Below are positions 1 through 64,000 of a DNA stretch of 64,000 bases, piece after piece. A program made the position numbers and the translations under genes. Each line of letters starts with the position of its first letter. Within the stretch, counting starts at the first letter, position 1. Source of the DNA: Pocillopora damicornis (taxonomy: Eukaryota); the NCBI RefSeq assembly GCF_003704095.1, contig NW_020845694.1, forward strand, positions 434,001 through 498,000. The letters are read 5' to 3'. Under the pieces are notes generated by a model. It saw only the letters and a list, made by a program, of their open reading frames with translations. It ran no database searches and was not told where the DNA came from.

Positions 1-11592: not shown

Positions 11593-12931
11593 TAATGCGG
11601 TTGTTAATGTGGGTAAAGCACGGTCTAAATACAGGGTACACCATAGTTTCAAGTGCTGCGACTTTCAAGTCATCGGAGAGATTGGGCAGAATTAATTCCC
11701 CATTTGACTCTCATGAAAAAGAAAAAACAAGATGAGGCGCAAAAGTTACATTTTGCACATTGATGTTTGAATGCCAGGATATGATACTGACTCATCATGT
11801 GCTCTTAGGTCTGTAAGAGATAAAACATAAAACAAATTGGTTTTTCAAGAGAAAATAAAAGGCGCCCTCACGCTGGGAATCGAACCGGCTAAGGCCGCGC
11901 CGTATCACTTTCTAGCAGTTGGCGTGAACTTAGAGGCGAGAGGCGAGGCCTACTACAAAACTTTTTTAGGCAGTTTGATTATTGCATAATGTACATTTAT
12001 ATCCGATGCAAAATGCAAAATATCAGGAAATTACTTCTACAATTATGTCGCCGCCTGCATGAGACAATTACCATTGTATACATTCATATTCTAGAAGTTT
12101 CAGGTTGACACTTACCCAATGAGCTCATGTTATCAACTAAGATAAAAAATTTAAACTATATTTGGGTGAACTTGAAAAAATTCGTTTAATTCATTCAACT
12201 TCCCTATGTTTATTGACAACCTAAGGTAAAATTTTTTAGTCGGCCTAGACTGCTCCAAGAAGGATCACCTTGCTTATATTGTCATCAACGTTGCTCAACC
12301 TTCGTCGACGAAATGAATTTTAGTCACGCCTCTATCAGAAACTAAATTCTGCCAGAATATAGAAGCGGCTATTTAGACTCGACGTATTCAGTGAGTAAAT
12401 TTAGCCGCTCTAATCAAGTGTTTACACACAAACTGCTTGCCCTCACAGGATGTTTACTTTCGTTGTGAGTTTCAGTTTTTCCGCAATGTATCCATGACAA
12501 CTCGACGAATCCGCTCCAGCAGTTTACAAATGAATTCAGGAAGGATTTGACTAAACAAACAGTGTGTGCGAAGTCTTATGCAACTGTAATATCTATCGTG
12601 TATCCATGTAATTGATGCGCAATCATTGTCACAAGCATTGGAATATAAAAAACCAGAAATAAACCTTGCGATAAAAGTATCGTTAGAGCAAGATTTTCTT
12701 TGCTTAAGCAAGTTTATTGTGTTGATTTAGACACTTCTTTGTTGCTCATGTATATGATGCTGGTGTCGTCGAACAATTTCAACAATGTTTAATGCGCTTC
12801 AGTGAGAGTATTACAATAGATGTTGTTTCGAGAATCGCCCATAGAACGAAATGCCACCTTCTTACCCAAAACCTTGGTATGACAGTGATTATGGCTAAAA
12901 CCCAAAGAAGGAAAATTGTAAGTATTACAAT
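11593..12931. repeat. Direct tandem duplication of 9543-11010
   Basis: Colinear from TAATGC(A/G)GTTGTT to GGAAAATTG(G/T)AAGTATTA, with an internal deletion of about 110 bp; includes a truncated tRNA-Glu relic at 11865-11902. Confidence 0.9.
12472..12931 (-). pseudogene. Truncated class A GPCR pseudogene (TM4 to C-terminus only)
   Basis: ILTIFLLWVLAIITVIPRFWVRRWHFVLWAIL..., near-identical to the 3' half of the 10542-11455 pseudogene; 5' half absent. Confidence 0.82.
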
Positions 12932-13504
12932 TGAGTATTCAGTACAAGCTATACTCCAGGAGAAGCAAACTAAAATCCTGTAAGATTTGATTAGAATTTC
13001 GGATACGGCTTTATTTTCTAGAAAATCGGACATCCCAGCGGATAATACTACATGCTTTCCCTCATTCCATGAAACAGGATGAAAAAAACTGACCATCTTA
13101 GCTGGTCCGTTTCCTGACGTCTTCAGGGCCAAAATCTTAATATGTGAGCTAAATCAATATCTTCCACGGCTCACAGTGTTCCCATTCGTTAATAAAACGG
13201 TCGGGAACCGCTGACTCAAACAAATGTTATCTAAAGTTTAACTGATGAAACCTGGGTGATGAAATTAATTTTACAAAATTTTAAGAACGCTTTGTTTAAC
13301 TTTTGATATCAATGGCACTTGCTGTGATACATGGCCTTCGGTGACTCTTAAGAGATTGCAAGACTTAACCATCGATCGCTAGTATCTGATTACTTATTTT
13401 TTTATTTTTTTTTTTACACTTGGAGTAAACCGTCTTCAGTGTTGGTCAAAAATATCTCGGAACTGAATGTGGAACACAGCTGGCGTTAAATTAGAAATAG
13501 AAAT

Positions 13505-13710
13505 TTAAAAAATCAGCCGTCGTCGTTCACGTTTTCCAGACAACGCAAAGTTTGGCCATTTCACGATGTTGTTTTGCTGAGGGCGCTAAGAAATTTATAA
13601 AGATTTATAACGCACGTGCAGAGCCATTGTTCTGCTCATTGAACCTTTTGTTTGGTGACGTTCCCGTTGCCGTTGCCGTTGCCATCGTGGTTTTCTTAAA
13701 CTTTCTAATA
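13505..13710. repeat. Interspersed MITE-like repeat end
   Basis: TCAGCCGTCGTCGTTCACGTTTTCCAGACAACGCAAA...GTTGCCGTTGCCGTTGCCATCGTGGTTTTCTTAAACT, a motif typical of abundant coral repeats (recognition only). Confidence 0.55.
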
Positions 13711-14647
13711 CGAGACTTAAAGCGCCGTCAGGTGGGAAAATTGGTTTCTGGCGTCGTATATAAACTGTGTCCGGTATTCTCTCAAGATTAGACAGGTAGC
13801 CACGCCTATTGAAATCGAACTACGAGATGAGTGACTCAGAAAGGAGGAAACATGATGAAATTTTTGTTAAGGAGGCGATCAGTTTAACAACACAAACGTT
13901 ATTTCAAGTTTTTTTTTTAATACTTCAACCCAGTAATGAACCTTTTTTAAGCTTAAAAACTTAAAAAAGGCCAAGTCATCACTTAAAGTTCAAAAGGGGG
14001 AGCTGGTGTTATTGAATTCCTCTAAGAACATCTGTTCGTGTTATTTGTTACAGTATAATTTAACCAACAGAAAGAACTGTAACCAACGCACCAGCAATAA
14101 ATTTAAGAGGGGTTTAATTTCCTGACAACTCCACCGAACTCTTCTTATTTACAAGCCATTGCCAGTAGTTTCTAAGTGAAGCATTACGAACATGATGCAT
14201 CAAGAACGGAACGACTAATTACAAGATTGGAAATAATACAGGAAATTCAAATAACACGAAATATGTACAACGGAACGAAAGAGCAATTTATCTGACGATT
14301 TTGAGTACGGCTGGCATAAGAACGATTACCTTTTAACTCGAGCTCAAACCTTTTTTATTTGCATGATCCGCGCAAAAGTCAAATCTATATGGATAGCCGC
14401 GCGGACTGAAGCTAAGAGGGGATTGCTTTCTACGAGAACACTTTACTCCTATAAACTCAGTTACTTTATTAAACAAGTTATAATATTCTACCTAGGGAGC
14501 AATTCCGAGACGCAATACAGTAGTTATCCTCAATCAGGATAAAGATATTTTGGGACGATACAATGAATGCTATTTTCTGTCAGATGAAGATTTTCAAAGG
14601 GAGTCCTGGTGCTCATCGTATCATTTCATATGATTATAAGAAAATTG

Positions 14648-15335
14648 AAGAGATCAAAAGAATCCCAAGAAATAAAAACTGTTGCACAGCAAGAATTAGT
14701 TTTTCAAGGAAGATAAATTTCTGAAATTTGTTTTTATGTACAAAGTGCCAGAAAAAAATTCCATAGTCGACAAACATACCTTGTAAGCACCATGCAATTA
14801 CCGTTAACTAGATGAAGGTTACCTGTGTAGAACCATTACGGCCTGGAAGAAAACTTTCCTGATCAAATTTTTTTTACAAAATTGAAATAATTCTTTACTT
14901 AATTTTAATATATTAAGCAGTTGCCCAAAATACATTTAATAACTCCCAGGAGATCGGAGGATCTCACGATCGCCAGTAATTGTTTTTTTTTTCTTTAACC
15001 GTGATCTAACCATCACCGTAGTTTTAACATCCCTTTGGTTGATTTTTTATGTTACAATACTTGAAAGAGAGGTTTCCTTTTCAGGCCTTTAACTACAGTA
15101 CGGTTTTTGGAAATCGCGACCATATTGCGGGGTGTGCAATTTTCAGTTTAACATCCCCACTTAAAGCAATACTTCCCACGGTTAGGTGCACTAGTGGTTA
15201 GGATTCGGCGCTTTCACCGCTGCGGCCCGGGTTCGACTCCCGGCGTAGGAATGGTTTTCTAACTTTCTCTCCCCGTTCTCTTTCGACTTTTAGTAACCTT
15301 ATTTCTATAACCAGATTGGTCTCAGTAAATCGACG
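14648..15335 (+). repeat. Segmental duplication copy 2 (partner 4020-4685)
   Basis: Colinear with 4020-4685, including the tRNA and its flanks. Confidence 0.9.
15174..15251 (+). pseudogene. tRNA-Glu (TTC) pseudogene
   Basis: TCCCACG-GTTAGGTGCA-CTAGTGG...CTTTCAC...CGGCGTAGGAA: a net 6-nt insertion at the acceptor/D junction disrupts the A box, plus an acceptor-stem mismatch. Confidence 0.75.
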
Positions 15336-16164
15336 CCAATGATAGACAGTGTCTGGTATTATGGTACTCATCTTTTCGTACGATTATAAGTTTACATTAA
15401 AATGCAAATTAAACTCATTTTCATACGATTAAAACACGACATGTGTTCGAAAATAAAAATTCTATCTATAGGTCATATTTATTCATGAGTCAATATAGAG
15501 AACTATTCCGTTTCTATTTGCTCGAACTTATCCATCATGAATTCATCAGGCGCGGTAACATGCTTTTNNNNNNNNNNNNNNNNNNNNNNNNNNNNNNNNN
15601 NNNNNNNNNNNNNNNNNNNNNNNNNNNNNNNNNNNNNNNNNNNNNNNNNNNNNNNNNNNNNNNNNNNGAATTACCAATGAGAAGTTGGGCGTTAAAGGGT
15701 TAATGACGGTTTATCTAAACATGTGTTGCTGGTGTGAATTGAGTATTATATACTTGGATAAAGATTGCCTCTGATCCACATCATGACTGAATTTTGTAAA
15801 GTCTTAATTTCTTAATCGGAATACAATGTCTTTTAATATATATTTGGTACAAACCACCAGCTGTTGCTGAAGATTTAAATTGCAAAAGAGCACTACTTTA
15901 TGAATAAGGTACATTAATATTTCCATGAAGAATTGTTTACATATTTGCCGAAATTAAAGATTTGAGACTTCCTTTCAATTTATATTTGTCACCCTTCAGT
16001 TTCTACAGCACAGGAAACAGTCAAAATCTGATTGGTTTTTTTTTTAACAAACAAGTTAAACCTATTTTAACTGTCGATCAGTTTCTTTTTGAACTTTGAC
16101 AGTGTACTAATATTTAAAAAGCGTGTTAAATCAATTTTCTGAGAATTGTTGAAAGTCCCATACC

Positions 16165-17091
16165 ATGAACGAAACACTAACTTGCTCCTTTTTGGACATC
16201 GATTTGGATCAGACGATAGACACGCACGCGGCCAACTTCGCTACATGTGTCCTAAATTCTATTTTTTCCTTGATTACAATCACGGGAAATTTCATTATTC
16301 TAAATGCAATTTGGAAAAACCGAGAACTGCATTCGCCATCGTTCGTCCTTTTGTTTTTTCTCGCTTTATCGGATCTTCTCGTTGGACTCATTTGCCAGCC
16401 ATCTTTCGTCGCGTTTAAGATCGCTGAACTTAGAAGAGACTTCAGCTGCTACTGCATCTCGAGAATGATTCAGAGTATATCTGGATGGACAACCACTGGT
16501 GCGTCTCTGCTAACTCTAAGTGCAGTTTCATTGGATCGATTATTGTCTTTGACTCTTCATTTACGATACAACACAATCGTAACAGTTCCTCGTGCGTTTG
16601 GTGCTTGCGTCTTTCTCTGGTTCTTTGTCGTCACAGTTATGATGTTGAGGTTCACTATGACCAACTGGATAATTCTCCCTTTGATCATATTACTGACAAC
16701 ATTTCTCGTCACAGCGCTGAGCACCTTAAAAATATTCATGATTGTGCGCAGACATCTTTGCCAGATCAAGCAACTTCAACGAAATCTAAACACTTCTCAA
16801 ACGGAAACAGTCCAAGTACTTAAGTGTCGAAAATCTGTAGTGACTGTGCTTTACGTTTACGGTCTGTTTTGGATTTTTTATGTTCCTTTTTGTGTAACAA
16901 TGCTTATGGATTCAGCCGAGGGATACACGCTGACAGTAAAAATCGTATATGACTACGTGGGGACTATAGTTTTTCTCAATTCGTTTTTTAATCCAATTGT
17001 GTACTGTTGGCGCATCAGGGAGATACGAAATGCCGTAAAGAGCTTACTTCGAAAACGCGTCCTCTTAGAAAATAACACTCGAGGCAAGTGA
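16165..17091 (+). CDS. Single-exon orphan class A GPCR (melanocortin/adenosine receptor-like), 308 aa
   Basis: Seven hydrophobic segments; GN (TM1), LALSD (TM2), SLDRL (TM3), FYVP (TM6), NPIVY (TM7), helix 8. Confidence 0.95.
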   Translation: MNETLTCSFLDIDLDQTIDTHAANFATCVLNSIFSLITITGNFIILNAIWKNRELHSPSFVLLFFLALSDLLVGLICQPSFVAFKIAELRRDFSCYCISRMIQSISGWTTTGASLLTLSAVSLDRLLSLTLHLRYNTIVTVPRAFGACVFLWFFVVTVMMLRFTMTNWIILPLIILLTTFLVTALSTLKIFMIVRRHLCQIKQLQRNLNTSQTETVQVLKCRKSVVTVLYVYGLFWIFYVPFCVTMLMDSAEGYTLTVKIVYDYVGTIVFLNSFFNPIVYCWRIREIRNAVKSLLRKRVLLENNTRGK

Positions 17092-18479
17092 CTTTGGTGA
17101 CTTTACAAGGGAAGTTTTCCCTCAGCTTTGTTACATCAAACTAATGCATTATTAGTACGAAACGCGACGCGGACATGTGAATTTTGTTTAAATTTTAAAC
17201 ATTTCTGAAACATCTCCATGTTTTATTGACAGCTGGACGATAATTTCACACATCCGGTAATTAACTTGACTGGTCTTGTCGCCATAACACAATTTAAGGC
17301 TCGTGTCGTCAAAAGTTCTTATGACCAATATTGATCTATATGTAAATGTCGTTGTTGCACGCAAATAGCATTTGTAACTTTACATGATACAGATGGTATT
17401 TATGATGGGGAAACATTGACCTTTTCATTTTTTAAAAATAATTGTTTGATTTGAGATAGGTTTCTGCGCTCTAAATGTTTATCTCATTGATTTGTTCTGC
17501 CATACGGTTTTGGCTTTTTCGATACCTTAAATAGGCCGTTTTCTCTTTGTTGTCTCTTTTAAGAGATATTTATTAATTACAACCAGTTTTTCGTTTTTAA
17601 TAATTATTTTGGCCGCTTTTCGGTTCAGTTTCTGATGGCTTACTTTGTTTGTTCCTTCCTCATTTCTTAGAAATTAAGAATTGATCACGATGTCCATTTT
17701 TCAACCTTGTGCCCTTCACCAACAGAAACACAATTTTAAGTCAGTCCGCAAGCAACCATTACCCTTTTTTTAAGTAAATTATTCTTCCAAAGAATTACGT
17801 AATCATTTCAATTCTCAGTTGGTTTTTTTAAAGTATATTTTCCATGCTAAAGGGAAATATTATTGTTAGAGTTTTAATTTGTTTGCTGTAAAATCCTTTT
17901 AACTTGAAAGTGAATGATATCGTCATTAAAATTTTCTTCTGTCTTGAAAGTGAAAGATACCATCATTATTGGTTTTCACGACAAGAGGCAGACTCGAGCG
18001 AAAGAAGCCGCTCAAACTGCTTTTTTTTTACAGACAGTAGTAATATCCGACAGTTTCCAACATGACATATATGCAAATGTAGGTGACAGTGAATTCATTA
18101 GTTCACGGGGCATTATCAGCGAGAGAACATTGTGAAAGCAGGTGTCTATTTTTGTGGTAGCATCTCAAAGAAACGAAGCTAAAAACGTTAACATGTTGTT
18201 GCAAGTTTATGAAACACTGAAAGCACTATCTCAACCACGAACACATGGGGAGCTCTTTCATTGATAACTGTAATTGAATCCGATCCCCAAGAATGTTATG
18301 CGATTCTTTTTGCAAATGATTTCTGAGAAAAACATTCTCGGTAGAAATATTAATTTTTATGATTCTACTTTAACAACGTAATCAACTTCCCAATTCGTTG
18401 GAGCTTGTTTTTGGAAACAGATGAATTATTATAGGTTTATCACTCGCTGTGTTTCTTAAAAGTTATGATTATTGAGACT

Positions 18480-18730
18480 ACCACATTGAAATAATTGTGT
18501 TGAGAGGCCGTCTCGAAATTGTTAGTAAACGATGTCCCATACGTCAGCAGTGCATTCATCCAAATGTGAAGCACTTGGGAAGTTTCCGGAGCTTTCAAAA
18601 AACTGGAGTTGCTCTCTGCAAAGCCTTTGGAAACTCTGGGGCAACTTTCGTGCTCTCCAAACTTCCCACAAGGTATATTTGAAACCTGGAGATTCTTTTT
18701 CATCGTTTGATAACGCTTTGATAAAACGTA
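18480..18730. repeat. Interspersed repeat with internal inverted repeats
   Basis: TGGGAAGTTTCCGGAGC ... GCTCTCCAAACTTCCCA and GAGTTGCTCT ... GGGGCAACTT form inverted pairs. Confidence 0.55.
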
Positions 18731-19685
18731 CCTGCCGATCCAATTTGAACTGTTTGTATATTTTTGTAAATGCACAAATATTTAACCTTCTACTGGCCCC
18801 AATGCTTTTCCCTACTTACAAGGTTTTATTTCTTTTTTGTAAGAGAAACTATAATAGCAATGTAAATTTAGTTACGTACGTGGATGATAAATGTAAAGGA
18901 AAACATACATTGAAAAGAGAAATGAAACAACTTCACAGTTTTGTGTCTTAAATTCTCAAATTCACTCTTACAACCCGTGTCTATAAGTATTTCACGAAAC
19001 TAAAAGGGTTTTACCATCAAGAAAGGTTTAATTCTAAAATAATAACTGCACCCAACGGCGAAAAAGGTTTATTTTTCTTTTCCACTTACTCTTTTTCAAA
19101 GCAACTCAAAGCGACAAGCGGGCTTGAATTTATTCAGCTTCACCCTATTTCTGTAGTTTGTTTGCTCAGTTGTTAGGCATATAGAGTAAATAGATAACTT
19201 GTCCAAGTTTTGTTGAAATATCCTCAGACACCTGCCTAAATGCTCGATAAAAATAACATCGGTTAAATGAAAGTTTAATTTTTTTCATGCCTGTAAATAT
19301 TTAATAACGACGGAATAGGTTATCTGAGCCTTTGAGCTCTTCAGTGGAATATATTGCAAATCAACAACCGAATACATAATCTAATTGAAAGGAAACTCGA
19401 CAGGCAACATATATTTTGAATGTTAATATGGGGTGATACAGATGTTTTTTCGGTGTCAGATGAAAGGTATTTATTTACAGGCACCAGGGGCCTATGCAGG
19501 CGCACAATGGTCCAGGGCGGCGAAAATGACATCGCACCGAAATATTGATCAACATAAGGTACCGAACTCGACTGAAACAAAAAGATTTATTACTAGGAGG
19601 TCCAAACCCAAGGTACAAATTCGTCATTCATTACAGCTAAGCCTTGCCAAGTGGTCTCTGACTCGATAGCGACGGCGGATTCGCC

Positions 19686-20621
19686 ATGTTTACAGCCAAC
19701 TTAACATGTTTTTTCTTTGAAGTTAAATGGGAGCTAGATGAAGAAGAAAAAACAGCAAGTGTGGTGTTGTGTATTTTATGCGCGCTGTTTGCAATAACTG
19801 CCATATCAGGAAATGGCATCGTATTGTTCATTATATGGAAAACACAAGAGCTTCATTCACCATCTTTCATTTTGTTGTTTTGCTTGGCCATGTCTGATCT
19901 TCTTGTGGGATTGGTTGGACAGCCATCCTTCGTTGCTTACAAGATAGCGGAGAGCCTCGAATCTTTCAGCGCGTATTGTAACCTGCGACTGATTCAGTTC
20001 TTTTGTGGGTGGATAAGTTCTAGCGTGTCCTTTATAACTGTTAGTGGCATCTCTGTCGACAGACTTCTTGCTTTACATCTTCACTTGCGATACAAAAGCA
20101 TCATTACAGTCCGACGTGTGATAACCGCAATAATAATCGTTTGGCTGGTTTGCTCGTTGGCAACCACACTAAAGCTTTGGGTGCAAAACTGGATCATTAT
20201 TGCGATTATTGGTAAATTATCGGCCATAACAACAACTGCCTTTTGCACAGGTAAAATTTTTCGTATCGCTCGAGGGCACGAACGTCAAATCACTGGACAA
20301 AATAATATAGTAACTGGTTGCTCAATCCGAACTAAGGATATTAACATACGTGCATGTAAAAAGTCTGCCACGACAGTAATTTATGTCTTTAGCTGGATGT
20401 TGATGTTTTATCTTCCTTTCCTCGTCGTTATGGCTATGGAAATGATCAAAGGCGATGAAAAGGTAGTTAAAATCGCTTACGAGTGGGCCTCACTGCTTGT
20501 TTTTATAAACTCTTCAGTAAATCCCGTTATCTACTGTTGGAGAATGGAACAGATTCGACTTCGCATTAAGACCTTATTTAAAAGAAAAGCTTCATCCAAT
20601 AAAATCCATTCCGTCAGTTGA
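19686..20621 (+). CDS. Single-exon orphan class A GPCR, 311 aa
   Basis: 7TM; GNGIV, LAMSD, SVDRL, FYLP, NPVIY; good Kozak context GCCATG. Confidence 0.95.
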   Translation: MFTANLTCFFFEVKWELDEEEKTASVVLCILCALFAITAISGNGIVLFIIWKTQELHSPSFILLFCLAMSDLLVGLVGQPSFVAYKIAESLESFSAYCNLRLIQFFCGWISSSVSFITVSGISVDRLLALHLHLRYKSIITVRRVITAIIIVWLVCSLATTLKLWVQNWIIIAIIGKLSAITTTAFCTGKIFRIARGHERQITGQNNIVTGCSIRTKDINIRACKKSATTVIYVFSWMLMFYLPFLVVMAMEMIKGDEKVVKIAYEWASLLVFINSSVNPVIYCWRMEQIRLRIKTLFKRKASSNKIHSVS

Positions 20622-21022
20622 TAAAGTCCTGATAAAACACATAGATGTTTTGTGAATATCAACACTTTACGCCTTAATTACTCTTTTTAGAGATGATGTG
20701 AACATATTCAAGTCTTGAAGTAAATAGACTTAATAAATAAAGAACTGATAAAAAGAAAAAAATTAAAGGAAAGAAAAATAAATTATTATAGAAATAAATA
20801 AATTGATAAACACTGCTCTTTTCCTGGTCCTTATCAGTTCGCCTATATCACGTTTTGAAAAAGCTTCGTCTCTATCATATGTTCTAGGTCAAAACCTTTG
20901 TTAGGAACTCAGTTACAGCCGCTTTTTAGCGTTTCCAACGCAACTAGATTATCTCTGACGCGATCATTCCGGTTTTCTTTTTCGAAAAGGAAAAACCAGA
21001 GAAAAAGGTTGCTTAATTTATT

Positions 21023-21315
21023 ATTTTCTACCGTGGTAGTTCAGATCGGCAAAGAAACAAGAGAGACGTAGTTGGGATTACGTAATAGTTTGTATTCGCC
21101 TTTTGTCTTTGAGGTTGACAAGTCTTGAATATTTCATTCAAAAATTGTAGTCCTTGTCAATGAAAAGCTTTAGGTCAGGATCTCTCCACTTTAACTGGTT
21201 TTCATTTCATCTTCGACGCATCCTTCGCTGAAGGCCCGGACAGCAATGACATCTACACGTATGTATATCGGTGAATTCATAGAAAACGTCACCGATGCTG
21301 TCACACATACACAGG
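21023..21315 (+). repeat. Diverged dispersed repeat (partner 27732-27912)
   Basis: TATTTTCTACCGTGG, GACAAG(T/G)CTTGAATAT and AACGTCA(CC/GT)GATG(C/G)TGTC occur in the same order at both sites. Confidence 0.6.
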
Positions 21316-21827
21316 CGCGTATATTTGATTCCCGAGTCAAAAACGAAAAAGACTGATAATTAATGGGTAAGGAGTAGTTAATTGAAAAACGAGATGGCAG
21401 AGTTAAAGCAGAGTCGAAAGGCTGTAAATTATTTTCTTTCTGGGCAGCGTAACGCAGGAAATGTAAAGTTAACCGAAAAATTGTTTGCTTTCCACGGTAT
21501 TGGCTGACATTCAGTCGTTCTCATTTCATACACGAAAATACATTGAAAAAAGCTCAGTTGTTCTCTTTTTGATGAAGCGCTAGGTCTGTCCAATTTAAAC
21601 TGCCAGAACTGTTTCCGTGCCGAAGAAAAGTTGACATTTTCAAGAAGTATTTGTTCCTTAGTGATGTTTTTACCATTTACAAAAACAAATGTTTTGATCG
21701 TCACTTTCTGAGTTGTATAACTACTAATTGCAAGACGTGTGTATAAATTATGTATTTCTATCAGTATATAGCTTCATATTTTTCTTGTGAAGTCCCAGCT
21801 TGTATCAGTGTCACGTTCGCCCTCGTC

Positions 21828-22751
21828 ATGAACAAAACGTATTCAAATTGTTTCTTTTTGGATATTAACTTGGAAAAAAGCAAAGAAACCATAACTGCAA
21901 GCATCCTCACTTGTATTTTTAACGCGGTGTTTTCATTAATCACATCTACAGGGAATTTTATCATTCTTCGTGTCATCTGGAAAACTCAGGAGCTTCATTC
22001 GCCGTCCTTTATGCTTTTGCTTTGTCTTTCTGCCTCCGATCTCCTGGTCGGACTGATTTGTCAGCCGTTTTATGTGGCTTATCAGATCTCAGAGCTTTCA
22101 GATAACTACGGGGCTTACTGCATCCTGAGAATGACTCAAAATATATCTAGCTGGACAACGGCTGGTGTATCTTTGCTGATTTTGAGCTGTGTCTCCGTTG
22201 ATCGACTTCTTGCTTTGACTCTTCATCTAAGATACAGGACAATTGTGACTGTTCACCGTGTGCTTTTTGTCGCGTGTTTTCTCTGGACAGGTTGTATAAC
22301 TGCGGTTTTGTTAAAGGTTTGGATAAGAAATTGGATCATCATTCCTTTAGTGGTGTTATTGATTTCATTCCTGGTTACAGCTGCAAGCACGTTCCAGATA
22401 GTACAAATTGTTCGCAAGCACCAGCGACAGATAAAACAGCAGCAACGAAACATCCAAATGAACACAGTGAATGCACTCAAATGTAGAAGATCTGCCGTGA
22501 CTGCACTCTATATATATGGCTTGTTCCTGTTTTTCTATGTCCCATTTTGCTCGACCTTGTTCGCAGAGGCACTATTTGGGTACACCTTAAAGGTGAAGAT
22601 TGCCTATGACTACACTACAACTGCTGTATTTGTTAACTCCAGTTTGAATCCATTTCTTTACTGCTGGAGAATTAAGGAGATACGCCATGCTGTTAAAACT
22701 GCTCTCAAGGGAAACTCGGGAAAATATCAGGGGGAATTGCCGTCAAAGTAA
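21828..22751 (+). CDS. Single-exon orphan class A GPCR (307 aa from MNKTYS; an upstream in-frame ATG at 21750 gives 333 aa)
   Basis: 7TM; GNFII, LSASD, SVDRL, FYVP, NPFLY; the 21828 start aligns with paralog N-termini. Confidence 0.93.
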   Translation: MNKTYSNCFFLDINLEKSKETITASILTCIFNAVFSLITSTGNFIILRVIWKTQELHSPSFMLLLCLSASDLLVGLICQPFYVAYQISELSDNYGAYCILRMTQNISSWTTAGVSLLILSCVSVDRLLALTLHLRYRTIVTVHRVLFVACFLWTGCITAVLLKVWIRNWIIIPLVVLLISFLVTAASTFQIVQIVRKHQRQIKQQQRNIQMNTVNALKCRRSAVTALYIYGLFLFFYVPFCSTLFAEALFGYTLKVKIAYDYTTTAVFVNSSLNPFLYCWRIKEIRHAVKTALKGNSGKYQGELPSK

Positions 22752-25700
22752 TTTTAATTTTTCCTATTTTTCTCCTTCTTTCTTTCTTTTTTTTTTTCTG
22801 TAAGGAAGCAAAAGCCGTTTACAAAAGATCACATTGTTTCCTAACTTTTTCAAAAATAAACGTGCCGGTTGTCAGATAGTCAGATATTTCGATTAGGCGC
22901 AAACTCACTTCCACTGACTTCGCTGATTATCAAGATTTGACTTTACCGAACAATAATCCACTTGCGCATGTCCGACATTTAATGCTGTTTTTGTTGCTGC
23001 GTCATTCCTAAGAGGGAACTCGTGTCGTGGCCATCCTATGAGTTTCACCCACATAAGTAACTTTGACAGGAACATCTCACACGGAAAAAGTTATGTCCAC
23101 GTTCGAATTAACGCGCAGCAATCATCATGATTCTTAATAACGTGTCGCTGAGAAGCTGCACCAGCTATTGACGTATTTAATTAAGTAGAAACCGAGCGAC
23201 AAAAATACAAAAAATTTGTCCCAAAGCTGGAAGCTATTATTGGGTAAAAACGAAGTTGTCATATTTAAAAATCAACAGTCATGGTGATGTGTTTGCCTTC
23301 ATGACGTAAAGTTTGCTGAAGAAGACTGATGAAAGCCCTTTCGAATATAGTCTCTAAACAAGACCAGCGAGGGTTCATATCGAATCACTATTCATCGCAA
23401 TTTTGTATTTAAATTTAGAATACTACTAGTCATTCATAATTTTCACCCAACTCAATTGCCAAAGATAATAATCTCAACTATTCTATAATTTGTCTCCTAG
23501 GGTCTGTTGTCACTAATAGAATAGGTTTTGTTTTCGTCCGTAGACATTCATAGCCATTTTCGTGATATGAATAATTTCATCCATTCTGAGTAAGCATTAA
23601 CATAACGTTCGTAAAGTTTTCCTGCTCTATGATTAAATTTTTTAAGTGGGTGTTTTTGAAAGAGCGTTCCCTTCACTGTTAATAACAGCAATTGTTAGTT
23701 TCCGGCTCACAATGTCAAAAAGAAAGTGTCCATATCTCTTACCTCTTTGAGTTCAAAATAAATTGGGAATGAATTAATAATTTCATTAATGAAAAAGGTT
23801 AGTAAATTTTTTAATTGCACGTCCCTGAATTGTTCCAATTTGAACGGCGATGATTTTCAATTTTCAGTTCCCACCGTGTCATTTTGAATGTATTCTTATT
23901 AAGCAAACTAAACTGTCAAATGCATTTATTCAGGTGTCCTACTGTTGAATGAAGCGCGTACTTATGANNNNNNNNNNNNNNNNNNNNNNNNNNNNNNNNN
24001 NNNNNNNNNNNNNNNNNNNNNNNNNNNNNNNNNNNNNNNNNNNNNNNNNNNNNNNNNNNNNNNNNNNAATGCTACGATTATATCAAAGTACACCAGAACA
24101 GTCTCTCCACAGCAATGGAGTATTTATATTCCAACAATGAGCCAAATGCACTATGCAGAAGTAAAGAAACAGAGTCGAATATTGACTCAGCGGAATACTT
24201 TGAATTCAATGTCTCTTCATCTTCTCGACCATAAAAGACTGAGGGCTCTTACATTCAAAAATTTTTGCAACGTTGCAAGTGAAACGTCACACAAAAGAGG
24301 AAATCCTAAACATGCGCAATACTTTCTTTAGCAACAGAATGTCTTCAGCAACAGAACAAATTTAGAACAGAATTCGAAAGCATGGTAGAAAACAAAAGTA
24401 AACAAATGTTTGTCGAACTTTTAAGCCTCCACGACCATGTGCATTAGTTTATAAATGAATGAGTTGCCAGTAATCGGATCCTTGCGTTTGCGCACAGATT
24501 TCTGGGATCGCCTTGGGGCAAACATTGTTACTCGCTAGAAAGGAATGTATGGCGAAAGGTTATTTGGACGTTCAAAAAAGAGATTTTGCCGAGAGATTAC
24601 GGATTTTTCGCTGCAGTTTTGTCATTAATGGATAAAGATAATGTTGATACGAGGGAAGTACAAGTTTTTGTTCGAATTACCACGAAATATATTATGAAAA
24701 ATACTGAAAAACTTCTTTCCTTGCGTAAGGTCTATTGTGAATCGTCATTGCGCAATGGTCTCGAAATATTACAAAATTAGCCATAAATCGCCAGGAAATA
24801 ACTCATTTAAGTCTTTCAGTTGTATTTATATAGGTACAGTCTGTTTTCGCACTTTTTAACGTATTTAATAAACAAATTACGACGTTTGAAAATATAACTC
24901 CTCAAAGGAGAGAAGTCGTCGTCAGCGGAGATGGATATTATTTTTATCGAGCTGTTTCTCTTTGAAAGGATAAAATAAGCGATGAAAAATATGAGGACAT
25001 CCCTAGGTCAAGCGATAGTTTGTGTGAAAAAAACCCGGAAGTCTTTGAGCTGCAACTTTTCTTCTCGAACTCCTTGAAGGATCTTGTCGGGAAAGAAAGA
25101 TCACGGGAACTTAGGGAGAAACTAATCGGTAGATTTTACTACATATTTCATGGTTTTTCACACAAACTTACACTTCCCTTGTATCAGCATTACCCAAATT
25201 CATTTCTAATAAAAGAGCGGTGAAAAAGCGATAATCTCTCTAAACTCTTTTTTTTTTGGACGTCGGAACAACCTTTTGCCATACATTTCCTTCTAGCGAG
25301 TTGCAATGTTTGCCCCGTGGGGATCCCAGATTCCTGTGCGCAACACAAAAATCCGATTACTGGCAACTCATACATTGTGACTAAAATGTGACGCCTGAAA
25401 ATGCGCATGGTCTTGGGCCTAGTCTGTGGGCCCTAGTTTTCGAGGCCCCTTACCCATTGAGCTCTCGGGGTGCATCGACGTCACTCCAAGAGCTCCCCAT
25501 GGTGCGCTAACATTGGTTTTTTTTTCATTTATTGTAATTTGTGATAATCGTCATTAGCTTAAATTAATATTTTGCCGGCACGTATCGGAGGACTAGAGGT
25601 TAGTGCGAGGTGCACGGAGAGTATTGGGATTGCAGTTTGTAATTTGAGGTCTTCANNNNNNNNNNNNNNNNNNNNNNNNNNNNNNNNNNNNNNNNNNNNN

Positions 25701-25755
25701 NNNNNNNNNNNNNNNNNNNNNNNNNNNNNNNNNNNNNNNNNNNNNNNNNNNNNNN

Positions 25756-25805
25756 TACGGTGGCTAATTTACGTTTTCAACCCAGTTGTTAACACTAAAT
25801 TACCT
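25756..25805 (+). mobile_element. Short Penelope-like terminal fragment abutting a gap
   Basis: TACGGTGGCTAATTTACGTTTTCAACCCAGTTG is the same family as the 62239-62392 insertion. Confidence 0.45.
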
Positions 25806-28800
25806 GATGATAATGATAGTTTAAGATCCACGTTTGTTCTTGAATACGTCTAGGAGTCACGTGACCAGACTCCAGCGGTCACGTTCGCCGTTTGCCGTCC
25901 ACGTTTGAACTTCGGGCAAGGCAGTTTCAGTTAGTTGAACTCCCTTGACACTTTTTGTCTATCTGTTCAAAAGTTCTGGCGCATGTTCCATAAATTTATG
26001 TGAAGTGAAGTCTTTTGTTTATAACTATTCCTCTGGAACGCTATAGTAAACCAATTTTTCGGCCAGATTTTGTGTTTGAAAGAAAGGACCTCCATCCTTT
26101 GTGTAATTCAAGATGGCTGTGCTCATGTTGATTTTTTTTCAGGTGAAATCCGACGTCGATCTAAAAAGCTGAAAGTCTTGAAACTTCTAACCTCTAACCA
26201 CAAACCGCTGACCGCAGTTTGACGTTTGCAGTGAACACTCCAAATGTGGATCTAAAACTCTTTTATCAACTGCATATATGCGAATTACTTAAAGACTGTA
26301 ATATAGCATCCATAATGACGAATATAGATGTCTTGAAGGTGGAAGTTGATTGGATTCATATCTTGCAGTCCCGAGGTCGTCTACATGGATGGAGTTTATG
26401 ACTGTAATTTACCCGGCAGATTATGACACTGGAAAACCGCAGCCGGTGTCTTTGTTGTGAGAAAAATTATTATTACGTGCCGCACTCACTAATATCACCA
26501 TCCGTAGTCATCATTTTGCATCATCATTGTTGTCATCATCAATATCATGATTATTGACAGGAACGACAGCTATCATTGAGTCTAATTGTCCTCCGAATAT
26601 CAATATCAAGTTGGTTATAAAGTGCGACAGAACTTATGCCTGCATGTAGGAGTAATTGGCTATGGCAAAGCCACGTAAGACGTCGAAATGAGTCAGTGAG
26701 GCGAAGTAACAATAGAATGCCGAACTTCACACGATTTTGACCCGATGTTAATAGTCGCTCGTTTCGTATTATCTTCATACTTCGACATTCGCATTGGGCG
26801 CGTCATACACTAAATGGAGAAGAATGCCTTTTGAAGCAAATTATTATGTGTCTGACGAGACCCAAGATATAATTTTTCAGGTCTTGTCGTTGCACTTCAG
26901 AAGACGATACACATCTCACCCTTACTTCACGATGGCCTCTTGCCGGCGGGTGATTGAAAAAAAAACTTTTCCCTGTAGAAATATCTTAATTGCTAGGTGT
27001 GATCGGTGCATCATGAAAAATTAGAAGGAAACTTTTTTCTTTGAAGCGAGAACATTTGCCGTTTGAAGCAAGGAATTATGCCTAGCAGATCCGAGAATAT
27101 TATTATTTCAGTTTTCGCCGTGAAAATATACAAAATGCGATAACTGATCTGGAAATAATTTCACGGTAGCGTTTCGCCAACGCGCAATTTAAACCAAGCT
27201 ATTCCTTACAAATATATCTCAAAAGGTGTCTGCAAATCATGGAAACTTTCAGGGAATTCCTTTTTTTGTAAACGTTCGAATAAGTTTTTTTTTTGACGGA
27301 TGAAACTTATGACCTTATAAATGCGGTTATTTAAATAATTTAAACTTCCCCAAATTGCATAAATTTTACGTCGTAAGCATTTCCTACTTCTAGTTAAGCC
27401 TGTGACCAAACGCTAGCCACCTTCATACAATCTCAAAAAAAAAATGCCTCTATTCAAAATGTTTCTCATGATTGCTACAGAGGAGTTCTTTCGAACTTCT
27501 TGAGAGCAGTATATGCTTGTTAGGAATCTCAATCGATTTCAAACTAGAACTGCCCAGCACAGTAGTGCCTTTTTATAAGTTCTTAGCCAACGAATTGCAT
27601 TGAATTTCTAAAAAGGAGGCTTATGTTGCCAATACTACTAAATTATCTATGACTTTATCATTGACTATTTCCTATTCCGCATTCTTTTCTTTTCCAAAAA
27701 AAACTATGGAAGACCAAACTTACTCAAGTGGCTATTTTCTACCGTGGCAGGTCTCATCGGGAAAAGAATTTGAGAGGCGTATACTCGTGATTTTTTAGAA
27801 GTTTGCATACGCTCCACTATGATTCGCCCCTAAAATGGCCGGACAAGGCTTGAATATCTCCAGTGAACTTTGTCAGTTTAAGCAACGTCAGTGATGGTGT
27901 CGGACACAGGTACCTCTATCTGATTGCGGAGGCGAAAGCTATCTTGTTTTATTCTAGTTGTCTATTGCGTAACGAGAAATAGAGTCAAGCGGAGGTTAAT
28001 CCTGGCGGCTAGTTCAAAGTTGCAGAAGGCTTCTGCAACGATGTTGATCGAAAATTTGAATACTACTTATTGTATTAATGAATTCAAAGTGACCAATTTC
28101 AAGAAGACGCCAACTCGCTTTGAGCAAAATTTTGCGCACACTCTCAATTTCGCATCATCAAAACTAAAAGGATGAGTAAAACTTCAGAATCTAGGCTTTC
28201 ATTTGATATAAGTTTGATTAGGTTTGATTACGAATTGTGTTTGTGAGGACAAAACTTGTCGTTAGTACCTATAGACGGCCGAACCTCACGATATCACGAA
28301 AAAGATTTATCAACAGTAAAAGAACTATTAAATGAAAAAAAAAAGCGTCGTACAAGAGCGAAGTAAGACAAAACTTATTACGCAAGAAAGCTGTTAAATT
28401 TCTATTTGCTAATCACACAAAACAGACGCTAAATCGACGTCATAAATTACTGTACTGTCACGTCCACATTCTTTGTGCGGCTTTTCAACAAAGAAAGGAC
28501 GCTAAATCCGTTTCTGTAAACTTCGCAAAATACTGCTACTTCTACGCCTTTATTTGATTTAAGTTTCATACGATTTCATAAACATCGACGAAAATCACTA
28601 AGCGAATATCACTCGGCGAAAATCCCTCTGGGTTCGCTCTACGCAAACTTATCACAATCTTCTTCAATGCACTGCTTCATCTTAGCTTTCAATTAATGCA
28701 AGTTTCATACGACAGGCTAAACATAACGAAAAAGTCAATCGCCACCGAAGGCGATTTGACTTTCAGTGGTGGCGAGTTTGTTGTGGTGGCAAATTGACCG

Positions 28801-31800
28801 GATACCGTTAAAAAAATCGTTGAAAAAAAGTTTTGATCGCTGTCAGCGCGCTGCGAACTATGAGAGTAAGAGACTCCCAAAGTTCCGCACTGCAGGGTGC
28901 GCGAACATCAATTTTTTTGACACAGACTTGTTTATTACTCGCCCGACGGAATTCGCGTGAAAGGAGAGACTGTTTCCCTTTAGAGTTCGAGTCAGCGAAG
29001 TTCTACAACATGTTTCTCCGCGGTTTAGCCCGGTGAGAATGTCGGGCGTGAGTGAAAATGCTTTTTATTCTTGGTTTCGATTTGGTTGTTCTTATCAAGT
29101 TATTTACATCGGGGTCAATTTCAACCACGATGCTCTTGAAATATATGCGCGTACATGGTGGTGTTGTAGTAAAGGGTGAAGACAACATACCCGCAACAAA
29201 ATTTGTTAAATTAGCTCACATTCTTCTTAACGAAGTTCTATGTGGGGTAGCAAGCACAGCTCTGTAAGATAATCGATCAAATCTCCTGCAGATTTGCAGG
29301 TTGTGTATTCAATATTTTAAGTTGCATGAGATAACTCGGCGGTTGACCCGTTTTCGTGCATTTTTTCGTGAGTGATCTTTAGTGTTGTTATCCTCGAGTC
29401 ACCAGGCGTAACCTATAAAAAAATGGACAGGAGATCAATGTTTGCTAGTGCTTATGCAGGACATGCCTACATGTGACCTTATTTTGTACAGGTGAAAAGG
29501 TATGAAAACAATGGAGATCGTCTGTGTTGCTCTCTCGTCGACTTTCAAATAAGTTTTCTCTTCGCTGTATGCATGCGAATAATTTTGAATAATCTAACCA
29601 ACACAAAAAATGTCCCTTACAACTAACTTATTTATCTAACTACGCTTAGCAAGGTAACTATTAAAGGGGCGCACCTTCTTAAAAACTGAATCTACTGTGG
29701 ACTCGAGCTGAGTGCCCATGTTATATTGCAACTAGGTTTTACATGTAGTACTACCGCTGAGCGACCGATGCAAACTTCATGGGGAAGCATCACGCCATCG
29801 TAATAATATTAGGGCGAAGTTTCAGTCACCAATGATGCAAGCAACTGAAAACCAAGAAAGAACTTTCTTTTTTTTGTGGCCTCTGCCTCCTATGGGAGGC
29901 GTAGCCATATTTGTTTTCGGGATTAGTAAGTAGGTGAGTGAGTGAGTGTAACAATCGAATATTCCGATCTTGACCCAATTTTGACCCGGTGTTTCCCGTT
30001 GCTGATGATAAACATCTCAAAATAATTTCACAGTGGCATCCACCGATGCATAAAATAAAATCAAAACTTTTTCTTGCAGACATTTCTTAATAGATATGAC
30101 CTGCTCATCATGGGGGATTGAGGATTTTTTCTTTGGAAAAATAGCAATTTACTGTTTGAATCAACGACTTATGCCCAAATTGAGCCGCTACATTTACCTT
30201 GAGTTATTCAACAGATCTGATAGAACCGTGGAACGGTGGATGAGTGGATGGCGGAATATCGTAAGACGCGGAATGACGGAATATCTTAAAACGCGGAATG
30301 CCTTTTTGTATGAAAAAAAAAAAAGTCTACAAGAGTAGAACTGCAATAAAATAAGGAAATTATTGATAATAACCAAGTGAAATTAAAATTAGCATAGGTA
30401 ATCATTGTTAGAGCCCAGGCCCAGACCGGATTTGGGAACTATGAGGCTTTCGAGCAAGCCCCTCTAAACTGTTCTTATGCAAGGAATGATCATTGATTAT
30501 AAAGTGCGTTCGTGGGGACGAAATTTAGGTTCTGGAATTCTTAGATCTAGACTGATGAACCTTCCAGGAAGATGATGGATTTATGAGAGTAGCACTTTTA
30601 AATAAGCCACAATAGTCGTTATGGGAGAAGTGGAAAATACTGCTTACAACGATCAGTTGACTCAAGAGTCTCGCGTGGTTGTACGTGTCTGCTATTTTGC
30701 CAAGAGGGGCCCAAGCTCCTTATGCAGTCAGTTGGAGATTGGAGGTAACTAAGAATTGCTTTAACCCATCGACACCTGAGTGTAACGCGTGCATGTGCAA
30801 AAGTTAAATTTTGGAGAATCCGGGAATAGCAAGCACAGTGAGCGGTAAATTTTATATTTCTTCTTTTCCCAAAAACAAACTCCAGTTAAAGAAGACCATT
30901 TTGATAACTATTTTCAACGAAAAAAGCGATAGATGCATATCAAGTTTTTTTTCAGAACTCAAGATAAAAAATGAAAATCGCTTAATCTTGTACGTGCTTT
31001 GTTCCATTTCCTTCGGTTTGTCTAGTTACGTAATAACAGCGTGTGCTGTTTTGATTGACATTTGATTCGGAAAAGTACTTCCCACATGCACATGAAGGTT
31101 GAGGAGAGTCTTAAATATAGGAAATCTTGCTCGTTGGGAGGCCTTTGATTTGAGTCTGTGTTTCTGAGTCATCAAGATCTAGACAATCGCCTAGGTAATT
31201 TTGTTCTTTTACACATATAGCATTCTAGAAGGTTCCAGGAGCTTGCAGAATTACTATATTCATCATTATAGTATTATGGAATATTTCAGAAACTCTACAT
31301 CGTTCAATTAAAATGCTTCTTCATTCACATGGGATTACCAAGCTTCCTGGAACTTTCTAGAAACTCTCTATGTTAAGCTTCTCCCATGAAAAAAACTAAA
31401 GTAAATTTCTCAATTCATTCAACTTCGATATTGTAAAAATCCTTTTAATGGCCCATTTGTTGATTCAATATTTGTCTAAGGTAAATTGAAGACGAATTGA
31501 CATGGCTTCATTAATATACTCGGAGACAGCTGCCCGTCTTTCCAGATACTCGCAAGAATATCAATGGTTACTGAGTTTGAAGCAGTTTCATTTGTATTTT
31601 CAACACAGGTGAATGTGCTGCCTGGAAAATCTCGCAATTTAAAAAATGAGGACATAAGAAAGATTGCCATGCATGCAAAACCGAATGAAAGTTGATTGAA
31701 TGGGGCGAGTTTTCAAATGAAGATATATTAGAACAAGTATATTTGAAATTTGCGTTTAATATGGCGCCATTGAAAAAGCTCGTTAGCACCAATTGAACTA

Positions 31801-31992
31801 AACAGTTTAATTGTTTTTTCGCCGCCTAATTTTCTGAGACGGGGAGCTCAAGGCAGGAACAAATATACCTTCTGCATTGCTCATTGGCAAATGAGCCTAA
31901 AATTTGATGAATGCTAGAGTTTAATTTTCTGAAGCAGGAGCTATAGAAAAAGCTTAAAACTGGGGTGACTCCTCATAGACTTCTAGTTTGTC

Positions 31993-32967
31993 ATGACTGC
32001 GACCAACTTTACGTGCTTTTTCTTTTATACTGGATGGGAACAGGGCGAAAAAGAAACATTTGCAAGTGTTGTCTTATGCGTTTTGTGCGCTCTGCTCGCA
32101 TTGACTGCGATCTCGGGAAATGGTATTGTCATCTTTGTAATATGGAGCACACGGGAGCTACATTCGCCATCTTTGGTTTTGCTGCTGCTTTTGGCCGCGT
32201 CAGATTTTCTTGTCGGATTGGTTGGCCAGCCATTCTTCGTTGCTTTCAAGATTGCGGAGAGCCTCAGATATTTCAGCGCGTATTGTAACTTGCGACTGAT
32301 TCAGTTTTTTTCTGGGTGGATAACTTCTGGTGTGTCTTTTATTACACTTAGTGCCATCTCTGTCGACAGACTCCTCGCTTTAATCCTCCATTTGCGTTAC
32401 AAAAACATCATCACAGTACGACGTGTGATAATAGCAGTGATCGTTGTTTGGCTGGTTTGCTCCATTCTGACCATATTGAAATTTTGGGTGCAAAACTGGA
32501 TCATTATCGCAGTTTGTACTAATTTATCGGCTGCTGTAGTAATTGCGTTTTGTACTGGTAAAATTTTTCGAATTGCGCGAAGACACGAGCGGCGCATTAA
32601 GGAACAGAACGTTGCATTAACACTTAACCCGTCCTTGGCGGGGGACTTTAACGTACGTAAATGTAAAAAGTCTGCCATGACAGTAATTTATATTTTCGGC
32701 TTGATGTTGATGTTATATATTCCTTTCCTTGCCGTTATGGCTGTGGAAATTATCAAAGGAAAAACAAATTTAGTTAAAGTCGCTTACGAGTGGGCTTCGT
32801 TGATCGTTTTCATAAACTCGTCCGTCAATCCCGTTATCTACTGCTGGAGAATGAAACAAATACGAAACGGCATTAAAAGGTTTTTCGGGAGATTAATTTG
32901 CCCAAGAATTGCATCATCTTGCTGTATTCAGCTTGTTGGTTTGGCGGCCGGTTCTGAAAGATCTTAA
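31993..32967 (+). CDS. Single-exon orphan class A GPCR, 324 aa
   Basis: 7TM; GNGIV, LAASD, SVDRL, LYIP, NPVIY; closest to the 19686 receptor. Confidence 0.95.
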   Translation: MTATNFTCFFFYTGWEQGEKETFASVVLCVLCALLALTAISGNGIVIFVIWSTRELHSPSLVLLLLLAASDFLVGLVGQPFFVAFKIAESLRYFSAYCNLRLIQFFSGWITSGVSFITLSAISVDRLLALILHLRYKNIITVRRVIIAVIVVWLVCSILTILKFWVQNWIIIAVCTNLSAAVVIAFCTGKIFRIARRHERRIKEQNVALTLNPSLAGDFNVRKCKKSAMTVIYIFGLMLMLYIPFLAVMAVEIIKGKTNLVKVAYEWASLIVFINSSVNPVIYCWRMKQIRNGIKRFFGRLICPRIASSCCIQLVGLAAGSERS

Positions 32968-33497
32968 AATTTTCGTAAAATTGAAAGTAGTTTCCCTTTG
33001 CTTTCTATTTAACTGAGTAAGAGTTAGAGATTTGTCACGTCGAAAACTGCTTATGGCATTTTGGAAATAGTTTCCTATTGGAGAGTATGGATTTACAGCT
33101 TATTTACAGCAATATTTCGCAGTTTCCCTGACTTTTTTCGTACTATACTATGATTAAATAAAAGATGTATGTGCAAAATGAATAAATAAGTGTGTAAATA
33201 AATAACTGATAAAAAAAAAAATATGTGATATTATCGTTGAGATCTGTTTTGCATTGATACTCAAAATTACTTTCGGTTTCTTTGCTACCCTCTCAGTTGA
33301 GCAATTGGAGCTCATAACAGATCATTCTTTATTATTACTTTTTCTCTACTTTCAGAACATCGATCGTCACAGATATCGTTGGCACATTAGCACATCTGGG
33401 AAGTCAAGGAAAAGCCATTACTTCCCCACAACAAAATGGCACAGTTATCTTTTATAGACTAGAGGTCCATTCGGGTTACCAGCAGCATGCCAGAAAT

Positions 33498-33952
33498 CAG
33501 GCCCTGTTTGTTCGATGGGCGAATAACTCTATCCAACGGATAAATCGCTATCCAGCGGATAAGTGTTTCACAAAACATACTGTGCTATTTAACGGATAGT
33601 GATTTATCCAGTGCATAGCGTTATCCACCCTTCGGGGCCAGGATGAAAATAAAAAACGTTGTTTGTTTACAAGAAGACGCCATTCACTATGATTTCAAAC
33701 TGTCAGTTCGAAGAACTGAGAAATACAATAAGTATCAGCCTTGATTAGTTTTGTGACTGAATTTTATCGATTCCCCTCTTGTGCTATAACATATCACTAA
33801 TCAGGTCCCGGTTGTTCGAAGGTCGGGAAACGCTATCTGCAGGATAATATCTATCCGGTGGATAACGCTGTACGGTTTGCCATCACTCATCCGCTGGATA
33901 GCGATTCATTATCCTCCGGATAGCATTCTGCGCCCTTTATACAACTGGATCC
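33498..33952. repeat. Two copies of a TATCC/GGATA-rich MITE-like element (33498-33642 and 33801-33952)
   Basis: Both start CAGG(C/T)CC..TTGTTCGA and contain repeated CTATCC...GGATAA palindromic units. Confidence 0.7.
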
Positions 33953-34721
33953 AGATCTTTATATATTTGGAAATTTTGTTCTTTGATAAACTTAAAAGAA
34001 GCAAGCGGTCTTTGAATTTATTTAATGTTGACATTGCAAAGTTTCAAGTTTTTATCAGGCAGAAAAAAGGGAATAACTACCAAAGACCAACACTCTCAGA
34101 CATGTGCCCTTATTTGCCCATATACTAATAACAAAAAAATATATTTATCCGTTTTCATATTGCCTTATCTTCTTCATCTTGCGAAAGCCCCAGAATCTTT
34201 TTGATGTTTAGGAAAGGCTTAATAGGACCTCTGGCAATGAATCAGATATTCAAACAGTCGATTGGAACTGATTAAATTGGACGAAATTTACGAAAAAACA
34301 TGTCGCTCAAATTTTTATGTGGCATCGACGAAAGCCCGTCTGTGAATATTAATATCTATTGTATTTGCAGGTGCATAGTGTACTGAGGCGCCTAATGTGA
34401 CTTGCATAAGTAGAGTTACTTTTTAATTTGTAACATTTCTTTAAGTGGCCAGAAATTTTGATTACCCAAGCATGTAATTTGACTCACAAAAGGCCACTTC
34501 AAAAACCTTTCACACTTCGTGCAAAGTGGTACTGAATGGTCAACAAGTCTATATCGGCTGTGAGTAAAACCAACTTGACATGTTTTTCTTTGAATTTAAA
34601 GGCAATTTTGACGGACTAGAAATAACTGGATGTTTCGTTTTATATATGTGATTTGTACGCTCTGGTTACATTGACTGCAATATTAGGAAAAGGCATTGTT
34701 GTGTTAATTATATGGAGCTTC

Positions 34722-34982
34722 ACACGGTGCCCTCTTTCTCTCCAACCGACATCTCGCTGTAATTCTAAAATTTTCATTGAATATATTGTAACTCGTGAAC
34801 GTGCGGTTGGGAATCTCTCTGCGATAGAGGGCCAGACTGCTGACACCTTGAATTCACAAACGGGACTTTGAGCGCGCTGTCGACGAGTTCGCTTGATATT
34901 CACGAAAAGTATCTGATGAGTCTCTAGGCCGAGTCGAAACGCCGCGTCATACCAATCACTAAGTATTTTTTCACAAATTCTC
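34722..34982 (+). mobile_element. Retrozyme-like ~260-nt non-coding element
   Basis: Non-GPCR sequence replacing TM2-TM3; self-complementary (GCCCTCT 34729 / AGAGGGC 34826; CCAACCG 34742 / CGGTTGG 34804) and contains a hammerhead core. Confidence 0.65.
34909..34952 (+). ncRNA. Type I hammerhead ribozyme
   Basis: GTAT-CTGATGA-GTCTC TAGGCC GAGTC-GAA-ACGC C GCGT-C-ATAC: complete conserved core, stems I/II/III, GUC cleavage triplet ending at C34948; one U-U mismatch in stem II. Confidence 0.8.
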
Positions 34983-35364
34983 TTCAGACAATACAAAAAC
35001 GTCATTACAGTTCGACGTGTGGTTACTACATTGATAGCAATTTGGCTGGTTGCTCAATCGCAACTTTATTTAAGTTTTGGGTGCGAAACTGAATCATTAT
35101 CGGTGTTTTTTGTTCATTAATCGGCAACTAAAACACCTGCGTTTTGCTCAGATAAAGTTTTTCATATCGCTTGCACGCACGAGCGTCAAATCAACAGACA
35201 GAATCATGGAATAAAAAGTAAGTTAGAAAGGAGGGCAGTAGAGTAGATAAAGGTAAAAGCTGATATCATTTTGACTTCAGTTTGGATTCCCAGATTCATT
35301 GCAAAGTTTTGAGGTGCACTTGTACTAATTACTAAATGTACTTAAGTTAATGAGTCAATCGTTA

Positions 35365-35722
35365 AACTCATACGAACGAATAACAAAATCGGACGGCCGC
35401 GTAGCGGGTGTCCAATTTAATAAATACGACTATAATAACAGACAGAATTGGACGACAAGAAGTCCTTTTATCAATTAATCCGGCTCAACTATGACAAAAT
35501 TTGATAAATCAAACAGGTGATACGTTTTCATGAAACTGAGCAACAGATAACTCGGCAAAATGCACAACAACAGCGCAGGTACTGTCCACTGACATAGGCA
35601 TGACGTGTCAACTATCCTATGACACTGTCCAATTACAAGCATGACTCGTACATTGTCCTCTTGGTGCTCAAATCGAACTGGTGATAACCGAGCACGTTCG
35701 AGAATTTTGTGATTGTTTTGAT
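35365..35722. repeat. Interspersed repeat adjoining the LINE fragment
   Basis: AATAACAAAATCGGACGGCCGCGTAGCGG...CAGAATTGGACGACA...GTGATAACC motif series typical of coral repeats (recognition only). Confidence 0.45.
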
Positions 35723-35737
35723 TTGTTATGGAACTGT

Positions 35738-35985
35738 TTGCAGCATCTGAAGAAAACCGCCACTGGACCGGACCTCATACCGTTCTGGGTGTGGAGAGAC
35801 CACGCGGAAATTTTTACACGTTTAATGTGCGGGATCTGGAACTTGTCCCTGACGTTCAGTACTTGGCCCTCATCGTAGAAAAGAGCTCACGTAACCCCCA
35901 TTCACAAGGTTGACGTTCCCAAGGGAAAGACAGACTACAGAGGAATCAACATCACCCATGTAATTGCACGCGCATTTGAGCAACT
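35738..35985 (+). mobile_element. Non-LTR retrotransposon (LINE, CR1/L2-like) reverse transcriptase fragment
   Basis: [26 protein letters not shown]...IWNLSL...[39 protein letters not shown] matches RT domain 0-2 motifs (GPD.IP, P..WK.A.V.P..K, YR.I) with an in-frame stop. Confidence 0.85.
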
Positions 35986-37446
35986 ATCACTGCCGCATGA
36001 TTTCCAAATGCTGACTCTATTTTACCCTGACCTATACTGACCCTATTTTACGCTTATATGTCATTTTGATTTCCATTTCAAGCCCAGCTCCACATATTGT
36101 GTCTGCAAGTTCCACATAGTTTGCGTTACTCAGGGCTCTTTCTTTCTTATATATTTGAGTTTTGCATCAGTCCAGAAGACGAGGGCTAAAAATTGACTTC
36201 CACATTGCTGTTCGAATGAAATATTTTGCCAATTTCAATTGTGTTCCTCTACTTTCTGTCAATAGTTGAAAAGATGAACACGTGAATGCATATTCCTAGT
36301 TCTTTTCCAAACCCTACCTGATTTAACACCGTAATGATCAAAGTCCTTAACCCCTTCCATGTCTCCCCTATCAGTTACTTTTAACAGTTAGGCTGACGGT
36401 TCTGACGGACGTGGATAAGCCATAGATAGACTCTCTAACGCGTCTAACGTTTACGAGGAAGATAAAAAGACGGCGAACAGATGCTTCTGTCTGTGACTGG
36501 TTAATTTGAGAGCTTTGACGGTCACATTGATATCCACGGTAATTTTTCAAAGTCTTTTACACGGTAAATTTTAAAACACTTATTCGAATTCAAACGGTCC
36601 CGCAATTAAAACTGTATATTAACACACAGTTTTTGTTGACACTAGCACGCAGACGTTATACTACAGGAAAATGATCATAAAAAAATTGGAAAGTCTCAAG
36701 GAGGTGTTATCTCTGACAATTGACTGTTAGGAATAAGCCACTGTGGCAATGGACAGTTTTTTATAGAATGGCAGTTTATCGATTGTTATCAATGTTTTAA
36801 TTTTTTCATAAAAGGATAATAACTGACATTTTGCTAATGTTGAATGGTGACAGGCGAAGTGTATAGTGGTGACAGACCTGTCATATTTCCTATGCGGTCA
36901 TCGCAACTTGAAGTTCCATTGAAAGAACATTGAAACGTCACTCCACTGGTTATCAAACATTCGCTAAAGAGATCGAATATAAAAAGAGTTGCAGAATATA
37001 TCGCTACTCGTCTTTGTTACCTCTTAGATAACCAAGGGAGCATTCTCACCTGATTTTATATAAAAAATAAACATGTAAAATTAAACATGGTACACTAAGA
37101 ATAAGTTGATTAAACTCAGACAGATCAAAAAGTTGAAGTTGGCGGCAATCAGTCCAGTGTCGGACGTGCTGTTTATCTTTAAAACGACTGATTAATGTCC
37201 AAATGGAACATATAATGAGGCAAACATCTCTTAGGCTAAAGCTTAACAAGTTTTTATTTTCCTATTCCGCCCAAAACAATTAATCTGTACAAATAATCAT
37301 ATAGTTATTTAAATCATTAATGTAGGTAGGCTAAGTATCTGTAGTCAGACAATCATCAAACTGAATCATGTTTAATTTTAATTAGAATGTACAGTTCCCT
37401 CAGCTGTACCTGAATTATCACGAAAACTTAGCTTTCTCAAATAGCT

Positions 37447-38406
37447 TTATATGGCTCGGCGTACTTGCGTATTTCTCCAGCAGTAAATAAAAGGATTTAC
37501 CGACGAGTTTATGAATACAATCGTTGTTGCATAATCATAAGCGATTTTTATCGACCACGTATAGCCTTGAATCGCTTCTACTGCACTGACTGCAATAAAT
37601 GGCAGATAAAACATCAGCATAATACCATAAAGATAAATTACGGTAGTGGCTGATTTTTTACAATTAAAAGCATCAACTGGGTTGTTTTGTGACCTGTTTC
37701 GTACGTTTCTCAAGTGAGCTATTTTTTTAATGTGGCTATTTATTTGGCTTTGATGTCTTCGTGCAATTTGATATATCTTCCACGTGCAAAATGTGGATGA
37801 AAAAATATTCACAACAACAAGAGAAACCGGAATGATGACCCAGTTTCGAACCCAAAACTTCAAAATGGTGACAATACAGCAAAAAACCCACACTGCTATC
37901 ATGGCTATCGTAATGCGGCACACTGTGATCGTGCTTTTGTATCGCAAGTGAAGCGTTAAGGCGAGGAGTCGGTCGACAGAAGCTGCACCGAGGATGATAA
38001 AGGACACACTCGAAGTTATCCATCCACAAAAGAACTCAATCATTCGCAAGTTACAATACGCGTTGAATTTTTTGAGACTCTCCGCTACCTTGTAGGCAAC
38101 GAATGAGGGCTGGCCAACAAATCCCACAAGAAAATCAGACGTTGCTAAGAAAAATAACAGAGCGAACGATGGCGAATGAAGTTCTCGTTTCTTCCAGATT
38201 ACGAGCATGACGATTCCATTTCCAAATACTGCAGACAGTGCAAAGACGCTGCTAAATAGACATGATATGACACTCACTGTGACATCGTGTACTGTCTTTG
38301 TCCAATATACTTCCATGAAGAAACATGTTAACTTATCGGTGGAATTCATGGTTGACGAATATGTGATGCCACTGATCTCAAATGGATCATACTGCTCCCA
38401 CGACAA
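37447..38406 (-). CDS. Single-exon orphan class A GPCR, 319 aa (alternative start 38349); C-terminus cut by a probable premature TAA
   Basis: 7TM; GNGIV, LATSD, SVDRL, FYLP, NPFIY; the frame continues past TAA as SYLRKLSF... to a stop at 37378-37380. Confidence 0.92.
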   Translation of the reverse strand: MSWEQYDPFEISGITYSSTMNSTDKLTCFFMEVYWTKTVHDVTVSVISCLFSSVFALSAVFGNGIVMLVIWKKRELHSPSFALLFFLATSDFLVGFVGQPSFVAYKVAESLKKFNAYCNLRMIEFFCGWITSSVSFIILGAASVDRLLALTLHLRYKSTITVCRITIAMIAVWVFCCIVTILKFWVRNWVIIPVSLVVVNIFSSTFCTWKIYQIARRHQSQINSHIKKIAHLRNVRNRSQNNPVDAFNCKKSATTVIYLYGIMLMFYLPFIAVSAVEAIQGYTWSIKIAYDYATTIVFINSSVNPFIYCWRNTQVRRAI

Positions 38407-38663
38407 TATGGCTTCATGGTTTCAAAAGCACAATTTTTTATATCAGTTTCACTTGGAAAGGCATTCACTTTGAGCACTCGATTTACAAACACGTGATTAG
38501 AAACGACAAGTTTAGTTAGATACGTCGTGTAAAACCCTGGAAAAGTATGAAAAGAGCGAGTGAGTAAATAATTAACTTTGACTGTTAAATTCTTCTGTGT
38601 ACACAATTATTTCGCTTGAAAATTAGAATTTCTCTATTCGAAAACCCGAGGGATGGATAGGAG
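38407..38663. promoter_or_regulatory. Candidate bidirectional promoter between the GPCR (-) and P4HTM-like paralog B (+)
   Basis: Two start codons point away from each other 257 bp apart (314 bp with the 38349 ATG); includes an E-box CACGTG near 38490. Confidence 0.45.
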
Positions 38664-41600
38664 ATGAGGTTTGTGTGGATATTTCGCGTATTTTTCATTT
38701 CCGTTTTTTTAAATGGGACCTGTGGTGATCGTGGTAATTTGAAGAAATTTTGGAAACCTTGTTTTGTCGGAGATCAAATAGAAAACACGTGCACCGATCC
38801 AAGTAACTCTTGTCACGGGAAATCAGACAAACAGTTCAAGCTTGTCCGCTTGGAGGGAGTGAAGGTAACTAAATAAATAGTTATTAATACGTATATGTAC
38901 CTAGAAAAGGAAACTGGCTTTTTTTCGGTGGAACTTTACATAAGTTCCGTAGGTCACCGGCTTGCTTTTTTTTTCGCTTTCTAATACCAGTTTCCAATTT
39001 GTTGGCACAGGTTGTTTTTTTTTGTTATTCTTAGCTGGTTGCTGGTTGCAAGTGCAGGTAAACAGAAATCAATCGAGAAAAGAGCTTTGTTCGTAAAAAA
39101 GTGAACCTGTTAACTCTGGTCTTCCCTCTCCGCTAAATTCGAGATTGTTTTTTTCCATGTGGCTTGTCACTGTCAAGTAATCGCGTTTTTCTACTTTGCT
39201 TACGCAATTGAAATCTCTCAGTATTTGATTTCCTCGATAAATTCCAATTCCCCTGTAGGTAGTTATCTTGAAATATAAAAGAGAATGAAATCACATCCAA
39301 ATGTTCATCAAGCGTCCTCGATTTATTTGTACTAGAAAACTTTGATCTCAGTAAAATGCACGTTCAGTTTTGACCAAATACGTAGGTGGGGCAAATCCAT
39401 GCAACAGCTTCATTTGAAGTTACGCGAATGCATTCAAAATCCACGCAGTGTATTCATAAAAATCGCCACCCGACATTGTCTACCAACTTAAATCTGTTTC
39501 AACTGTTTGTTTTAATTCATAACAATCCGAAGGTTGTTCCTCTCTTATGGACCGATTAAACTTGCCTCGCCATGCGAATCCCTCTACATCTCCATTGATT
39601 ATTCAGCCTTTGTATTCCGGTGTCAAGTTCACGATTCTTAAACCATTTTATTCAATTATTTGCTTTTGATTTAAGATAAAAAAGGCTACACAATCCATTT
39701 CAAAGGGTATAACTCTTTACTTTTAATTTACATCGTCTACGTACAGACAGGTCACGTGCAGTGGTTGGAAGTCGACGATGGGAGGAAGCCCGTAAAACTC
39801 ATCACTCGAGCAATGACACCATTAGTTCTTGGTATGTAACTCTTTCTCTTGAAGTTGTATTTGTGTGATCTTTTCTTTAAGAATTGTTTCGAATTAGATC
39901 AGTTTTAAGTAAGACACTGATAAAAGTAAGTGTTGACAACCAAAAGGAGAAAAAAATTTTGCGCCTGATATGGGACTTGAACCCATGACCCTCAGATTAA
40001 AAGTCTGATGCTCTACCGACTGAGCTAACCGGGCTCACAGAAATTTTCAACTGTGGAAATGAAAATTCCGTAAACTAGCAGCAGAGTAAGAGTTGGATTT
40101 GACTTTATTCTACATGCACTGCGCATAGTGGTCGCATCAGTTATCAACAGGGTATAGTTACGTTGCAATTGCACGGTGAATTTAGCTGAAAGTACGGTCA
40201 AATGCAACTCCTCTATAGACTTTCGCTCTCTGGTAACAAGGGCTCCCATATAATTTGATTAAACTTCATAACTGTTCGCATTGCATAATCATTCACCGGT
40301 TTATAGTTGCCATGCTGTTGTGGTATTCATAAAGTAGATGCGAAGGAAAATTAAAAGAAGCACACAAAAAAAGACTAAAACTATGAATCTGTCATTGTGA
40401 GGCTGTTGTTGTAGTCGCAAATGCCAACACCATGACATTATTTGGCTGCGAGGATCGACTCGACCGCAGTAGAATTCGGACAGCAGCTCAACAATTATGC
40501 ATTTTCCAGATGATCCACATTTCCAGCCTCTTGGATTGGACAATTAGAGAGAAATGGACTCTCGTTAACCCTTAGAGACAGTTCGCTGAGCTTTGATGGC
40601 CATTTATATTGCCACACTGCTCGCCTTATCAAACGTAGCTGCGACATGGATTAGGGTATATGTGTTAGGAAACCGAAAAATTCGATAGACTGGCGAATGA
40701 ATCAAAGTTAATAAATTCGTCCAGGGTGCTGGATGACGAATACATCAAACAAAATAACGTTTGCTGCACTGATTTCTCTTTCCTTCGTGGAAGGAGAAAA
40801 TAACCGCATGCTCACGGAGAATAGGTTCCCAAATGCTTTGGATACTCGATATTTTTTCGAAAGTTTTCTAATGCTCCCAGTTGTGATTTCGCTGTACGTA
40901 GAGATTCCCGACTTCTTGTCAGAGGAAGAGTGTGATCACATCATAACACTGGCAAAGGAAAGTGGACTCCAGACAAGTACTTCAGGATATTTCACCTACG
41001 ACGGAGACTTGGACGAGGAACTAGCCCTAGCTGGTGAGCTGGATCTAGAATTACGGAAAATGACCAAAACAATTTTCAGAGTTTAGATCAATTAATTTTT
41101 TTGAGCATTTTAATGAAGCAAAAAAATTTGGAAACGTGGTAAGCCGCAACAGGTGTGCGCAAGTCAGCTCATGACCCTGCTACACGTGAACAATGCAAAG
41201 AAATTAAATTGAGCCTTTTTTTGTCGGGATCAGATTCTTTTTTTCTCTTGAGTACTTTAACTGTATTCCAGCTCAACCATGATTATTAAAGAAGTCTAAA
41301 ATCCATTATGATATTGAGATATATTATGATATTGACCACACTCCACAATAAGCCAGCAGAAAACATCTCTCTGACCTATTTCTTTTAAGACAGTGACTGG
41401 ACTCTCGCGCCTGAGCAAGCATTTGCTGGAAACTACAGTCTTTGGGATGCAAATGGTGATGGTTCCATTGATGCACAAGAGGTACTGCATTTGGGAAGTC
41501 ACTTGCGTAATGTAATAAAATTAAAGTGCTCGGAGGTCTTATGATCGTTTACCAAAAAATCAAATTGCTTTTATTGTTGAAGGTGAAGGCATTTGCTGGA

Positions 41601-44600
41601 AAACACAAACAACTCTATCTGGATGATGAAGAAGTGCAAGAAATGTAAGAACATTTGACTGTAGTTGTTTTCCCTTTGTTAAAAAATAGAGCGTCCCGAG
41701 AATTTCGGCTCATTTTTGCAATGTAAGGAATAACCATAAAGGAGCATTTAAAGAGGAAATTTATGATTTAAGGATGAAGAAGAATAATACAGATTACAAA
41801 CGACGAACTTGAAGACGCTAGGCTTAATTTTATGACGACATGAACCCATGACCGCATTACTTTCTCAGGATTAGTAGAGTATTCAACTTATAAGTATTAC
41901 TCTAGTTTCAACAAGCAGTTGTCTATAACAGGTTTACACGGTTCTCAGGAGGTTACCTTGAAACGTGAAGGTAGGAAATGAATGAAGCCAGCTGATGAGA
42001 AAATGCAAGAGAAATCTCCTACAGAAACGTATAGGATTGTGCATTATAAAGTTTATCGTACCTTTGACGCTTCTTGACATTTGGAGAGTAAGGATGTTGC
42101 AATGGTGACAGCGCATGCTCTCTCGTGCTGCCGCCTGATTTCGATTCTCGTAGCCGGGGCATGTTTCCCAAAAGTACCGGCAACTTTATGGGCCGTTTCT
42201 TAATCAACGACTTTTTATCTTTTAGGGTTAAACACCTTCAAATCAATGATGAGCTCAGAGATGGTAGGTAAAATAAATAAAGATACGTGTAGACTTTCCA
42301 CAGAGACATGATCGGAACAATATAACCCTTGTCAACATAAATTTCTTATCACTCAAAATGTGAAAAGCTACCTCAGGGAAACTATCTGAACCATTTACAA
42401 AAAAAGAACTGAATGAATGTTTGTTAAATTTCAGGGAGAATAAAAGAGCAATTTTTCAACAAGTTGAATATCAACAAGATAATGCGGTACATGAATTTTT
42501 TGAAAGACAAAAGCCCACGCCATAGGTTTCGTTTTAGCCAGCAGGCCTGGTTACGGCAGGACAAAACCGCTGACCCTGTTCTGAGACGTCTTCATGAAAG
42601 GTATTTTGAAATTTGAGTCAATGACAAAATATTGCCAGGATGTGCGATTGAAATCAAGAGAGATTCTATAAGATTAAGTTTTGTAAGGTTTGGCGCATTA
42701 AATATCTATGTATTTTGTGTTAGGGTTATAAGGCTAACCAAACTTCCGAGAAGGATAGTCCAAGGGGGAGAACCAATGCAGGTAAATAACGATTTTGTGC
42801 CGATCCAGTTACTGTTTGCAGGATATTAGATATGCTAATCACATTTAGAAGGAAATTAAACTCCATAAATTTCATATCACTTGTAAAATGAAGTTAAAAA
42901 ATAATTCCTAGAATGATATAAAGCTTTCCCACGCCGGGAATCGAACCCGGGCCGCGGCGGTGAGAGCGCCGAATCCTAACCACTAGACCACGTGGGAACT
43001 TACTTAATCGCTAATAAATCGCTCCTGAAATTTCTAACAGTCTTAAAATAACGAATTTTTAATGATAATATACCAAACGGGTTGTTTGATTTCTTACTTG
43101 TTGAGACGAGTGTGCACGACAGCAGTGATTGAAAAGCCATTGAGTTTCCTACCTGGTAAAATGTAACCACTGCTACACGTGGAACCATTTCGAAGTCTTG
43201 TGAATTTTGAGAAAGTTTGCTATTTTTTACTTTTTAGGTTCTTCGTTATGAGAAGTTTGGTCATTATCACGGCCACCTGGATTCTACCATAAAAGACCCC
43301 ACAGTCCCTTGCTGTCATCAAAACCATCTCAGAGCACCCGACTGCAGAGTCTGTAGGTAAGATTTTCACCCTAGGAGGTTACTCGGGAAATGCATCTGAA
43401 AGAATGGCGAAGAATAAATGAAACAAAGAAAAAACTATAGTACTTACGAGCTGCGTACGAATGGACAAGAAAGCGAGTGAGCGAACGTTGGGTGAGAAAC
43501 AGAACGAACGAGTGATTGAGTGAGTGAGACTGAAAAGAGTTGTCAACCAGTCAGTCAGTGAATCAAAGTGTCAGTGTTTCAGCGAGTCAATGAGTCAGTG
43601 ACTCAGTGAGTTGGTGCGCGCACGCGTTATATGAGTGCGTGGATACGTGTATCAGTGATTGGATGCGTACGAATTATTGTGTCAGTGAATGAGTGACTGG
43701 GTTCGCACGAAACCTTTGGATTGAAGAGGAGTGAGTGATCTTAATGAGTGAATGAGTGAGCGAGTGAGTTTAATTTATGAGTGAATGATCGAGTGTGTAT
43801 TCGGGTGAGGGAGTGAGGATTATCATGGTTAAGTTTTGCTTATGGTGGGTCACGAGGTTTTTTAACTACCATGTGATATGACCAAATTTTCTCTTTCAGG
43901 TTTATCACTATTTTGTATTATCTTAACAATGTAGAAGAAGGAGGAGAAACAGCTTTCTTGATAGCTGATAACACTACAACCACTCCAGATGTAAGTAACT
44001 CAACTTTCCGCATACTCAAATTCGCAGCTTATACACTATGGGTAGCTTATTCAACAAGGATATCAACAACTGATCCTGATCATAGACAACGCAATTCTTC
44101 AAGGAAAAAAAAGGAAATGAAAAGAGAAAAAACCGTAGTTTCCAATTTGACAATCTTTTTCTTAATGAACAAAGCAACCTAATGGTCTTTCATAGAACAC
44201 AAATACAGAGGCAGGTAAGGGATACTGATTCATTTTTTCCTCCTAGATCTCTTTCCTAAATATTAAATATTAAGTCTGAATTTTACTAAACAAAGAGATA
44301 TATCATATTATTTAATCTTGAAGATCATAACATGCTAATGAATTATTTTTTTGCGTAGAAGTACTGATCTTAGAGTGCTAAAGCTCTCGATGCATACTTG
44401 ACCTTGCTCACTAGAGCGCCGTATATGTAGGCGACCTCTTCGTATGATATTTCTTAGTTTACCCTTGGCTTAAAATATCAGTAACAGCATGTCCCTGAAG
44501 ACTTTCTGCAGTAAACTGCGGCATCGTCTTGAAAAATTTTTACCCAAAAAATATGCATAAGAAAGTGAGTCGTGTTTGCACTAAAACGCAAGCACAGCAT

Positions 44601-44958
44601 GCACACAACTAGTAGTGTTGTATGCATCGAGCTTCAAGGGGAGTTATTCTTTCCTTTGTTTGATTTGGATTATTTTCAGGAAATTGAAAATTCAAAAGCC
44701 GCGACAAATGAATTCAATCTCAGCATCAATTGTCATTCAGCGAACCTAGTACTACCTCCAATGAAGGGCACGGCCATTATGTGGTACAACAATTTCATCG
44801 ACCCAGACAGTGGTCTGCTCGGAGCAGTGGACCGCTCCACGTATCATGGAGGATGTGACGTCATCAAGGGAGAAAAATGGATCGCTAACAATTGGCTGAC
44901 AGCGCCAACCAAATACTCAAAACACATCAAGAGCATGTTTGATACAGGATTTGATTAA
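38664..44958 (+). CDS. P4HTM: P4HTM-like EF-hand prolyl 4-hydroxylase, paralog B (11 exons, 440 aa)
   Basis: GT-AG exons 38664-38864, 39747-39831, 40902-41033, 41390-41481, 41583-41644, 42226-42263, 42435-42600, 42724-42781, 43238-43356, 43900-43990, 44680-44958 join in frame (1323 nt). EF-hand DANGDGSIDAQE, HYHGHLD (HxD), YLNNVEEGGETAF, YHGGCDVIKGEKWIANNW. Confidence 0.95.
39962..40034 (-). tRNA. trnK-UUU: tRNA-Lys (anticodon TTT), antisense in intron 2 of paralog B
   Basis: GCCCGGTTAGCTCAGTCGGTAGAGCATCAGACTTTTAATCTGAGGGTCATGGGTTCAAGTCCCATATCAGGCG; a T-run follows; one C-A mismatch in the acceptor stem. Confidence 0.9.
42926..42997 (-). tRNA. trnE-CUC: tRNA-Glu (CTC), antisense in intron 8 of paralog B
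   Basis: Intact 72-nt cloverleaf TCCCACGTGGTCTAGTGGTTAGGATTCGGCGCTCTCACCGCCGCGGCCCGGGTTCGATTCCCGGCGTGGGAA. Confidence 0.96.
43470..43820. repeat. Degenerate (GAGT/GAAT/CAGT)n tetranucleotide microsatellite
   Basis: Runs such as GAGTGAGTGAG and GAGTGAATGAGTGAGCGAGTGAGT in intron 9 of paralog B. Confidence 0.75.
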
Positions 44959-45345
44959 AACTGGTGAAAACAAAAATGTTAAATTAGTTTAGCTTGTCTT
45001 TATAAGCCTATCGTCTTTCTTGCTCAGATAACTTTTATTTAGAGACAACCAAAATCCTCCACCCCTCTCCGGCGATGAAGAATGGCCGGTCTCTAAGATA
45101 AATACTTAATGTTGATTCTCTTCATTGATACTTACCCATCATTATATTCATGAGCTCAGCAAAGAGAGATGTTGTTTTTATTTTGCTTTTCTTTTTCTGT
45201 TGTTTTGTTGTTTTAACTTTTACTTTTTTATGTTTTTGTTGTTGTTTTTTTCTCCTTTGGGTTAAAATATGTGGATACTAGCTATGAAGGTAAATCGTTC
45301 GCACAAAAATTAATAACCAGTTCAGAAGACAATCAAAATGAAAAG

Positions 45346-45417
45346 TTCCCACGCCGGGAATCGAACCCAGGCCGCGGCGGTGAAAGCGCCGAATCCTAAC
45401 TACTAGACCACGTGGGA
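45346..45417 (-). tRNA. trnE-UUC: tRNA-Glu (TTC), possibly impaired
   Basis: 72-nt cloverleaf between convergent paralogs B and C; D-loop GG is changed to AG (TAGTAGTT) and the T stem has a U-G pair. Confidence 0.85.
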
Positions 45418-45965
45418 CTTCTGATATTAATAGCCATTTTATTAGACCCAAACCTGATCATCAGGACATTGTCCTAAGATATTAGGATTAGGATAGGATA
45501 TCAAACATGCAGCCCTAAGTAAAATACTCCCCGAATAAGAACGTTCGCCATGCCTAAATTATTACATGGTATAGCAAGTTTGGATAAATATCTACAAACA
45601 AGACATTAAGTTACAGAGTTTATTTTGGTTGTCAAAATATAAGGATACGAGTTTAATCACTTTGGTTCGTGGTTTCCCCATTCAAGCCTTTACAAATTTA
45701 CATTGTGAGCGGGGCGTGAGTCACTATACGCGTTTTATACTAGATATTAGGTAGAGGGAAAAATGATTCACTCCCTTATCTTAGGTCGAAGGCTTGTGAC
45801 GTAATAGACTTTAGCAGCCCTTAAAACAAAACAATCGGGAATCATCAAAGCTTATAAATGACTGATTTCCTCTTTTCCCGTCTGCTGGATTGTAATCAAT
45901 CTTTGGCGATGTGGAGGGGTGTTTCACAGCGGATTTTTTTTCTAAGAACTTTTGCTGCCGCTTTG

Positions 45966-48900
45966 TCAATCAAACCCAACATCATAGGCACTCTTAAAAT
46001 GTCTAGAGTTTTTTGTTGGCGCTGTTAGCCAATTATTTGCAATCCACTTTTCTCCTTTAATGACGTCACAACCACCGTGAATCGAATTGACATCCAAGTC
46101 CCCAAGAAGTTCACTGTCCGGGTCAATAAAATTGTTGTACCACATGATGGCAGTACCTTTCTTGGGCGGGATAACAAGATTAGCCATTTGACAACTGATA
46201 CTCAGATTGAATTCGTCTGATTCGGGATTCGGCAGCTCCTGAGTCAAATTTTACAATAAAGTATTAGTCATTATATGTACTAATATTTGACGATATATAA
46301 GTAATCTCTTATTTTGAAGTTGTTCGATTTGAGCACATTTGGATTGAGTGTCTTAAGAGAAACAGCCAATCAGAAAAATGCAAAGGGACAAAATGAAGAA
46401 AATAAGAAATCACGATAAAAATAGAAGCCTGGGAAAATCTGAGTGACCAAACCGCCATTATTTGGAAATGAAGTTCGAGTCTCCTATAGCGTGTACGTGA
46501 GAAAGAAATTATTCAAATTACAAATTTAAAGTATAACTTACGGTACGGACCGGTGTGCTTGCAAACGGTCAAAAAAACAAAAATCATAAAGATGATAGTG
46601 ACTAACAATAGAGGTCAATTCCACAAAAAATTGAACTGGACATTTAATTCTTAGGGTAGAACTAACCTCTTACCTTAAAAGTTATCGTGGAATTATCCGC
46701 CAGAGGAAATGCTGTTTCTCCTCCTTGCTCTACGTCATTGAGGTAATACAAAATAGTGACGAATCTGAGAAACAAATCAAAAAGAGCATATCTGTTTGAA
46801 TGAATTCAAAATTACCCTAACACGTAAAGAAAATATCTGCAAATGAGGTATAATTAATTTATAGCAAAGCAGCTCAGCTCACCTGCAAAGTCTACACTGA
46901 GGCGGCCTTAGATCCACATTTTGATGACAGCAAGGGACGCTGGGATCCATACCAGAGTCAAAGTGCGCATGATAGTGACCTGATGTTTGGTAGCGAACGA
47001 CCTGAGAATGACACAAATCAGATGTCTGATGAGAAAACTTGAAAACGTGACCATTTCCACGGCAGTGAATCTAATTTTAACCAATTATTTTCATACTTTG
47101 TGAATAAAGTGGTTCCAAAATAGACGCGAGGTGCTACAATCATAGGAAGGGGTAAACTTGAAATAAAATGTAAAGTGGCACGATATAAGATTATCATGAT
47201 CTATTTTTTTTTTTACCTGCATTGATTCACTACCTTGAAGCAATTTTCTTGGGAGCTTCGTTAACTTAGCAATTCTGCAACAAATAAGACATTTACATTG
47301 TTAATCTTACCCATAAATAATGGGCTACTGATTGAGGTTTGATTTAATGGACTTACAAGTCCAATTTACGATTTTCTCCTTCAAGTCCCCATATTTACTC
47401 ACGATCTGCCGTCAAAAAATGTGTTTTTTGAATTTTTTTTTATACCGTATACTAACCTTTCATGAAGGCGTCGTAAAATGTGGTCAGCAGTTTTGTCTTG
47501 ACGTAACCAAGCCTGGTCGCTGTACCGGAATTTATGTTGGGGACTTGAGGTCCTCAGAAAACTCATATAGGAAAGAAGTTTCTTTACATTTCCGTCACTT
47601 AAATAATTGGTGGTAATTTTTTCTAGGAGCAATTAAGGTAAATGCACGTTATAAGTTTCACTTGGAACAATCAAGTAAGGTTTTTAATAATTAAACTTTA
47701 TTATCAAGTTATTTCCTTCTAGTCCATGACCCGTATAATTTGAGGCTAAGGAAGAAGTGCTATCGACTTAAAACTTTGTTATTGACTGAGTCACTTTCCA
47801 ATTGGACTTCACGTGACACAGTTCATTCCCAGGTCCAAATCTAATTCACTTACTCTATAATTAGGATTTCGCTTCAAACGATAGTACGTAGTCAGTACTG
47901 GATCAAAGGCACAATTCAATTCTTACTTATTTACCTTCGGTATTATCATCGAATGCCAACCCACAGCTTTCTAACCTTGATAAAAAGAAATATTCCACAA
48001 ATTGTGACTCATTGATATCATACCATCCATTTGCTTTGAGTGAGACTGAGAGGAAATTTTAATTCGTCACATGTTAGACCATTTTCATACTCACATTTGA
48101 ACTATTTCCTCTTGTTTCAAGTGAAGTGATTTATACATCTTTGCAAATTTTCTGATCTGTGAAAAAAAAAGAACTTTTATGGGCCAAGTGAGCTATGATT
48201 TTAATGAAAACTTAAAACAAAAAATGAAAATGCTCGTGTGTTCAGATCGCAGAGTCTTATCTTCCCCTTAGGCTTCAGGAGAATTTTCGAGTGGGCATCG
48301 GGAGTAAACAGAAATTGCATCTGTTTTGCTTTAAAACGCTCTCTGATTGGTTTACGAAACTGTCCCTGTCCCCTTGGGTTTGGTTCTTCGACACTCAATC
48401 TAAACACGTTTTATCATCCAGTGAGAGGTGTCAAAAATGGCTGTGAAACACGATAATTTTTCATATAAATTATATATTTGGCGTAATTTAAAAGGTAATT
48501 CTTGTGTTATCATGCTACTACACTTACTTTTGTTGACAAGTTCATTTATAATCAATCATATAAATATTCAATATTCATTTAAAGAAATTTCCATAATTTA
48601 TCTTACCTCCTCTATATCAACAACATTATCTTTGTTTCTATCCCAGACGTTCAAGTCTCGTGCAAAATAATCCTCTTTGTCAAGAGTTGTATTTCTGTCT
48701 TGAAAGAAAACTAGCAAAAATTACTATCACATACTATGTAAACGTCCATACATTCATAGAGAGCTTACGTACATATTTCGATAATCCCGCGAAATTTCTC
48801 CAATTAATTCTCAGCTTTAAATCATACAGTGGGCGTGGGAGAAAAAGTTCAACCTCCTTTGCTTTTGAATAAAAATTTCATACCAAACTTGCATTCTGAT

Positions 48901-50364
48901 CAGAAGATCAAACCACGTTGTGCACAACGTGAGTAAGCACGTTACATCACTTGTCTGGGAAAAGATTTTATATTTAACAGAGGATTGTTGCAATTAAGCA
49001 TACCCACCAACTTGTTTCAAGACCTCGTTCAAGTCTTTCTCATCAAATTTAATTGCAACCTGACTAGCGCTGAGTCCTGCCTCCTTTGCGAGCGAAATCA
49101 CGTGCTCGCATTCGTCATCGGTTAGAAAATGAGGAATTTCTAAGGATAAGGAACAGTTTTAGAATTTTTCTGTATTAAATTCTTTTAGTTTTGTATTTAT
49201 TTCAGTTGTAATGATGTTTATCTTAGTTGAAGGTTAAGTCTAAAGACCCATGTGATGTGCAATATTTATTCGACTTTTTATCAGTATATATTACACCACA
49301 GTTCAATCCTTTTCAGTTGGTTTTACTTGTTCATGATAGCCACATTGCAAAAAATTCTTCAAACATAACCTTACCAAATAATAATGGCCTCATAGCTCTG
49401 GTGATCAACTTGTAACTTCTTCCTTCTTCCAACTCTAACCATTGCACGTGACCTGTCTAATTAAATGCAACTACTAATGAGTGTTAGGGATCCCTCATTA
49501 CTTATCGCGCACCTCGGGGTCGGAAGATTTTGGTTGTGTCACAACAGTTGTATTCTAATGATCCCAGTCATTGGCAGTCAATTTTCCTTCGTTCCCCTCC
49601 CCCTCCCCTAACATTCTGTTGAAGACGATTGATCCTACCCCCTAAAAACCATGTGATTCCCCAAAAAATCTTCCGACGCCCTCTCCAGGTATTGGAAATG
49701 CTTTGTGCTCTCTACACAAGAGACAAGTTTTTGCTTCTTTTTTAGTATATAGCAGGTGCCAGTCAAAGCAACCAGGTTGTAGGACATCTTTGTTTTCTTA
49801 ACCGTGTCCGTGATGTTATTGTTTATAACTTATGTTTTCAACTTCAAAATGTTACAGTTTGTTATATATAATTACACATTAAGATATTTTAAAAATCAAA
49901 GTTATGTTCTTATAGATTGTGTTATATCAATTGTGTTACGAAGACCACAGCTCTACCATATGAACCTAGCAACACTTTTTATTTGAATAGAAATGAATAA
50001 GAAAGTTAGTCTCAACTCAGTGATTGCTAAAATCAGTCCTTGAATGAATACCTTAAAGTTATTTGAAATAATAAAAATATCAGAGAGTAGCTAAAAACTT
50101 ATTTCTTTTGTTACTTCCTTGTATTATTATATTCAACAGAAATAGTTACCTACTCACCCGTTTACCCTGTAGATGAACAAGTTTAAAACTATTTCTCCCG
50201 TCTTTATCAAATGACTCGTCGAAAAAAGAATATTGGGTGAGGTCTTGATCTTCCTCAAAACACGGTTCTTTGAACATTTTGTTTTTGACTGTAGTGCCCT
50301 CTAACTTGGGAAGTTTGAAAAAATTAAATAAAACCATAAAAAATGACGTTCTGGTGAGATTCAT
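45966..50364 (-). CDS. P4HTM: P4HTM-like EF-hand prolyl 4-hydroxylase, paralog C (11 exons, 440 aa)
   Basis: GT-AG exons 50364-50158, 49456-49375, 49139-49008, 48698-48607, 48156-48095, 47975-47935, 47622-47457, 47274-47217, 47001-46883, 46764-46674, 46238-45966 join in frame. EF-hand DRNKDNVVDIEE, HYHAHFD, YLNDVEQGGETAF, IHGGCDVIKGEKWIANNW. Confidence 0.95.
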
Positions 50365-52513
50365 AACTAAGATTGTTACTAAGTTTAGCGATCGAAAAAA
50401 AGTGAATGTCGATGTTTAACCTCCTGGTGCCATTCTGCAGGTACAAAATCTGTTCGCGTTGGCTGTTTTGATGTGAGTCACATGTGGTTGTTCTGTTTTC
50501 GACAGGATACCTTCTTTTTATGTCCATTAAGCTAATTTTTCCCTCGGCTGACAGTGAATGATTCTCCTAACATTGAATGCGTAAGTTCCGCCCCGATCAT
50601 AACAGTGGAAAAGTAAACCGTAATAGTTAAGCTGATTCCTCAGAAAAACAGGCTATCGCCGAACAATTTTTTTTTAAAATTTCCTTAAATGTTCCCTACC
50701 ATTGTCTGTTTCTGTTACCATAAAACAGATGTGTCACCGTGCTTGTTTAAGAGATATGATGGGCCAAACTTACTCCATTTATGCCTGTGCTGGCACTAAT
50801 CACGCGCGCCATTTAATCGGTTCACGGTGCATTTTGCGGTAGCTGGAAGCAACGGTTTTTACGGTAGCAGTTGAAAACTTGATAGGAAGAATGTCTCGAG
50901 CGTGTCATCGGAATGATTTAATGTATAGTCTGTGGAAAAATCCTGCACTTTTAAACAACATCGACTCAAAACGTTTCTCGAGTCGTTGCTTTCAAAGTCA
51001 TAATTTGCATCCTCAAGTAACATGCTTCGTACACGCTTCTCGATATATCTTTTTTTCCCTTCGATATTTTTTTTCAATTTCTCCAATTTAGAGGGGATAA
51101 TTTGTTCACCAAAATTATGCAATAAAAATATAGCTCACCGCGCTCGTTCAAGAGCTAAAGACCATCCTACCTCTTTACTTCTGGTCCTTTGATTGAAAAA
51201 CAGTACCGGACGTGTTCTAGGAATGCGAACTTGCTTATTCGCCTGATCACATGATTTTTATGCGCAGTAGAGGATGTGCAGTGCAACACTGAGGAATCAA
51301 TTTAAAAAGATACTCTCTGAGTTACTTCTTGAGTAACACGACATCAATGGAAAACATACCTAACACCCTGGGTCAACGAAAGTCTCACTTGTCGACAGGT
51401 TTCTCTCAAATGAGGAAGATATGTTTGGAATGTAGGCTACATGCGCTGGGGGAAACGGAAGGTGCAATGTCTAAGGCCATGGGACGTTCGAATTCTCGTC
51501 CAAATTTCTGCACTTGCCCAAAATTTAGTAACTCTTAAAATTTGTTTATAGACAACTTTGATCTCATCAAAACGACACTTTATATATGAATTGGACTCCA
51601 TGTGGCCCAATTGTTATCACAAAGATGTGTCAGCAAGATCAAAGTATCGTTTTCGAGATCATGGCTTTCTAATCAAAGTAATAAAATTAATAACTAATTC
51701 TTCTTTCTATTCAAAATAAACTACAGTAAAATTATCTCTCTCTCCCGCCTTAATTAGCCACAATGCTATTTTGCGGGTAGGGAATAGTGTATCCTAAATC
51801 TCATTTAAGTGGTGATAATCTTGATAAGCCTGATAAACTTGGAATGCAAGGAAAACGTACTCGATTTCAACAGCAATTTATCAAAAAACATTTAATGATT
51901 ATGACTCGAAAATTACAGTAAGTTTCCATTAAACCTATTGTGGTAAAATGGGGAAAAATTGGTCACTCTTCTTCCGCCGAGAGTATCATTGGAATTTAAA
52001 ACAATCAGCTGGAAGAGATGAGCATTTTGATAAAAAAAAATATTTATTTTCCAGCAGCAATTTTTCTGTGAATTCATAAAAAAATTTTATCATTTTCCAG
52101 CAGGAATTCTTCTTTGAATTCGTCAAAAAATGTTGTCAACTTCCTGAACACGTTCTAAGGGTATCAAACATCTGAACTTTACATTCTTTCAAATCGGACA
52201 TTATATAAATTCTTCTAATATAAATCTAGAGGATTATATATTTTCATCACCCGAATAGCTGGTGAAGAAGTTCTTTGAATTCAGACAGAGAACATCAGTT
52301 CAATCGAGAGTCGTAAAACCCAACTCAACGCAATTAGCTATAGTTTAGAATCTGATTGGTCGAGAAATAGGGGCGAGTTTTCTGCAGGAGTATTCACATA
52401 GCGAAGTGAGAAAAACCAAAGAAACCTCGAATTACTTTGGACACTGAATTGAAAATTGCACCATTGCGTGGACCACAGATCTCTACTGATCACGATTTAA
52501 AATATTAATCTAA

Positions 52514-55500
52514 TTAATCATGATCCCTTTTAATTTTTCTTCGATATATACTGGGAATGTGCTGGTAATTCTCATATGGTGCTGGTATCCAGTGATTGGC
52601 TATCCACTTGTGTCCTCGTCTGACGTCACAGCCTCCGTGTAGGGAGTAAGGGTCTCTATCCCCAAGCCACTCGCTGTCGGAGTCAAGGTAGTGATTGTAC
52701 CACATGACGGCTGTGCCTCGTTTTGGTGCTATTACCAAACTGGCGTCTTGACAGTAGTTACTGAGATTATAGGGATCTCCTTGTTGGCCTCGTTTCGCTA
52801 ATAGGATCTGTTAATTTAAAATTCTAAATATCTTAAACTCGTGGGAGGTGGGGCGACATAAAGTTCAGCGCTGGACTGTATCTGAATCGAGCAGTTTGTG
52901 AGCAAACGCAAACTAAGCTTGTTACTAATAAGCAAGTTACTCCACTCTTATGCTGCCCCCCTCCCCTCCACGGAGTGTAAATGCTGCCTCCCTTCCCCTC
53001 CCCCCCATAACATGTCGGGGAGACCTGACCGCGGATAACCTATTATTCTAGGTGAAGTACTTGTGATGTTTGACGCTTCCGAAGAAGAAACTGATCTTGC
53101 AGAAATATTTAACCTCTAGGATTTAGGTCAATGGTTTTTAAAGATCAAGAACATTAAGGGGATTGGAAATGAGTAGCGTGAAAAATACAAGCCAATTTTT
53201 TTCTAAGATACTTAAACATTAACAAAGGTCCATTAAAGTTAAGATCTCACCGATTGGTTCAGAGTTGAATTATCAGCCACTATAAAAGCTGTTTCGCCTC
53301 CTTCCTCAACGTCGTTCAAATAGTAAAGAATTGTGACGAACCTGGAATTTAAGAAAAGGAAATGTTTAGCATACTCTTGAGATGAGTTNNNNNNNNNNNN
53401 NNNNNNNNNNNNNNNNNNNNNNNNNNNNNNNNNNNNNNNNNNNNNNNNNNNNNNNNNNNNNNNNNNNNNNNNNNNNNNNNNNNNNNNNNNNNNNNNNNNN
53501 NNNNNNNNNNNNNNNNNNNNNNNNNNNNNNNNNNNNNNNNNNNNNNNNNNNNNNNNNNNNNNNNNNNNNNNNNNNNNNNNNNNNNNNNNNNNNNNNNNNN
53601 NNNNNNNNNNNNNNNNNNNNNNNNNNNNNNNNNNNNNNNNNNNNNNNNNNNNNNNNNNNNNNNNNNNNNNNNNNNNNNNNNNNNNNNNNNNNNNNNNNNN
53701 NNNNNNNNNNNNNNNNNNNNNNNNNNNNNNNNNNNNNNNNNNNNNNNNNNNNNNNNNNNNNNNNNNNNNNNNNNNNNNNNNNNNNNNNNNNNNNNNNNNN
53801 NNNNNNNNNNNNNNNNNNNNNNNNNNNNNNNNNNNNNNNNNNNNNNNNNNNNNNNNNNNNNNNNNNNNNNNNNNNNNNNNNNNNNNNNNNNNNNNNNNNN
53901 NNNNNNNNNNNNNNNNNNNNNNGACGCAAATGGTACAAAAAAAGGGGTCCGAGCAATCTGTCTCTATCCATTGAAAGTAGTAAAAAAGTTTATTTATTAC
54001 GAATGTAAGGGATTTTAAGGGATTAATGTTTAATCCAAGTTAATGTTCCTAACCTGTGTTGTTTTATTTGTCATACTTTTGGCACAGGGGTTAAAGATCG
54101 ACCGGGAGAGTCGCACAAAGAAAGAGAATCAAAATAAAAACTTCCCACGCCGGGAATCGAACCCGGGCCGCGGCGGTGAGAGCGCCGAATCCTAANNNNN
54201 NNNNNNNNNNNNNNNNNNNNNNNNNNNNNNNNNNNNNNNNNNNNNNNNNNNNNNNNNNNNNNNNNNNNNNNNNNNNNNNNNNNNNNNNNNNNNNNCAGTT
54301 CAAATATATGATTTTCATATATTCACAACCGTTTAATACCATTATCGGGACAAGTTTTTACTGAGCACCTACCCATCAACCCTAACCCTAACATCAGTAT
54401 CCTTATTAAATGAATAAAAATGAATGAATAGATAAATAAATAAATTAACTGATTAATAAAAGAAATGAAGTCGTTGGTGCTCTTAGGTATATTCTCGAAT
54501 ACAGATCTCAAGCATCGAGTAAAGATGACTGAAGAGGACAAGAATGGAGAGATCTTATGTTCTCTTTTAACGATATAGTGACGTTAAGTGCAAGTAATTT
54601 TGTTAAATCACACACCTGTCAATAATTTTATTTTGTATTGGGTCTGGGGTGGTGCTGTGTAACCAGGCCGTGTGACTGTAGCGCGATCTATGTCTTGGGT
54701 GTTTCCTTGCCATTGTCTTCACGAACTTGAAGAGATCATTCGCGTCCATTTTTCTGTATGTGTCATAGCTCACGGCTCCTATGCATGAAACAAAGACAAT
54801 TTTGATCCACCGAACGGAAAGTCTTAAGATTTAAGGAGTTGACTGAGTTACATGTATTATCTTCATTGACATCATCATTGCGCAGAAGCATTACATATCG
54901 ACATTCCTATCTTAGCAGTATGGAAGTTAAACTGCCCAGCCTGCCACGATACGTCTCCTATAATACAGTGGTAGACCATCCGAAGTACCGATATGAAGGT
55001 GTCAGGTTCAGCTCCCATTAAGAGTACTCGGAGTTCTTTTTCTCCGAGTATGCCTGTATCATTCGCTGAATAAAATCGTCTTTCACCACAAAAATCTGAT
55101 TTCAATAAGCTATCGTTTTCTAACCTAGACAAACTTTACATGTTCGACGACAGTTTCTTAGCATCCAGTTAGCATGATCTGGGTGGAGGCATTTTCCTTC
55201 TTTTTCCAGAGAAGAGCAGTTGGCTGCCAGGTCTTCACATCCACAGTTTCCACACGCTTTCCTACAGGTGAGTAGCATCCAAACTGGAAAGTTCTCACAT
55301 TCTCCGTCCTGCGCGTATTTGGAGCAATCAGCTTCATTATCATCGCAGAGGAGGCCTATAAATTAAGGCTTTTTTTAGTAAGAAAAGCTGTAGAGCCAGT
55401 GGAAAAAGCAAAGAGACGATAAAAAAACAAAACAAAAGAACATTACACCAGAGATCAAAATAGAAAAAAAAACCGTAAAATTGTTAAACAAATGCGCATT

Positions 55501-58500
55501 GAAAATTTGTTTTTTTTGTTCTCTTCTACTGGCGGTCTTTCGTCACAATTTAATTAAAGATGATCTTCTCATATTACCATATCTCGTGTTCGTACCTCCC
55601 AAAAAGGTGGGCACGCCGTGAAAAACAATATTTGTTGGATAGTGGGAGGGGAATATTTTTTTCCTACAACCTGTTTAATCAACTTAGCTTAATTTTTTTT
55701 TCAGTCAGGTCAAATTTTGATGTTTACATAGCAAAAGCCGCGTGCTTTTTAAAATTGCTTTTATCAATAGTACTTACCTGAACCAAACTGTGTGACGTTC
55801 AAATCTAAAAACCTGTAGTTGTGCCAGATAAAACCAAACAAGGATACGATTATAGCAAGCGACGTAATAAATGTATGTAGATTCACGATAGGTGAAGGAT
55901 CATCGGGAATGTATATTTGATATTAGAGAACATTCGTCTTAAGAGCATGGGCATTTATAGGAAAACACAAGGTAACTGTACAGTGAACTGTTGAAGGTTA
56001 TCTGGTTAGTGCACTTAACCGCATGTGACATGACGCTTTTTTCCATTTGACTTCAAATATTTCCAACATTCACTATTATGTCAAATACTTGCATCTCTTG
56101 TAGATCTTGTTCATCCAAGTACATGAAAAATAATCTTTCTACTGCCTTACTGAACTAAAACAAAGACAAAACATAAAAATCGCAAACTTTAAAAAAAATT
56201 GACCACAACTTTTTTAATTTCACCACAAAAGCTTTCGCGCCTAGAAATAAAATCAAAACTTAAGAAAACTTTTTTATCCTTCTTTGCATATTAATTTTGT
56301 TTTTGCTTTTCGCTGAAGCGAAGATCTGGAAGTGAAATTGTTCTCTCTTCATACAACATAATGACCCAGTAGAGGAAATAACAAATTTCAAATGTAGCCA
56401 AAATATTGCATTTGCAAATTGGATATTCAGTCATAATGTCTACAAAACCCTTCGTTGCTGACCACAAAGGAAGTTTAAACTTCCTGCGTTATAGTCGTCT
56501 TGCTTATCATGAGATCATAATTTTACTTCTTTAAGCCATTTGTAGGTTCGTACGGCAAAAGTTTTGGGCTGTTGTATATTACGATTACATTGATTGTACC
56601 TCATATCCCGTGAGTATACCATCCTCATCACGGTCCAAATCATCAAAGTCAAGAACCCTTCCATCTGAAAAGCCAATCACAAAAGTAAACTAAAACTGAC
56701 AGGAGAAAGTATGCAATCATTCATGAATTATTTCAATGAGCACTAATAAGCACAATACTTGACCCAGCAAAACAAATGTTACTAGCTCTGATCCAGGCGA
56801 AGAATCCCGCAGGAGAAAGATTGTATTACTAAACTTTTAGGTTATCAAACTCAGCAATAGACTAGTGAAAAAAAATTTGCTCCACTTACCTTCACATACC
56901 TCACAGCTCTGCTGGCAGTTTTTTAACATATACCCAGGATTTTTCTCACATTCTCCATATTTGGCCCATCTCACACATCTGTAGTCATCGTCATAACAAC
57001 TACCTATACAAATCGACAATTAAATGATATAGAGACTAATTACTAGAAAAAGAAACTCTTCTTAAAAATAAACATCTACTATAGAGCCGATCCACTCACT
57101 CACTAACTAGTCAACTGAAACACAGTGCACTCGAGCAAAGAAAAGAAGCCTAAATATTTCAGGCTCGACGGGATTCGAACCCAGGCCTCCCAGATACTGG
57201 TTGGGTATTATCACCAACTGAGCCAAGAAGCCACTCGTTGCTAATGGCCTAACTAATATCTGGGAGGCCCGGGTTCGGATCCCGTGGAAGCCAGAATCTG
57301 CTATTTCTTTAAAATTACAGTCCACCTACGAGGGTCATCTTTCTTTGAGTTTTACCCTCAAGTCAAATAACAAAAAGTTGTGATTGCGCGTAAGAGTTGT
57401 TTTTTTCTTTTTACTCACTAGCAAACTTATCTTGTTCCTCAGGCAAAGCAACTTCGCTCAACTCAAGTCCTGTTTCCTTTGCTTTTTGCATAATATGCTG
57501 GCATTCCTCTTCAGTCAAAAAATTTGGTATCTCTAAAAATGAAATACAGAAAAGCCACGTTTTATTCCCTTCCCTTTGATTTATATTCATCTGCGTCATA
57601 GTCCTCCCACGGTGGTTGTCAGTTATTCAATTTACATCTATTTTTAACACTCTCGAATTGATAAAAAAAACATGTGTTATGAATGCTCCATGAAAAAAAA
57701 TTAGGAACGTCTCAAATTGCAAAATATTCTTCTACCAAAGTGACTTTATGACTGCCACCTGTGTTTTCATGATCACAAACGTTGACTCCATTACAACCAT
57801 TCATTTCATTGACGGGTACTCTCTCTCTAGCTTTAATGTCACGTGTCTTTTTTCCACAAGCAAGAACTGAAACGTCTAGAGCGGCCTAATTTGTAAGTTT
57901 TGGAGGTATCAATAACCAGAGAAATGAGTACACTGAAGTCTCCTAACTTTAATATGAAAACGTAAAACGTACCAAAAACAGGAGGTTTGAGTGCTCGAGT
58001 GATAATTTTGTGGGTTTCCCCTGCAACTAAGAGCTCATGACTCACATGACCGACCTGCAAGAAAAATCGTTGAAAGAGTATCAGAAAGCTTAAAGTCTAA
58101 TTCGCTGAGAATATTTTAAAACTGCACTTTAAAATGACGAAATAATTATGAAAGCCACCACCAAGTGAAGTCAAAAGTCTGGGTTAATAATGAAAATAAT
58201 TTTGCAATGTTGCTTACCACTGTTTGAACTTGTTCTTCATAGCTAATAGGCAATATCTTGAACTAAGGCGAAACGATTCTTGTGTTTACAATATCAATTA
58301 GACATCGATCGTATTTGAGATAATGGAAAAGCCTTGGAAGTTTCAAAAGACAGTAAGCTACCAGCACTGCTATGAATACTCATGCAGGTCTTACGTGAAA
58401 ACGAAGCAGGTAGCTGATTTCCACCTACACAAGGAAACATCGTTTTGACTATAATGTACTTATAATGTTTAATCTATTTTACCTCGGAGAGTAAAATATT

Positions 58501-58877
58501 AAGAATAGATATCATTACTTGCGAAGGAATATCAAGGAGTCTCAAGTCAGGTTAACACTTTAACATTTAAAATCATTTCTAATATACGTCGACGTCCTTT
58601 TCACGTGTATTGCAGGCTGTAATTTTTAGTTTATTTATCAGATAAGTTTAAATAGTTGGAGGAAAAATACCTGTTTTCCATCTATGCGAACGAGTTTTCG
58701 TTTCAAGAGTGGCTGTCTTTTGACGCTGCAAGTACCTTGCTGACTTGATACATTCGCGGAGTAACATTTCTCCTTTGTCACAATATTTGGCGGATGGCTC
58801 CATTTTACAGACAAAGCACTAAGTAAAGTGCAGCTTAGACATAGGATAACTATCGCTTCTGTCAAAATTAGGCGCAT
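52514..58877 (-). CDS. P4HTM: P4HTM-like prolyl 4-hydroxylase with internal ShKT domain, paralog D (two exons hidden in assembly gaps)
   Basis: Exons 58877-58671, 58054-57973, 57532-57419, 57003-56890 (ShKT), 56664-56600 (EF-hand DRDEDGILTGYE), 56154-56093 (GC donor), 55812-55778, 54778-54616, [gaps], 53341-53251 (YLNDVEEGGETAF), 52807-52514 (LHGGCDVRRGHKWIANHW). Confidence 0.9.
54142..54195 (-). tRNA. trnE-CUC: tRNA-Glu (CTC), 5' end lost in a gap, intronic in paralog D
   Basis: The visible 54 nt are identical to the 3' part of the 42926-42997 tRNA; followed by a TTTTT terminator. Confidence 0.88.
54900..55090 (+). repeat. Degenerate tRNA-derived SINE-like repeat
   Basis: CAGTGGTAGACCATCCGAAG...GAAGGTGTCAGGTTCAGCTCCC (A/B-box-like) followed by a CTCGGAG...CTCCGAG hairpin. 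Confidence 0.5.
56890..57003 (-). other. ShKT (ShK toxin-like) domain exon of paralog D
   Basis: 114-nt phase 1-1 exon (tag|GT...GAAG|gtaag) encoding CYDDDYRCVRWAKYGECEKNPGYMLKNCQQSCEVC, the six-cysteine ShKT pattern. Confidence 0.92.
57150..57300. repeat. Palindromic tRNA-derived SINE/MITE-like element
   Basis: ACGGGATTCGAACCCAGGCCTCCCAGATA and TATCTGGGAGGCCCGGGTTCGGATCCCGT are inverted arms, each with a B-box-like GGTTCG. Confidence 0.7.
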
Positions 58878-61800
58878 CTTAAAGCTCCAACGCCAGCTAA
58901 GATTATCAAACTGTCAAATTAAATTCAGCCACTGCGAAACTGAATTATGTCTTGCTTAGGTAAAAAAGACTTTGCTGAAACAATACTTACACCTGTTGCT
59001 GAATCGACTGGACGGCAACAGGTTTGAAGCAAGTCACCCACGATTTATGCAAATGAATAGCATTATTTCGTCGTTATCCTTTTGCAACATACCACCTGGT
59101 AGTCAAAACATTTTCAGACCAGAATTCCTAACTCATGAGGTTCATGTTTCCAAGTATAACTGTAAATTATTATCACTTTGTCGGGCATTGTGGCGTACTG
59201 TGCCGGCTGGAATGGAGGTTTTGGCGTGCTTCAATGTATTTTGGCCCGCCTGCATGCTCACGTGATTGTTTAGGGCTGTTTTGTTGTCATTTTTCAGTTT
59301 TTATTTTCACCCTACCCTCTAAAGCGTTGCTGATAGTAATATAGTATATACTCTTGGCCATAAATACGTTTTGGGACTTTTAACTCTGGTCATTTTAACC
59401 CTGAATTGGGCCCAAACCATATTCACGCCAACTAACACAAATGCTATCGTTCTAACAATGGTTTAAATACCGCTAGTAACTCTTGATCTGTTCATAGTTT
59501 AACGTATTTCCTTTGAATCTCTCTTGGAGAAAATAATTGATCCAGTTCAACAAGACCTGCAACAATTTTTTTCCCATTCGTTTACCATCATCAGTAAAGT
59601 AGAAGTAGAATTCGGACAATCGTAGAGTATAGTTAAGTTACAGATCTTAGTTTCTTTTTTCCGCCCATCTCTCAATAATTAAATATCTTTTGACGCGACG
59701 CTCATTTCAATCAAAAGCATAACTTAAGCCAAACAATTATCCCAAAAGCAAAATCAACATTTTTACCGCGATGATGCTGTTCTTCATAGGCCCGTTAACA
59801 ATCTTTATCGTGCGAAGAAAATTAATCAATTTTTCAAAATTAAACAAAGGGGATTGCCTTTTAAGCAACATTCTTATTATAACTCAAAATAAGAATTTTA
59901 CGTTACTCTTGATTTTTTTAACTTCAGCCAAACTTCTAGACACTTAATTAATGACTAACGCATTCAATCTCCACGTAAGAAATTTGAGGTCGACGATATG
60001 ACAACACTTTCATTAGTGGTTCCTCGTGAACAGCGTGAACAGACATGTAAATAAATCTTCGTCGCCACAAATTTAGCAAACCTTCTTGCTATTGTTTCAA
60101 AAAGAGAAAAAGAAACAAGGCCAATAAAATTTTCTCATGCAACCAATAATTCTGGAATACCCCAAAAATAGAAAAAGCACTGCGTACCGGATTTCAGAGC
60201 TCAGCGATGTAGTCCAAAATTTTAATTTTTCTCAATTTCTTTGTAATATATTCGCGTAAATTGGAAAATCTACGAAGAATATTATCCCGTTTAACTTACC
60301 CCTGTGTACAAATATATCGTCATGTTCATTGATATTTCACTCAAAAGTTTTATGAATGAAGGCAATGTCATTATCAGAACCTTGCAAATTGACGCTCGCA
60401 ATTATTGCTTTTTTCGAAAACTTAAAAATCTAGATTACCTCATGAGCCAAAACTTTATAAAACGGACAGTACGCATACAATCTTTAATTAAAGCCGTCAA
60501 AAGTCTGATCTTCGGCTTTTAAATGTAAATAAACAGAATTGCTCTGATCAAATAATCCTTTAATTAACTCTTGCGCGGAGCAGCTGCAGATGACTTGTAA
60601 AATCAAAAAACAAATTAAACTCATCATTAGTGCTGAGAGGATAATTCAGCCGTGAAACACTAAGAACATCTTCACCGAAACATGTAAAGCATGAACCTAA
60701 CAGAAGGTAAGAAGATTTCTGTTATCTCTCTGGTTTACAAATATGAATCTTGTTTGTGGCCCTCGCAAGCGAAGGTGTTTTCTGTTGCCGGTTGGTACAC
60801 CTTACAGATTATGGTCCACTCACATTTTTTTTGCTTTGATCCTCGTTCGTGAGAAATGACTTAACTCTTTTTAACATTTTTTTATTATTATCTTTTTTTT
60901 TATAACAAAAGCTCTACTTCTTTTTTTAATTTATTTTAGCCGACGATTTTTCACTCGGAAGTGAAATAAGCACCCAATTGACAATAACCCTCATCGAAGT
61001 AACTTGCAAAATTGCAATCTTTTAATTAGAAGGTGACATATTGCTCCTACCTTAAAGCCTCTAGGTTTTTATTTTTCTTTTCTATTTTTTCTTTTGCCTT
61101 TTTTTGATGGCAGTACTTTTCCTTTCTTATTTGCTCAATCCAACCAACGGGGGCTCTTTGCTTTTTGACTGAAATGTAGATGAACGTGCCAAATTCAGTT
61201 TTCTTTTACTTCCCATCAGTTTATCTGCCAGACCAAAGATTGTATGTTTTTTTAAAATTTCTTCACTGATTCAAGCTGTGTATATAATTGTTTTTAAAAT
61301 GCAATCACTGCATGACGGTAGACGAAAAATGTTTTATATTGGAACATACTGAGATTCATAATCATTATTCGCGAAATTTTTCGTGTTGAAGTAAATATCG
61401 ACCGAATTAGCTGATGGCCCATCAGTTGTTTTCCATATTCATGTGTTTTGAATCGTGTCATCTGTTGAAAAAGAATGGCTGTATGCAAGTTATCAAGATT
61501 AATTTAACCACGATGAGATTGTTACGCGACGAGTGTAATCTGATTTTTACGTTTTATTTTTTTTATTACTATTTGCTAACTACGATGCGGTAAAAAAGAA
61601 ATCGACTTGGTATCTCAAATGAAGCAATATGACTTGGGGCTTTTCAGCATAATCCCAATTAAATACGCTTTGTCTGCCAATGCTTTGAATATATAACTCC
61701 AACTTTTTTTCAAAATGGCTAGAATCATTTTGTTATTTTGTTTGGCGAAAAGCCATGGATATCCGTTTTACCTTAATTTCGCAAGTCGTAATGATCTCTG

Positions 61801-61929
61801 AAACAACACCCAGTAGTTATTTGACCATTCAAGGACCATCATACATAAGATGAAATGCGGCTGTTCGTCAATGCGCATAATAAAAGTCTTCTTTCATTCC
61901 TTTTGTGCCATGATACTGAATATTCATCT

Positions 61930-63236
61930 TGAAACATGATTCATTTAAGCAATATACTTCATCAAAATAAACTTTTCAGAGAATATCTAATTTTTAGTAA
62001 CATTTGTTTGATGCAGAGAGTAAGAGTTTAGCGGCTAAAGACAAATAGATGTTGACGAGTATAATAAACAATTCCCACTCAGGATCTAACTAGGGATTTA
62101 CGGGTTGGAAAAATTACCTGTAGTAGCAATGAAAAATTTATATCATTAAAAGATTTTAAGGAGGAAACTGTCTCAAAAAATGCTCGCCTTTTTTCATCGT
62201 AAATTGCAAAGAGTGAAAAAAGTTGATTTCCGAAACTGAAAACATAAATTGGCCACCGTGAAGAGTTTAAGCCTTTAAACTCATTACGATGGCTAACTTA
62301 CGTTTCAACTCACTTGATGACACTATCCTGTTACACTCTCCCACCGACACAGCACCACAGTTTCTTTAGAAACTTATCCCCTTTATTAATTTCGAAACTG
62401 TCCAGTAGTAGGTAATAATCATAAAAGGAAATTGTCAGATGTTAAATGATATGAAAACACGTGTACACCAAGCACATTTAGTTCATCATTAATCCCGACG
62501 CTGAAGATTCATCTCAAGCTATATACTTCACTAGAATCAGATTTTCGGAGAATGTCTCATTTTTGATAACATTTGCTTGATAAAAAAAAGTAAGGGGTTT
62601 GTTGCTAAAAATAAATAGATGCTGACAAGCATAATAAATAATTCACACTCAGGTTCTAAATTTAGGATACATACCTGTCAATGACTGTGTATGCCAAACG
62701 TTCATAAACCTCTTTCAGTTCCCCACTTTGTAATTCAAATGCGGTGCAAATGAGTAAATCTATTTACAAAAACAATGATTAAGAAGTGATAACGGGTTAG
62801 AGCAATCAAACAAATTTTGAATTTCTTTCAAATTAGAGCAGCTGCTTCAGTTTCTATCGGTCGTAGGAAATGAGCGTTTACAGAACAGCGCTCGGCTCAT
62901 TGGATACTGGTCACTCGAAACCGACTCTAATTTCCTTCAGGCATTAGTAGAGGAGTTCATGCCCCATCGACAGGACAATGAATACAACTGCAGGGTGAAA
63001 TGGTGATTTACAGGTTGGAAAAATTACACATAGTAGCATGGTAAAATTTATATGATTAAGAGATTTAAGCGGGAAATTGCCACAAACAAAGCTCGCCTTA
63101 TTTCATCGTAAATTGCAAACAGTGCAAGCAGTTTGTTTCCGAAACTGTCCAGCACTAGGTGATTATCATAGAATGAAATTGTTCGATCCTCTATGATATG
63201 AAAACACGTGTACACCAAGCAAATGTAGTTCATCGT
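61930..63236. repeat. Old tandem duplication (units ~61930-62490 and ~62500-63236), each with its own insertion
   Basis: Shared blocks GATTCAT.T.AAGC.ATATACTTCA, GGTTGGAAAAATTAC, CATCGTAAATTGCAAA and TATGAAAACACGTGTACACCAAGCA in both units. Confidence 0.85.
62239..62392 (+). mobile_element. Penelope-like terminal fragment with inverted 5' piece and 8-bp target-site duplication
   Basis: Flanked by CGAAACTG at 62231-62238 and 62393-62400; the sister unit has a single CGAAACTG; ends CCCACCGACACAGCACCACAGTTTCTTTAGAAAC. Confidence 0.7.
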
Positions 63237-64000
63237 TTATTCTAAACTAGGTACTGTATAACTTAATTTCACCGTACAACAACGGCCTAAAAGGTAGGGA
63301 AAGAGAATTAATTTAACAAAATATGCCTCTACTCATGCGAGAAAGTAAGTTATACGAGTTTATATTACTAGAGTTTCCTTTCTGCGCAAATGAACCTCGG
63401 AGAGAACTTTATCAATATGAATTTTATTATTCGCAATTCAAAATAAGATGTGAATAGCAGCCAAGCTTTGCCTTTTAAAAGGAAAAAAGTCTTATATGAT
63501 AATCTGCGGTCTGCACTAATTTATCAACACCCGTGGAACGTATTGATGTATAACACTTCAGTCCATAAACTCATCAGATTCAGATGTAATTTTTTCCGAT
63601 TGCTTATAAAATTATTTGGCAACATTTTTTCACCGAAAAAATATATTCTGATCATATCGAAAGAGGACGCGTCAACATTTTTGCTGTTTATATATTTATG
63701 TTTGAATACAATAGTAGCATAAATTGATATTCTTCCTTTCAGTCATCCCCAATCACTTACTTTTAATAAATACTGCGAAACGATCTTAAATTTTGAATAA
63801 TTTCTGTTCGAAAATGAGCGAAATCATTTGTAAAGTATCTGCGTCCCTCAGATAATTCGCAATTCTAAGTTACTATGGGGACGATGGGGGAGGGGCAATT
63901 ATCACAGAGCCATCGTTCTTGTAACACTCAAGAGCTCTTGAAAACAAGTACCAGAATAAAATTTACCCCACAATCAAATTCATAGTTATTTCAATTTAGA

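What the first reader, a model, noticed from the sequence alone, without database searches (positions are those of the whole stretch)
34722..34982. Hammerhead-ribozyme element (retrozyme-like) inserted into a GPCR gene
Seen: a full type I hammerhead core at 34909-34952 (CUGAUGA, stem II with a 6-nt loop, GAAA, near-palindromic stem III ACGC-C-GCGU, GUC cleavage site, stem I GUAU/AUAC). It lies in a ~260-nt self-complementary insert that replaces TM2-TM3 of a receptor, on the sense strand. Known: metazoan non-LTR retrozymes are short non-coding type I HHR elements that yield circular RNAs, and very short stem III loops favour dimeric cleavage. Inference: a retrozyme monomer landed in the receptor gene and would cut any transcript from its promoter. 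It either caused or followed gene death.
Basis: partly seen in the sequence, partly recalled or inferred. Interest (0 to 1): 0.8.

Follow-up and report, generated by a model that had tools for sequence, protein, structure and literature searches.

The report
Decayed hammerhead retroelement in dead receptor gene
The hammerhead ribozyme motif is real, but it belongs to one old, worn copy of a small mobile element of a kind already described in corals, which landed in a receptor gene that is broken in several other places, so the finding is ordinary.

Summary
The type I hammerhead (HHR) at 34909-34952 is real. The catalytic core is complete and the cut site follows C34948. The helices are weak: stem I has 4 bp, stem II carries a U.U mismatch, and stem III has 3 bp. 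Rfam Hammerhead_1 scores it 17.6 bits, below the gathering score of 34.

It lies in a 209-nt copy (34767-34975) of a 211-225-nt non-coding repeat. This genome holds at least 49 matches, about 16% diverged and decaying neutrally. The majority sequence carries a perfect HHR. A metagenome holds a young sister family (93.6% alike) with exactly that HHR.

Across the family, copies are 5'-truncated, partly tandem, or preceded by an inverted truncated copy. One 8-13-bp target duplication encloses each composite. No coding sequence lies beside them. This is the Penelope-like (PLE) insertion signature, and PLEs exist in this genome. The coral's canonical retrozyme HHR is a different family.

The insert does not replace TM2-TM3. 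It is a clean insertion with a 6-bp duplication (AATTCT) in the second intracellular loop of an intronless GPCR pseudogene, sense strand. TM2-TM3 was lost by a separate deletion of about 190-200 nt. I found no evidence of cleavage, circles or special self-pairing.

The scan flagged similar HHR elements elsewhere in this genome. Known kind, low interest.

The parts
34767..34975 (+). One-unit (209-nt) decayed copy of a 211-225-nt non-coding, non-autonomous hammerhead retroelement
   Evidence: Homologous at 70-86% to at least 49 places in the same genome and at 80-87% to metagenome copies. Its limits are set by the flanking duplication and by alignment of the flanks to paralogous receptors. It differs from the family majority sequence by 7.7% (biased low because the copies were found with this one).
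34761..34766 (.). Target-site duplication, left copy (AATTCT)
   Evidence: The paralogues have a single AATCCT/ACATCT here. With the element and one copy removed, the pseudogene aligns straight through.
34976..34981 (.). Target-site duplication, right copy (AATTCT)
34909..34952 (+). Minimal type I hammerhead. Stem I 34909-12/34949-52. Core CUGAUGA 34913-19. Stem II 34920-24/34931-35, with a U.U mismatch at 34921/34934. Loop 34925-30. GAAA 34936-39. Stem III 34939-41/34945-47. Cut expected after C34948.
   Evidence: Sequence. Rfam RF00163 17.6 bits, full-length alignment. Other copies have A at the 34934 position, which makes the stem perfect. Energy of the HHR fold is -1.0 kcal/mol.
34569..34727 (+). 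GPCR pseudogene, N-terminus and TM1, with in-frame stops at 34617-19 and 34623-25
   Evidence: tblastn and blastn to the window's intact 7tm_1 genes at 19686-20621 and 31993-32967.
34727..34728 (.). Junction of a deletion of about 190-200 nt that removed TM2-TM3 (paralogue nt ~163 to ~358-364)
   Evidence: Global alignment with the element taken out.
34728..34766 (+). Receptor remnant (end of TM3 and start of the second intracellular loop), directly upstream of the insertion
   Evidence: Aligns to paralogue g31993 nt 360-395, p = 0.002 against 500 shuffles. Unique in the genome. Not similar to the element's spacer.
34982..35207 (+). GPCR pseudogene, second intracellular loop to TM5, with a 1-nt deletion near 35049. 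Homology stops near 35207 and the 3' half of the gene is missing.
   Evidence: Downstream sequence is other repeats.

Best explanation
Window 34767-34975 is a single, old, neutrally decaying copy of a short (211-225 nt) non-coding retroelement. Its only recognisable functional module is a minimal type I hammerhead ribozyme, about 30 nt from the 3' end of this copy. The host is a stony coral.

Most likely life cycle (inferred): a master locus with head-to-tail units is transcribed. The reverse transcriptase and GIY-YIG endonuclease of an autonomous Penelope-like element (PLE) copy that RNA into staggered breaks in the DNA. Copying starts a few tens of nt downstream of the hammerhead cut site. 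This yields 5'-truncated copies, partial tandems and an inverted truncated copy upstream, all enclosed by one target duplication. On the RNA, the hammerhead probably acts as a dimer through its near-palindromic stem III, processing multimers to unit length.

The window copy is the simplest outcome. It is one unit with a 6-bp duplication, inserted in sense orientation into the second-intracellular-loop codons of an intronless rhodopsin-type receptor gene, which is now a pseudogene. Loss of TM2-TM3 is a separate deletion. The copy keeps the whole catalytic core, but its weakened helices make cleavage as a monomer unlikely. Nothing indicates a present function.
For: Shown:
- HHR core and helices.
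- Repeat family with at least 49 matches on many contigs, with unrelated host genes beside the copies (GPCR, tubulin, RING) and no RT or endonuclease ORF.
- The unit runs head to tail in the tandems of this genome, cut to cut 225 nt in L011 and 211 nt in L007.
- The majority sequence has a perfect HHR, and that HHR is found exactly in 43 metagenome contigs. Whole units there are 80-87% like the window copy and 93.6% like each other.
- Neutral decay in this genome: 16% mean divergence; HHR columns 86% identical against 84% for the rest; core motif kept in 6 of 23 copies; 14 copies within 3 mismatches of the 35-nt HHR and none perfect.
- Penelope-type architecture: an inverted 5'-truncated copy head to head with the main copy (L002, L005, L006, L018, L028, and many metagenome loci), partial tandems (L007, L011, L020, L075, L091), and one duplication of 8-13 bp around the whole composite. 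These are the features listed for PLEs in PMC8557442.
- 3' ends lie 13-57 nt past the cut site, as with internal initiation by a PLE reverse transcriptase (PMC11167929).
- PLEs exist in this genome: RVT_1, GIY-YIG and an HHR on one strand of contig C1396.
- Clean insertion with a duplication, and a separate deletion.
- The locus with its insert is present unchanged in an independent DNA run.
Against: - No autonomous PLE carrying this family's HHR or 3' region was found. The one PLE locus examined has no similarity to the element.
- The window copy's duplication is only 6 bp, a length that also arises by chance (flank controls gave 2-6). Its reality rests on the paralogue alignment.
- Rfam's gathering score is not reached by any copy (17.6-25.3 bits).
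- There is no covariation within the family, because the stems are invariant or randomly mutated.
- No RNA evidence for cleavage, dimers or circles. The libraries were mostly poly(A)-selected or available only as contigs, so this is weak evidence.
- The two classes of 3' end (the 'tail') are suggestive, not demonstrated.
Confidence: 0.8

Rival explanations
1. It is a true non-LTR retrozyme in the sense of Cervera and de la Pena (2020). The unit is cut out by its hammerhead and ligated to a circle of about 211-225 nt. The circle is the template that is reverse-transcribed (rolling circle) and integrated. The window copy would be one turn of that circle.
For: Unit size, non-coding nature, type I HHR and head-to-tail continuity all fit (PMC7229834). 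Several copies are almost exactly one unit long but start at different points of the unit: window about 31 to 29, L003 54 to 51, L021 46 to 46. A 2026 preprint argues that retrozymes derive from PLEs, so this reading overlaps with the best one (10.64898/2026.07.22.740005).
Against: The HHR is the minimal type, not the canonical loop-loop type of invertebrate retrozymes. The canonical coral retrozyme HHR is a separate family here. No arrays longer than about 3 units were seen. No back-joint reads. No excess self-pairing. Genomic copies span the cut site uninterrupted, which uncleaved RNA explains equally well.
Confidence: 0.2
2. It is a SINE of the schistosome Sm-alpha type: a polymerase III transcript with internal A and B boxes that carries a hammerhead and is moved by a LINE.
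For: It is short, dispersed and non-coding with an HHR. A stretch near the 5' part (GGTTGGGAATCC) loosely resembles a B box (from the sequence only).
Against: ARAGORN finds no tRNA-like head. There is no A box at the proper spacing and no poly(A) or simple-repeat tail. Inverted and tandem composites inside one duplication are not a LINE/SINE feature.
Confidence: 0.04
3. The hammerhead has been taken over by the host. It regulates or processes transcripts of the receptor locus.
For: It is in sense orientation inside a transcription unit. Near-identical low-depth contigs of the locus occur in one oligo-dT RNA library.
Against: The receptor is a pseudogene with at least five independent lesions. 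The HHR of this copy is weakened. The family decays neutrally, with no extra conservation of the HHR. No read ends pile up at the cut site, and the depth of 3-8 could be DNA carry-over.
Confidence: 0.02
4. The hammerhead motif is a chance match.
For: The Rfam score is below the gathering threshold. A loose pattern gives 5 hits in the window against 1.4 expected.
Against: The family majority sequence carries a perfect HHR, and identical HHRs occur in dozens of related copies elsewhere. The genome-wide pattern gives 152 hits against 5 for the control.
Confidence: 0.01

Closest known systems
Minimal type I hammerheads of Penelope-like elements (Cervera and de la Pena 2014; Lunse, Weinberg and Breaker 2016; reviewed in PMC6765202) and non-autonomous PLE derivatives
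   Same: A type I HHR with short stem I and a very short, near-palindromic stem III. Insertions are 5'-truncated, partly tandem, or have an inverted truncated copy upstream, all inside one target duplication (PMC8557442). 3' ends lie downstream of the cut site, as with internal initiation of reverse transcription (PMC11167929). PLEs co-occur in the genome.
   Different: There is no RT/GIY-YIG ORF. The whole unit is only 211-225 nt. No autonomous partner sharing its sequence has been identified.
Metazoan non-LTR retrozymes (PMC7229834), e.g. the 225/245-nt Acropora millepora retrozyme
   Same: A coral host, a non-coding unit of about 220 nt, a type I HHR, head-to-tail continuity, and target duplications longer than 4 bp.
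   Different: The coral retrozyme HHR has a GGCC stem II and an ACAG/CUGU stem III. It is a different family in this genome, and here it also sits next to a PLE ORF. In our family I saw no long arrays, no circular RNA evidence, no significant self-pairing, and a minimal rather than canonical HHR.
Amphibian satellite 2 / axolotl retrozyme hammerheads and the mussel retrozyme HHR
   Same: Short stem III. The axolotl ribozymes cleave poorly as monomers and much better as dimers (PMC7229834). The mussel HHR has a similar stem II start and ACGCGCGU in stem III (PMC7229834 supplement).
   Different: Those elements form large tandem arrays of 330-390 nt and are abundantly expressed. Apart from the HHR, no sequence homology to them was compared here.
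Schistosome Sm-alpha / Sj-alpha SINE-like elements with hammerheads
   Same: A short, dispersed, non-coding element with a type I HHR.
   Different: No polymerase III head was detected. The insertion architecture is Penelope-like, not LINE-like.

Membership tests
Hammerhead ribozyme, type I (Rfam RF00163) | Conserved core CUGANGA ... GAAA ... and a cleavable UH site | tested here: met
   CUGAUGA at 34913-19, GAAA at 34936-39, GUC at 34946-48.
Hammerhead ribozyme, type I (Rfam RF00163) | Three helices around the core, with stem I open | tested here: met
   Stem I has 4 bp. Stem II has 4 bp plus a U.U mismatch. Stem III has 3 bp and a 3-nt loop. All are weak: the HHR fold is -1.0 kcal/mol against an alternative MFE of -5.4.
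Hammerhead ribozyme, type I (Rfam RF00163) | Score at or above Rfam's gathering threshold (34 bits) | tested here: not met
   Window copy 17.6 bits. Best copies in this genome 25.3 and 22.6 bits. The canonical coral retrozyme HHR also stays under its family's threshold, so the threshold is strict for these short forms.
Hammerhead ribozyme, type I (Rfam RF00163) | Self-cleavage | not testable with these tools
   No pile of read starts or ends at 34948/34949, but coverage was minimal.
Metazoan non-LTR retrozyme | Type I HHR inside a non-coding repeat of 170-400 nt | tested here: met
   Unit 211-225 nt. Long open frames were sought only in the flanks of the copies, and none encodes RT or endonuclease; the unit itself was not tested for coding.
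Metazoan non-LTR retrozyme | Organised as tandem repeats (dimers to large multimers) | tested here: inconclusive
   Only partial tandems of 1.3-3 units were found. Most copies are dispersed single units.
Metazoan non-LTR retrozyme | Canonical HHR with normal helix sizes, as in invertebrate retrozymes | tested here: not met
   The HHR is minimal. The canonical coral retrozyme HHR is a different family in this genome.
Metazoan non-LTR retrozyme | Expressed as unit-length circular RNA | tested here: inconclusive
   No back-joints in four runs. The libraries were poly(A)/oligo-dT or contigs only.
Metazoan non-LTR retrozyme | Stable, highly self-paired predicted structure | tested here: not met
   z-scores +0.13, +0.17, +1.0 and -1.06. 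No consensus structure.
Penelope-like element system (non-autonomous member) | Type I HHR with a very short, palindromic stem III | tested here: met
   Stem III is ACGCCGCGU. Two copies could pair over 8 bp with one C.C mismatch (feature as described in PMC6765202).
Penelope-like element system (non-autonomous member) | 5' truncation, partial tandems and an inverted 5'-truncated copy upstream, enclosed by one target duplication | tested here: met
   Family level: L002 (11 bp), L003 (13 bp), L007 (12 bp), and metagenome loci L065 (13), L088 (11), L084 (11), L086 (10). The window copy itself is a plain single unit with a 6-bp duplication.
Penelope-like element system (non-autonomous member) | Optional 30-40-bp 'tail' from two reverse-transcription start sites | tested here: inconclusive
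   3' ends scatter between +13 and +57 nt past the cut site, and about 10 of 26 copies carry the longer end. HSP ends are too imprecise to settle this.
Penelope-like element system (non-autonomous member) | An autonomous partner (RT plus GIY-YIG) in the genome that shares the element's terminal sequence | tested here: inconclusive
   PLE ORFs are present in the genome. The one examined shares no sequence with this element.
SINE with hammerhead (Sm-alpha type) | tRNA-like or A/B-box polymerase III head and a LINE-type tail | tested here: not met
   No tRNA-like structure. No poly(A) at the copy ends.

The most novel reading that the evidence does not exclude
The family could be a missing link between retrozymes and Penelope-like elements in an invertebrate: a unit of about 211-225 nt whose circular or multimeric RNA is copied by a PLE reverse transcriptase. 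On this reading, near-unit-length, permuted copies such as the window's (209 nt against a 211-nt unit) are direct footprints of one turn around a circle. That would give a small, tractable system, with a young family available in another coral, for testing how PLE enzymes use hammerhead RNAs.
Probability: 0.15. Interest if true: 0.45.

Novelty: new member of a known kind. Interest (0 to 1): 0.17.

Why it matters
This locus matters little. It is one dead copy of a known class of mobile element in a dead member of a large receptor family.

At family level the data are a useful example. In a coral, a minimal-hammerhead element of about 220 nt shows the full Penelope-type insertion signature without any coding capacity. 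In the same genome, the HHR shared with the 'canonical' coral retrozyme sits beside a PLE ORF. [quoted passage not shown] The young sister family found in a metagenome would be the place to test activity.

Tried and rejected
- Rfam at gathering thresholds finds only tRNAs in the window.
- The whole-genome search with RF00163 returned a single sub-threshold hit, because only 73 of 31,546 candidates were scored. It is not informative.
- Self-complementarity: four folds and RNAalifold gave nothing above shuffles. My own shuffle script timed out.
- I first took 34728-34767 for filler or a Penelope 'tail'. It is not similar to the element's spacer and is unique in the genome. It turned out to be receptor sequence.
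- Copies on contig C1708 that share only the first ~86 nt of the element lie in long local duplications without long open frames in L047; the frames of 155-318 aa in L046 were not examined. No link to a PLE was found there.
- Flanking ORFs of the family copies are host genes, not RT or endonuclease.
- The ORF at 35681-35878, which I suspected of being a LINE RT fragment, has no Pfam support.
- Other hammerhead families of this genome are absent from the window.
- Reads: no support for transcription of this copy beyond low-depth contigs in one RNA library. No joints, no end piles, and no reads at 95% or better in the raw-read run.
- Covariation within the family cannot be assessed, because the stems are the same in all good copies. 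Helices differ only between the genome's separate HHR families.

Full report
**1. The motif.** The sequence at 34909-34952 reads as a type I hammerhead.
- Stem I is GUAU/AUAC.
- The core is CUGAUGA.
- Stem II is GUCUC/GAGUC with a 6-nt loop and a U.U mismatch at 34921/34934.
- GAAA follows. Stem III is A-U, C-G, G-C closed by three bases.
- The GUC site places the cut after C34948.

Rfam's Hammerhead_1 model aligns it end to end. The score is 17.6 bits against a gathering score of 34 (E 0.23 on 501 nt), and nothing appears at gathering thresholds. By nearest-neighbour energies the hammerhead fold of this copy is marginal. It is worth -1.0 kcal/mol, against -5.4 for a competing fold of the same 52 nt.

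**2. It belongs to a repeat family.** A 301-nt query around the motif finds at least 49 matches on many contigs of the same 234-Mb, 4393-contig genome, at 70-86% identity. They cover window 34768-34978.

In tandems within this genome, the sequence after the cut site runs on into the start of the next unit. The cut-to-cut unit is 225 nt in L011 and 211 nt in L007.

The majority sequence of 23 aligned copies carries a perfect hammerhead. Its stem II is GUCUC/GAGAC, so the window's U.U is a single A-to-U change.

The copies decay neutrally:
- Mean distance to the majority sequence is 16% (13.5% outside CpG).
- Hammerhead columns are 86% identical, against 84% for the rest.
- Only 6 of 23 copies keep even a loose core motif.
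- Only 14 copies genome-wide lie within three mismatches of the 35-nt hammerhead, and none is perfect.

The window copy is among the best kept, but that is partly because the family was fished with it.

**3. The same family is young elsewhere.** An exact 28-nt hammerhead string of the majority sequence occurs in 43 metagenome contigs, mostly from one sample series.
- Whole units there are 80-87% identical to the window copy and 93.6% (88-98%) identical to each other.
- Most carry the complete hammerhead with GUAU/AUAC. Selection by the search pattern inflates that share.
- One hit (L062) is an unrelated GC-rich contig whose hammerhead has a long stem III.

**4. Which kind of hammerhead element.** A generic pattern finds 152 hammerheads in the genome against 5 for the reversed control. 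They fall into at least five families.
- The commonest family has a GGCC stem II and an ACAG/CUGU stem III. It is nearly identical (two positions in loop II) to the hammerhead of the cloned Acropora millepora retrozyme (PMC7229834 supplement).
- Our family is different. With stem I of 4 bp and stem III ACGCCGCGU, it is of the minimal type. PMC7229834 assigns that type in A. millepora to Penelope-like or Terminon elements. PMC6765202 describes such hammerheads as having a very short palindromic stem III and acting as dimers.
- RNA runs labelled coral metagenome hold the locus, so the host is a stony coral.
- From memory only, the assembly size and contig number fit Pocillopora damicornis. I did not test this.

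**5. How it moves.** Copies lie in unrelated flanks next to host genes (a GPCR, tubulin, a RING protein). No RT or endonuclease frames lie beside them, in this genome or in the metagenome.

The insertions have the architecture listed for Penelope-like elements in PMC8557442.
- Many copies are 5'-truncated.
- Some are partial tandems: L007, L011, L020, L075, L091.
- Many have an inverted 5'-truncated copy head to head with the main copy: L002, L005, L006, L018, L028, L058, L063, L065, L086, L088, L089, L097.
- A single direct repeat encloses the whole composite. It is 11, 13 and 12 bp in L002, L003 and L007, and 8-13 bp in six metagenome loci. Shifted-flank controls gave 2-6 bp.
- 3' ends lie 13-57 nt beyond the cut site. 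This recalls the internal start of reverse transcription and the optional 'tail' shown for a PLE enzyme in PMC11167929.

That paper also found that cleavage is not needed for insertion. This fits genomic copies that span the cut site uninterrupted.

PLEs exist in this genome. On contig C1396, an RVT_1 frame, a GIY-YIG frame and a hammerhead follow each other on one strand. That PLE shares no sequence with our element, so the partner of this family remains unknown.

**6. The receptor context.** The window holds five intact intronless 7tm_1 genes. The region 34569-35207 is a sixth copy in the same orientation as the hammerhead.

Closer alignment shows two separate events.
- The 40 nt just upstream of the element (34728-34767) match the paralogues' end of TM3 and start of the second intracellular loop (p = 0.002 against shuffles).
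- When 34767-34981 is reduced to one copy of AATTCT, the pseudogene aligns straight through the site to both paralogues.
- So the element (34767-34975, 209 nt) is a clean insertion with a 6-bp target duplication.
- TM2-TM3 was lost by an independent deletion of about 190-200 nt, joined at 34727|34728.

The gene also has two in-frame stops (34617-19 and 34623-25) and a 1-nt deletion near 35049. It has no homology beyond about 35207, where other repeats begin. The order of these lesions cannot be told from this genome alone.

**7. Structure and expression.** The element is not more self-paired than shuffled sequence. It is -1.06 for a young metagenome unit. RNAalifold finds no shared structure.

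Reads and contigs of four runs were laid on 34200-35700 at 80% likeness.
- An independent DNA-like run has contigs identical to the locus, including the insert.
- One oligo-dT RNA library has near-identical contigs at depth 3-8 over the pseudogene and the element. This could be DNA carry-over.
- Other family copies occur inside longer transcripts.
- There are no back-joints, no piles of read ends at the cut site, and no reads of 95% or better in the one raw-read run.

These libraries are poorly suited to small non-polyadenylated RNAs, so this is absence of evidence only.

**8. Verdict.**
- The motif is real and the element is real.
- The class is known: a minimal-hammerhead, Penelope-type non-autonomous retroelement, overlapping the retrozyme concept.
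- The copy is an old, probably inert insertion in a multiply broken receptor pseudogene.
- First-stage notes of this scan describe similar hammerhead and Penelope-type insertions elsewhere in this genome. They agree with what I measured here but were not used as evidence.

Noticed in passing
G000 contig C1396:20311-21014 (locus L055 3305-5165, minus strand): A degraded Penelope-like element. An RVT_1 frame, a GIY-YIG frame and, about 350 nt downstream on the same strand, a hammerhead nearly identical (two positions in loop II) to that of the canonical Acropora millepora retrozyme. This ties the 'canonical' coral retrozyme ribozyme to a PLE in this genome.
   Followed up: partly
whole genome G000: At least five hammerhead families: 152 exact pattern hits against 5 in the control. 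One family (stem II GUGAA/UUCAC) often occurs as inverted pairs about 45-100 nt apart, i.e. fold-back insertions.
   Followed up: partly
window 35368-35723: A repeat of about 355 nt with hundreds of genomic candidates. Its depth in RNA libraries is very high (thousands). Reads carry A-rich loose ends after 35480, which looks like an expressed SINE-like element. It lies just past the point where receptor homology ends.
   Followed up: partly
window 35727-35980: Another repeat with a 92% identical copy on contig C4007. The open frame 35681-35878 looked RT-like by eye but has no Pfam support.
   Followed up: partly
window 4531-4602, 39962-40034, 42926-42997, 45346-45417: Four tRNA genes (Rfam 58-70 bits). 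Three are near-identical copies of one tRNA, scattered among the receptor genes.
   Followed up: no
window 16165-17091, 19686-20621, 21750-22751, 31993-32967 (+) and 37447-38406 (-): A cluster of five intact intronless rhodopsin-family receptor genes. Another copy of the hammerhead element (locus L003) also lies beside a 7tm_1 gene on a different contig.
   Followed up: partly
locus L062 5009-5060 (metagenome contig Ga0272441_10001622): A GC-rich, probably microbial contig. Its type I hammerhead shares the same core and stem II string as the coral family but has a long GC-rich stem III. It was picked up only because of the shared 28-mer.
   Followed up: no
G000 contig C1708 (loci L046-L048): Local duplications of 1-1.6 kb, direct and inverted, that contain only the first ~86 nt of the element (window 34768-34853) without its hammerhead.
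   Followed up: partly

Follow-up and report, generated by a model that had tools for sequence, protein, structure and literature searches.

Human P4H-TM (structure 6TP5) is a prolyl 4-hydroxylase (P4H) with a cytosolic tail, a transmembrane (TM) helix and C-terminal ER retention, and its EF domain lies within the catalytic domain. According to PMC7948501, the EF domain runs from Gln190 to Asn251, extends the substrate groove and lines it together with a lid. The lid is the partly disordered alpha1-alpha2 loop (Pro175 and Glu177-181), which likely closes over the substrate, and in homologs the substrate is contacted by lid residues (PMC7948501). The calcium ligands of human EF-hand 2 are Asp237, Asp239, Asp241, Val243 and Glu248; calcium alters the compactness of the protein, monomer and dimer both exist, and the substrate is unsettled even in humans (PMC7948501). 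The type 2 P4Hs of plants and algae combine in one chain a signal-peptide-like start, a P4H catalytic domain and a single, C-terminal six-Cys ShKT domain (PMC11275109). ShKT domains also occur as accessory domains on secretory enzymes such as MMP23 (2K72) and a metalloproteinase (2MCR; PMC6409789).

A description of ShKT domains inside a P4HTM-type protein was not found in the full-text literature, which was covered mostly at the level of titles and abstracts, supplements and subscription journals being outside that scope. Passages of PMC7853314 and PMC9363990 hold nothing bearing on the architecture. ShKT-bearing sequences could be among the orthologs aligned in the supplement of PMC7948501. 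The coral proteins themselves are already public under the name 'transmembrane prolyl 4-hydroxylase-like', with their ShK domains precomputed.

The window, i.e. the whole stretch of DNA that was analysed, comprises 64,000 nucleotides of the Pocillopora damicornis contig NW_020845694.1 (assembly GCF_003704095.1, positions 434,001 to 498,000 of the forward strand). It contains four P4HTM-like paralogs, A to D, with one common exon plan; A, C and D lie on the minus strand and B on the plus strand. Gene D and the paralog family share the plan of 11 exons, their intron phases and the gene cluster, but A-C are without ShKT domains. In window coordinates, the three comparators are:

551..3433, minus strand: paralog A, exons 1-4, the rest lying beyond the window start; no ShKT domain
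38664..44958, plus strand: paralog B; no ShKT domain
45966..50337, minus strand: paralog C, 11-exon plan as in D; no ShKT domain

The last exon of D matches a database protein labelled Pocillopora damicornis at 100%. Matches to the last exon number nine within about 120 kb of the contig and 21 across the genome, and D is one of many cnidarian paralogs rather than a one-to-one ortholog of human P4H-TM. Expression of coral 'P4HTM' is reported to respond to deoxygenation, disease and branch-tip growth (PMC9622859, PMC10202950, PMC4320547), in passages that name no paralog; the genome analysed here has nine of them in one cluster. In five genera, as judged from fused gene models, D is the immediate upstream neighbour of C. 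The D-C fusion in these public models was rejected as not real, because D has its own stop codon and is listed alone in other annotations.

The features of gene D, in the order of transcription, are:

58671..58877, minus strand: exon 1 (coding, with an inferred start codon), a hydrophobic N-terminus resembling a signal peptide, then a linker
57973..58054, minus strand: exon 2, first strands of the P4H domain
57419..57532, minus strand: exon 3, helix alpha1 plus the first part of the lid loop, where an LPEE motif lies
56890..57003, minus strand: ShKT1 exon, 114 nt, phase 1-1, in intron 3, before EF-hand 1
56600..56664, minus strand: exon 4, EF-hand 1, whose loop, as read from the sequence, is a canonical D-x-D-x-D-G...E
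56093..56154, minus strand: exon 5, helices of the EF domain, followed by a GC-AG intron
55778..55812, minus strand: exon 6, first half of a degenerate EF-hand 2 loop
55125..55355, minus strand: exon of 231 nt for ShKT2 and ShKT3, two ShKT domains in tandem; phase 1-1, in intron 6
54616..54778, minus strand: exon 7, second half of EF-hand 2 and return to the catalytic domain, with the equivalents of Arg273 and Trp279
53389..53922, no strand: assembly gap, the larger of the two that separate exon 7 from exon 10; exons 8-9 are placed by inference inside the gaps
53251..53341, minus strand: exon 10, catalytic core
52514..52807, minus strand: exon 11, with the distal His for iron (in HGGC) and the Lys for 2-oxoglutarate, a basic tail and the stop codon

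ShKT domains were called by Pfam PF01549 (curated cut-off 20.9 bits) together with the six-Cys ShKT spacing. The exon in intron 3, which an earlier note on this DNA had reported from its letters, is real: it has AG/GT borders, phase 1 at both ends and a complete six-Cys ShKT domain that scores 34.9 bits (E 2.3e-8) over positions 1-37 of the 37-position Pfam profile, and its joints are present in RNA. The same note had described the protein as P4H[ShKT-EF]. The internal ShKT stands, but the architecture is actually P4H[ShKT-EF1-ShKT-ShKT], a second phase 1-1 exon having been overlooked; this exon scores 59 bits in two stretches, and the orthologs have three stretches. The domain order is thus a signal-like N-terminus, the start of the P4H domain, ShKT1, EF-hand 1, ShKT2-3 and the catalytic core, all three ShKTs (residues 142-307 of 546) being N-terminal of the catalytic core. 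Pairwise identity between ShKT1, ShKT2 and ShKT3 is just 35-40%. The 21-residue piece encoded by exon 4 gives no Pfam match when searched alone. The restriction of ShKT to D within the window also holds, as a six-frame scan of the whole window detected no ShKT pattern outside gene D; there was none either in 70 kb of neighbouring contig, scanned as seven 10-kb stretches covering the rest of the cluster. The assembled sequence lacks exons 8 and 9, of which the H-x-D iron motif is part; the orthologs have both. No close match to them was found elsewhere in the genome, and an RNA contig continues with loose ends from exon 7 into exon-8-like sequence.

Splicing was read from assembled contigs of four runs from four studies (22 runs were found), a kind of data from which rare forms drop out. 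Exon joints are borne by runs X7, X8 and X1, the last of which is only guessed to be RNA; run X10 has unspliced contigs only and is uninformative on splicing. The joint of exon 3 to ShKT1, both joints flanking the ShKT2-3 exon, and the joints of exons 4-5 and 5-6 were each found in three of the four runs, and those of ShKT1 to exon 4 (X8) and of exons 1-2 in one each, so that every joint from exon 1 to exon 7 is present somewhere among the four. A single contig of 1208 nt from X8 spans exons 3-7 with both ShKT exons. The possibility that the ShKT1 exon is never included in transcripts, raised by the earlier note, can therefore be set aside. Among the six RNA variants listed for the ShKT exons, a count that involves no test of selection, three change the residue.

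The earlier note had also suggested that the exon could be skipped in frame. Both ShKT exons are indeed symmetric with lengths that are multiples of three, and skipping either would keep the frame. This favours reading them as optional cassettes, and rare forms drop out of contig data, where a minor skipped form could be hidden. Against this, joints that include the exons were found in three of four runs and joints that skip either of them in none of the four (contigs only), and all full-length ortholog models fetched have the three domains. That the exons are instead tolerated passengers peculiar to paralog D is countered by their conservation across both coral clades, and we consider the two ideas, cassette or passenger, very improbable.

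A search with the Oculina ortholog gave 196 matches, and ShK is present in eight of the 120 P4HTM-like matches listed, so that the architecture is unusual, as had been proposed, and not widespread among them. The eight are from Oculina, Desmophyllum, Pocillopora, Stylophora, Porites, Acropora and Montipora, plus one record nested in their clade. The models of Oculina, Desmophyllum, Acropora, Montipora, Porites and Pocillopora have three ShKT domains, and that of Stylophora has ShKT1 and part of the ShKT2-3 pair. The architecture is therefore kept in seven stony coral genera, which we take to represent both main clades of stony corals. What had been noticed as a trait of this gene is correctly assigned to the D lineage, but it is conserved across stony corals and not peculiar to this genome. 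Among the matches listed, ShK is absent from the relatives in Nematostella, Actinia, Actinostola, Xenia, Dendronephthya and Paramuricea, and from those in Hydra, Rhopilema, molluscs, echinoderms and hemichordates; no corallimorpharian is among the named matches. The insert-rich region as query gave nine matches, including the same eight ShK-bearing proteins. A profile search of 1.84 billion representatives found, among the best 150 of 6516 matches, one that is full-length (1133 bits), the next (331 bits) covering the catalytic part only. A custom ShKT profile matched seven of the 189 fetched proteins that carry the P4H end motif, all of them D orthologs; the Desmophyllum model is without this motif and hence outside the set. 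Among the relatives retrieved, P4Hs with internal ShKT domains have so far been found only in stony corals.

Mean pairwise identity among five orthologs is 78%, 81% and 74% for ShKT1, ShKT2 and ShKT3 (73%, 78% and 69% without the cysteines); the catalytic core reaches 78-83%, the EF region 68% and the lid linker 52%. Even with the cysteines left out, the conservation of the ShKT domains (69-78%) is close to that of the core (77-83%), an indication that binding surfaces have been conserved.

Phylogenetic trees were built without the ShKT domains, by FastTree for 72 rows and by IQ-TREE for 33 of those rows. The D orthologs form one group with support of 100/100 and a stem of 1.36 (IQ-TREE, 33 rows), and the ShK label, carried by eight of the 72 rows, needs a single change on the trees of 33 and of 72 rows. 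This favours a gain in D over a loss in A-C, two possibilities that had been left to be separated. A-C group with ShKT-free genes of anemones and octocorals, and D is a separate, long-stemmed lineage. Since B and C cluster with these ShKT-free genes, D appears to be no recent copy, and a loss in A-C is unneeded. The ShKT gains would date back at least to the divergence of the two main clades of stony corals, with no upper bound on their age.

The proposal that exon shuffling produced the architecture is borne out by the other ShKT exons of the genome. There are 35 further ShKT domains, 21 of which have both predicted splice sites above the threshold of 3 bits per site (the sites outside gene D all being predictions). 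The phase is 1-1 in 20 of these 21, compared to 12 of 119 random control positions, and this genome-wide pattern supports gain by exon shuffling. Both inserts of gene D occupy phase 1 introns common to A-C. Exon shuffling likely brought in the ShKT exons before the stony corals diverged into their two main clades, probably in two separate insertion events, one for ShKT1 and one for ShKT2-3. A search of the genome for close donors of the two exons found none; the best other ShKT is 58% identical (E 2.5e-9) and other matches to the ShKT2-3 pair reach at most 53% identity. Short double-ShKT proteins of 100-180 residues were considered as donors and rejected, as they are read-throughs of the same exon in other records, with identical boundaries. 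Taken together, we hold the architecture of gene D, its splicing and the gain in a single clade with high confidence.

Comparison with human P4H-TM allows the inserts to be placed. 6TP5 is both the best sequence match (E 1.4e-59) and the best fold match to the predicted core (Z 34.6, 346 residues aligned, rmsd 7.5). Both proteins have the EF domain within the catalytic domain and a canonical EF-hand 1, but D has three ShKT inserts, and its EF-hand 2 is split and lacks the acidic ligands. The coral LPEE/LPDE motif aligns with the human lid residues Pro175 and Glu177-178. ShKT1 begins 10-14 residues past the lid Pro and ends about 11 before the first Asp of EF-hand 1. Once the ShKT is left out, the lid span measures 24-25 residues in six orthologs, 21 in this genome and 23 in human P4H-TM, which argues that the module was cleanly inserted at the distal end of the lid. 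The exons neighbouring ShKT1 had been said to be shorter in D than in A-C. This is the case (exon 3, 114 nt vs 138, 132 and 132 nt; exon 4, 65 nt vs 92 nt in each of the three), but there is no net loss relative to the human lid span. ShKT1 would lie where the predicted alpha1-alpha2 lid loop ends on its C-terminal side.

The residue that follows ShKT2-3 aligns with human Val243, so that the second insert appears to have split the loop of EF-hand 2 at position 6, a glycine. Of the loop residues Asp/Asn at position 5 and Glu at position 12, neither is kept in any of the eight D rows, and both are kept in 51 of the 65 other rows. The position-12 Glu is also missing in 13 of the 65 ShKT-free rows, largely in the A-C lineage; as EF-hand 2 is degenerate in that lineage too, the loss of its ligands need not stem from the insert. 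The EF-hand 1 loop is canonical in all D rows and is predicted to be the sole likely calcium site of the gene D protein. Two AlphaFold models, built from alignments of 70 and 43 rows, are confident for the catalytic and EF core, the EF helices 177-232 and 310-334 having a pLDDT of about 75-87 in one of them, and give the inserts a pLDDT of about 30-60. As the inserts are poorly modelled, their placement in space comes from the sequence mapping.

The orthologs retain the residues for iron and 2-oxoglutarate and most of those that contact the substrate. H-x-D is found in all eight ortholog rows, and HGGC...K...W in the D part of six, the other two being fused models that end before that point; in Acropora and Montipora (two of eight rows) Phe takes the place of Trp279. 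In the window, gene D has the distal His, the Thr and the Lys. Judged by hydropathy only, its N-terminus has a peak of 2.24 from residue 4; hydrophobic peaks start at residues 1-6, and no later segment exceeds 1.42 by the same measure. The C-terminus is basic and without a KDEL-type end. In place of the cytosolic tail, TM helix and C-terminal retention of human P4H-TM, D has a hydrophobic N-terminus and no KDEL-type end. The combination of a signal-peptide-like N-terminus and no KDEL-type end suggests a soluble hydroxylase of the secretory pathway, and the protein is predicted to be a P4HTM-like prolyl hydroxylase of that pathway. Paralogs B and C, which have no ShKT, begin with an N-terminus of this type and are likewise without a KDEL-type end.

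The gene D product is no ShK toxin, no plant type 2 P4H and no strict P4H-TM. The strict vertebrate P4H-TM has two calcium-binding EF-hands, the second of which is split in D and without its acidic ligands. Plant and algal type 2 P4Hs share with D its signal-peptide-like start, but have the one C-terminal ShKT (PMC11275109, as above), whereas in D three internal ones flank EF-hand 1 on a P4HTM-type scaffold; the coral and plant pairings of ShKT with P4H were presumably acquired independently. Searched against solved structures to E 10, ShKT1 matches only the enzyme-borne ShKTs of MMP23 and the metalloproteinase, with which it shares its Cys spacing and the role of an accessory domain on a secretory enzyme (PMC6409789). 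The match is weak in sequence (E about 0.002), and the D modules differ in lying inside the lid and EF loops. They sit in the middle of an enzyme of about 550 residues, unlike a free peptide from a short precursor.

As for the toxin features themselves, the place of the conserved Lys-Tyr dyad of ShK/BgK-type potassium-channel toxins (PMC6409789), assigned here by the ShK spacing and not by an alignment, holds Gly-Tyr in the window. That the ShKT domains are ion-channel ligands, either in situ or after proteolytic release as venom peptides, is an idea to which we give next to no credence. At the place so assigned, Lys-Tyr occurs in two of ten rows, both Acropora ShKT1, and Lys is replaced by Gly, Asp or Thr in the other eight; the net charges of the domains are mostly near zero or negative. 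No dibasic release sites flanking the ShKTs were found in gene D, and release would fragment the enzyme. In its favour, besides the Acropora residues, the MMP23 ShKT modulates Kv1 channels without the dyad (PMC6409789).

We propose instead that the ShKT domains are permanent, non-toxic docking modules for a substrate or partner beside the groove, a reading from sequence that we judge evenly balanced between right and wrong. ShKT1 would occupy the distal end of the lid, the loop that likely shuts over the peptide substrate; ShKT2-3 would take the place of the second calcium site. A role in substrate recognition, which the earlier note had thought possible, would fit this insertion site. The domains may then grip the substrate or partner of the enzyme next to the substrate groove, as constitutive modules that would always be spliced in. 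We read PMC7948501 as placing EF-hand 2 farther from the groove than the lid, and thus ShKT2-3 may serve another purpose. It also counts against docking that the sole P4H-borne ShKT for which we found a tested role is a Golgi-localisation domain (PMC11275109).

By analogy with that domain, the ShKTs could be address tags that tether a soluble lumenal enzyme to the Golgi or ER membrane or to the extracellular matrix, replacing the TM anchor or KDEL; this is the strongest rival reading, which we regard as possible, if on balance unlikely. The plant Tox1 domain sends GFP to the Golgi and requires its cysteines (PMC11275109), which fits a gene D protein that is hydrophobic at its N-terminus, has no second hydrophobic segment and ends without a KDEL-type signal. 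As a lead, the ESM Atlas has algal and diatom P4H clusters with ShK at scores of 0.81-0.82; no match there scored at least 0.9. However, B and C have the same ends as D without any ShKT, and an address tag does not require insertion in the lid and EF loop, though the available phase 1 introns may have dictated the sites. The inserts could also be structural or regulatory, with no outside ligand, by stiffening the lid with disulfides, by replacing a calcium-dependent movement of the EF domain, or by dimerisation. The position of ShKT2-3 exactly in the EF-hand 2 loop, with the ligands gone in all eight rows, and the calcium-dependent compactness and the two oligomeric states of human P4H-TM (PMC7948501) agree with such a role, but the conservation of the non-Cys ShKT residues suggests a binding surface, and the A-C lineage lost the EF-hand 2 ligands without an insert. 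We consider it improbable.

The gene D product would work like a P4H-TM-type hydroxylase, its activity being predicted, with accessory ShKT modules. A bolder version of the docking reading, which we regard as doubtful, is that corals aimed the P4HTM scaffold at a secreted substrate specific to scleractinians, e.g. a skeletal-matrix or other proline-rich protein, by placing ShKT domains in its two moving parts, the lid and the second calcium sensor, and thereby converted a calcium-tuned enzyme. If true, the enzyme would be an innovation that defines the lineage, and as a natural variant it would help to probe what the lid and EF-hand 2 do in an orphan human enzyme. Pipelines for venom discovery that score ShK matches could misfile the gene D enzyme as a toxin. 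The natural inserts in the lid and EF-hand 2 offer ready deletion experiments on substrate choice and calcium control, and the corals provide a second, apparently independent pairing of ShKT with P4H, C-terminal in plants and internal in corals.

The window and seven neighbouring stretches, at about 430-551 kb of the contig, together hold one cluster of nine P4HTM-like genes in mixed orientation, and matches to the last exon of P4HTM-like genes number 21 across the whole genome. These genes represent a large cnidarian expansion; humans have a single copy of P4HTM. Other features of the window are as follows (window coordinates).

4530-4603, 39961-40034, 42925-42998 and 45345-45417: tRNA genes, three tRNA-Glu and one tRNA-Lys
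37450-38421, minus strand: single-exon ORF of a rhodopsin-family 7TM receptor (Pfam 7tm_1, 72 bits)
near 10545-11137 and 12417-13153: broken look-alike copies or fragments of the 7TM receptor ORF
about 800-1320: tandem repeat with a unit of roughly 24 nt, in intron 3 of gene A

The four tRNA genes are scattered through the hydroxylase cluster, two of them within introns of gene B. The repeat-bearing intron of gene A is the counterpart of the intron that carries a ShKT exon in gene D.

The donor of gene D exon 5 (window 56092-56091) opens a GC-AG intron, as RNA joints confirm in three of the four runs, whereas paralogs B and C carry GT at this position. Short interspersed repeats occupy gene D introns at window 54870-55064 and 57165-57205; these repeats draw in many unrelated RNA contigs, which show up as loose ends. 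Elsewhere in the genome, the ShKT domains of loci L009-L037 lie on predicted phase 1-1 exons in 20 of 21 cases, counting domains for which both predicted splice sites score above 3 bits, and ShKT exons frequently form tandem exon arrays.

Public gene models join D and C into one gene in five genera (proteins P0002, P0010, P0014, P0284 and P0290; window 52514-50337), and the P. damicornis model, besides being fused, lacks several gene D exons. The fusions are likely to be annotation errors, but they do show conservation of the gene order D-C.

The glutamate of the second EF-hand (EF2) is also gone in the A-C lineage (genes B, C and their orthologs), which carries no insert. EF2 has therefore degenerated at least twice among coral P4HTM-like genes.
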